A stretch of 62,756 nucleotides of DNA, filler included, from Squatina squatina (taxonomy: Eukaryota), in the NCBI GenBank assembly GCA_031763465.1. It is 4 parts of 4 records of this genome, joined end to end, with 100 filler letters (N's around TTAATTAATTAA, not from the genome) between each part and the next. Parts side by side here need not be neighbours in the genome. Positions count along the whole stretch, not along the records: positions 13,105 to 33,523 come from JARFOE010000100.1; 3 more parts are not named here. One strand, given 5' to 3'. This document shows, piece after piece, positions 1 through 62,756 of the stretch. Below the pieces are notes generated by a model. That model was not told the origin of the DNA, searched no databases, and saw only the letters and a list, made by a program, of their open reading frames with translations. Made by a program: the position numbers and the translations under genes. How positions within the stretch are numbered: position 1 is the stretch's first letter; each line of letters opens with the position of its first letter.

Positions 1-875
1 TTGGAGGACAGTACAGAGATAGGGAGAGACAAGGCCATGGAGGGGATTTGAAAACAAGGAGGACAATGTTAAAATTGAGGCATTGCGGAACAAAGTGTGA
101 TCAGCACATGACTAATAATTATCTTTTTTTAAATAACAGATGACATGCTGGGGATTGGGATCAGGTCGGCTGCTTCCAAGCTGATAACACTTACCCCAGG
201 AAATGAATAGAACGCTGGCGTAGCAAAGGCTCCTTATCCTGTGAAAGGTTTGGCACGATAGAGATACAATTACACTGTAGGAATGCTGTTCCACTGGTTC
301 CTGGGGATCAACTTTCCTCAGTGTCATTGTGGGAAGTTATTTAAAGCAAACCCAGCTCTCCAGGAGCCAAGTGCAAAAAAACAAATTTTTTAAGCATTTT
401 ATCGCCGTTAATTTCCTCAAGGCCTCTCTGCTCCAAGTCTGTAACTTCGATGGAAATTCCAATTATGCACGTAAATGGGATATCCACCAAAGTGATGGTG
501 GTGGAGCAGGAGAAAACCCCGAGGAAATTCCTTGAGAATTGATTTTGCCACGAAGCAGCACCAGAAACTAGTGTAAGTCCTGCTCCTCTTGGCTCCAGAT
601 CAGTGCTGTGCTGAACAGGAAGGCATTTATCAATGTCTACCATATCTCCCACCTGAGGAGTCACACCAGGGTCCTCACTGAAGCCTCCTGGGGATTGGTG
701 GAAGCCTGGGATCAGGCTGGGCGCCTACCCTATCAGTTTCAGACAACAGACCCAATGAGCAAAGAATACAAACACAGCAAAAAATGGGAACCATTTGAAT
801 ATCCCCAAGTCTAGCTAAAACCTGGTCGATAGATGAAGATGATTCTGGGTATATTGAATTTAAGTTCTGAGAAGA

Positions 876-1026
876 AAAAAAGAAAGACTTGCATTTATGT
901 TCACGACCTTGGGTCATCCCAAAGTGCTTTCAGCCAGTGAAGTACTTTTGGAGTGCAGTCACTGTTGTAATGTGGGAAACGCAGCAGCCAATTTGCACAC
1001 AGCAAGCTCCCATAAACAGCAATGTG
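876..1026 (-). mobile_element. SacSINE1/DeuSINE-type shark SINE, 3' portion
   Basis: Reverse complement of the 3' half of the full-length copy at 27992-28427 (aagaaagacttgcattta...cagccaatttgcacacagcaagctccc). Confidence 0.8.
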
Positions 1027-1126
1027 NNNNNNNNNNNNNNNNNNNNNNNNNNNNNNNNNNNNNNNNNNNNNNNNNNNNNNNNNNNNNNNNNNNNNNNNNN
1101 NNNNNNNNNNNNNNNNNNNNNNNNNN

Positions 1127-1315
1127 AGAAAAAAGAAAGACTTACATTTACATGGTGCCTTTCACTACCACTGGATGTCCCAAAACATTTTACAATCAAT
1201 GAGGTACTATTTTTTTGAAGTGTAGTGACTGTTGTAATGTGGGAAACGCAGCAGCCAATTCGAGCACATCGAGCTCCCACAAACAGCAATGTGATAATGA
1301 TCAGGTAATCTGTTT
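1127..1315 (-). mobile_element. SacSINE1/DeuSINE-type SINE, 3' portion
   Basis: Same family motif (gaagtgtagtgactgttgtaatgtgggaaacgcagcagccaa...aacagcaatgtgataatga). Confidence 0.8.
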
Positions 1316-2286
1316 AAGGAGATACCGAGTTGCTTGCACTGTTTGCACAGGTCCCAGGTGCCCTGTAGAGGGTGCTGCACTGTTTGGATGGTTGGCTGAC
1401 AGCAATTTGCCATGCAAAAGCCCACAAAACAGACAAGGGCAAGTGTAACGAATGGCTCCACTGACCGCAAAATCTGGCCCATTGACATCATTTAGTATCT
1501 GAGGTTAAATAAGCTATACCTGACACTTTTCCAGTATCATACTGTATGAAATGAAAAATACCCAGTTCAGTTGCCTGTCACCTAAAACTGGAACAACACA
1601 CAAATGGAGATTAGCTCTGATTGGGGATCTAAATTGTCCAACTTGTGCTAGTTGTTGATGTAGTCTCTCGCCGAATCGATGGATGAGCACTCGTTCCCAA
1701 TTTGACTCCTAGAGTTGAATAGTCTGCCAGCACTCACCGTCAATGTCCACACGTGAAGAATGGCCTCTTTGCTGAGGTACTGGAATGTGCTAGTCGTCGG
1801 GGTACCGTACACTGCTACGAGCCAGTGACCACAGGAAAGCAAGGCAGAAAAGTAGTTGGGGGAGAGTGNNNNNNNNNNNNNNNNNNNNNNNNNNNNNNNN
1901 NNNNNNNNNNNNNNNNNNNNNNNNNNNNNNNNNNNNNNNNNNNNNNNNNNNNNNNNNNNNNNNNNNNNTCAAGATAGTCTTGTGGAAAAATAGTCATTAA
2001 GCAAAGGACTAGAACTTTGCAATTGTGTGGTGTAAATGATGATGCAGTGAACGCCATTGTGCTGAATTTAATTTGCATTGCTCCAGTGCTGAAGAGTGTT
2101 AGTGCTGCAGTTCACTGTGCTGCAGTTTAACAGCGTGCAAAATAAACAACATCCCTGTCATCACAACACAAGCGGCTCATTGGCTCCCGCCAGCTGGAAT
2201 TGGGATGGTATTGTCCCAAATATTGCGGGGAAAAACTTTCCGTTCCCGCTCCAACTGACACCCCTCCTGAAAGGGCCCTAACGGTA

Positions 2287-2450
2287 GAAAGAAAGATTTG
2301 CATTTATATAGCGCTCTGCATGAACTCAGGATGTCCCGAGGTGCTTTACAGCCAATGAAGCAAACCTTGTAGTGTGGTCACCGTTGTAATACAGGGAACG
2401 CGGCAGCCAAATTGCGCACAGCAAGCTCCCAATGATACAATGACCAGATG
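2287..2450 (-). mobile_element. SacSINE1/DeuSINE-type SINE, 3' portion
   Basis: gaaagaaagatttgcatttatatagcgc...gcagccaaattgcgcacagcaagctccc matches the other copies in the window. Confidence 0.8.
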
Positions 2451-2572
2451 AGGGAGAAGGGAACAGAGGGTTATGCTGATAAATTTAGATGAGGAAAGAG
2501 TGGAGAAGGCTCAAGTGGAGCATAAATGCCAACGTGGACTGGTTGGGCCAAATGGCCGATTTCTGTGCCATA

Positions 2573-2750
2573 TATAAGAACATAAGAACATAAGAAATAG
2601 GAGCAGGAGTAGGCCATTCGTCCCCTCGAGCCTGCCCCGCCATTCGATGAGATCATGGCTGATTTGATTCTGACCTCAACTCCACTTTCCTGCCTGTTTC
2701 CCATAACCTTTGGCTCCCTTGCTGCTCAAAAATCTGTCTATCTCAGCCTA
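2573..2750 (-). mobile_element. CR1-clade LINE 3' end
   Basis: (ataagaac)n tail followed by aataggagcaggagtaggccattcg...gatcatggctgat, the typical shark CR1 3' UTR; recurs at 6916, 7111, 10883, 10959 and 17118. Confidence 0.8.
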
Positions 2751-3392
2751 TGTAATCCTATGTAAAAATAATTTGTTTTAGTGATGTTGGTTGAAGGAGA
2801 GAAAAAGCAGGCAGAATTCTTGCTCCTGACCTGTAACCCCATCTGGAAACATGCGTGTAGACTTTGGATGATGAGAGAATTAGACTGAGCAGTGATGTCC
2901 CTCTACGGTTAGCAGCTGGCCCTCAGACATGAATAAAGATCAGTTGAGGCAAAGCATTGGAAGGATGGTGGCATCCATGGGACCATATTCTAGCTTGAGG
3001 CGGCACTGTCAGGAGAGAGGGGATGGGGGTGGGGGGGGTTTGGAAGCTCCNNNNNNNNNNNNNNNNNNNNNNNNNNNNNNNNNNNNNNNNNNNNNNNNNN
3101 NNNNNNNNNNNNNNNNNNNNNNNNNNNNNNNNNNNNNNNNNNNNNNNNNNGGGGGGGGGGGGGGGGCGCAGGCCATGCAGGGATTTGAAAACAAGGATGA
3201 GGATTAAAAAAAGAGAGATGTTGCCAGACCGGGAGCCAATGTCGATCAGCGAGTGTTGAAGTTCTGTGTCAATTTATTTACTCCGCACTCTCTCCCATCG
3301 GTTTATGGCCGTGCTCCTTGCTCTATTTTTCTAAGTTTAATGAAGATCCCCCTCCGAACGGGGGCTCACATTCTGCCCACAAGCTCTCTTAC

Positions 3393-3556
3393 CAGATGTC
3401 CTTTTCCAAGGACTTGATGCGATTCTGCAGTTGTTCATTGGCCTCGTGTAGGTCTTCCAGCTCCCGCAAAGCTTTCTTCCTCGCAGTTTCCTGTCGCTCA
3501 ATTTCCTCCTCTGCCTCATCCACTTGTCGCTTCAGTGCTTTCACTCGCAAGGTCAG
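3393..3556 (-). CDS. CGN: Cingulin, penultimate coding exon (C-terminal coiled-coil rod)
   Basis: 164-bp exon, cag acceptor and GTAAGA donor; translates [54 protein letters not shown](W), closely matching recalled human cingulin [59 protein letters not shown] on the same scaffold agrees with human 1q21 synteny. Confidence 0.92.
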
Positions 3557-4029
3557 CTGCACAGCAAATAGAAACTCAATTTAAAAAGGGACGGGCAGCT
3601 TGCTGCAAAAATGGAGGTATTGTTACAAGCCTGACATTCGGGAATTTTAATGCTCGTTACGGAGATTTCTCTCGCTAACAGTTTGCACGTGAGCTGTGAC
3701 GTTAAACCATGCAAATGTGCCTTATACCTCCATCCTGTGAAAATATAGCCAATTTACACATTAATCTTTTACCAATACATGGGCTATTAGAATACTCAAC
3801 TGACCAAAGGGATGAGGATTTTGTACTTTCGGCTCTGAGCATTGACCAGTTCACTTTCTTCCTCTGTCACAGCTTCTCGAGCACTCTCTGCCCGACAGCA
3901 ATGACGACGGACCCGTTGCTGNNNNNNNNNNNNNNNNNNNNNNNNNNNNNNNNNNNNNNNNNNNNNNNNNNNNNNNNNNNNNNNNNNNNNNNNNNNNNNN
4001 NNNNNNNNNNNNNNNNNNNNNGAGAGATC

Positions 4030-4275
4030 ATCCAATCTCTCCTGCCTTCCCCCCAATCGCAGGGCTTCCTTTTAGTTCCTACCGCCCCTCCCCCCTTTCC
4101 CTGCCTCTGGACTTGCTTAAAACCTGTTACATCCCTAATCTTCTAATGAAAGGTCAACGACCTGAAATGTTAACTTCATTTCTCACTCCACAGATGTTGC
4201 CTGACTGTAGCTGAGTTATTTCTAGCATTTTCTGGTTTTATTTTAGATTTCCAGCATCCACAGTAATGTGCTTCT
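4030..4275. mobile_element. Shark interspersed repeat with terminal inverted arm (probably Penelope-associated)
   Basis: gaaaggtca..gacctgaaa.gttaac...ctgag..attt..agcattttctg..tttatt..agatttccagca, same family as 24485-24680. Confidence 0.55.
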
Positions 4276-4874
4276 ATTCTCTATGTTCAGATTGTGTGTA
4301 GGTTATGCACCCCCAAGAAGGGCACTGTGTTTTAAAACATGAGCTATTTAAGACAATTAACTATCAGTGTGCGGGTCTCTTGAAATGACAGCATTGAAAT
4401 AATTTATTAATATCCTCATAACTGCTTGATAGTTAATATACAGAAGGCTAAGGTTTGGGGAAACATTTCTGCGCACCGGCAGTGAGTTTTCGATATTTAA
4501 CGCACAACGGATGCGGGGAGGCGGATAGGGATAGAGTTTTGACAGAAGCTTGAAAATGCGAGGAAAATAATCGGAGTTTTTCGTGGATTAACGATGGCGG
4601 GGGAACAGAAAGTCTGGAGGGTCAGCAGGCATCAAATGAAAGCGTTTCATTGTGAAAGGAGACTAAGGATGCCCTTCGGGTATAAAACCAAAAGTCTCTT
4701 TTCTATTCACCGGCAAAAGGGGAAGCAATTTGTTCCTGGATCCGAGGGTAATTTGAGGCTGGTTCTCATGACCGAGTACTGCAGGGGCATTTAGAGAGCT
4801 TTTGACTGTGAGCTGCAGTGCATGACAGTTTACAGCCAAAAACTTCCTTCAGCTCTTACAGCACATCGCTATAA

Positions 4875-5376
4875 ACACAGAGAGAGGGCGAAGAGAGCGA
4901 GCGTGGAGAGAGGGCATAGAAAGCGAGCGCAAAGAGAGCGAGCACAAAGAGAGAGAGCGCGAGCACGAAGAGAGAGAGCATGAGTGCAGAAATGTCGAAG
5001 AGAACGAGGTCAAAGAGACAGTGTGTGAAGAGAGAGGGAGCGTGATGGTGGTGAGAGATAGTGAAGAGAGAGAGCGGGCAGAGAGAGAGAGGGAGAGGGT
5101 GAAGAGAGAGAGAGGGAGAGGGAGAAGAGAGAGAGATAGAGAGGATGAAGAGAGCGAGTGCAAAGAGAGCGAGCGCAAAGAGAGAGCGCACGAGGAGAGC
5201 GCGAGGGTGAAGAGAGCGAGGACGAAGAGAGAGAGAAACAAAGAGAGAGAGGGTGAAGAGAGCAAAGAGAGAGAGGGAGCGAGAGCGAGCGAGCGAGAGG
5301 GAGCGAGCGAGCGAGAGGGAGCGAGAGCGAGCGAGCGAGCGAGAGGGCGCGAGAGCGAGCGAGCGAGCGAGAGCGA
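4875..5376. repeat. GA/GAGC-rich low-complexity microsatellite
   Basis: (GA)n and (GAGC)n runs; explains the spurious ER-rich and LS-rich ORFs. Confidence 0.95.
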
Positions 5377-5476
5377 NNNNNNNNNNNNNNNNNNNNNNNN
5401 NNNNNNNNNNNNNNNNNNNNNNNNNNNNNNNNNNNNNNNNNNNNNNNNNNNNNNNNNNNNNNNNNNNNNNNNNNNN

Positions 5477-5620
5477 CCAGGATTTTGACCCAGTGACGAC
5501 GAAGGAACGGCGATAGACTTCCAAGTCAGGATGGTGTGTGACTTGGAGGGGAATGTGGAGGTGGTGCTGTTCCCATGCGCCTGCTGCCCTTATCCTTCTA
5601 GGTGGTAGAGGTCGCGGGTT
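5477..5620 (-). mobile_element. LINE (L2/CR1-like) 3' fragment
   Basis: Reverse complement of the 42783-42900 sequence (cagcaccacct..a..ttcccctccaagtcacac..catcctgacttggaa). Confidence 0.7.
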
Positions 5621-6915
5621 AATTTTTTTTGTCTTATTTTTAAAACTATTATGTAATGACATGTTATCATTTGTTGAACACAGGTAAGGGTAGAGTCCAG
5701 AACTTACGACAGAAATGGTTTATTTTGGGTCAACGGTTAATGCCAAACCTACTGAAGTTGTTGTTGCTGTTTTCTCCTGAAAGGTTGTGGGACATCAATT
5801 TCTTAGGGTTCTTTTGCAACACCTTAAATTGGGGACAAGTTGGTATTTGAATATCACTGACCATGATATAATCATTAACATATCGTGTGCACAAGGTGAT
5901 TTTAGAGACTAGCTGACCTTTGACCTCTCACAATGAAGGAGACAGCTATTTCACCTGGAGAGGAGGCACGCTGCCATAATCATCTTTAAAACTAAAGTAT
6001 CAAACAAAAAGATATATAAAATGTATCAAGTCATAGCATGAAAAGGCCTGCCTCCGATTGTTATGTTCCTGCTGCTCATACTCACGACTGGTTGGGGTCC
6101 AGTGCTTGAAATCTTACTGGTGAACCAGTCTTGCTGTAAAACAGCACAGAACCACTCACCATGCCCTTGATCACTGTTTAAATACAGCCAAGAATGGTGG
6201 GCATCTAGTAGGTGAATAATACTGATGTGGAACAAGCCAGTAGCATGATTTTTAAGGTGCACTGTTTTTGACATGCCTATGGATCTGTCTCTGAGTAATA
6301 CCTGACACTCCAGTAAATCAAATACACAAGTGATGAGATGCCTCAATCCTGGGCCAGGCCATTAAGCGAGGCATCGGGGAGAAGTAAAGTCTCTTAGATA
6401 GGGATGTTACAGTGTCAAATTTCCATGGAATGATAACCGTGGGAAAAGGAAAAGAAGGAATGGAGCATCTTAGACCATGTAAAAAAATACCTTACTCAAT
6501 TTGAGGCTGCTCCAGTCTCAGGAATTTAAAATAACATTGGACAAACAATGGGATTGAAACAAGTGCCAAATGGGAGACAGGCACGCAGACTTTAGGTGAG
6601 GACAGTACGTGCATAGCTGAAATGCTTAAAGTCCACCAACAATATCAAAGGCCATGGCAGCATAATATCAATCTCATTGTGGCCTTGTGCTGGTCAAGCT
6701 AATGGCCGCAATTTCTTTTCATGTCAATACTTATCTACTATCTTCACAGAATACTATTTCTTGACGATGTTGCTGCTTCGTTCTTACATTAGGCTTCATC
6801 TCCTCTGCCTGATATTTTTTGCACTATTCTAACCCAGTTTTTAACCCATTTAACTGAAACATGTTCCAAGAAATCCCCTGGCATTGTCCCTGTAGATGAG
6901 CAAAGAGAGGCAGAA

Positions 6916-7880
6916 ACATAGAAAGATAGAAAATAGGTGCAGGAGTAGGCCATTCGGCCCTTCGAGCTTGCACCGCCATTCAACACGATCATGGCTGATC
7001 TTNNNNNNNNNNNNNNNNNNNNNNNNNNNNNNNNNNNNNNNNNNNNNNNNNNNNNNNNNNNNNNNNNNNNNNNNNNNNNNNNNNNNNNNNNNNNNNNNNN
7101 NNACAACTAAGATAAGAACATAAGAAATAGGAGCAGGAGTCGGCCACTCGGCCCATCGAGCCTGCTCCAACATTCAATGAGATCATGGCTGATCCGACAT
7201 TCCTCAAATCCACTTTCCTGCCCTTTCCCCATAACCCTTGATTCCCTCACTGATTAAAAATCGATCTATCTCAGCTTTAAATATACTCAAAGACTCGGCC
7301 TCCACAGCTCTCTGTGGCAAGGAGTTCCAAAGACTCACAACCCACGCTCTTGCCCACTCACTCAGCCCGTCTCTATCCCCTTGAAGACTCTTTGCATCCC
7401 CCTCACAACTCACATTCCCACCTAGCTTTGTACCATCAGCAAACTTGAATATATTACACTGGGTCCCCTCATCCCGTTTATTCTTTGTCTCTGTTTTCTG
7501 TCTGTTAACCAATCCTCACTTCATGCCAGTATATTACCCCCAATCTCATAAGCTCTAATTTTGTTTAATATGCGGCACCTTATCGAAAGCCTTCTGAAAA
7601 TCCAAATACACCACATCCACTGGTTCCCCCTTATCTATTCTACTNNNNNNNNNNTAGCTACAACCTCAAAAAACTCTTAGCAGATTTTTCAAACATGATT
7701 TCCCTTTCATGAACCGGTGTTGACTTTGCGCAATCTTATTATTATTTTCCAAGTGTCCTGTTACCACGTCCTTAATAATAGATTCTGGCAATTTCCCTAC
7801 TCCTGATGCCAGGCTAATAGGTCCATAGTTCCCCATTTTCTCTTTCCCTCCTTTCTTAAATAGTGAGGCTACATTTAACA
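6916..7880 (-). mobile_element. CR1 LINE fragments (RT domain plus 3' UTR)
   Basis: Minus-strand translations contain FKKGGKEKMGNYGPISLASGVGKL..IIKD...SQHRFMKGKSCL, KFADGTKLGG and LWNSLPQRAVEAESLSIFKAEIDRFL, with stops and deletions. Confidence 0.9.
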
Positions 7881-8493
7881 CTCCATGAATATCTGATTTC
7901 ATATATATACAAGTTGCATCACAGGCTTAAGTAAAAGCTTAATAGAACAGAGGACAGTGAGAACAACACAATACTTAATTAATAGTTTTTGAAACAAGAA
8001 ATACGAGTTAAGTAAAGTTCCGCAATCCAGTCAAATCTGCTGTGTTTGCTCTCGCTTCAGTTTAATTTTACGCCTGAATAAACCCAATTCACAGCTGTAG
8101 CCTGTGAGTTACAATATGTCAGACTGTCACGTGTCCTTCAGTCAGAGAGGTTCGGAGTTGCTGTTTCTAGTGAACATTATCAATGGCAAATGGGCTTATT
8201 GTTAACCCAGGGCACACTAGCCTCCCAGATTACTTTGTGCGTTATGTCATATTTTGGTTTACAGCGATGGGCCCCCGGGCAAGTGGTCCTTTACGAAGGC
8301 CTTGATAAAATGTATTTGTAGCACAGCAGGTTGTGCCACTATACCAGCAATAATACTTACTAAAGGTTGCTTGTTCCATCAATAGTGCAACTTNNNNNNN
8401 NNNNNNNNNNNNNNNNNNNNNNNNNNNNNNNNNNNNNNNNNNNNNNNNNNNNNNNNNNNNNNNNNNNNNNNNNNNNNNNNNNNNNNNNNNNNN

Positions 8494-8762
8494 AATAAGA
8501 AGTTATTTCCAATGGCTAAAGGGTCAATAACGAGAGGGCACAGATTTAAAGTGATTGGCAGAAGAAAATAACTTTTTACACAACGAGTGGTTAGGATTTG
8601 GAACGCACTGCCTGATAGGGCGGTGGATACAGATTCAATAGCAGCCTTCGAAAGGGAATTGGATAAATACTTGAAGAAGAAAAAATTGCAGGGATATGAG
8701 GAAAGAACTAGGGAGTGAGATTAACTGAATTGCTCTTCAAAAGAGCCAGCTCAGACTCAATG
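8494..8762 (+). mobile_element. CR1 LINE 3' fragment
   Basis: TRGHRFKV...FTQRVVRIWNALP...FERELDKYL C-terminal ORF2 motifs. Confidence 0.8.
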
Positions 8763-9345
8763 GTATACCAGACATCGATTAGAAGTAGGGATCCAGGCCA
8801 ATGTTTCTCTTCCCTAAGCAAAGGTCTGGTGGCCATTGTAGTGCTCTGACTGCCGCCCTGGGTGAGATTTAAGCTGAGATCTTCTTGGTCTGTGTGGCTC
8901 AGCTACTCACTGGGTACAATCACGAAGGAATCTGGCGAACAAAAGTGTTATTTTTTTAATGAACTTAACTCTATCACATAAGCTTACTCTCCCTTTAATG
9001 TGCGAACAAATAGAAATTATACAATGTTCAGAGGATATCAGAAATATCTATTACTTGAAATATTCTTTGTCAACGTAGGCAAAAGAGGAAACAGGATGAA
9101 GGGAACTTCACAGTAACACTTGATCCTCTCTTGGCCTGACATCTGTATATGCAAGACGTCACTAAATAGAGATCAAGGAACGTTGCCCTATTAGATTTTA
9201 TTAATAGTGAAGAACTCCTCAAGAATGATTATAAGAATTGTGACAATCTATTAGAAATTGTAGTTATAATGCAGTTATAATTATAGTTATAATGTATTTG
9301 CAACAGCAACATTTAGGAAAATTGGCCAAAGGCATGGTAAAAAGG

Positions 9346-9515
9346 TGAAGAAAGAAAGCAAGAACTTGCATTTATTTACTGTCTTTCATGACCTCACCCA
9401 AAGCGCATTTCAGCCAATTAATTATCTTTGATGTGCAGTCACTGTTGTAATGTAGGAAAGCATGGTAACAGATTTACGCATATCAAGGTCCCACACACAG
9501 CAATGTGATAATCAT
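9346..9515 (-). mobile_element. SacSINE1/DeuSINE-type SINE, 3' portion
   Basis: aaagaaagcaagaacttgcattta...cagtcactgttgtaatgtaggaaa...cagcaatgtgataat. Confidence 0.75.
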
Positions 9516-9620
9516 AGAATNNNNNNNNNNNNNNNNNNNNNNNNNNNNNNNNNNNNNNNNNNNNNNNNNNNNNNNNNNNNNNNNNNNNNNNNNNNNNNNN
9601 NNNNNNNNNNNNNNNNNNNN

Positions 9621-9798
9621 GCGCTCCCTCAGGTACCGCCCCTCCGACAGTGCGGCGCTCCCTCAGGTACCGCCCCTCCGACAGTGCGGCGCTCCCTCAG
9701 TACTGCCCCTCCGGCAGTGCGGCGCTCCCTCAGGTACCGCCCCTCCGACAGTGCGGCGCTCCCTCAGGTACCGCCCCTCCGACAGTGCAGCGCTCCCT
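9621..9798. repeat. 34-bp GC-rich minisatellite, about 5 copies
   Basis: Unit gcgctccctcaggtaccgcccctccgacagtgcg starting at 9621, 9655, 9689, 9722, 9756 and partially 9790; open-ended at the gap. Confidence 0.95.
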
Positions 9799-10882
9799 TA
9801 CCTTTGCTTTTAAACGAGGAAAGGAATGAAAAATAAAGCTGCTTTTCAGATTTTTTTTTCTTTTTAATTATCATATGTGTTGGGTTTTGTGCCTGTGGAA
9901 TCGAATTTCTGGCTCGCAGTGAGAATCGGATGGTATGGAAGGTGTGAGGAAGTTTTGGGGGTGGGATGAGGGGAGACCGCCAGTTGCTCGAACTGCCCTG
10001 CCCAGTGAAATCCCAAGCCTCAGGATCCTGGCAGAAGACGGTGAACGCGAGGGCTGTAGTGGGTCACAGTAAAAAGATTCAGCCCAAAATTTAGGGGATT
10101 CCCCTTTAAGGGGGATTCCCCTTTAAGGGGGCTCCCCTGCGCTATTTACAAGCCCTCCCCACCCTGCCCCCATTGAAAATGGGCAGGCTCGTATAAAGTT
10201 TCCACCTGGCACCGTGCTTCCTTACAGGGGAGGCCGTCCGCGTGATGGTGGAAGCGCCGCCTTCAAGAGGCATGCCAGGAGCCATGGACCAACCCTAGAC
10301 GGTCCCCGCCAGCCATAGGCAGAGACACAGAGTCAAAAAAAAACAGTTCTGGAAATTTCCATTGGCATGAGGTTGCTTGCAATCAAGAAATGTTTAAAAG
10401 GAAAAAAAAATTGTGACATGCTTTAAGAGAGATTGATTCTCGCCAAAGTCCCCACGGCCAAATGGTGCAATAAACAAAGCGATAAACAAACGGAGATCCG
10501 TTGGGTGCAAAGTGGCTTTCGCCATGGCCCAGATTTCTCGGAGCGGAGTGATCAAAATGGCCGCCGGCTTGATGGTGTCTTCCTCGAATGCACGGCCTGG
10601 AAATCTTTAAAAAAATTTTTTTTTAAAAAACATGGCCTCCGGCTTGACCATGCGTTAATTGGAAAGGAATGGTCCCTAAACTTCGAAATGGCCGCCAACT
10701 TGACGGTGTGTTAGTTGGAGGGGAATGGTCTTGAAATTTCTAAATGGCTGCCTACTTGACGATGTGTCAATTGGAGAGAAATNNNNNNNNNNNNNNNNNN
10801 NNNNNNNNNNNNNNNNNNNNNNNNNNNNNNNNNNNNNNNNNNNNNNNNNNNNNNNNNNNNNNNNNNNNNNNNNNNNNNNNNN

Positions 10883-11222
10883 CATGATCATATTGAATGG
10901 CGGAGCAGGCTCGAAGGGCCGAATGGCCTACTCCTGCTCCTATTTTCTATGTTTCTATTCAAGACAGAGATGAGGAGGAATTTCTTAACTCAGAGGGTTG
11001 TGAATCTTTCGAATTCTCTGCCCCAGAGGGCTGTGGATGTTGAGTCTGAGTATATTCAAGGCTAAGATAGATAGATTTTTGGACTCCAGACGAAAGTCAA
11101 GGGATTATGGAGATCGGGCGGGAAAGTGGAGTTGAGGTCAATGATCAGCCATGGTCTTATTGAATGGCGGAGCAGGCTTGAGGGGCCGTATGGCCTACTC
11201 CTGCTCCCATTTCTTATCTTCT
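10883..11222 (+). mobile_element. Two CR1 LINE 3' ends
   Basis: tgaatggcggagcaggctcgaagggccgaatggcctactcctgctcctattt tails; FLTQRVVNLSNSLPQRAV motif. Confidence 0.85.
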
Positions 11223-11717
11223 TAAAATTAAAGGAACTAAGTTCTAAAATTTGGAAACAGACATTGCAGTGAAATGTAACTATTCCAATTAAAATGTTAT
11301 TCCACTTACCACATAAGTGGGGTTCACATATTTGGTTCAACAGATTTATGGTATTCTGACACACAAAAATGATGAATGCTGAGTAGTGCTATTAGAACAC
11401 CAAAGGATATACTGCTCTATTATATCCTGAATAAGAGCCATACGTGCTATAATTTCACAGAAGTGAAAGACTTGCATTTATATAGTACCTTAACAGGATT
11501 CCAAAACATCTCAAAGTACTTCAATTGCACTGAATGGCTTTTGAGCTGCGTCACACACAATGAATTTGGTAAGCAAACAAGGCAAGATTCCACATACAGT
11601 AGCAAGATTAATCAATAGTGCCATGAGATCCAGCTGAAATATTAGAATGGTGCCTCAGTTCAACATTTCATCCAAAAATAATCTCCAACAATGCTGACAT
11701 CCTTCCACATTGCAGCG

Positions 11718-12230
11718 CTATTATAAACTGGCAGGACAAACGCACCAACGTTAGCGTCCTCACCCAGGCCAACATCCCCAGCATCGAGGACCTGGATACG
11801 CTCAATCAGCTGCGATGGGCCAGTCACGTCGTCCGCATGCAAGATACAAGCTCTCTATTCCAAACTCCGCCATGGGAAACGCCTCCGAGGAGGGCAGTGG
11901 AAACGCTACAAGGACGTTCTCAAGACCTTATTGAAGAAATGCAACATCCCCACTGACTCATGGGAATCCGCGGCCCAGGATCACCTGCAATGGAGAAGAG
12001 CCATCCGTGAAGGCACCAACCATTTTGGCGGAAGCATGCTGAGGACAAACATCGGCAGAGGAAGGAGCGCGCAGCAACTCACTCATCCCTGCCACTTGTC
12101 TCTTCAAGTATCACCTGCGGCCGCGTCTGCGGCTCCTGCATTGGACTATTTAGCCACCTCAGAACCCACAACTTCGGAGTGGAAGCTAGTCATCCTCGAA
12201 CCTGAGGGACTGCCTAAGAGAGAGAGAGAG
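11718..12230 (+). mobile_element. RTE-clade LINE 3' fragment
   Basis: INWQDKRTNVSVLTQANIPSIE...QLRWASHVVRM...LYSKLRHGKRLRGGQWKRYKDVLK...CNIPTDSWESAAQD, ending in an (AG)n tail. Confidence 0.85.
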
Positions 12231-12377
12231 TAAAAACAGAAAAGCAGATTATTATCTGAATAGTGATAGATTGGGAANNNNNNNNNNNNNNNNNNNNNNN
12301 NNNNNNNNNNNNNNNNNNNNNNNNNNNNNNNNNNNNNNNNNNNNNNNNNNNNNNNNNNNNNNNNNNNNNNNNNNNNN

Positions 12378-12907
12378 AGCCTCAGGACCTCCGTCTCACT
12401 GTGCCCAGTCTCTTTCACCTCCAGCAGGATGCCAGCCGGCACCGTCAGCCAGGGGGGCAGCCCCCCCCGGGAGAAGATCATGGTGGGCAGAAGGTGGCCG
12501 TCGGCCAGGATGGTGAAGACGATCACAAACTGTGGCTGCCCCGTCCCCGCCACTCCCAGGCTGCCAGGAGCCGCCTCGGGCCGCCGCAGCGATTCCGGGT
12601 CCAGGAAAATTGGGATCTCGTCCATGTTGGCGATCCTGCGGCGCGGGAAGCCCCGCCCGCCGATCTGGCTCTGGGCGAACTCGACGAAGCTCCGCACGTT
12701 GTCCTCCATCTCCGGCGGCAGCTGACGGGCCACCGTGATCTTGGCGTAGGCGATGAGGTTGCGCCGCAGGAGGAAACCCACCGCCCACAGGCAGGAGTCG
12801 GCCAGCCCCCGGCCCCCGCAGCCCGGGAGCTCGGCGAGCTTGCGCAGCAGGGTCTCCTCAGTCAGGGGGAGCTGCCGCTCCCGCTGCACCAGCACCCACT
12901 CCACCAG
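12378..12907 (-). CDS. POGZ: POGZ-like domesticated pogo transposase, part of the terminal exon (CENP-B HTH end plus DDE domain start); truncated by a gap and an abrupt junction
   Basis: [20 protein letters not shown]...[11 protein letters not shown]...[10 protein letters not shown]...[25 protein letters not shown]...[16 protein letters not shown] aligns collinearly with recalled human POGZ ([20 protein letters not shown]...IDEISLFLD...ILADGTVLPTLVF...ILLEAKESGYSDDEIM). No stops; CGN is on the same scaffold. Confidence 0.85.
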
Positions 12908-13004
12908 TAAAATTGTGATCATTGATGCCAACCAGCCTGGCACCATTATGGACCAGTTTATAGTGTGCAACGCTCATGTTCTGTGTATTACCAGTGTCCC
13001 GGGT

Positions 13005-13104
13005 NNNNNNNNNNNNNNNNNNNNNNNNNNNNNNNNNNNNNNNNNNNNTTAATTAATTAANNNNNNNNNNNNNNNNNNNNNNNNNNNNNNNNNNNNNNNN
13101 NNNN
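13005..13104. other. Artificial scaffold-joining spacer (N44-TTAATTAATTAA-N44)
   Basis: Palindromic 12-mer with stops in all six frames at 13049-13060, flanked by exactly 44 N on each side. Confidence 0.95.
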
Positions 13105-16100
13105 TGAACACAAAATGTACAAAATAAAAGAAAACTTGCTTGCAGTAGCATATTAACTGGTGTATTGGAATAATTCAGTCTCTCTCTCTGGTATGTTAGT
13201 TCTGGAATATATTTTTGATGAGCTGTCCATAATTGTCATTCTTTCTGGTTTACTGATGATTTTTTAAAAACAAATCTTTTGTTTACTTTTCCTCATAAAC
13301 TTATCTAACCCTGCTGTTGTTTTACTAATCCGTATACTAGAACGTTCCAGTTTTAAAAAGCTTAATTTATCAAAACTAAGGCATTACTTCAGGCAATCTG
13401 ACCAAGAACCCTTCATAAAAATTGGGACCCAAATTAAAGCTTTGCAAGCACCTCTGTAAATTTTAGCTGTCTGACAGTCTCTGCAAGTTTCTTCTCATCT
13501 GCACCATGAAAAGCTGGGAAGTTATGTTTTACTAATGGTAAAAATCTTTCTCAAGAACTGAAGTGAATAATGTTGCTGACTAATAGATTGTGGGCAAAGA
13601 ATCCTTATTAATAGACACTTCCCTTTTCTGGTTTGAATCCCTTCACTTAGCACTTTCTTTTGTGTCAGCACAGTTCAAGTGCCATTCATTCTGTGATATC
13701 ATTATCAGGTAAATAAATTAACATAATGACGTTAGATTTGTTAAAATCCTTGCTACAGTAATATTCCAAGAATTACTGATTTTTCAAATGTTCATCTTCA
13801 GTATTTTACAAAAGGCACAGTAAATGAAAACGAACATTGACTTTCCTTTAGTTGCGATANNNNNNNNNNNNNNNNNNNNNNNNNNNNNNNNNNNNNNNNN
13901 NNNNNNNNNNNNNNNNNNNNNNNNNNNNNNNNNNNNNNNNNNNNNNNNNNNNNNNNNNNCAGTGAGGTTTGGAACAGCTGAGGGGAGTGAGAGATGTTCT
14001 AATGGGTTTTGTTCCCATCTGTTGTACACAATAGGATCATTCTCATATTTCTGTGAAAAGGTGCACAACCTTCTGTTCCTAAGAAAATGATCCACTAATT
14101 ACGCTGAGAAGGATTAATGGACATTTTAATGTAGAGCCCTGCTGTGGAATATTTAACTATGACCGTCAACAGGGTAACAACCACCTAATGTTGTAAAGCA
14201 GCAAGATCTTACTTATTGGTTTTATGTGTATAATTGACACTTACTTAAATGAAGAATAGCAGTGTAGAATCATCAGACTCTCATTTACTGAAGTAAACTG
14301 TTTAGTGACCACCCATATGTGCAGCAACCTCTCCAGTTAGCCATTTCCCTGAATAAGCAGCCATAAAATGTTCATAACCTGCCTATGATGATTAGATGAT
14401 CTATTTGATGGTTGCATCAGAGAGTTTTGTAAACACAGTTGACAACCCATGCCCCATTAGCACACCCAAGCTATCCGATCACAACTTGGCACATTCTTTA
14501 AAACATCCATATCAAATTATCAGACAAGATTTAAAACAAGAACAGGAATGAATGTTGTAAAAATGAGTAACACAGGCACACAATGTTACTAACACTATTA
14601 GTTATTCAAATAGCCAAAGCTTTTCTTTTCTTTATGATTCATTTTAACAATAATTAATGTACAAACATGCCAGAGAATGTCTTCCTGCTGATCATTTTGA
14701 CTACATTGGTGTCTGTGGCTGACACTTGAACTCAGCTGCTTTGTGTGCAGCTCCAGGAGCTCTGATCCCTCATCCAAAGAAAGTCTGACAACCAGCCTGA
14801 GTCTAGCTGCTGCAGCATTGCCTTTCGCTGCTTAGTCTGTGGAGCAATACCAATCTCTGGTGTGCTTAAAATCCCAAAACTGCCAATGTTGCTCATATAT
14901 AGTGTTTTCCATGCAACTGAAGTTAACTTTCTCTCTCACTCTGCTTCTGGGAAACTCCTGCTTGTTCCTTCACCTCATGTGCTATATCACATAGAGGTGT
15001 TCCCAGCTCCATTCATTTCCATCTGGATTTGGGCCCTTTCTTCCCAATTCCATTACTTTGTCTTGGNNNNNNNNNNNNNNNNNNNNNNNNNNNNNNNNNN
15101 NNNNNNNNNNNNNNNNNNNNNNNNNNNNNNNNNNNNNNNNNNNNNNNNNNNNNNNNNNNNNNNNNNATGGCCTATTTTTGCCTCTATGCTCGTACTGACC
15201 ATATGCTTTTCTCCTCTTTTAATGTGGAATGTACACTGGTCCGACAGAAAATTGCCAAGGAGAGATGGGACTCTGCTACAGTCTTGTCTAGTCTTGTGTG
15301 CAAGTCTTATTCCTTATTCAGCTTGTAAAATGGGGTGGAATAAGCTTGCACAGATGAAACAAGTTGAGAGGCTGAAAAACCCAAATGCACCAGGGATTGA
15401 AAACCAAACTAGGGACAGAAAGGAGGAGGTCTCCTAAAGGGCAAACAAATGTTCAATTAATTGACTTGTATCAGGTGTATACCACACCCACCCTACAGCC
15501 CACCCCTCATCAAATCATGTGAAGATGGGAAGGAAAGGAATTAAAAACAGGATGCGGCTTATCTCAAGATCGGGAATGGTGAGGAATAATTTTTAATCCA
15601 GTGCAAAATCTTACCTTTCAGTCCCTGATTGAGAGCTTGTTTAATATATCTCCAGTATTAAGGGACAAACAACAGTGTGAGTGCTATGAAGTGCTTTCCA
15701 TCAGTATGTTTCTCAAGTATTTAAGTAAATAAATGGTATTTTAAGATCTCCATTTCAGCAGCTGTAAACATTTCCATGAAGATAAACATTTCTAGCTGAA
15801 AAATAAAGCTCCTGTCTAAGTTGAGACTTTCAGGGTCTGTTTCTGAGCATATTGTCTTATCTGTTTTATATCCAAACATTCTGAAAACTTTGTCAGTTAC
15901 GTAAATTAAAAATAAATTGGATGCTTGCCCTTTAGGTGTGCAATATGAGACACATTCTGCTCATCCTTATGAACTAAACAAAGGAAGATTAGAACTCAGA
16001 TTTTTGCCCTAAGTGGACGGTAATTTCATTATATCAGGAACATTATTCAATTATGTTACAGGCTAGGTGAATTAGACACTGGGATTCTCGCTCGGTAAGC

Positions 16101-17117
16101 AGAATTTCACAATAGGAGAGGTGGGGGGAGGTGGGTGGTGGTGATCACGTACTGCCCATCCTAGAGACATAAACATAAACCTTGGGTAACCCGACCCAGT
16201 CTGAGCACAGCTGCAGTTTCCCACTTTGATATTTTACCCTCTCCCTTCACCGTTATGACCTCGATCGGGCAAAAAATAGAATGCGCGTCGAGCCGCTATC
16301 TCGCTCAAATAAGCCCCACAGATCTGCTTGAGCTGGCTGCGCATTTTTTTTTAAGATGGACGGTTGCAGCTTTTGTGAAGTCAGAGTGGTCTGGTAATTG
16401 GCTTTCCCTCTTTCAGCACCCCTTCCCCTGTATCTGATAACTGCACAGTGTCGCTGTGATTAGTGAAACAGCGATGAAGGCAAAACAGATGTTTGACAGT
16501 CTCGACCCTGAGTGATTGATTAACTGCGTACATGGATTAACAAACTGGCTGCTGCGCGTTCTACAGCAGTAGTACATTGAGATGAGGGTTTCAGATGACA
16601 TTCCTTTATTGCTTTTAAAGTCTTTTGTAGGCCAACTTTTTATGTTAATGTAGTCCTCCCTCCTCCTCCTCATACTCCCTGAAGCCTCAGTGATGGCTGA
16701 GGGGGCGGGGGGGCGGTGGGGTTGCACGGGGCGCCATTCACCCTCCCCAAGCTCCATCCAAATGGTCACTATTCGTGTCTGAGCCTTGCCAGTTAGTGTT
16801 GGCAGGCTATTTAACCATGGGGGCATCATAGCCTAGCCTGATCCCATCCTGGCCCAAGGTGTACGGACAGGGGAGTCACCGTATTGCGATCAGGATGTGG
16901 AACCATAGCAGATGTCCCCTCCCCACCCCCATCCTTAAGTTAAGGGTGCTGAGGCCAGTTGCTTTTCCACTGCCCTAGCTGAGATCAGTTAAAGAAAAAG
17001 ACTTGCATTTCTATAGCNNNNNNNNNNNNNNNNNNNNNNNNNNNNNNNNNNNNNNNNNNNNNNNNNNNNNNNNNNNNNNNNNNNNNNNNNNNNNNNNNNN
17101 NNNNNNNNNNNNNNNNN

Positions 17118-17277
17118 AAATATATTCAAGAAGGAGTTAGATATAGCTCTTAAGGCTAAAGGGAGCAAGGGATATGGGGAGAAAGCAGGGACAGAGTACT
17201 GAATTTGGAAGATCAGCCATGATCTCATTGAATGGTGGAGCAGGCTCGAAGGGCCAAATGGCCTTCTATGTTTCTAT
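17118..17277 (+). mobile_element. CR1 LINE 3' end
   Basis: tattcaagaaggagttagatatagctctt...gatcagccatgatctcattgaatggtggagcaggctcgaagggcc. Confidence 0.85.
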
Positions 17278-18599
17278 GGTGACATTCAAATGGTGGGTAA
17301 TCTTGCAGCTGAGCCCCTTAGCTACGAATCCGCTCCGTTATGAATCTGGCAATTTGCACTATTTAAATACAAATCCCATGAAGGGCTCGTTTGTTGAAGA
17401 GTGTTGAAATTAAAATGAGATTGCCAAAAGTGAGCCTAATTTTTCATTTCACTCTTCAACAGAAAACCTTTAGCCTTAGTTGGACTTGCCACCAGACACA
17501 TTTGGATAAGGTATGCCAGTTTTCTCCTGGATTAGTGAGTAGGTGGCATGTGAATATGTGTGCTGTGTTGTGTAACCAGAAGTGAAGGTCTGATTGAGTG
17601 TATGCACCTGCTCGAGCAAGTGGGACTGTGTGAGCAGTCTGAGATTGAATCTGAGCCAAACTCAAACCAGGACAGATCCAAGCACATGCCTCAATTCGGG
17701 GGAAAAAAGTTATTTAGATACTGTTTCTCAGTTCAAGTGCATAATATTATGGTGCAGAATTTAAGTTATGATTCCTCCACCAACGAGTGAGGTGGATATG
17801 CAGTGAAATCCACTCTGTCAAATATAAGAAAAGAAAAAGCTTCCTGAGTTGTGCTTATCAATAATTAACAGTGCATCAGCAATGTCCAAAGGGAGCTTAT
17901 ATTGCACATTTGTGCAGACTGCTAATAATATATAGTAGATGGACTGGTGTATTCAAATCCCAGGACACAAAGCCATTCAAGTCCAGCATCGCATTTTAAA
18001 TTAGTCTGTGGATAAATGCCTGGCTATTGTGGAGTTGGGCTAGTGTACAATTAGCTCATTGTTTTTGATGGTTTGCACTGAGCGAACTGTAGGATTGCAA
18101 GAGCAAAGGCAAACATGCTCCTGGATGTTTAATGAGGGAGTNNNNNNNNNNNNNNNNNNNNNNNNNNNNNNNNNNNNNNNNNNNNNNNNNNNNNNNNNNN
18201 NNNNNNNNNNNNNNNNNNNNNNNNNNNNNNNNNNNNNNNNNNNNNNNNNNNNNNNNNNNNNNNNNNNNNNNNNNNNNCTTAAACGATTGTGCAGTACTTG
18301 CAGTGATTACATTAATTGATCAGCCACTACAAGTGGACTCTTTCAAGTATCTAGACTCATTCTGAATCACATGTCGGGCCTGTATGAAAAACCAACTCAG
18401 TCTGTGAAATAAAATTGAATAATGAAGACATTGATTTCAAATGCATGTTGAAACAAGTCTTATTTTAAATCCTTGTCCCTTTTCTGACCACTACATTGTA
18501 TTAAAACATTAAAAAGTACTTTTAACAATTGGGTTGAATCTTAAAGTTTGAGTGTTTGCGGCTAAAATAATTAGTTCTACTTTGGTTGCTTTTCCACAG

Positions 18600-18657
18600 A
18601 TCAGAAGACGAAGACCTACTCCAGCTTCACTGGTTATTCTAAATGAGTCGTCACCAG
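18600..18657 (+). CDS. PPP1R1C: Protein phosphatase 1 regulatory inhibitor subunit 1C, second coding exon (PKA site)
   Basis: tttccacag acceptor and GTAATA donor; IRRRRPTPASLVILNESSP matches recalled PPP1R1C IRKRRPTPASLVILNE (inhibitor-1/DARPP-32 RRRPTPA motif). Lies tail-to-tail with PDE1A as in human 2q31-32. Confidence 0.9.
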
Positions 18658-21600
18658 GTAATAGATAACAGTGATAGAAATCATATGAACTTCGCATATG
18701 ATATACAATGACAAGTCAAACAATGGGTTTATTTGCGGTAGCATGACTGAATTAATCACTGCTGATTATTCTAAAATATTAGCACATAAGCACAAAGAAA
18801 GTAACTTAATTGTTTCATTAACATCCTGGGGAAATGCAGTATCAATTTCAAAATTTTGGGAAGAACATTTTTATTTGAATATGTCTCTTTAAAATCCATG
18901 AAATGTATAAGTTAATCAACTGTGATTTGCTGAAAAAGCTTCCAAACCTCTGCTACCTAAATGCTACTTTAACAATTCACCAGATCTGCATAATTGTAAT
19001 GCTGGAGACCCTCAGCTGTCTTTTACCTCCAGTTACCAGTGACCTGATACCACTGATAAAAGAGACGCATACTGACAAAGGCAGTCAATGCTGAAGATGT
19101 GTACGTAAGATTGCATTAATGAAGATTTTGACCTAAAGGTTACATGGTATCCGACTCACCACCGTCATTTTAAATCTCCTCATTCAGTGTGCATACGGAG
19201 AGGAAAGCTAATGTGAAAAGATGGGAATGTATTTGATCAGCAGAAAGCAGAATGCTCTTGGCTTTTCTGCAGCTGTTTCCCCAGATTTGTTCAAGTGGGC
19301 AGCTCTCGGCTATGTCCTTGTGAATTATAAACAGAGTACGAGATAAAGAAATTGGGCTCTGAAAAATGGCAGTCACTGATTTCTGGCACTGTGTACATGC
19401 ACCTTTTGCCCTTGAGTTTTTTTTAAACGTTTGGCTGTCTGACTTTATTACTGGATATGTCATTAAAATCTGTTTGCACATTGTTAGCCCTTAGCCTGTC
19501 CTTGTGTGTGGTTGTATAAATGCATAGTTTCTTAGTTTACTGAGAAAATGGATCCATCAGTACTTTTTTTATTGAACACACTGAATGACATAAGTCTGTT
19601 CAGAAGTAAACTGAAACATTCTGGAAGCAGGCAGTAGTGAAACAACTCTCTCAGGAAATGAGTCATCGGCCAAAGTACTGCAAGAGTCATAGGGCAGCAT
19701 TATAGGTTCTACAAAATACAGTATTAGTTTCCACAGAAATTTACACAACAGGCTTAGAGTTTGCTAGCTTGAACTTACTGAAGACCTTTTAGTATCAGGT
19801 AAAGTACTTATTGATGTATTTAGATCAGATGATTAGTGGAACACAGGACCTCTACAGAAGTCTTCAGGTTTCAGCCTAATTATGGGCAGTCTGCTGACGC
19901 AGGCAAAATCCGTTACTACACCAAAGATTCAATGTCAATCTCTGGCCAGTTGTATTCTATATACTTGGAGCTGGCATATCGATGAGTATTTATCAGAGAA
20001 TATTGGTAGTAATTGTAGTAACTCAAGCATGCAATTTGCAATGGTTTCATCCCAACAAAAATACAAATGCAATCGGTGGAGAAATTTAAAACATTAAGTT
20101 CATCTTCATTGGCAGTGCTCCCAAACCAAGATAAAATGCTCTCCATATCTGTAACTATTTGTAATTCTTTTTGCCTTCCTCTCTTTCTATTTATCTTCCA
20201 CTATCTCTAGCTCTCATTTGCTTTTTTCATTGTTTCTCACTCTTTCCTTCATAATTCTGTTCTTCTCTCTGTCCACTCTTCTGCTTGTTTATCATTGTGT
20301 CTCTATATATCTTACACGTGTTCCTTTACTGATTGACTGAATTTGTATCTTTTTGTATATTTTGAAGGCTAGGGTGTACAGCACAATGAGAAATAAAATG
20401 TACCTGGTTGAAAATAGGGTTGGGGGCAGGCACAAAGAGGCCATCTGGGTGATGCTCGAGCACAGAAGAGTGTAAGAGAAACTGGGGTATGGACCTCAGC
20501 TGAAGAAAGTGAGGCTTAGGCTGGCAAGAAGTAGGGGCATGGGGCCTGGCCTGTGGATGGTCATTCTGCTGATATTGTNNNNNNNNNNNNNNNNNNNNNN
20601 NNNNNNNNNNNNNNNNNNNNNNNNNNNNNNNNNNNNNNNNNNNNNNNNNNNNNNNNNNNNNNNNNNNNNNNNNNNNNNGAGCATTGACCATCCACTCCTG
20701 ACCAGCTCTCTGCCTTCCCACAGCAGTGCACTATGGTTATATGGTTGTCAATTTTTTTTGACTGCACTGTTACTATCATCTCTGCCTGTTCAGCAATCTT
20801 CTTGACCCGCATTTAAGAATTTATCCTAAAGCTGGAACCTGTGGTTACCTCCTAATCTATCATGCTGCCCCACCCCTTGTCATCAATTCTGCCAATACTA
20901 TTCACCAGAATCTGCTGCTGACTGTAGGTGTATTTACCAACCAGTTCACATTTGCTCAAATTGAAAGCTGATTTCTTGGTAAAGTGTTTTTCACCAAATT
21001 GCAGAGGAGTCACATGACTGGGCCAGACCTGCTGTCCTTGACTAATGGTTTTAGCTCCAGCCTGGTTGCCTGTGTGGATAAGCACCTTCTTATTAACAAG
21101 TACTGTTTGCTTAGATTCATCATTAAGGAAAATGAACCNNNNNNNNNNTACTTAATAGTCCATACTTATCTCCCCTTTTAGGGCCATCTGCTCAAAACGC
21201 TTATCCTGACATAATTTTTTTTTAAAACAAAGCTTGCCATAGGATTAGTTGCAAATCCTGTGGGGATTTTGCTATCCTTGTAGGAACTCAATAGATCCTT
21301 TGAGAATATGTTGTGAAACCTATAGGATTTTTAGTAATGGATTGCCCTTTCTGAAACTCAGCAAATAATGCAGCAGCTTGTGTTTCTTAGCATTGCCATT
21401 TATATTTTCAATCTCATCTCATCTTTCCAGGCTAAAAGCCATTAGAAAGCATACTGTCTGCTTCATTGCTTCCTTTAATCTGCACCTAAAATGAGACCAA
21501 AAGGCAAATCAATGACCAAATGATCCAGAATGCATTTTTCTGGAGCCCAGTTAAATTACCTCCATCAGCTATAACCACAGCTCACATTTGTGCACTTTCT

Positions 21601-24484
21601 TTATTTACTTCATTAGCATGGGTAGTGATCTGNNNNNNNNNNTGAAAGTGCCCAATATTATCATCTGAGAGAGGAAGCCCATCTGTTGAGCTTGATTTGA
21701 ACCCAGACACCAGAGGTAAAAGCAAAATGCCCGTGCCACTCAATCCACACGGCTATCACGGAGAAGCAAACATGATGGTAGAAATGTTTTACTTTGAAAT
21801 TACAGTTTGTTTCTAGTGGAACTGGCATTGTTAAGGAGATAGAATTGGTCTTTTTGTTGAGGAACATTAGTCTGAGTCTCTAGAGAGTAAAACATGACAT
21901 TTCATGCACAGAAGTGCCATTGGAATTTTAGACATCCATTTTCCAAGAGTTAGAATGGAATAAGTGCATCATTACTGCCATCTCTCCTCCATCTGTTCAA
22001 GTGGATAACTTTCACACTGCCTTGAGTTTTAAATTTAAACAATTCATTCCAGATCATTCAATGAAACAGCTCACATGGACTCTGTTGCTGGGATTATGGT
22101 ATTCCATGGAGAAGTTCATAGAAAATCTTCCTGTTCAAAGGATAATAATATTAAATGCAACTGAACTATGTGTTAGTTCAATTTATTGTGGATGAGGTCA
22201 AGGACTGCCTTATTAATTAGCTAATTAAAATAGCAGTGAGCATGTTTCACATCTGTGACAGGATTTCATAGCGTCAACGCTTTACATGAGAACTCTGACA
22301 TAATTAAAGTCTGATGTTAATACTCTTCAGTGGGTTATCGTGACAGAACAACAAGATAGTAATCCGTCTGTGGATTTTTAATCGTAAATATTCCGTCATA
22401 TTCATGTTTCTAAATTTGCAGTAAAGTTCTTCTAGTCTGCTCAATTGACTAGTGCATATGAAACTTCTGAAATGTATTCGAGGTACATGTGAAAGATTTA
22501 CCATATGTACTGCAGTGCTCCTTACATCTGTAAAATGGCAAGGCAGAGTTATCAAATTGAGCTTTTATTGATGTAATACATTATTGAATTCCTCACTGCC
22601 ACTCATTTTCATTTTAGTCTCTGAAAAAGAGAAATTTCTTCTGTTGATAGTTTTCTTAGAAAAAAGAGTAAATTCATTTGATTTTACACCTGAATATTGA
22701 GGGTGTGGGGGATGTGAGGGTAATTTTAACCTCACCCACCTGTGAGAAATTGCCAGGATGAGATCAGTTGCCTGTTTTAGACCTCACCAGTTAACATCAG
22801 TAGAAAGTAATATCATGCGGAGTGTGAAATGGGCGGCTGACCAGATTCCAGCAGTCTACTGTTGAGCGAGTTTGCTTAAAATTACCCACATGGATTCTTA
22901 TATCGATATTTAATAATCTTGGGGTTCCCTGATCGGCCCCCTAACTTCGGCAGAAGATTGGTGGAAAGCCCAGAGAAATGGCATAAAGGCGGNNNNNNNN
23001 NNNNNNNNNNNNNNNNNNNNNNNNNNNNNNNNNNNNNNNNNNNNNNNNNNNNNNNNNNNNNNNNNNNNNNNNNNNNNNNNNNNNNNNNNNNNTGTCTTGT
23101 ACACAATTGAATTTTCTGCTCTCTCTTTTTTTCCTCCTTTCTTGTTTTACTACAGTTATGCAGTGGAGCACTGGCAGTGGGAACTTACTGTATTAGGATT
23201 TTTAGCACCCATGTGTCTATTTTAGCATCGGTCTTTACTTTATACCATAGCAATACTGCTGTGGGTAAACCGCACACATAAACTTATTATTATCATCTAA
23301 AAGTGATTTATTAACAAAGGAATCCTGATTAAAGATTTTTAAAATTAAAATTGTGGCTAAATGATTATAGAATCATTTAACTACAAATGGTTTGATGAAA
23401 TTTTAAGTTAGATGTTATCTAACTATGTAACACAATAATAGGCAATAACTTACATTAACTCAGTCGTAAAAATGAAACATTTGAAGTCAAATAATGCTTT
23501 AACTCAAATTTTGTCTAAATTACAATTACAAATATCTACATTTGTTTTTAAATTTCTCAAGTTTTTAGACTTTAGTAGCTTCACATGTCTTGCATTTCCT
23601 TCTTGGAATACTGCTGTTTTAATTTAGAATGAGAGCCAACCAGTTTGCACTATGGGAATATTGAGGTTTAGTTACATCCTTGTCCATTGGCAACCACTTA
23701 ATATCTTTAATTGTATATATACCACTCAGTGTTCCTATATATCATTAAAGATGATTTGAATTGCCATTAATGTTATTTGTTTTTAGATGGTGGTGTTCCT
23801 CCACTTCTGGGAATGAAATNNNNNNNNNNNNNNNNNNNNNNNNNNNNNNNNNNNNNNNNNNNNNNNNNNNNNNNNNNNNNNNNNNNNNNNNNNNNNNNNN
23901 NNNNNNNNNNNNNNNNNNNTATCCACATACAGCAAGATCTGGCAAAATCCAGACTTGGAGGTGGAAGTTAACATTATTAGTCCCACTTAAGTGCCACGTA
24001 ATGACCATCTCCAACAAAAATGGCCCAACCACCTCCTGCTGACCTTCTGTAGCACCACCAGGCATTCCATTCCTGGCAGCAGTCAGCTTCCTTTTGGTGG
24101 CAGGGATGCCGATATGCATGCCCGCCAATTGAAACCCGGCCCAAGAAAATAGGTCGGAGGGATGGCAAGTTTGCAGCTGTGGACTAAAATCCCACCAGGT
24201 AAGGTAAGGAATTGGGCTGTAATGGAGGGCGGGGAGGCAGTTACTAGGCCAAATCCCTCTTTCAAAAAACTTTGGGACCTTCCTGCTGCAACACCAGGGA
24301 CAAACGCCAGGCTTCACATGGCAGTCTGGGGAATAGCAATAAGAGGGGAAATGTGTCAGGAACCTTAAGAAGAAAATAAAACAGTTGCATTAGGATAATT
24401 ATTTTGTTGCTGTGCATTTATTCTAGTGTAACATGAAGTATTTATTTCTCCCCTTTCAATAGGCTGTTGAGAGTGAGTTTTATC

Positions 24485-24680
24485 AAAAGCAAACTACTGC
24501 AGCTGCTGGAAATCGGAAATAAAAACAGAAAATACTGGAATTACTCAGCAGAGCAGGCAGCGTCTGTGGAGACCGTTTCAGGTTCAGACGAAAGGTCATC
24601 AACCTGAAACGTTAACCTTGTGTCTCTCTTCACAAAGCTGTCTGGCCTGCTGAGTATTTCCAGCATTTTCTGTTTTTATT
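24485..24680. mobile_element. Palindromic shark interspersed repeat (probably Penelope-associated)
   Basis: aataaaaacagaaaatactggaattactcagcag... pairs with ...ctgctgagtatttccagcattttctgtttttatt; a second copy lies at about 4145-4270. Confidence 0.7.
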
Positions 24681-25011
24681 GGTGAGTTTTATCAGTTGCT
24701 TCACTAATCACCTCCTTGGATTAACTGGACTGAACTTGATGCAATGATCTTATAAAGTAAGAGAAAATGATATGACGTCTGACTCTAAGCCCCCTAAAAG
24801 GGACAGGCAATGACTCTTCCAGTTACATATCTTAATAGATTATTGGTATATGAAGTATAACCTTTGTCTGGAGGATAGCCACCACTCTTCCTGAAGGAAA
24901 GCAGCTTTTCCTGCAGCGGACACAACTGACTGAAACATACTATATTATCTGTATATTGTCATTGTAGTGACTGCTACACCACATGGCTTTGAACAGTTAT
25001 TTCTATCACAG

Positions 25012-25176
25012 TTACAGGAACAGAACAGGTAGTTCCCCTTAAATGTAATGACGATGTGCCTCACCAGTTCTCAAGGAGTTCACAGCAACAACAGACAGAA
25101 ACAGACACAGATGAGCAATCTTTGAAACCTCGGCGGAAAGACACTCCCTTTCAGCACCAGCCACCACTCATGACAG
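25012..25176 (+). CDS. Putative PPP1R1C exon carrying a G-substrate (PPP1R17)-type PKG site
   Basis: Open phase-1/phase-1 exon (in-frame acceptors give starts at 24997, 25012 or 25018; donor ACAG|GTAGAC): TGTEQVVPLKCNDDVPHQFSRSSQQQQTETDTDEQSLKPRRKDTPFQHQPPLMT(G). The end aligns without gaps to recalled G-substrate KPRRKDTPALHIPPFIPG. Confidence 0.78.
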
Positions 25177-25500
25177 GTAGACGTTCTGTTACGTATTAAG
25201 AAAGATTATGAATCCTGCCATTTTATTTTCAGAACCTGGCTTCTTTATAGAGGAAGGAACACAGTCATCCATATGTATTTTACAAAATTACTCTGTGACT
25301 CACTGCTGGAAATGATACTGTTTTGCTAAATGAACACAGCCATTAGTTTGTAATAACATTAGTATAACCCTTTCAAATTAAACTAGTTCTCAGTGAAATA
25401 CGCTTAAAATGGAAATAAGTTTAGATTAATTTTAACAGAGCAGTTTAGTTTCATCCTTTGACTTTAACAAAAGCATTGAAGTAATTATAGTCACAATAAT

Positions 25501-26231
25501 GGCCCAGATTTTGCAGTGGTAATGATGGCAACACTGTCAGCGGTCGCCGTCATTACCCCTTGAAACTGACCGCAACTTCAAGATTTAGCACATGTACATC
25601 CTCATCTGAAAATTGAAGTTGCAGTCATTCACTGCTCCGACACTGCCTGTGCTGTGGCTACAGCCCCACACCCCATAATTGGTGTAGTCAGGGAAATCAG
25701 TGAAAATGATAAACTTTGGCTTTTCCACGGTAATATGTCTGTTAAATACCTCATTAAAAGTTAGACCCCTTTTGGAACTGGGATTTTTACAGTGTAGTGA
25801 CTGCTCGACAAACGTTATGGCTCTGAAAAACTAATTTTATTGTGGAGTGTCAAATTTATCATTTTAATAAGAAACTTACAATTTTTAAGTAACTTTTTCA
25901 AAAATTACTTTTTTAAAGTTTGTTCATCTTTATTTTAGATTTACTTGTTCCCCATGTGAGAGCCCCATCTTTGTTTTGCTCTCTAACACTTTTTTTAAAA
26001 AAAAGTCAGAATAAAAGAACTTCATTCACTTCCTGGTCTGTGAGAATTCTGCATTGTAATTGGCTGCTTAGACAGCTTGTTGACGTTGCAGCAGCTTGCA
26101 TTAGAGATTCACCATTAACTTACACTGATATTAACTGAAAGTCAGCAAAGCCGAAGTTCTTATCACAGAGATCGTGAGATCTTTGTGAGAAGCTTACTTC
26201 GGGGCCAGCAGCAAACGCCTTTGTTTCGCCC
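25501..26231. mobile_element. Non-autonomous DNA transposon (Harbinger-like MITE)
   Basis: Starts ggcccagattttgcag and ends cccgtaaattacatgcc (degenerate inverted end); a matching terminus (ccgcaaaatctggccc) occurs at about 1465-1480. Confidence 0.5.
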
Positions 26232-27054
26232 CTGCCCGTAAATTACATGCCATTGTGTGTAAAGAGGAATCACTCTTAAATAATGCTGTAACTAGATGAG
26301 TTATCATAATTTGGAGAAAAGTTAAGTGTACTTATGAANNNNNNNNNNNNNNNNNNNNNNNNNNNNNNNNNNNNNNNNNNNNNNNNNNNNNNNNNNNNNN
26401 NNNNNNNNNNNNNNNNNNNNNNNNNNNNNNNNNNNNNNTGAAAAAAAGATCAACCTGAAATATTACTATCCTGAACAAAATAGACAATGAACATTTCTCA
26501 TACTAGCACATAATTAACATTTGTATCTAACCAGAACTGCAAATGTGAAACTAACGATGCTATTTAGCTGCAACATGGTCACATGAGCAGATTACAGAAT
26601 GGAATTGAAACAATTGTAAAAGATACATATTTTTTAAAGACAGCTGAATCTATTATAAGACCTCTCCAAAATATTTATCAAAAACTGTATCTAACTGAAG
26701 AGTTCAATTTATGTTAAATGATGCATAAAAACTCAATGTAAATTGATAATGAAGGCAAAATAATGAGTTTTCTTTTTACCAGTTGCTATTAGCATTACCG
26801 ATCATTGTGATTTAATTGGTTCCCTCTGGACCTTCTTTAGCATTACAACATTAATGCATTCATCTTATTAGACAAGATCACAAATAATTAATGAACGTGT
26901 CAGATCTTAAAATACATTAGCGGAAGCAACAAGGTTTTAAAAAAATCAGTAAATGATATATAGGCATTTACAATCTTTTTGCATCATGATTATGGGATTG
27001 TGACCAAGCAAGACAATATAGTCTATCCCCCGTAAAGGTGAACAGAATTAATCT

Positions 27055-27625
27055 GCCATCCCACTATTGACCTACCCAGTTCATCCATCTTACTGTCAAT
27101 CTATTCAACTATTTCAGCATTTACTCAAGTCACTATTTTTCCCCAACATTCTCTTAATCCAGGAACACCCTTACACATCTTCTCACCCATTTCATTATCT
27201 ACTCACCCACTCACTTTATCAGCTATATCATTATGCATTCACTCACTTACCTCACCATATACCTATTTGCCTGCTCACTAATCCCTCCATCTGTCCTCTC
27301 AGCTATTCATTATCTACCCAACCTCTAAACTATCTAACAGTTCTTATCCACTCAATACTGTCACTGTCTATTCACCCACTTCATTACTCATCTCACTATG
27401 AATACATTACCTACTGACCCAACTATCTGCATATTTACCTTCATGTTACCATCTATCTGCTCAGATGCTCATTATATATCCAATCTCTGCACCCTTGCCC
27501 TCCCCATATTATCATTTCCCACTCAGCCACCAGATTATCTACCTCACTATCTTTGACTATCTACATATCTACCCAGCTATCAATCCACCCATCAACTACA
27601 CTATGCATCTATTCATCCAACTAAT
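27055..27625. repeat. Degenerate tetranucleotide (CCAT/CTAT/CACT) low-complexity tract
   Basis: Strongly G-poor top strand with recurring atct/actc/accc 4-mers. Confidence 0.75.
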
Positions 27626-27991
27626 TATTGAAGTGAAATTGGCGTGAAAACNNNNNNNNNNNNNNNNNNNNNNNNNNNNNNNNNNNNNNNNNNNNNNNNN
27701 NNNNNNNNNNNNNNNNNNNNNNNNNNNNNNNNNNNNNNNNNNNNNNNNNNNGAATCTCATTTGCTGTTTGTGGGGCCTCACTCTGTTCAGATTTGTTTCT
27801 GCGTTTTGCCTACGTAATGATTGCATTTCAAAAGGAATTCTGTTTGGCACGTCCCATGAAAATGAAAGGTATTATTAATGCGAAAATTTTTCCTTCTTTT
27901 CTCCACTTGACACGAGGAGAACAGAAGTTTACACACCCGCAATGTCCATCCATCCAGTCCATTTGACAACTTTATTTCGCTGTAAACTTCA

Positions 27992-28427
27992 GTCAGCCAT
28001 GGCTCAGTGGGTAGCACCCTAGCCCCTCGTCATAAGGTTGTGGGTTCAAGTGCCACTCTGGAGACTTGAGCACAAAAACCTAGACTCCACTGCACTAAGG
28101 GAGTGCTGCACTGTCAAGAGATGCCGTCATATGGATGAGATGTTAAATTGAGGCCTCGTCTGCTCTCTCGGTTGGATGTTAAGATCCCCTGGTGCTATTT
28201 CGAGGAAGAGCAGGGAGTTATCCTTGGTGTCCTGGCCAATATTTATCCCTCAATCAACATCACTAACAGATTATCAGGTCATTATCACATTGCTGTTTGT
28301 GGGAGCTTGTGCGCAAATCGACTGCTGCTTTTCCTCCACTTCAAAAATACTTCATTGGCTGTAAAGTGATTTGGGACATCTGGTGGTCATGAAAGGTGCT
28401 ATAGAAATTCAAGTTGGTCTTTCTTTT
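27992..28427 (+). mobile_element. Near full-length SacSINE1/DeuSINE-type tRNA-derived SINE
   Basis: Pol III A box (tggctcagtggg) and B box (ggttcaagtgcc), central Deu-like body (gggagtgctgcactgtc...ggatgttaagatccc.tggtgctatttcgaggaagagcaggg), tail gaaaggtgctatagaaattcaag..tctttctttt. Confidence 0.85.
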
Positions 28428-31017
28428 CAAACAGAAATGGATAAATGTAACCAATTAATTCATAATACGGAGGAGTACTGTACAGTCAAATATCAACATT
28501 TAGCTTGAACTGGTCATTCAAATGGTTTGAAATGTTTGAACTTAATTACATATAGGAATTTTGTAAGCTGGTTTGACATCATCACGATTCCCTGATGTAG
28601 AAGAAGTGAAAATTACATATTCGGAGCTGGCAAATTCATTCCAACATATTTTGCCCATTGGCGAGATTAGGGAATGATCATTGTTTGATTTTCATTTTGC
28701 TACATTCGAAGGTTTAAAGCGAAGCTCCTGTTGGAACAGCCAGGTATTCAAACTTCATCTCAACATGTCCAATTTTATGGAAGGGATAAGTGGCTTTTCA
28801 GAAATTTGGTCTCATCCCAGTACCCAGTCTTACACTCGATACCAGACAGCGTAAGGATGTCCCAATTCAGAAGTGAGACTTTGGCATGCCAATTTACTTA
28901 TCTTTCCTACTTTAACTTGCTTAGAATGATAGAGTAGGCTTGATCATTACTGCTGTGGTCAGTGCTCCTCCTCATAAATCCCAAATTGATATTGTATCTA
29001 TCTTTTCCTCTCTCCTCTTCTCACAGTGGAACGAAATAAAAAAGAATGGAAAAAATATATAAAAAGGTGCTGAACTTCTAATGTTCCCACGACTGAAGGA
29101 ATGTCAACCCTCAAGTACAGCTCACCAGCTGAAATGCCAGCCTGTCTGAATATTCTTACTCAAGCTAAATGTATTTAGGGTTAATTCTTGTTATTATGTT
29201 GAAGAATGTGATTTTACTGCTATTTTGATCAAACAGTTTAAGTTAGAATGATACTAAGGAGCAGTCATCCTTTTAACCCTTACAGGACAGCAGTGCCTAT
29301 TGCACCGGAATCAAAACAAACGCAAAGTGCAAGTGGAAGACATTCAGCTGCTGGCTGCCCATTTTTTGCCTGAAATATAGGTGACTGGCAGTTGATAATC
29401 TGGTAGAGACCTCATATATTTGACCACTTGAATCAACTTTCAGGTAGGCCTTTAAATGGCCGCTCAGCTCTCCTGCCCAAAACAGGCAGGAGGCTGTTCA
29501 AATATACAAGTTGGGGTCCAACGCTTGTTGTAGGACCTGGGTTGCTACTTTCAAGAAGAAGTGGGCGAAGCCTGCAGGGTACCCGCCAGTCTTCCTTTCT
29601 CCTGGCTTTGCGAGGCCTGACCGGTAGTCGGTAAAGTTAAGTATTTTATTTTATTTTAAAAAGATCGCATCATTGTTCACATTATTCCCATGGGACCAAA
29701 CCCCAAGCTTTAACCTGAACCCAAAAGTTATTTGCACTTCCTGAATACTGAATTCCTTTTCTTTTCACCTGTTATGGAGACATGGAGGAAGATTTTGGCT
29801 TTAAACTGCTGCAGAAATGAAGTTTTTCTCTTCCTGGGAGTGGGGCTTTGGGAATGGGAAACTAAAATGTTTGTTGTCTTGTTGCTTTTCAAGTCTGTGG
29901 TGGGCTGGGGTGGATCCTGGGGTTGGGGCTAGAAAGAAGGTTGGGACTTGGAATAGGCTGCAAAAAGGCCAGAGCTTGGGGCTTAGACTTGGAGAGTGCA
30001 AGTAGAAAGGTGTGGACTTGGCTGCAGAGTGATAGTCAAGTTGAAGGTTAGAGTTTGGTCCCTGTAGACAATGTAATTAATGATGTACTAATGGTCGTGT
30101 GGTTGGCATGGACCAATTAGGCTGTCAAATTGCACTAAAGCTAAAACATTTCCAGTACTTAAATGTTAAAAGTTATACAAGTTACAGCAACTGTGTACAT
30201 CAGACTTGTCCAACATACAGCTCCAGGTTCATGCTTGTCCACTAAGCATGGCTAATTTGTCCCTGAAACCCAGGCAATTCATTCCTATTTTGGTTTATAT
30301 TTATTTGCTGGCTTGTACTTTTTGAATGCTGTGATCTGGAGGTTTAGAAAGAGCTGATTTTAGTGCTGTTGCCTCACTGGTGCGTTATTTGTAGCTCAGA
30401 ACACTGAGTTCTGTTGGTATCAGCAACTTGAGAAATATGTACATAAATAGCAACATGGACTTAAACTTTATAAGTGGCCTCAAGGCCCCTTGATGAACAC
30501 CTATAGTCCACAAAGACATAAGCTTAGAACCCCTGGTAGAAATAAATACATTGCTCCCTGCAATATTATTCTGATTTCATTAATAGCTCATGAATAAAAA
30601 TCACTACAATTGCTGCTCGTGATTTTTGTTGTTTATTAACCTATAATTACATTCAGAGAAGTACCTAATAAGACCCTTAAGTTAATGGAACTCTTTCCCC
30701 GGCACCCCCCTACAACTTTTGAAAAATACAGCCCATACTTCGCATATGCAAAATATTGCTCTGCCAATATCTTTCAGCTGTAAACATTACCTAAAAGCTG
30801 CCTGGTAATCTAGTGCAAAAGTGCTCAAGGCTACATCCAATAAAGAGTAACTGAAATAATTTTATAACAAATCTAATTACACTATAACACCAGCAGTAGA
30901 GAGACTTGCATTTGTGTAATGTTTTATCACATGTCTCAGAAAGTACTTCCTATAGAATGAAATATTGGAAATATAGCCTTTTATACTATGTTTTACTCTC
31001 AAAGAGTCTCATCTTAC

Positions 31018-31143
31018 CGCCAATCATCTTTAGATAAATTGCACATGATATTCATTTCTTCTTCTTGCATTAATCGGTAGGCAGCGCTCACATGATAGTT
31101 TTCAAGAACAGAACGATCATTGTATAAAATAGCTACACCTGAC
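31018..31143 (-). CDS. PDE1A: Ca2+/calmodulin-dependent phosphodiesterase 1A, catalytic-domain exon
   Basis: 126 bp, cag/GTAAGA; (R)SGVAILYNDRSVLENYHVSAAYRLMQEEEMNIMCNLSKDDW(R). The VAILY and RLMQEEEM features fit PDE1A rather than PDE1C. Confidence 0.93.
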
Positions 31144-32052
31144 CTGTTGATAAATGTATTAAATATAATAATTTACATTGAATATTTTATTCTATGATAA
31201 AGTGGCTACAAAAATCTAAATTAAAAACAAAGGCACTGAAACTACACNNNNNNNNNNNNNNNNNNAGCCATTGCTAGCTGCCTCTGACATGACTGGCACC
31301 TGCAGTTCACCAGTAATAAGCAAATGAGGCCGGCGGACCAGTTTTCTGTGGTCCTGCCGCCGACCTTGTTCGGCGCTGCGCTGAGTTCGTGCTTCCGGAC
31401 ACGGCCCAATTTCTAGGGCAGAAACTCCAGAAGGAAGGCTTGGGGACAGGCTTAGTTCATTTTTGTTTTTTAAAACGCAATTCCTTTATATGTTAATGCA
31501 TTGAAAGTGCCAGAAATTTGTAACTCTTGTAGATCTCCAGAAGTATGTAGCATACATTTTTTTACATGATCAAAATGAAACAAGATGTCACCACAAATTG
31601 TATAAACAATGGCAAGAATATTGTGGTAAAAAGAATGGCAGCGGTTGTAAAAGAAAAAGACCTAAAAATATAACACCTCCTGATGTATTGCGAGCTCTTA
31701 TTATTGAGGTAGAGGTCTGTCTTGGGCAGTGGCGTGGAGCAGATGCTAGCGAATCAGCCACCCATAGACTTCCCACCTGATATTCAGTTCCACTGACTTC
31801 AATAGAACTGATTATCAAATAGGTTGTATAAAAGGCAGCCAATACAATATCACTCACTTAGCACTACCGCATGTGGCAACATTTCAACCCCTGATCTAGT
31901 GTCACCCAATTAATAAATGTAGAAAGTTACACCATTTTTATTACCAAGATACCCACATTGAAATGAATTTTACTGAAGTACAATGACACACACTTTTAAG
32001 AAATTCGTATGGACATTTTATTATTTACACTTTGTGCAATATTGCTTCCTAC

Positions 32053-32153
32053 CTGGTTTGAATGTGGAAATTGTTCGTGGTCCCGGTATGTTCATAGTCA
32101 TGAATCGCAGCTGCAAAGAGCATGGCTAGAATTTCCAGTTCTGTAAACCAGTG
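32053..32153 (-). CDS. PDE1A: PDE1A catalytic-domain exon (HD metal-binding signature)
   Basis: 101 bp, cag/GTAGG; HWFTELEILAMLFAAAIHDYEHTGTTNNFHIQT(R); phases are compatible with both neighbouring exons. Confidence 0.95.
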
Positions 32154-32926
32154 CTGTAACAGAAAGGTTACAATTCGGGAAACTGCCGAGAATAATACTT
32201 CTGACTTACTCACCNNNNNNNNNNGAAGGCGTGACACGATTAGCAATAGAAAATCGGGCACAAAGGCTTGAAAGATGTCCGAGGCAAGCAGCATGTCCCA
32301 GTGCAGATGACGAGTACAAATCGTCGCGGCACAAGCTGTTCATTAAACACAACCTGAGTTCGACTTAAATGAGGTGCCTATTCCATAATGCCACAGAGTT
32401 GCCTGAGCAGGGTCTTGAACATAGAAAGCCCATTTGGAACAAGCGCTGGATGGAGGCCACGATAACATATAAAAATAAAATTTGGGCACTTCCTGCCCTT
32501 GCCACTGCTTGCCCAGTGCCCCTCCCCATCCATCGGNNNNNNNNNNNNNNNNNNNNNNNNNNNNNNNNNNNNNNNNNNNNNNNNNNNNNNNNNNNNNNNN
32601 NNNNNNNNNNNNNNNNNNNNNNNNNNNNNNNNNNNNGTATTACTTTGCTGAGTATGCTAATCGTGAACCATTAATGAATAGATCTATTTGGAAGATCTAT
32701 ATGGCATTTTGCTTCTGTTGCCGTTGATGCCACCATCTCAGAATGGTTGTGTTTCAATTCCATACCAAAAATAGCTTGTGATGTGAAAGCTTTTATATTG
32801 GATTCTTTGGCCACCTTCCAAGAACAAATTGGTCAAAACTGTCTCTGAAAGCATCAAGATCCTAAGCACAGACCTAAATACACACTACTGTTAAAATAGA
32901 ACAAGTCTATATTAACATACTCTTAC

Positions 32927-33067
32927 CATAATGCCAGTATGGAGCATTAGGTAATGCACAGTCTGGGCCACATCTGCTGCATGGATTAAGTTATGATAAG
33001 GATTCTTGTACTTGCTATAACCCGCCTCCAGGGCTTCAATGAAAGACATTAGAGAAGGTACAGGGAT
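32927..33067 (-). CDS. PDE1A: PDE1A catalytic-domain exon (YHNxxH motif)
   Basis: 141 bp, tag/GTAAGA; IPVPSLMSFIEALEAGYSKYKNPYHNLIHAADVAQTVHYLMLHTGIM, matching PDE1A GYSKYKNPYHNLIHAADV..TVHY.MLHTGIM. Confidence 0.95.
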
Positions 33068-33523
33068 CTATAAAAGAGAGAACATTTTAAATGAGACCCA
33101 GAGGTGAGGTGACAAATCACATATCACGTATTATTATAAAATATTAGACTCTCAAAATAAAATATCGTTGATCAAAAGCTTTTAAGATTCATTGTCTCAG
33201 TTATTCAAATATAGGTTGATCAATAAATAACTTAGTCATGTCCATTAAAAAACTTGTTCTATTTTATATTAAAAAATCTACTGAAAGTTAGTATTAAAAT
33301 CTTAACATTCATATTACTTCATATTCAATGCACCTAAATATAAAAAATGTTCTAAAACTCAACAGTTATTTAAAATACTGTATAATTAGCATTTTAATAT
33401 CAATTTTCATTGAACTAATTTAGGCCAATTCACAATTATTTTTCTCAAAGAGATTAACATTACAAAACATCTGACATTTTGTAGCCTATTGTATATTGCT
33501 GTTGGGCAAAAGCCTATAATGTT

Positions 33524-33623
33524 NNNNNNNNNNNNNNNNNNNNNNNNNNNNNNNNNNNNNNNNNNNNTTAATTAATTAANNNNNNNNNNNNNNNNNNNNN
33601 NNNNNNNNNNNNNNNNNNNNNNN
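33524..33623. other. Artificial scaffold-joining spacer (N44-TTAATTAATTAA-N44)
   Basis: Same structure as 13005-13104; 12-mer at 33568-33579. Confidence 0.95.
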
Positions 33624-36600
33624 CCCAATATTGTTCACTATTGCTCCTCAAAGCTACTTGTGCACATGCACAAACTATCAGATAGCTTGATGGCAATGCT
33701 TTAATTGGTATCAAATTACACGCTCCTTTTTTTTAAATGAATGAAATGTGGCATGTGTTAAGGAATGCATCAAGTTTTGAATGCAATTGTGAGTAGTTTT
33801 GTGTACACAATAAAGCTGTATCTTACATTGCATGTGTCTGCACCAATGCAGAATGCAAAGGAACCCTTAGTTCAATCCCTTGATAGTTGTATGAGTAGCG
33901 AGAATAAGTGAGTGGTTCCCATATGAACTACTATACAAACAAACTGGTACTGTACCAGCAAACTCAGTACAATGGAGGCATTAAGAGCTATTTATTATTA
34001 AGTATAGAGTTTTGGCTTAATTAGCCTGGGGAATTCAAGACAACAGCGATTTCACTTAAGAGGAAGTGTTTCTGTAGTAAGAAATGTCAACTGACTCTTA
34101 TGGAGGATTAAGATAATATTAATATTTTAAAAATATCAAATGCATTACATTTGTTTTATAGTCTACACTTCACTATTTTACACCAAATATGTTGATGTCC
34201 TAAAAAAAAATGCTTCTTANNNNNNNNNNNNNNNNNNNNNNNNNNNNNNNNNNNNNNNNNNNNNNNNNNNNNNNNNNNNNNNNNNNNNNNNNNNNNNNNN
34301 NNNNNNNNNNNNNNNNNNNGCCCGGGACCTCCAGGCAGCTGTGGGGCTGCGAGGCTGCGCAGTTCAGTGGGAACGTTGCTTCAAACCCCTCCCACATTCA
34401 CTAAATTGCATGAAATTGAAAGCACAATTTTTGGATTGGTTTTGACTCTTATAGAATAAACTGTACTTGTTTTCAGCAAGTTTTACTGTCTTTATTTTAT
34501 GGCAATTCTTGCACTGGTTCACTGCCTCAGTGAGTGTAGCAGTGAGCAATTAGTAGAGTTTCTTTTAATAAGTGTTATGCAGGGGAATGTGGAAAATGGA
34601 CCAGCTCTCCTGCTGGCAGGATGGAGTGGCTGACCTGCATTTTCTGCTGGTCATCTGCCCGACAGTTAAAATCTACCCATCTGTCTTTTCTCTACACATT
34701 CTCAAGGTCAAACAAAATATCATGTCAATGATAGATGCTCCTAAGATAAATAATCATCAGACATTTTACTAGTTTTCAAAATTGATACGACACAGGACCT
34801 CCCCATATGATTGGCCGCACCATGAGTTCCTGATCCCAGCAGGCCTCTTTCAGAGTTATTGCATGAAACTGAGGAGCTTCTACGCCTACTTTCTCTCTCA
34901 CCCGAGGCATTGCACATAGTACAATGAGACCTAGAGAGGTGAGAGAACCTAACTTACAATTTTCGTTTTTTCTGGAGGAAGCACATAACTTATTTAAAAA
35001 TATCAGTTGGTCCTGATTTTACTTAAAGGGCATATAACCAAAGGTTTGTTCAAGGTCAAAGCTGAATTCAGGCCTGATAATACCAGCAAAGTCCTATTGG
35101 AAGCATTTTTTTGGACTTTCATCACTAAAGTCTGTATATATTTGTCTGGCACCAGCATCACTGCACATCCAAACACAAACAGTCACTATAACAGGAAGTG
35201 ACCTTTGAGCTCACCCGTGATTACAATTAGAACTTAGCCGAGAAAGAAATGATATAAAGCCTTTCCAAAAAAGCCACTTACTTATAACCTAATGTTCAGG
35301 AACATGTTTCAGACCTTTGCTATAAGGGTTCAACCAAAGAGGATGCTGTCACTTACATGAGTAGGGTTAGAAAAAAACCTTTTAAAGCACTTCAGCTCAC
35401 TTAAATCATTAATCCTATACACTAGACATTTCTACATCTAATTGTAGTCAATTAAACCCAATATTTATTAATACTAGTGGCAGGTGTTTTCAGCGGCAGT
35501 GCAAATGGCTGTCTAGTACCATAATTCTAACTGCAAAGGCATTTACTCTGAACTCATGTAAATGACTGAGTATAAACAAGCCCAAATAATTCCATCTGCA
35601 TTTGGCAATTTGTCGTTACTTTTGGGTTCATTTTCCCCGTTTGTCTTGCAGATGAAGTTTGCAGGAAATGTCAAAGCCAGTGATTGATGGTTTAANNNNN
35701 NNNNNNNNNNNNNNNNNNNNNNNNNNNNNNNNNNNNNNNNNNNNNNNNNNNNNNNNNNNNNNNNNNNNNNNNNNNNNNNNNNNNNNNNNNNNNNNTGATT
35801 TAAAGCCCCATTTAGATCCTGCCTGAAAAAGAAATTTACGGAGGCCAATACCGCAACTTAACAAAGTGGCGCAGAGACGGCACAAAAAACACCCCTATTT
35901 GGCAACTTAAGTTGCCAGCGCGGCACAATCCAATCGGGGCCCCACAGACTTTGTCTTGTTACTGTGGTAACTGCATAATGCCGTTCATTACTGTGAGAAA
36001 ATATTATTTTTTCAAAGCTAACTTTTTCAGTTTAATTATTTACCTTTATTAAATAAACTTACAAAACATATTTATAACTCAGGGACTGAATGTAATGTGA
36101 TTAGTTCATTCATGAGAAAAAAATTGATGAGAGAAACCTTAGGGTTCATGGCTCTGTGTGGGATATCCTCTGTTTATTTTACCAAGCCAAAACATATTGG
36201 CATTCCAACATTATTAATTTTTGAAGTCATTAACTTTGTTAACATTGTAGTTTTGAAAATATTGTGCTTCCTTTAACACTTGCAGTGTTAATGGCCCCTG
36301 TAGGTATTGGAAATACAGAGCAATTGTGTTCCTAGAATTATTTAATTACCATATACGTATGAACACACATACAACCCTGTTAAGTGTGAAGTACCTATAA
36401 ATAGTTTGCTGATTACTGGAGTGCTTCAACATTTATCAATATGTAGGGTTTCTGTCAAATCTATAATTGTAAAGCAACATTTCCAAATTAGGATCTCTTG
36501 TATTCAAAGAGTTAATTATAGATAGTTAATTGGGCATAGAGGTGCCAAATTNNNNNNNNNNNNNNNNNNNNNNNNNNNNNNNNNNNNNNNNNNNNNNNNN

Positions 36601-39258
36601 NNNNNNNNNNNNNNNNNNNNNNNNNNNNNNNNNNNNNNNNNNNNNNNNNNNGGGTGTCTGCGATGCTCCTGATGGCCCAGGAGTTAAAATGGTGAGGGAG
36701 CAAATTCTGCAGGTACGCAGTTGGTAGCGCACAGCTGCCATTTTAACCCCTGATCACACTGTTCGCTCCAGGTGGACAGGGTTAAAATCAGGCCTAATGA
36801 AAGAACTGCAGTGCTTTCCAGCCTACAACACGAGATTAGAGAAATGATGACATAACTTGGCATAAAAATAGTAAACTTGAGTAAAGTTCCAGTTTTGGCA
36901 ATCATGCCAGACTTACAGTGATAATTCTCATAGTAATTGAAGAAATAGTAGAAATTCTGTGTCATTTCATCACCACCTTTTCATGTCCTTATTATCATCC
37001 TCCTCTAAACTAGGCACTCAGAGGACATAAACACACAATTCATTTTAAAGTGATGCCTGGCATTCGAAGATGGATTTCTACTGTATGCTTTGGGAACTCA
37101 ACTTGGTGTGAGACAGCCTTCTGGAGGAGATTTCATTCCTCTGGGTTTTCATTGCGTCCAGTAGTCTTCTAGTTGTATTGCCACTTTTGCATTGATGGAC
37201 ACCCAAAACCACTTCGCATTGACGCAAAAGTGGCAGCATAAATACGGCCTAAGACTAATTATCCTTTGCTACACGACTTTGCAATTAACTGAGAGATTTA
37301 TAGCACTTGATCTGTGGCAATATTTTACTTTATAGCACATAACATTTGTGCCAATAATTCTGTATTTACAAATCTAATGTTTCATTTTTTCCAGATGTTG
37401 CTTTTAAATTCATTTATTCCAAGATTATATCAAAACTGTAAAGCATAAAGTGTTTTCACTAATGAGAGAGCTAGGATTATTCATTTAACTATTGGCATGT
37501 AGTCTAACACACACAACCCTGAAATATGCAGCCAAGGGATGTTCTGATGAACATTATTATGACTATTAGCAGTGATGGTGTTAAATGTCATTCTGCTGGA
37601 GGGTAAACAAGCACCTATCATTACAATCCTTTTTATGAATGAAACCATCTAAATCACTTAACTGCATAGAAGATTGTCATTGAGAATGATGGCAGATTTT
37701 GAAAGTTACCTGCATTAAAATAGTTCAAATATTATTTTACTTACACATTGACGTGTTATTGTACATAGTGATCTGAAAATAAAAGAAATCAATAGCCAAT
37801 ATCAAGGAGAAGTATATCGTTACCAACTTGCAGTTTTTTAGATATCAGCGGAGCAAAATAGTCGTTAGTGGCAAGTTATCATTATCTCAATGGATTGTTC
37901 TCAAGGATCTTCTCATCTGTTAAGGTCACTATAAAAACCATTAAAAGATGGGCCACAAACTGGCCACATTTGGACAAGTTAACAAGGATGCCTAATGTAT
38001 GAAAGAATATTTTAGAAATAAACCTAGATCTCTAGTCAGTCAGTATTTGTTGCTAGATTTTTTTTAACCTGATAATCCAAGAATTCAGCCAATATTTATG
38101 TTTTATTGGATGGCACTGAGAAGTATGAGGATATTTTGGCCTTTGAAAATTTGAATTTCCTATTGGCAAGCAGTAAGTACCAATTGGAAGAATGTGGTAC
38201 TGGTGGCAGCAACATTACTGTCTATTACTAGCAGAAAAAACATCAACTGCACAAGACAATGGAGATAACAGAGTATCTGTAGCTGATGGTAGCCATACGC
38301 GGATTAACTTCACTCAAATTCAGAAGATTCAATCCAAATTTTTAAAGTATGATGTCTAGGAACGTGGCAACTTCTGCTGGTGCGACCAAAATACCCGTCC
38401 TGTTCCCTTACTACAATGCTAGTAGGAAATACTAGGCCTAGAATATATTTAGGAGATTAGGGATAAATTCAGCATAGGTTTCACCCCGTTAGTGCCTCTG
38501 AGGGGTGCTCACGGGGCAAAACTGGACAAAACGGCACCGGGAGGTGGCCATTTGACCTCACGGGGAATTCATCTGAGGTGTAAAGTCCTTTGCACCTGGC
38601 TCATAAAGACACATGCCGATCTGCATCGCGCAGCAGCGAGCCCCTTTGCATCCCATTTGCGTTGGGTGGGCAGAATTCACCGGTCGTTTGCAGCGACAGC
38701 AGCTGCCATCTTTATTTGTCGGCTGACTCTCATGTCGGCCAACTGATGGCGGCCCACGGCCCGATCGGGCCACCNNNNNNNNNNNNNNNNNNNNNNNNNN
38801 NNNNNNNNNNNNNNNNNNNNNNNNNNNNNNNNNNNNNNNNNNNNNNNNNNNNNNNNNNNNNNNNNNNNNNNNNNGTAGGATCCATCCATTAGACATCAAG
38901 ATCTTCAGAGGTAAAATGTTTAAAAGTACGCAGGATCTCATAAGAAAGCTGGAGTGTGTAAAATGGGACATTGTGTACGTTTGATTTTTGAACATTTGGA
39001 AACACAGTTTATAAGGCTTGACCATGCAGGATACTGCAGCTTTAAGAACTGACATGATCTTATCTGCTTGGCTTACTTTCAACATTTAATGGGTCACAAA
39101 TTCATCCAGTTCACTGACCTCTTCTGATATTTTAAATAATTTCACGTTTGCTGTGAATTCAAATGTTATTGTCTACCACATTTGTAACACGGTCTAGTAT
39201 GACTGAGGATATCAAAGTTTTAAGCTAAAATGGCATAACGGTAAGTTCGTTATGATCT

Positions 39259-39598
39259 GAGGAGCAATGCGTGAAGAGGCTGCGCAACTCTAAACAGGCT
39301 GTCATAGACCTGTGCAGACTCCTGCAACAAGGCCCATTGGGCCAGGTAGCTAGGCTTTGCTTGGCAGTGAAAAGTCACCACCAGTCTTAACTTCTTTGCC
39401 TCAGGGTTCTTCCAGACTTCAACGGGTGATATTTTGCACATCAGTCAGTCTGCAATATATGCAAAAAACAGTTCATTGCTGCCTTCTTCAATGGACCAAT
39501 AACTGCATCAGTTTCTCAATGGATACCAGCAAGCAGAATGAAAGGACTTCCCATGAATGCAGCGTGTCATAGATGGCACACATGTAGCCATCAGGGCA
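39259..39598 (+). mobile_element. Decayed PIF/Harbinger (HARBI1-like) transposase fragment
   Basis: With frameshifts: EEQCVKRLRNSKQAVIDLCRLLQ...KVTTSLNFFASGFFQTSTGDILHISQSA...FP*MQRVIDGTHVAIRA; IDGTH is the first catalytic Asp motif of Harbinger DDE transposases. Confidence 0.85.
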
Positions 39599-42500
39599 AA
39601 ATCACCCGCTCCTCCCACTGCCTACCTGAAAATTGTATTCTCAAGAGGAGGTGTTTAGTCCGGTTCCCCGAATTTCACAAGTGTCATATTGAATATAATA
39701 TGAATTAATAGTAGGAGNNNNNNNNNNTTTCGTTTGCATGGACCTCAAGCAAATTGAGAGAGTCTCAGAACTATTAAGTCAAAAGTTAAATTTTAGGCAA
39801 ACATAAACCAAAAGATTTAGGGCACCCAATTGGTCTGCCGGCGCAAGCACAAAATGAGTGCTAAACGGGCGCCAGGAGTCTAACACGTTTTTGGCGCTAA
39901 GGCACTCTGATGCTGAATTGGAATCAGAGCAGCGCAGCCGCTAAATGGGTGCTGCTCCTGCAGAGCTGCAAATTTGACGTCAGGCGTTGGATGGCGTCCA
40001 TGATGTCATCATTAGGTGCAGCGGCCAAAATGGCTGCCCAACAATAAATTCACTNNNNNNNNNNNNNNNNNNNNNNNNNNNNNNNNNNNNNNNNNNNNNN
40101 NNNNNNNNNNNNNNNNNNNNNNNNNNNNNNNNNNNNNNNNNNNNNNNNNNNNNNAGCTTGAAATATCATGTTCCAAAGGGTGGAAAAAGAAAGGTAGAGG
40201 CAAACAACTGATTGTAGCTTCCCTACAGGAAGAAGGCAGTACGGGATGGGAGAAGATGGCTCAAGATAACAGACAAGCAGATATAAAGCTTTTCTGGACG
40301 GGAACAGATTTCAGTTTTTACAACAATTACCATACAGGCCACTTGCAATTAGTGGTTTGTTTGCTTTAGTTTCTGATTTAAGATTAATTCATCACCTTCA
40401 AATCGTTATACTGCATCCTCAAAATAAATGTTCCTTTCGCAGAAACTTGAAAATGATCCAAGCATCAAATGGCACACCATTCAGAATCTGATATGCCAAG
40501 GATAATTCCTGAATTATACACACAGAAAACCACTTACCCTATTGGGAGAGCAGGCTATCATAAGTGAAAATCAAAATCCTACTCTTTAAACCTAGATAGA
40601 AATGCAAAACACCTAAATGTTCAGTGATATCAGCAATATTTTGCACCTCACTGTGTTTTGCTCAGCATATCAATAAAACCAAGATGTCCTCCTGAAGAAC
40701 AAAATAGTGTACAAACCATGCATTTGAAATGGCTGTTGGACTTGTTCAGATGATAAGATTAGCAATTAGTTGCATCATTGAATTTCTGTGAGCTAAGTAC
40801 ATTCTGTTATTGATTAACAGTCCACCCTCTCAGTTTCTTGGCATGGATTGTCATCCTGAGTATCCGGCAGTTTTCTTCAAACAGAGTACATGATGAAAAA
40901 TGGAAAACAGCATTTAAAAGATTCAATAGGAGTTCATGTGGTTTTCATACCACTGTTTCAGTGTCCAAGGATCCTGTGGTAAACGTGAAAGCCTAAAGCA
41001 CTCATAATAACATCTTAAACTGTTTAAATGCTAATGTAGCTTGCATGCGATCTGAAATATCTAAAATATTGGAACCTGTAGGGAATGGAAAAAGGCAGAT
41101 TTTGAAATAATTATCAGTCTTTAAAGAAACAGCATTCTTCAAATATTTCACTGCCACAGGGAAGGCTGTAAAAATGACCATTAAAAGACTTTCAAAGATA
41201 AAAACATTACCAGTAGGCATTTTAATCTGCTTCTGAGATCCTAAGTATAANNNNNNNNNNNNNNNNNNNNNNNNNNNNNNNNNTATGTAATTTAGAATTA
41301 TAAATGTGTTTGTTGAGTAAAGTTGCAGTGTCAATCACAAAAACAAACTAATAATCACATGTCCATATTTCAATTTAAACAGAATTCTTCTCACCTTAAC
41401 CTTACACTAGGATAATTCCTTCTGCAAAATATTGCATTCGTAAGCTTTTCTTTTGTGTGGACCACATGTGAAACAGATACTATCCAAAATATGCCGATAT
41501 ATGATTTTAAAATGTGAAAGAAAACTTGCAGCAGCTGGAGCTAGAACTACTGCAGCAGAAGTAATAATAGAGATCAGTAAAAGGATTAACTAAAACAGAT
41601 GCTGCATTGCACTAAATATTTAGATTGGCACAGTTCGGCAAAACAGAAACTGGTGAAAGAAAGTGAAAAATTCACCTAAATAAAGAAACCATTTCCATGA
41701 AACTCCACGCTTGGAATTTCAGAATATATTAAATATATAAAAAGTAATTGCTCCACAATGGTTTGAATATCAGTGGGACTAATTATATACAATTAAAGAN
41801 NNNNNNNNNNNNNNNNNNNNNNNNNNNNNNNNNNNNNNNNNNNNNNNNNNNNNNNNNNNNNNNNNNNNNNNNNNNNNNNNNNNNNNNNNNNNNNNNNNNN
41901 NNNNNNNNNNNNNNNNNNNNNNNNNNNNNNNNNNNNNNNNNNNNNNNNNNNNNNNNNNNNNNNNNNNNNNNNNNNNNNNNNNNNNNNNNNNNNNNNNNNN
42001 NNNNNNNNNNNNNNNNNNNNNNNNNNNNNNNNNNNNNNNNNNNNNNNNNNNNNNNNNNNNNNNNNNNNNNNNNNNNNNNGTGTTGATGAAAAAGTGCCAA
42101 ACACACATATTTGGAATGATTTAAGTGCTGATTGCTTTTGGAATAAAATCAAACAGGGTGTTTACCTTGTGCTTAGGTTTTGTGTTGCTGCACCACTAAT
42201 GACTTTCTGAGAAACTATTTCCGACTAGCATTTATGTTATTCAACACAGCTGGCCAGCAACTCCAGTAAGTTGCTTGTATTTTGGTTAAAGAGGATAGCC
42301 GTCACCTTTGTGGCAGGGAACTAAATGTTCTTCGTCTTTCTAGTTCGGAGGATTGAAGCATTACATTCAGGCACTTTTGAATGGCAGCTTCTTTCATTCC
42401 TTTCACCACGTATTTACTGCTTCAATGGCAAAAATGTATCCATTGTAGCTTGTGGAAGGTACTGCTCACCTCTCATCATTTTGACAGATGCTAGTTTTCA

Positions 42501-42782
42501 ATCAGATAAGATCTTCCAGTTTATGACTAATCAGAGGTGACTAACTTAAGGTAGTTTGGGGAGAGAAGTTCAACGCATTGGCCGGTCGTTTTCTGGCATA
42601 AAATTGGCGGACGACCCCCAGATTTCATGTCGTAATCTGCACACCCGAACTACACGGGGATTGCGCTGGAAACCATGTTGACNNNNNNNNNNNNNNNNNN
42701 NNNNNNNNNNNNNNNNNNNNNNNNNNNNNNNNNNNNNNNNNNNNNNNNNNNNNNNNNNNNNNNNNNNNNNNNNNNNNNNNNN

Positions 42783-43030
42783 GGCGCACAGGAACAGCAC
42801 CACCTGCAAGTTCCCCTCCAAGTCACACTCCATCCTGACTTGGAAGTATATCACTGTTCCTCCTTCATCGTCGCTGGGTCAAAATCCTGGAACTCTTTCC
42901 CTAACAGTACTATGACCACACAGACGGCAGCGGTAAGGCGGCTCACTACCACCTTCTCAAGGGCAATTAGAGATGGACAACAAATGCTGGTCTTACCAGT
43001 GACGCCCACACCCCATGAAAGAATTTTTTT
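42783..43030 (+). mobile_element. LINE (L2/CR1-like) 3' end
   Basis: FIVAGSKSWNSFPNS C-terminal motif, then gggcaattagagatggacaacaaatgctgg...cccacaccccatgaaagaat. Confidence 0.75.
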
Positions 43031-45397
43031 TAAAAGGCCCATTTCCAGAATTTCAAAATCTAGAAAAAAATCCATGACATCTTGCATTCCAGTAGGTTTG
43101 ATATTTTCAGTAAGGTGCATGCAACTTTCATTAGGATAACACAAGAGCAGGTCAATCAAACATTTAAATCAATTAATTCAAAGCATTCACAAAAGATTTC
43201 CACACACACACACAATGTCCTAGGAAGAAACCATGACCCTGAACTGAATTGCAAAGAACAACATCCTTGTAAAAATGAGTAAGAGTGGATCAATCCAACA
43301 ACAACACATGTAATAATACAACTAACAATTATCATGAAAAATATTTTCAAAAACATATTTCTCTGCAGGGCGATCTACGTGATGAATTAGAAAGAGTCTT
43401 ATATTCAACCAGAACTTTTGTCAGCTGTAATTCTATAATTAAAACGGTTGCAGACCACTTCAAGACGCTCCTAATTATTAACAGTATTTTACCCTCATTG
43501 GCATCTGCACGCAAGGAGAAAAATCAACGGGAAAGAATTACAACATTGCTTACTTCCAATCAGCCCACCAGTCACTACTTCCACTCCAATCCTCTATGAC
43601 CACTTGGCTGTCAGTTGCAATCAGGATCATCCCTGTCATCTAATATGTTGCCAGCTTTCAATCCGGAGTGCTATTATTCACATGACATGATATATAAGGG
43701 AAGTATTTTTGATTTCGCCAGCCACTAGTGCTTTAATCTACGCCTTGTTGTGGTTAAGCTCACATAGTTAAAGATTTCAGTCCTGGGAGACACATGCACA
43801 ATCAGACATGCAAGATGCAGCACATGCACAGTGGCACTTCAGTTTCAGAGGAAACAGGAGCATTGCTATCCCTGGTGAGCATAGCTTGGCCGGGATGATG
43901 TTGTGTAAATGCACCTTAATTATTGAGGCCCTGCAAGTGTGGCAAAAGGACAAAAGACTCCAACAAATGAGAGAATCAGTAAAGCATTAAAATGGGACAA
44001 ATAAATCCATGGAGGTAATTTAAACTTTTATCATCGAGTGATAGCAAACCAGCAGCCCATTTTACACGCCACCCAATTTTCTTTTAGCTAGGCCACGGCA
44101 CTGTAATTGAAAAAATTCTCTTCAGCCTGTATGATGTTGGTTAGCGTCCAGATGATACAAACAATTATTACTAATTGTTGGATAGTTCAGAAAAGGGTTA
44201 GGTATTCTTCAATTCTACTTGCCTATTGTGAAAGGTCTGCTATTGATCTGAGGTGTCAGAAGCTGCCTGGATCAGGTATATCAGGTATTTGCCATGTCTT
44301 GTGTTCACTTGTTTCAACTGTTTGGTTCCAGGCCATGGTGGTAAGTCAGACCTATGTGGGGTAAAAGTGGGACTACATATAAATTCATTGGCCAACAGAC
44401 TCAGAAAGGGACTCCAGTTCAAATTTCAAGCATTTTATTATTTTGATTTCAGAAAACAGTTTAAAATACCAGAGAGTGTTATGATTTATATTACTTTTTA
44501 ACCTGCAAATTTATTTAGCTTTTCTGTATACATTTGTGTCTTGTACTAAATATTATTTGTAGGTTTAATCTGAACTGTATAGTCTGTTTGCATTTTTATT
44601 CATNNNNNNNNNNNNNNNNNNNNNNNNNNNNNNNNNNNNNNNNNNNNNNNNNNNNNNNNNNNNNNNNNNNNNNNNNNNNNNNNNNNNNNNNNNNNNNNNN
44701 NNNAAGGCAGAGTTTTGTAGAACTTTCCATATTTTTGTGTAAAATATAAACAGATTTTAAAAAATATATTATGTACACAAATGTGTGTTAAACAAAAATT
44801 GCTATAAACTGTAAAAATGCACTTTAATCCCATTAAATGAATAAACATACTGCCATTAAATCAATTCATTTCAAAGATAAAAGCACAAACTGGACTTTTT
44901 ATTCTGTTTCTTTGAAAATTATAATCAGAAGGAAATTATTTACAGCTATTTTCCTTTGAAGTTTGATAAATTTATGTTGGAAAATGCTCAAAGTGAAGAA
45001 TACAATGATCCCACTGAAACATATGGTTTGTACACATAGACGCTTTTATTTCAAGTTTACTTTGCAAATCCTTCAATTCCATTCGTGATTGTTGGTATTT
45101 CACTGACGCAAATTCCATTCTAGCTAATGCTTGCAGAAGTGTTGCAATCAATTAGTCTGAGATCAGTGTGCACTGCTTCATCTGATGTATTTCAAAGGAT
45201 TTGGGTATTTACAAGATTATGGTTTCAATATTTCGCAGGAAGCCCCAGCAAAGTAGATGTACTTCAATGCAGTAAGGAGAAAGTGATGATTTCAAATNNN
45301 NNNNNNNNNNNNNNNNNNNNNNNNNNNNNNNNNNNNNNNNNNNNNNNNNNNNNNNNNNNNNNNNNNNNNNNNNNNNNNNNNNNNNNNNNNNNNNNNN

Positions 45398-45900
45398 ACA
45401 GTACTTATCCCCCAGACTATACTGTCCACTGCCACTACCACATTGCTTTCGACTTCCCCACTTAGATGGCCCCCTGTACCACGGTGCCGTGGTCAGTTTG
45501 TCCATCCTCCTTGAAGTCCTTTTCTTCATCCATAAAGGTAGCAAGTACCTCGTACCTGTTTGACAAGGTCATGGGTTGAGGATCCTCCATCACTACATCT
45601 TGGGTGCCCATACCGACCTGACTCGCAGTCAAACCCTCCTGTCCCTGACCAGTGACGAACTCTAAAGTACTACTTAACCTTAAGGTTGTGACTGGCTCCT
45701 GGAACAAAGTGTCCAGGAAACTCTCCCCCTCCCTGATGTGTTGCAGTGTCTGCACCTCCAATCCCAGCTCAACATCTCTGAGCCGAAGTTCCTCGAGTTG
45801 CAGACATTTACTGTAGATGTGGTTGCTCAGGATCATGATGCTCTCCACAAACTCCGACATGCTGCAGTTATGACACACCACCTGCCCTGCCATCTCTAAC
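45398..45900 (-). mobile_element. CR1 LINE ORF1 N-terminal fragment (zinc finger/leucine zipper)
   Basis: MAGQVVCHNCSMSEF...YSKCLQLEELRLRDVELGLEVQTLQHIREGESFLDTLFQE...LSNRYEVL, followed by the start of the esterase-like domain (VVVAVDSIVWGI). Confidence 0.85.
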
Positions 45901-46176
45901 CTGGTTTTATTTGTTAATTAGTTAAAGCCTTTATTCAATCTAAGTAATAGTTTAGAATTTATGTTTGCACCAATAACTTTGATACAAACTTGTTAAATCT
46001 AGTCTACAGTTAAAGTGTACAAATTTGCTTCAATAATCAACAGATCCAATTATTACTTTAAAAATGTGCCTATTGATATTATTGTATGATTTGCTTTTAT
46101 TAATTTATTTAAATAGAACAATTTAATTCTTTTTTGCAATTAAAGACTTGCACTAAAAGATGTTACGAACACTTAC

Positions 46177-46236
46177 CATCTATTTCATGCATCTCAATGC
46201 CGGGTCCAGCTTTCTTTACTGAACGGTGTTCAGCTT
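46177..46236 (-). CDS. Candidate 60-bp symmetric exon of an unidentified gene
   Basis: Strong acceptor (ttttatttaatttcag) and consensus donor (G|GTAAGT); only one frame is open: (E)AEHRSVKKAGPGIEMHEID. Confidence 0.45.
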
Positions 46237-47220
46237 CTGAAATTAAATAAAAATTATTCCTACATAAAGCTAAGAGGTTGCTGGACTAAAACTTCTAAAG
46301 GGGAGTTAAGTTACAGAATTGTCCCCAAATCCCTTGTTATAAAGGGAGATATCTATATGCTTACTGCAAACATCAGTATAATTTTGCGTGCTTATGTCCA
46401 AATCTCTCACAAACGGGAAACAGAACATTAAAGCCGTGACGACTTGCTCATGAGACTAATGGGCTAAGGAAATCGCAACATTACTGAACTTCAGATTGAT
46501 CCTACCTCATCCTTGCCACCCTGAAAAATTAGTTGTATGAATGTAGGCAGAGAAATATTCCACAGTCCTTGAATGACACCAAGGGATTGCCAACCAGGAA
46601 AGGTGCATGCATGTGAACCTATTGAGATATTTTTCACACTCCAACGAAGCTCTCACTTTCTATGCTAAATTAACAAATGTTTTCTGCGTCAGTGAACGTC
46701 AATCTTCCATGTCAGTAAAATGTGATCCTCTCCAATACAATGGGACAAGTCATTACCGAATACCATCTCCAAGTGACAATAAGGCATCTACCGAGGCCTG
46801 AAGATTTCCTGTTACTTTTCCCTGCCTCTCATTAGCTACATTGTTGACTTCCTAATGTTTGCACTTCACCAGAACTGACCTTTTCTACTCATTCTATCTG
46901 GCTTAGGTATCTTAAGTCTATTGCCTAAGACAAAGTGAATATTTACTGCCAGTTCACAGACATAAATCTAACGCTGAGCAGAGTCAAGTGTCTGCTTTTC
47001 CAAGCTAATCAGGAAGCTGTTTTGCACATTCACTTTGTAGAGCAGCATTGAGGAGGTTATTTTACCTTTCATTTGTTCTTGTTATTTATTTTGTGCACTG
47101 ATTTCATCATTGCACTAAAAACATCAGGTACAATTGTGAAGACCAACACTTAGAGGAATTGGAATAAGCTTCAACTTTAACTCTTCAGTTATTTTGTGTA
47201 TGTTGTATGCCCACAGTCAG

Positions 47221-47320
47221 NNNNNNNNNNNNNNNNNNNNNNNNNNNNNNNNNNNNNNNNNNNNTTAATTAATTAANNNNNNNNNNNNNNNNNNNNNNNN
47301 NNNNNNNNNNNNNNNNNNNN
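47221..47320. other. Artificial scaffold-joining spacer (N44-TTAATTAATTAA-N44)
   Basis: Third copy of the spacer; 12-mer at 47265-47276. Confidence 0.95.
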
Positions 47321-47321
47321 A

Positions 47322-48576
47322 AAGGGGTTAGAAGTGATGGAATCAGGTGATTTGTTATATAATGATATGCGCTTTGAAACTGTTTCGGTTGTTTTTAACT
47401 TAACCACTATGCATATGCCTGACGGATTGTGCCACAGTAGCTACTTTAATTTGTTTTGTCTCATGTTAAATGAAGTGGTAGGGGTTGTGCAGGCAAGGAG
47501 CCAAAGGACAGATTGGAGGAGCCCTGACCCAGACATGGGTGAAGGTCGAGCTGAATGGGTGGGGATAGGAGCCACCTCCGCATGGCCGGCCTGAATCGCA
47601 TAGATGGCAATTCTATATGGGAACATGGGATAAAGTTATACGGAGGCAACTGAATGGGATTTTGACCAAATTAAATGACCAAAGTGGGACCTAATCCATG
47701 AATATGGTAAAATTCTGTTATCCATGAAAGAGATAGTGGAGTCCATGTAGTCCATCAAGGATAAGGTCACTGAGATTATTGGGGAAAACAACCAGGAGTA
47801 CGAGCAGTAGAACGTCTTCAAAGCAGTCACCTGTATTATATATCGAAACTTTATGCTTACCTTGATATAAAAAGGATTGTCTGACCTCGATTTTAATCAT
47901 ACTGGCCACCTGGTTAGGGATCAATAAGATGCAGGAAGAATATAATCGCATCAGGTGGCATGGCCTGGCCTTTTTCGCCCCTCAGGTCCACTTTCAGGGC
48001 AGTGATGGCCAGGATTCAGTAATATTGGCAGTGCCGATCAGCGTGAACTCCACAGCCCCTCCCATGCGGTTGTATAAGGTAGAATCCATAGGAGTCACTG
48101 AACATTCCACTGACGATACCATCTTTAGGGAATTTCTGGACCATTGTTGATGGTTGATTAACAAAAAGGGCACGCGGTTAGCCCCAGACTTCAAGTGTTG
48201 CCGACAAGTTGGAAACGAGTGGGTATGTAGGTGTGATGTGTACCAGCACACTACACTCGCATGTGGGCTCACATTGGATGAGCATTCTCTAAATTGCACG
48301 GCAAGGCGAGAACTGCCTACATGGGGAAGGTACTGTATTACAACCAGTGCCTCGCACCTACATTATGGGGAAACCCTTTGACCGATTAATACCCCTACGT
48401 TCTGTCTCTTCGCAATTGAACCGGTCAAATCGGAAGTAACATGTTATTACCAGTTCACCTGCACAAGGTTACAGAAATACAGTTGGAGCTGCCCCTTCAG
48501 GAGGAAGCCCTAAGGTCAGTGGTCCACTTCAGCCACTCGATTCCCTCTCCCATCTCTTAGTTTGAAGTCAATCCTT
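47322..48576 (+). pseudogene. Decayed envelope/fusion glycoprotein gene of an endogenous retrovirus-like element (lokiretrovirus/paramyxovirus-F-like type)
   Basis: Joining frames gives GLEVMESGDLLYND..VSVVFNLT.../ Gly-Ala-rich GIGATS.MAGLNRID / heptad helix / C..Y..MLTLI..GLSDL / ILAVPI...RLYKVESIG / APDFKCCRQVGNEWVCRC....ACGL....NC / GRYCITT...PINTPTFC. Multiple stops and frameshifts; no TM anchor seen. Confidence 0.65.
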
Positions 48577-49728
48577 TGTAGAAATCGGTACAAAATGGTG
48601 GACACTGGGGAGACCAGGAACAAAATGGTGGACAGGAGCCAGGAATTTAAAGCTGCAGAATGCAAAGTGGCAGGTGTGAAAATTCTGCAGCCTCCTGTCA
48701 ATCAATACAAGAAAATGCATATGGTAATTTGGAATTCCAGCCACAGGGGCTGGAAAAATGTTTATTTCAAAAACCACTCATAGCACCGTGTTTTCAGAAG
48801 TGCTGCAACTTTTAAAAACATGATCATCATAGTCGAACATTTTAAATGCACAATCACAAAACCAAGATATACAGAGATCCCTCCTTGCCCGCACAACTTA
48901 ATACAGTTAAAACAGACTTTTAAAATCAGTCTTGAAGAAGAAGATTCAAACAGTGCCTGGGGACTCCGCCCTGCCCACTCAAATAAAATTGGCTACGGAG
49001 ACAATCTAACTCCTGACCAACCATGAGATGACATATCTATGCAAAAAACCCACATTCCAACAACATTATTCATCGACGAGATAAGTTAAAGAAGACAAAT
49101 TGGCATAACACCTACAAGTGCTAGAAGAATTTAAATTCAAACAGTGCAGACGAATAAAAACAGTACAGGTGATAAGTGCAGCAATCAAGGCTGACAGCAC
49201 AGATACCGGGCCATCAAGACCAATCATAATGTCATAAATATTCAAAACAGAATTCCGGAGATCTATTCTCTCCCCGAACAGCACCCAGACTTTACGGCAC
49301 CAAGAGAGGGGTTCACAATGAGAAATCGCATTTTAAAACTTTAATGTCATCCAGACGATAAATTTGGCGCGAACCAAATACACATTGAAAAATAGTATAA
49401 CTGGCCCCCAGCAAGTAGCCTCGGTAGCTTCGGGCTTGACCCACATCGAGAGGAACATCATTCTGAAGAGCATCCAAGAAGAGGAAGAACAGCAGATCCA
49501 CCGTTATCGTGTGGTCTGGGAAAAAGCATACACGAAGGAGCAACATCGAGACGGTCGTGTCCCACGGGAACCCTGAGCAAGGAAGAAAGGACATCACCTG
49601 AGTGAGNNNNNNNNNNNNNNNNNNNNNNNNNNNNNNNNNNNNNNNNNNNNNNNNNNNNNNNNNNNNNNNNNNNNNNNNNNNNNNNNNNNNNNNNNNNNNN
49701 NNNNNNACACGGGAGTAACAAGGATGAT

Positions 49729-49760
49729 AGAAAAGGAGGGATGAGGGGAATAACAAGGGA
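49729..49760 (+). mobile_element. Polypurine tract and probable start of a 3' LTR
   Basis: agaaaaggaggga (49729-49741) directly followed by TG (tgaggggaataac), downstream of and co-oriented with the env relic; separated from it by one gap. Confidence 0.55.
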
Positions 49761-52700
49761 TATGGGGCTCAGTAAGCAGACAAAGCGCAAGGACATTGGC
49801 CGGATCCTCTTTATGTTGCTTTCAGGTACTACTGGAAAATGTGTCCTGTCCCTCTCGGCAGCTCCCTTTCTGTCACCATCCACCACCACACATGAAAGGA
49901 AAGGAAGAAAATAGCAGAAGATGACACAGAGATGAGAAAAGATCAAGTGAAGTAGATACAGAGAGGAGCAGAACAGAAAGTGGAAGATACATCTATTTCT
50001 TGATGAGCCACACTGTTCCTTTGTTACATTACCTGTTCATAGAGTTCAGACCAGCTATCATAAAAGGACATTTTATCTTGAACTGTGGCCTCATGAGCAG
50101 AGAGAACAGTTCTCTGTACATCTGCAAATGTTCTTGGATTGGCTGCCATTCTGGAGGTAAAACAGAGAGCTGCTCAGAAACTATTCCTTCATTTCACCTT
50201 CCATGAACTGAGCAGCAACTGCATTTCATTGAAACCAGGTTATGTACGCATTTTAAACACATTAGTTCCTACTTTAAATATAGGTCATTTTGCATTGAAA
50301 TGTATGGAAAAAAATCGACTGCTTACAGGATTCAAATCCTAATAATTTTTATACTTTAAATAATTATTCTTAGAAATAGTATTAATTCTCATATTCTCTA
50401 CAACAAAACAAACAGAACTTATTAAGCAAACAATTTGGCTTAAAACCACAAATGTCTCCAGAAAAGTTCAAAGTGATATAAAATGGAAAAGAACTGGAAA
50501 ACAAACATATAAATGTGTATATCTAAGCTGCATAACTTCAATTTGTATATGATATGGAAAGCAAGAAATATTGTGGTGCAAACTAAACAGCAAGAATACT
50601 ATGGGCGCCCAATTCAGGGGGGTTTTTGGGTGCTAAATGAGCACTAAATCAACGTTAAGGGTGGCCAATTCGTATTTTGGGTGTTTGTAGCGCTAAGCTC
50701 CGAATTTAGCGCTGGGAATGGGACTCTTTGAAAATTTTCCTTCAAGCCTCCAATTAGCCACTTTAGATTTTGAGCGTTCANNNNNNNNNNNNNNNNNNNN
50801 NNNNNNNNNNNNNNNNNNNNNNNNNNNNNNNNNNNNNNNNNNNNNNNNNNNNNNNNNNNNNNNNNNNNNNNNNNNNNNNNACATTTCCATATTCATTCAA
50901 TGTAATGTAAGTTTAGCAAAGGGAATAATGTATTGATAAAGGTTCCCTGAAGTTACGCTGTAGTCTATCAGTATTTACAGTTGAGTTGTCCAGTGTCACA
51001 CCATGCCATACAGACCAGAAGGTTGCATTATAACTGGCCTCAATGTCCATGTGGTAAAGAGAGAAAAAAAATTATGATCGCTATCTAGTTACTTGTGCTA
51101 GAAAGTGGATGTCAGGCAATGTCAGGAATGGGCTTGTCTGTGATAGCCTGTCAATACTGTTTGGGCTCACATATTGGCTACTTAGTTGAGGTGTCTAAGA
51201 GCTGAGGTGCTCATGGAACTTACCCCAGCAACAGGCAATGCCTTCAAGAGAGATAATGGAAGAAATTTAACTGTGTTGCCTAACTTTCTCAACTGATGTA
51301 CTCTTGTCAAGTAAAAGGATCGTAATAAAAAGTGTTTTGCTCCATTGACTGGCAGAATCACCTATCTCCACTTGGTGGCAGAATAGACTCACTAAGCCTA
51401 ATGGGATCAAACTTTATAGCTGTTAAAAGCTTGAGCATTGCAGTGATAAAATATCGGCACATCAGATGAACTAATTTTCTTTGTATTCATTGTTTTCCTC
51501 TTCAAGGATGCTTATAGCAGCCTTTTATGGTCACTGGGAAAGCAGTCAGAATGATCCATTTGAGCTCCTGGCATTCCAAACAGCTGATTTTGGCATGTGG
51601 TGAGGTCTGCTATTAAACAGCCTGCAGGATGCAGGCCCAGCGCACAGCTGTGTCTGGTGCACAGGCTGACGCTGAACCTGGCTCCATGTGCACTGCAACC
51701 TGGGAACAATTTTCTTTTGTCCAATTTTTGCCAGAAATAAAACTGATTGTCACTAAAGAATGTACTGGGTAGAACTGGACTGCTTGAGAGAAAAGCCTAT
51801 CATGTTCAAAGACAAACTTGTAACCAGTCCAGTTAGTACAATAGTGGACATTAAAACTGCCTTTGGAGTTAGGACACTCTCTGAGAGTGTTGAGGTCAGC
51901 CTATGTTTAATTACAGAATGCTGCTACTAATGAGACTGCATTGATACTTCAGGAAGAAGTCAGGCTATAATCACAACTTTGTTTGGTCAGAGCTGTGCTG
52001 AGCATCTACCCAACTCTTTCCACCAACAATAAATGTGAAGAAGGGGAACTTGGGTGAAGAGAAGATGGCCTCGTGGAGGCTATAACAGACCAAGGTTTTT
52101 TTTGATTAGAAAAATAATTTCTCTGCAGCAACCCTGTCATTAGTAACAACTCAAGTTGATTGTCTCCAGAACGTGCTTCTTAATCATTTTTACAGTTTGG
52201 GCTCTTTCCTGAGTTGTGGTCATGGTAAAAAAAAAAATCATAAGGCCAATAAAAAAAAAAATTGTGTTTTTGAAAAAGATAAATTGTTTGAATACTTATT
52301 GAGTCGTTATAAAAATATTGGACATGGCGAGAGGTGGGGTGGGTGGGAAACTGACAAGTCACGAGTCATCCAATCAGGTAATAGAGTCTATTCACTTTCC
52401 AGTTGGCTGTGGGAAGGCGGAGCCCCTCGAAGGATGGACATGTCAGGCGACCAATGGCGGAAGTTTGGGGGCAGGGCGGCTGGAGGCAGTAGGCCATATG
52501 ATGAAACCCCCAGCAATGCAGCCAACCTGAGCTCTGGCCCAGGTCAAAACCTGGTGATCAGTATTGAAAATCATTGGTTACGCCAACCTGGTGTCAATAA
52601 TTGGTGCGATGGGAGTGGCNNNNNNNNNNNNNNNNNNNNNNNNNNNNNNNNNNNNNNNNNNNNNNNNNNNNNNNNNNNNNNNNNNNNNNNNNNNNNNNNN

Positions 52701-53330
52701 NNNNNNNNNNNNNNNNNNNACGTTTGATTATGGTAGTGTTACATGTCTATGTTTCAAGCTGTTTTTAGTTTTGAAGCACTCACGGGGACTCTGTTACCAG
52801 GCATACTTAAGGGGTCTAAAACAGACATGCCAGCTGGCAACACTGTGTGGATGTTGGCATACTTAGCTGCTGATGAAGTGACTGTTTTTCAGTTTGTATC
52901 CCAGCCTCTGCTCTCAATCTGCTTTCGCTGCTGAGATACCAAAGCATGATATCACTGCCTGCCAAGGGAGGCAGTGAATGCCAGGACCTGGGGTCCCATT
53001 AGATCCCTCCTAAATATTTGTTTATTAAATTGGTAGAGTGAAACAATCTGGTAATGGGTATTATAACAGCAAGCAAACCTCACGGTTCACTGACCAAAGT
53101 TGAGAAGCGGCTGCTTGCTTGACATTATCAGAATTGGACACTTCTAAACACTATTTAGAATAAAATTATTCCTGACCCATATATTCTAAATAGTTCTTTA
53201 TCGCACAGCATGTAGATAAAATATATCCAANNNNNNNNNNNNNNNNNNNNNNNNNNNNNNNNNNNNNNNNNNNNNNNNNNNNNNNNNNNNNNNNNNNNNN
53301 NNNNNNNNNNNNNNNNNNNNNNNNNNNNNN

Positions 53331-53750
53331 CTTGGAGTCTGGAGTTAATGTTAAAGATGCCTGGGCCACTCCTACCAGACTGTATACCACTTTCTCCCCA
53401 CCTCTGGTGGATCTATCCTGCTGGTGGGACAGGACATGTCCAGGGATGATAACAGAGGACCCTGAGGTGTTAGCTGATAGAATGACACTATGAAAATGAC
53501 TGGGGCCATGAATTTTCTCAGAACTCCCACTCCACTGTTGTAACTTTGCTGGAATGAAGCAGAAACCCTGTTTACGCACATGAACGGGGTTTCAGGCAAA
53601 AACTTTGGTGGCAGACAAGGGCAGCTCTGAGGAAATGACTGCATTATGACAGGCTGTTTGTCAACTAGTCAGTGGGACTGTTTTCCAAACTGGGTACCAG
53701 TCTCAGGATGTAAGTAAGAAGGATTTTGCAAGGTTGACTGGGCTGAGATT
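53331..53750 (-). mobile_element. LINE APE endonuclease fragment, interrupted by another insertion
   Basis: VILSANTSGSSVIIPGHVLSHQQDRSTRGGEKVVYS resembles the I.GY....R.DR..RGGG...Y endonuclease motif. Confidence 0.7.
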
Positions 53751-56700
53751 ACCTAAATCTTGTCTTGATACATATGTCCATTTAATTCTTTCCTTCATAA
53801 CAATTATTTACAATGGATTTAAAACTGAGCTGGGTGTAAATGGCTGTTAATTTGTATCGTCCATTTTGTGTTACCACCGAAGACCAACCTGATGCCCTAA
53901 CAGTCTAACATGGGTGGGATGTTACTTGTATGCCAGCCCAGGTAGTGGCAGCATGTTCCCTTCTTTGTGAAACATTACTGTATCAGATATGACAATCCAA
54001 CAGCATTCATGATTATTTTCCTGGTACTAGCTCACAAATTACCAGATGTATTAAATTTAATTTCACAACACCCCATGGCGGAATTTGAATTCCTGACTTC
54101 TGGATTACTAGACCAGGGCCAGTACCTTTGTGTAAGAAATGTTTGGCAAATCTGCCAGACTGGGTAGTAGAGATGAAAGCATTTTTTCAAAATGCAGCTC
54201 AATGTAATATGAGAGAGTTAGCTTTTAAGGGATGAGTTTTGATAGGTTGATAGGTCTTTTCTTGTTGTTGATTGTCGTTAAATATAATTCTAATATTTTG
54301 TATTAAGCAATTTTTTCCTGGTTGCAGGTTTAGTGATCAGTAAATTTCACTGCCCTTCTTTATTTAACTTCTTTTTCCATATTTTATTTCCACTGACAAT
54401 TGTCCAGAAGCCAAGAGTCATGCCAAGCACATGTTCCAAATGCTAATGGCTGGCCTATTCACGAAGGAAATTTTGAAAAATATCTACTTAGTTTGGCACT
54501 GCCAATGTGAGTCTAGTCCCAATGGTGTGTAATGAGGAGATGTCTGCAACGATTAAAGAAATTCTGAGGTCAATAGGACTCGGGAGTTGTTTGAGCATGA
54601 GTGACATCGAACAATGAAGGTGATGTGTGCTACAAAAAGGAACTATGGATTGAACTGAAACTGGATAGTCCCCCAATAGCAGTTTGGCCATACCAAGAAG
54701 ATGACCAGCACTTTGTTTCCTGAGTGTAATCACTGAGATATCTGGTTATAAGAGGGGTGTGTGGAACATGGAGATCTCCCAAGAGTTAAGCAGTCTAATA
54801 ATGTTTCTTGATTTTGTAAATATGCAGTAAAAAAACCAGGCTTTTATATATTTATATTAAAAATAGAAAACAACTTGTTCCTGGCAGGAGTAAAGCAATT
54901 TTTCTGAGATGCAGTCATGACTGCTTTAGCTGGATGAATTAGCGGCAATAATGTAGAAATTTGTTCTAAAAATATATGTGGGTACAGACAACACACAGCA
55001 AAAAAGTATCAAGCTGAAGAGAAATAACAGGGCTAGAAAGCAATAGCATAAACCTAGGAACAGCATCTTTTTCCTTTTATGTACAAACAGTGCACATCCA
55101 GCCATGTTGGCACTCATTTGTCTTCCACCAGAAAGACTTATGAGCAATCTCATTCAGCTGGGGTCAGAATGGGAAGTGATCTTCTAAAAATTGGGAAGAA
55201 ACAACAGTGAGTCAGAGGGGAATGGTCTGCCCTTTATCAGGGATGAAGGAACATGAGGTGAGAACAGATGATGACCATATCTAGATGTGAAACACATTGT
55301 AAGAGGGTTGTTCAGCATTAGATGATAATAGAAGGGAACAATTCAGTATAGAAGCATATGGGAATCATTTCATGAATGGATCACATAGTGAGGATAATTA
55401 AGATTGGGCAACTCTCTCAGTTTATGTACTTACAAAGGGCGTCACTATGATCTATTGATGAGATGCAGTATAATGTGGATAAATGTGAGGTTATCCACTT
55501 TGGTGGCAAGAACAAGAAGGCAGATTATTATCTGAATNNNNNNNNNNNNNNNNNNNNNNNNNNNNNNNNNNNNNNNNNNNNNNNNNNNNNNNNNNNNNNN
55601 NNNNNNNNNNNNNNNNNNNNNNNNNNNNNNNNNNNNNTAGGCTAGGTAGGGACCCTGGATTCAGGCGTTAAGGGTAAAGGCACTTACCTCCTGGATCCAG
55701 CAGTTCTCGCTTCGCTTTAGCTGGCAGGTTTTACAAGGTGTGTAAAACCTAACCAGCTAAAGTTAAATAAAAATGGAGGTTAAAAAAGAGGCTTCCAGTC
55801 TCAATATTTAAATAGACGACCCGTCTCTTGGCAGTGGATTGGTTGCTCATCTCCCGTCCCACCTCTGTTCCAACAGGAAGTGGATAGATTGGAGGCGGGT
55901 TCAAGCCAGGATTACTATTTTTAACACTACCCCCACGCCTCCAATCCACCTGTTCTTACCTATGAAAATTTCGGCTTAGGTATATCAGGAAGTGCTTTAT
56001 TAAAGGTTGTGAGAATGCCAGGCAGAGTGGTGTATCAGTTAGGGACAGAGAGCCCCTGGTTCATCTCCATTATGCAGACTGTGGCAAAATTACTGAACTG
56101 TATCCTCACATGGTAAGAGAAGTTAGTAAAGGCAGGTTGTAGAAACAAACTTATTTGTAAAAGTTGATGGTAAACAAATATTTGAAACACACAGGCACCA
56201 AGTCTTTGCTGTTAAATAATAATGATATGCACTCTCTGCAGTGTACAGATGGAGTCAGCACAAAGGATGGACGTGGGACGGGGGGCTTCTCCTCTTTGGA
56301 TGAAATTAATCTCATTATAATGGGAACAACCCAGAAACTTGGCAATGATTTTTGAAGGTTTCTGTGTTCAAAGTTTATTTGTAGAACTCATCCAGCTGTA
56401 CAAACAGACATCTGACATGAGCAAAACAAGACCTCCTTAGTCAGAGGCCGAAACTAATAAATCCTAATAATGAATAACGGGCCTTTTTTGTGTATAGTCC
56501 ACTCTGGAAGATGTTAAATAATCACGCAAATTCCCAGTATTTCGAGCATGTAGAGTTCTTGATGTGAAGCAGAGTATGTAATCTTGGATCTAGTGTGTTT
56601 GGTCTTAGTATGAGATTGTGCATTTAAATCGTGGAGAGTGTGCATTGGATCCCTGGTGATGCCGAGATGGAGATGGAGATGGAGGTGGTACTTGTGACTG

Positions 56701-57229
56701 CTGCTAACCAACAGATGCTTATGCAGGGGCTAAGGTCATCCAAGAACTTTTGGCAGACAATGAGCCTGATATTAACCCCTGCCCGCCACAATAGGCGGGA
56801 GCAAGTTTGGTGGGGCGGGGGGTGGATGGCGGCGGTTAAATATGCAAACCGTGACCCTAACCCACTGTGCAGACGCCCACCTCCTTTTACAGCGGCAGAT
56901 ATCGGGGCATCCAAGAATCCCGCCATGGAGAGGTGGACGGTCATTAACATGTTTAAATGAGACTCTTTTAATTGGAATTAGCAGTTGCTGCATGGGTTTC
57001 TGGCAGTGAAACCAAGGCGAGATTGAGCGACACTTTATCAGAGTGGATAAAGATCAGGAAGTCATGTATGAATAAAGCTTCAGTGTTCACAGCTGGTTTC
57101 TCAATTCCATCTGGAACATGGTTTGGTGAGAGTATTTGGTGTGGGAGAATTATTTGTAGAGTTTTGAGATGATTGCACAGAGAACTTCGCAATGGGTGGC
57201 ATCATGGCTGCTTTTGATTCGACTTCAAA

Positions 57230-57735
57230 TGAGAAAGAGAATGAACAAGCAAACTACAAAGGTATGAGGGGCGAATTGGCTGTGGTAGATTGGGAAACTA
57301 CATTAAAAAGTATGATGCTAGACAAGCAATGAATTTAAAGAGTTNNNNNNNNNNAAGAGTTAATACATAATTTACAATAAATATACATTCCTTTAAGGCA
57401 CAAAAGCCCAACAGGAAAAGTGGTCCAACTGTGGCTAACAAGAGAAGTTATAGATAGTATTAGATCAAAGGAAGAGACGTATAAAGTTGCAAAAAAGTAG
57501 TAAGCCTGAGGATTGGGAGGATTTTAGAATTCAGCAAACGGGAACCACAAAATTGATAAAGGGAAAATAGAATAAGAGTAAACAAGCGAGAAATATAAAA
57601 ATGGACTGTAAAACCTTCTATAGGTATGTAAAAAGGAAAAGATTAGCAAAAGTAAATGCGGGTGCCTTACAGGCTGAGACAGGAGAATTTATAATGGGGA
57701 ATAAAAAAATGGCAGAGAAATTAAACAAATACTTT
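57230..57735 (+). mobile_element. CR1 LINE ORF2 tether-region fragment
   Basis: KANYKGMRGELAVVDWE...WLTREV...DCKTFYRYVKRKRLAKVN.G.LQAETGEFIMGNKKMAEKLNKYF. Confidence 0.85.
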
Positions 57736-60514
57736 GGGGCCGAAATTGCCTGCCTTCGCGCTCAGAATGCGTACTGGGTGGCAGTTTNNNNNNNNNNNNN
57801 NNNNNNNNNNNNNNNNNNNNNNNNNNNNNNNNNNNNNNNNNNNNNNNNNNNNNNNNNNNNNNNNNNNNNNNNNNNNNNNNNNNNNNNATAGAAGAGCCCA
57901 GCTGTGCATGCCCAACTGTGGAGGCAGAAGACAGCAAATTTAAGTGGCTCCTGGACCCTCAGGTATGTTCGTGGAGAGATTTGCGATCGGAGGCATCCGC
58001 ATGCAGGAAGCCTCCGGTCGTAAATTCAGCCTCATTTTCTATTACTTTGTAATGCTCTGTAATTTACCATATTAAGCTGCCCAATTATTATTTTCTAATG
58101 GATTCAAACCTCCTTTCTCAAACTTGTATTACCTCATTCTATCCAATTTCAAACTAGCATTTTCACATGACTGATAATACTCCCATCGAGCTGTCCCAGT
58201 ACAGGATTGATGACACTTGCATGGTAATGTCCCTCTATAGGATTTTTGATGCTTCTATCTGGTGAATTTCTCATACTGCCATCCATACTATAGTGTTGAT
58301 AATACTCCTACAATACAATTCCAATACAGGACTGGTGATGCTCCTTAGTATCATCATTAGCACATATGTGGTTAGACTCCATTCTCAGTATGTTGTTGCT
58401 CTCATCATGCCATCCCACTACAAAGCTGGGAGCACTCCTCATAGTGCCATCTTTAGAACTGGGCTCATGGCACGCCATAGTTCTGAGTAGAGAGTCTCGT
58501 GCACGTCTTTGGCTTCTGATTTCAGACAGGATTCACAGGCCCCTCACAAAGCTTGTCGCATTTGCCTCAGATTGAGTGCCAGCTGGACTGTGCAAAAAGC
58601 CATTCTGGTCTTGTGAAGTTTAAATCAAATTTACAATTTACACAGTTTGTAAATCCCTTAGAGAATTTTTGAGCAATTTGTATGCTCCAAAGGTTTGGCA
58701 TCTTTGAATTGTTTCCGTGCTCTTATGGAAATTCAGTACTCACTCGGAGGGCTCATTAAAATCAAATCATATTACAGTTTGCAAAACCTGAACCTTATTA
58801 TGTGGCTTAAGATGATGCAGAAACTTTAAATATTTGAATAAAGTTGTTATTCCATGCGATATGATTTCTGATAGTTCTTCGGTCTAGGATAGAGTTTCAA
58901 AATTCATCTGAAGAAAAGATTTTTTCAGTGTGTAATGTATCTGTTTATGTGCTTGGATCTGAGTAACTTCAAGTCCCAAGTGGCTGTTTCACTATGTGCC
59001 AATTTAGAAGATGTTTTACAATGCAGACAACTCTCTTGCTTCAGTTTCACAAGCCAGACCTGAAACCCTGCACCAAGCACTGGGGTCAGCATTCAGTATC
59101 AGGATCTCAACTCTGTCTTGGCTCAAACATGCAGACTTGGGGCTCAGCATTTCAGCACTAAGGTCTGAAAGTCCCTACTTCACTTCTACACATCCTAATA
59201 TTCTCAAGTTCTAAACTAAATACTTAACTCAAAAAGTGTATATACATCAAATAGCTGACGAAAAAACTTGGGAGTGTGCTGGAAGGCAATATCTGGATAC
59301 TGGATATGGGAACACATGCTCATATTATTCAGGGTTCAGTGCCTACAATGGGTGCGTGCTGTGAGGCAAGCAGATGCTTCTGAAACTTTGCACCTTCAGT
59401 ACTCGGGTTATGGGGGAATTTTAACTTTTGGATCCGCCAGGTGTGGGGGTGAGGGGGTGCCCCCGTAGCGCGCGGGAAACACGGAAGTCCGGATCTCCCC
59501 GCTCGCTGTGGAATTTTNNNNNNNNNNNNNNNNNNNNNNNNNNNNNNNNNNNNNNNNNNNNNNNNNNNNNNNNNNNNNNNNNNNNNNNNNNNNNNNNNNN
59601 NNNNNNNNNNNNNNNNNAGTCTGTGCACCCTAGCCAATTATCCTCTGTCCTTTAACCCCACTTCACCTGAAGCCTACACTTAGCCTTGACTCTCCATGTG
59701 CAGTGCCTTGAGAGATTGACTAGTTATGTATATGAAAATAAAAGGACAAAAACAAAATGGATAAAATATGACAGATTAACGAGAAAATAAAAAATAAATT
59801 GAAGGGATGCTATCATATGGTAAAATATCTTCCTGCAGTCCCACATTTGTCTGGCAGGCTCCTTTCCTTCTTCCAGGCCCCCATTCAAATGATTCTGGCA
59901 GGCTTCTTCTTCCTCAAGGCTCAGCTTCAACTGTCTCTGGCAAGTTTCCTTCATTCCTCAGGCCTCTCTCATTCAAATGTCCCTTTAGGATCAGTTCAAA
60001 TGTCTCCGATTGTCTTTTCTCATTCGAAGCCCAGCTTCATCAAGTATTTACCCTTTGTCTTTACAAATACTGGCTGTAAAAACTCACACACACTTTTTAT
60101 GCTTATGGAGTACTCTTCCAGGCACATTATCAATCATTGAGCGTGACAACAACAATTTGGTTTTAAAATGTGACCTATTTTGATTTGTTACCCTGAAAAC
60201 AAACAATACCTTATCACTTTATATTTTAAATGTTCTTGCAATCTGTGTCCCTCTTACTGATCTTGGGTATCATTTCCAACACTTTGCTAGTGGCGACAAC
60301 TCTCTGCATTGCCACCTGAGTCTCTGAACCTTATGCACCAAAATTCAAATGCAGAATTAATTCCTATACCAGAAGGTTCTGATTCGCACCTCTGTTCAAT
60401 CTATCTGCACTCACAGCAACGATCAGCATCACATTTATGAAGCACCTGTCCCTGTTACAATCACCTCTGGCTGCACCCAGTTGTTATGCCACCTAATATA
60501 CCAAAAAAAACACA

Positions 60515-61000
60515 GCAGACTTCAATTCCAGACCATATTGTACTTGATTAATTTCCAAATCATTCTGGAATCAATTTACTATCAAACCTTTATTGGACTT
60601 AATTCAATTCCAGACACAATTGGAATCAGTTGTATCGGATAATACTGTATTCAATTTACTTCCAGACTATTTTGACATAATTTGCTTCCAGACTTCATTG
60701 AAAACTAATCACATCTGGACTGTTTCAGTCATCATTCGCTCCTGGACTGCATCATATTCAATTCACATTCCACCCAGTATCAGACTCAATTCCCTTACAG
60801 ACCATGTCACACTCAGCTCACTCCAGACTGTCAGACTTGATTCACTTACNNNNNNNNNNGTGAATAACAAGCACCATTAATTTCCAGACCACTGGTTCTC
60901 TTTCAGACATTATTAGACTAAATTAAATTTCAGACTATTTCAGACTGCCTTTATTTTTAAATAGCATAAGACTGAATTCACATCCAGATTATATTATCAG
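60515..61000. repeat. Highly degenerate minisatellite, about 25-30 bp period
   Basis: Recurrent aattca/aatttc...ccagac(t/c) motifs throughout the tract. Confidence 0.6.
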
Positions 61001-61126
61001 CAGTTGGATACTGATGGGTTCAGGGACCTCTTCAACCACTGCACTTCATGTTCTGACAATGACATTAAGGCTTCCTGCTGTATACATCCTTCTGAAACCT
61101 ATTGTCAAAATTTAGTAACAGTGTTA

Positions 61127-61722
61127 GGCCTAGAAATTGGCCTCCTTTGCGCCTCGACTTACTGATCAGGCACGGCATAGGAAACGACTACCGCTAAATT
61201 CCCCATGAGGTTTGCGGCAGCTGTAACCCGAGTGCCACGATCTCCTGCGCCCAGAGATCGTGATGTCATTGACTTGCACGTCGCCCCAGTAGTGCCCCAG
61301 ACCCGAACTTCGGTTCTGCCCTCTTCAGCATCGCTGGGCAACCAACATTGATGGCTGTAGGAGGCGTCATTCAGGAGGCCAGGATCTTGGGGGCACAATT
61401 TAAAGAGGATGTTGGTGCAGGAGAGAAAATATTTTGCTGATGCATAATGGCCATTTTTCAGAATTTTCTGCGGCCATGATCGATCACCCGACACTCTGAT
61501 CAGGCTGGATCATGGCTGCTGTCGGCGATGAGGTACCTTGTTCCAATGTAGAGCCTGCAGAGATGGGCCGTCCCTTTAAGGGAGTGAAGGAGCCGTGGAT
61601 CCCAGCAACTCTGGACGGGACATTGTGCAGGACGGGACATTGTGCAGCACTGCACCGCTACTGCTCCTCCTGCGTGGTTTAGCACTCCAAGGGAAGCAGT
61701 AGCACTTGATTCACTTCCTTCT
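61127..61722. mobile_element. GC-rich DNA transposon fragment (Harbinger-like terminus)
   Basis: Abrupt GC rise starting at ggcctagaaattgg after tta; a near-identical terminus is inverted at about 31385-31398 (ccaatttctagggc). Confidence 0.5.
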
Positions 61723-62756
61723 NNNNNNNNNNNNNNNNNNNNNNNNNNNNNNNNNNNNNNNNNNNNNNNNNNNNNNNNNNNNNNNNNNNNNNNNNNNNNN
61801 NNNNNNNNNNNNNNNNNNNNNNGAAAAAGCATATTATCATTAAAGTACAGCCCTAGCCACATTCCAGACTTCCGATCAGTCAACAGAAGCATTCTCAATG
61901 ATTTATATTACCAGACCTGTTTCAGTGGGCTTCATTCTACATAACGTTAAGCAAGATAACTTGAAATAAATACATGAGCCAGTACATCCCAAAATACTGA
62001 CTGTTATTATTACTGAAGCTGCAGAAAAGCAGGGTCAGCCATTTTCCCCATACTCAAGGGGCCAGACCCAAATGTGTACTGCCAGAAGCAAGAGTGGCAA
62101 AACTCCAAACTCTCTCCCATGGTTCAGGTATTAGAAAGAAAGGCTGAGTTTAGATTATTATCTACTTTTGCATTCAATTTTCTCTTATAAGATATTGTTT
62201 AGATGGTGTCTCTCTATCCAATTATCTTTTATTTTCCAATTGGCTTCTCTCCAAATGACTATTTTCTTCATTTTCCAGTCCCATCTCTGTGGCAAATCTT
62301 GGGTGAGGCCTTCCCAGGATCAGAAAAGGAAACCGTAGCTTCCTAAGCCAAGTACAACATAACTCTTTCATCACCCTCATTAGCAGTTCCTGTTGCAAAC
62401 AATTTTCTCTTTTGTTTCCTCCCCATCTCTTCACTACGCTGGTTGTTACATCAGTTATTTGGGAAAGTAATTGATCAGTTTAACCTCAGAACTTAAACAT
62501 TTTGAAATTTTCAATTTTTTAAAACTTATCCTTTTTCCAGCCAATTAAACGGGAATGAGAGATGCATAAACTCAAGATCCAAAATGTAGTCCATGATAAA
62601 TGAAAAATGGGATTACTGCATTTATTTAACTGGGTTAGGCTTAATTTTAATATTGGAGGTAAGCTCCCAGGAGTGGTGATACCTCTGATTGTGAGCTTGT
62701 TGTTTGGGGGTGGAGGCGGGGCAAGTGGGGTAATTGCATGCTACTGCTACAGGTCT

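Follow-up and report, generated by a model that had tools for sequence, protein, structure and literature searches.

Inhibitor-1 (PPP1R1A) and DARPP-32 (PPP1R1B) have in common with PPP1R1C an N-terminal docking motif and an RRRPTPA site, the features of Pfam family PF05395. In inhibitor-1 and DARPP-32 the KIQF motif docks on PP1 and the first phospho-threonine blocks the PP1 active site, and the inhibitor-1-type site is a PKA site despite the proline at +1. G-substrate (PPP1R17) is not known to have a PP1-docking motif or an inhibitor-1-type site. The case for relating it to inhibitor-1 and DARPP-32 has so far been a likeness of phosphorylation sites, which the classic G-substrate papers reportedly noted. 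In humans, the four chromosomes with Hox clusters are also those that carry PPP1R1A, PPP1R1B, PPP1R1C and PPP1R17. Passages in PMC10869263, PMC7809303, PMC2610389 and PMC8020659 describe G-substrate as a preferred PKG substrate whose phosphorylated form inhibits PP1 and PP2A. A literature search, run on a corpus with few subscription journals and without the classic papers on G-substrate, returned no report linking PPP1R17 to PPP1R1C by descent. One paper was found that names both, as candidate genes with no relation to each other.

The window analysed here, a 62,756-nt stretch of Squatina squatina DNA (GCA_031763465.1), holds part of a real, conserved and apparently uninterpreted composite of these two known phosphatase-inhibitor modules. 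Its relevant features are as follows.

18600..18657, plus strand: coding exon 2 of PPP1R1C (phase 0/1); holds the inhibitor-1-type site RRRRPTPA, its phospho-threonine encoded at 18618-18620; PF05395, splice sites, RNA-run contig.
25012..25176, plus strand: PPP1R1C cassette exon of 165 nt, phase 1/1, with the G-substrate-type module; protein models, contigs of 4/4 runs guessed to be RNA.
25125..25148, plus strand: KPRRKDTP motif, its Thr encoded at 25143-25145; the donor lies 17 codons + 1 nt past the first Lys codon; invariant columns in module rows.
31017..31172, minus strand: PDE1 catalytic-domain exon in an open frame, neighbour gene tail to tail; PF00233 E 1e-11, best PDB match PDE1B.
32052..32213, minus strand: PDE catalytic-domain exon in an open frame; PF00233 E 1.4e-12.
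32915..33067, minus strand: PDE catalytic-domain exon in an open frame; PF00233 E 3.6e-4 (positions 1-22 of the profile), in collinear order with the two exons above.

A sequence-only reading of the window had recognized a canonical PPP1R1C exon at 18600-18657, and its coordinates, splice sites and PF05395 match bear this out. The 58-nt exon has the splice context TTTTCCACAG/ATC...CCAG/GTAATA (slashes mark exon boundaries) and the translation IRRRRPTPASLVILNESSP, and its peptide matches the DARPP-32 family PF05395 over profile positions 27-46 with E 1.9e-4, a score below the curated cut-off because the exon is short. The relative P0002, a PPP1R1C-type protein in which the RRRPTPA site is present, matches the same family with E 1e-33. 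The gene is the same as PPP1R1C (IPP5, of the PF05395 family): its KIQF motif, RRRPTPA site, YTPP exon and final VKHL exon all match PPP1R1C-named records, and in relatives' models the N-terminal KIQF PP1-docking motif is found in the same protein as the second module. Sequence searches of the PDB with P0002 and with an alignment (A1) returned no relative; the long PPP1R1C chain is expected to be disordered.

The open phase-1 exon proposed downstream, with its motif at 25125-25148, is likewise sound: the frame is open between a polypyrimidine-AG acceptor and a G/GTAGAC donor, the 3' part of the peptide reads KPRRKDTP...PPLMT, and the peptide ends in KPRRKDTPFQHQPPLMT-G. By chance, 2e-6 copies of KPRRKDTP would be expected in the six frames of the window; there is one, and one per PPP1R1C protein. 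Among 27 distinct module rows, collected with a filter that demanded most motif letters (by eye there was no module exon without them), Thr, Pro-5, Arg-3 and Lys-2 are fixed in 27/27. The motif columns are conserved in 24-27 rows and the 12 upstream columns in 9-24, so that the flank upstream of the module drifts while the motif is near-invariant. Its variants are QRKDT (skate, manta), RRKNT, RRKVT and TRKDT. A local Pfam scan found no family covering the module. Could exon 4 and the module exon be ancient tandem duplicates? When the two were compared, 3% of 3,609 random windows scored equally high.

Do the two exons belong to one gene product? The scaffold consists of 53 pieces with a median of 1,024 nt, its 35 gaps are each exactly 100 N, and the two exons lie on separate pieces. 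Only 2/7 PPP1R1C coding exons are inside the window (the other five, exon 1 among them, are missing), and with so gappy a scaffold the exons cannot be linked from the window alone. Relatives and RNA supply the link. Searching with the module peptide returned 18 module proteins among 19 candidates, and the 12 named source species are sharks, rays and one chimaera; 16 are named PPP1R1C, one is a hypothetical catshark protein and one an unnamed Logan record. Both phospho-sites are present in 16/18, the other two being N-terminally different models. In these proteins the module exon comes before the last exon and after the YTPPTMK exon, or after an 84-residue exon that follows YTPPTMK, and the cassette exon of the window is 95% identical to an internal segment of PPP1R1C models.

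RNA evidence came from four runs of two studies, guessed to be RNA (of five such runs, no matching run being registered as RNA). Their source is a close relative, which need not be the same species, since 2/166 letters differ from the window in three of the four. Contigs from all four runs cover the cassette exon, and all four pieces stop at 25176 on the donor side. One 930-nt contig, from a single run (1/4), bridges exon 2 and the cassette exon: it spans 18657 to 25003 with 90 letters between, which with the 9 letters to the acceptor make 99 nt, or 33 codons, matching the 33 residues of exons 3 + 4 in the PPP1R1C model P0003. Its loose ends read into the 3' end of exon 1 and into the last exon. 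Two other runs contain the end of the 84-residue exon upstream of the cassette, and three contain the last exon downstream. Exon 2 and the cassette exon are thus part of one spliced PPP1R1C transcript, of which we are practically certain, and the claim that both motifs share a transcript is borne out by the exact 33-codon join.

The gapped window, with its exons on different pieces, would by itself suit an assembly artefact in which a PPP1R17 fragment had been placed in the PPP1R1C locus. Such mis-scaffolding was rejected on the spliced bridging contig and on the module's position inside relatives' PPP1R1C models. The exon is also 95% identical to PPP1R1C models versus 12/22 residues to a two-repeat gene described below, and the artefact is barely conceivable. 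That the locus is PPP1R1C and no displaced PPP1R17, as had been held, agrees with the exon's presence in PPP1R1C models of 12 named cartilaginous fishes.

What, then, is the relation of the cassette exon to G-substrate? Homolog searches with the module returned only cartilaginous-fish PPP1R1C, G-substrate having been missed because it shares too few words with the query. A scan of metagenome contigs for a KPRRKDTP-type pattern gave six loci, two of which (L002 and L001) share a strand of a single contig of CpG-depleted, vertebrate-like DNA, 1.9 kb from each other. Their exons, of 153 and 162 nt, are both phase 1/1, each carries KPRRKDTP, and they score 131 BLOSUM points against each other. We take this contig to be probably PPP1R17, whose two-repeat layout and sequence it matches; no named PPP1R17 protein was returned. 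No last exon was found in the 1 kb downstream of the two exons, and a local Pfam scan of them gave no family. Their donors, G/GTAAGA and G/GTGAGC, fall 17 codons + 1 nt after the motif Lys, exactly the position in the window exon, and this position lay outside the search pattern. Among 27 chance pattern hits none had G/GT there and one had GT, although these controls, which include 14 prokaryote-genome and 9 viral-contig hits, contain many copies of one bacterial sequence and are not independent.

The cassette exon and the G-substrate-type exons thus have in common KPRRKDTP, a His at +4 from the Thr, Pro-Pro, phase 1/1, a length of 153-165 nt and the donor position, and the sequence-only reading's identification of a G-substrate-type site is upheld by motif, phase and donor position. 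The resemblance is local. At the 3' end 12/22 residues are identical, whereas the upstream two-thirds of the exon is unalignable (0-3/28 identities), and protein similarity to the two-repeat gene is limited to 18 aligned columns. The module profile gives L001 22.8 bits and L002 18.5 bits, with pattern-selected chance hits reaching 19.2; outside the nine pattern-fixed residues, 0.4% and 2.9% of 30,073 random windows score equally high. There are differences in kind as well. The G-substrate (PPP1R17)-type gene has two tandem repeats and the window gene one, which makes the latter a PPP1R1C that carries a G-substrate-type module rather than a PPP1R17; at +2 the PPP1R1C module has Phe or Tyr where both repeats of the other gene have Ala; and the PPP1R1C module is joined to a PP1-docking motif and an inhibitor-1-type site.

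The neighbourhoods of the two genes add to the comparison. Downstream of the PPP1R1C exons, a family scan of 261 minus-strand frames right of 26000 identified the three PDE catalytic exons in collinear order between 31017 and 33067, and the PF00233 profile with the PDB match (one of the three exons was tested against the PDB) puts a PDE1 gene tail to tail with PPP1R1C. This paralog is presumably PDE1A. No ITPRID2 or NEUROD1 family match was found in 121 plus-strand frames upstream. For PPP1R17, a place beside PDE1C, ITPRID1 and NEUROD6 had been stated, and gene tables agree: one in PMC10525918 gives NEUROD6, ITPRID1, PDE1C and PPP1R17 consecutively on human 7p, and one in PMC9026094 puts PDE1C, PPP1R17 and NEUROD6 together in an interval of chicken chromosome 2.

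A short alignable span and profile scores barely over those of pattern-selected chance hits could be read as convergence, a basophilic kinase motif having arisen twice. It would then be coincidence that acceptor phase, donor phase and position, exon length and the Pro-Pro before the donor all agree and that both genes adjoin a PDE1 paralog, and we regard convergence as very improbable. On the combined basis of motif, splice geometry and neighbourhood, the cassette exon is very probably homologous to the repeat exons of G-substrate (PPP1R17).

The module has a wide but uneven distribution. With the N-terminal region as query there were 840 matches, the best 120 of which were used; together with the 18 earlier proteins, and with the chimeric record P0026 dropped, they make a tally of 121 PPP1R1C records. 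The module is in 39 of these: 18/24 from cartilaginous fishes, 2/3 from lungfish (one unnamed and grouped there by us), 1/2 from coelacanth, 1/2 from caecilian, 13/23 from frogs and 4/11 from turtles. It is in 0/7 squamate, 0/1 crocodile, 0/2 rodent and 0/46 bird and remaining records (0/56 overall), an amniote absence that refers to annotated proteins among the best 120 of 840, with two mammals only and no ray-finned fish; it is missing from four further amniote cluster members too. Conservation of the exon in other chondrichthyans is thereby established, as is the proposal that sharks retain the composite, but a retention limited to sharks is not, with lungfish, coelacanth, amphibians and turtles sharing it. 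The suggestion that mammals lost the modules reciprocally was too narrow, bird, crocodile and squamate records being without the exon as well. The motif does sit uninterpreted in existing PPP1R1C models, as had been suspected: the exon is in RefSeq and UniRef entries whose names make no comment on it. Of the records, 24 carry the precomputed family PF27915; by eye, every one of them belongs to the 39 that have the module and none to the 82 that do not, and Pfam may already have caught the likeness automatically.

The cassette exon is optional, a skippable phase-1/1 exon. Whale shark and chimaera have skip forms of 112 and 107 residues, matching the 109-residue amniote protein; the 109-residue PPP1R1C of rodent, bird, crocodile and lizard has neither the 84-residue exon nor the module exon and equals the shark skip form. 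Module misses inside the retaining groups are skip or truncated isoforms. Turtles, the sister group of birds and crocodiles, keep the module, so there were at least three losses if annotation mirrors genomes.

What would the exon do? The long protein has N-terminal KIQF and RRRPTPA, with KPRRKDTP about 85-175 residues downstream, included or skipped by splicing. Splicing would thus include or omit a second basic-Thr-Pro site in a protein whose KIQF would dock on PP1 and whose first phospho-Thr would block the active site, as in inhibitor-1 and DARPP-32. By analogy with G-substrate, cyclic-nucleotide kinases, PKG preferred, would phosphorylate the second Thr, which might then act on PP2A, or on PP1 tethered by KIQF, as a pseudo-substrate that is slow to be removed; splicing would decide whether a cell has this second input. 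The predicted contribution of the cassette exon is a second phosphatase-inhibiting site under kinase control, whose input is probably PKG-leaning.

Kinase matrices do not predict that lean, nor the division into a PKA site and a PKG site that had been proposed. The peptide-array matrices in supplement file 3 of PMC9876800 give site 1 scores of 7.5 for PKACA, 5.8 for PKG1 and 6.2 for PKG2, and site 2 scores of 3.9, 1.9 and 3.1, all below site 1 and not percentile-normalised across kinases; both kinases disfavour Pro at +1. The difference PKG1 minus PKA is -2.0 at site 2 and -1.7 at site 1, and no PKG selectivity is predicted. The supplements of PMC3621391 and PMC6611643 contain no G-substrate site, and a passage in PMC7809303 describes DARPP-32 as an excellent substrate of PKA and PKG alike. 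A site that is homologous and functional might serve another kinase, docking or localisation, and be no PKG-specific brake, as would fit the missing PKG preference and the disfavoured Pro at +1, the +2 residue unlike that of the two-repeat gene, and the variants QRKDT, RRKNT, RRKVT and TRKDT. However, the matrices under-call the basic-Thr-Pro class, given that the inhibitor-1-type site is a PKA site with the same Pro at +1; in addition, 27/27 rows keep Arg-3, Lys-2 and Thr, and the eight-residue motif is identical to both repeats. We hold another role to be improbable, and the cyclic-nucleotide-controlled inhibitory site remains the preferred reading.

How did two genes come to share the exon? 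A history that would account for the data begins with an ancestral vertebrate gene beside PDE1 that carried both modules. The copy on the PDE1C side would have lost its N-terminal exons and doubled the module exon to become PPP1R17, while the PDE1A-side copy would have kept both modules, the skip form later being fixed separately in mammals, squamates and archosaurs. The paralogous NEUROD/ITPRID/PDE1 neighbourhood fits PPP1R17 as a fourth ohnolog; it fits equally well the capture of a separate neighbour gene. Under capture, two separate genes would have stood beside PDE1 before the duplications, and the G-substrate copy would have been drawn into PPP1R1C by read-through splicing, leaving the exons homologous and PPP1R17 outside the inhibitor-1 family. 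Shared exon geometry, synteny and optional inclusion all suit such an event equally, and none of the best 120 of 840 matches, which are PPP1R1C-type apart from one chimeric record, is a PPP1R17 with KIQF/RRRPTPA at its N-terminus. Yet capture needs an extra fusion and a separate loss of an inhibitor-1-type gene beside PDE1C. Moreover, the exon upstream of the module in sharks and lungfish, which follows the YTPP exon, starts like the inhibitor-1-type exon in the chimeric record P0026 (ELQ..VEHHL), so part of the long gene, at least, is ancestral. The C-terminal part of P0002 is nearest PPP1R1A clusters in the Atlas (0.77; a lead only, as the matches are PF05395 clusters only, at 0.76-0.77, with none once PF05395 is skipped). 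A short HIPPL motif near the end of mammalian inhibitor-1 is a possible trace of the module, again as a lead only. Capture is on this evidence unlikely.

Descent from an ancestral composite is thus the history we favour. The whole explanation, from one transcript through an optional G-substrate-homologous exon and a predicted second inhibitory site to the ancestral composite, is in our judgement likely; that PPP1R17 is a fourth ohnolog, descended from a composite with a working second site, has chances between even and likely. For the fullest form the chances are about even: G-substrate would be the fourth of an inhibitor-1/DARPP-32/PPP1R1C quartet, whose ancestor was a two-input brake (cAMP and cGMP, PP1 and PP2A) with a splice-switched second input; this brake would persist in sharks, lungfish, frogs and turtles and would have been reduced on three or more occasions in amniotes.

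Work on cerebellar learning has treated G-substrate as a PKG target that stands by itself. The shared exon inside PPP1R1C is a gene-level link, and the question of its origin is testable with public genomes. Antibodies to phosphorylated G-substrate sites could cross-react with frog and fish PPP1R1C. In Xenopus (models P0048 and P0070) the site occurs naturally as a single copy attached to a PP1-docking motif, a form that can be used to probe how KPRRKDTP inhibits PP1 versus PP2A.

The whole window consists of 53 sequence pieces with a median length of 1,024 nt and holds 35 gaps of exactly 100 N; its introns are strongly compressed, and the majority of exons are missing. Within it, the PDE1 exon at 31017-31172 (minus strand), from the gene that neighbours PPP1R1C tail to tail, reads LENYH where its PDE1B counterpart has LENHH, reflecting either a substitution or a base error of a low-quality assembly. 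Two further features resemble parts of mobile elements:

12149-12973, minus strand: GC-rich open frame spanning a gap
47866-48378, plus strand: two cysteine-rich open frames, side by side

The first looks similar to a transposase of the pogo/CENP-B type; a Pfam search gave it no support. The two frames of the second, which likewise had no Pfam match, look similar to an envelope-like gene from a mobile element in a degraded state.

Some relatives of the window gene encode an additional PPP1R1C exon:

P0002 (long PPP1R1C protein) residues 80-163: 84-residue exon, 5' of the module exon; compared with P0061 and P0026

Sharks and lungfish share this exon in well-conserved form; it is not present in the window, and was not found in the tetrapod and coelacanth records read. 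Its start resembles the inhibitor-1-type segment of P0026 (ELQ..VEHHL). P0026 itself is a chimera in the database, put together from pieces of inhibitor-1-like, elongation-factor and DARPP-32-like sequence, and was left out of counts. The metagenome contig carrying the KPRRKDTP exons L001 and L002 is vertebrate host DNA with a two-repeat G-substrate-type gene, and between these exons there is a fragment that resembles CR1.

PPP1R1C exon 4 and the module exon (25012-25176, plus strand) are both phase-1/1, and each has Pro-x-x-x-Gly at the donor, preceded by a basic cluster. The two exons may possibly be ancient tandem duplicates.
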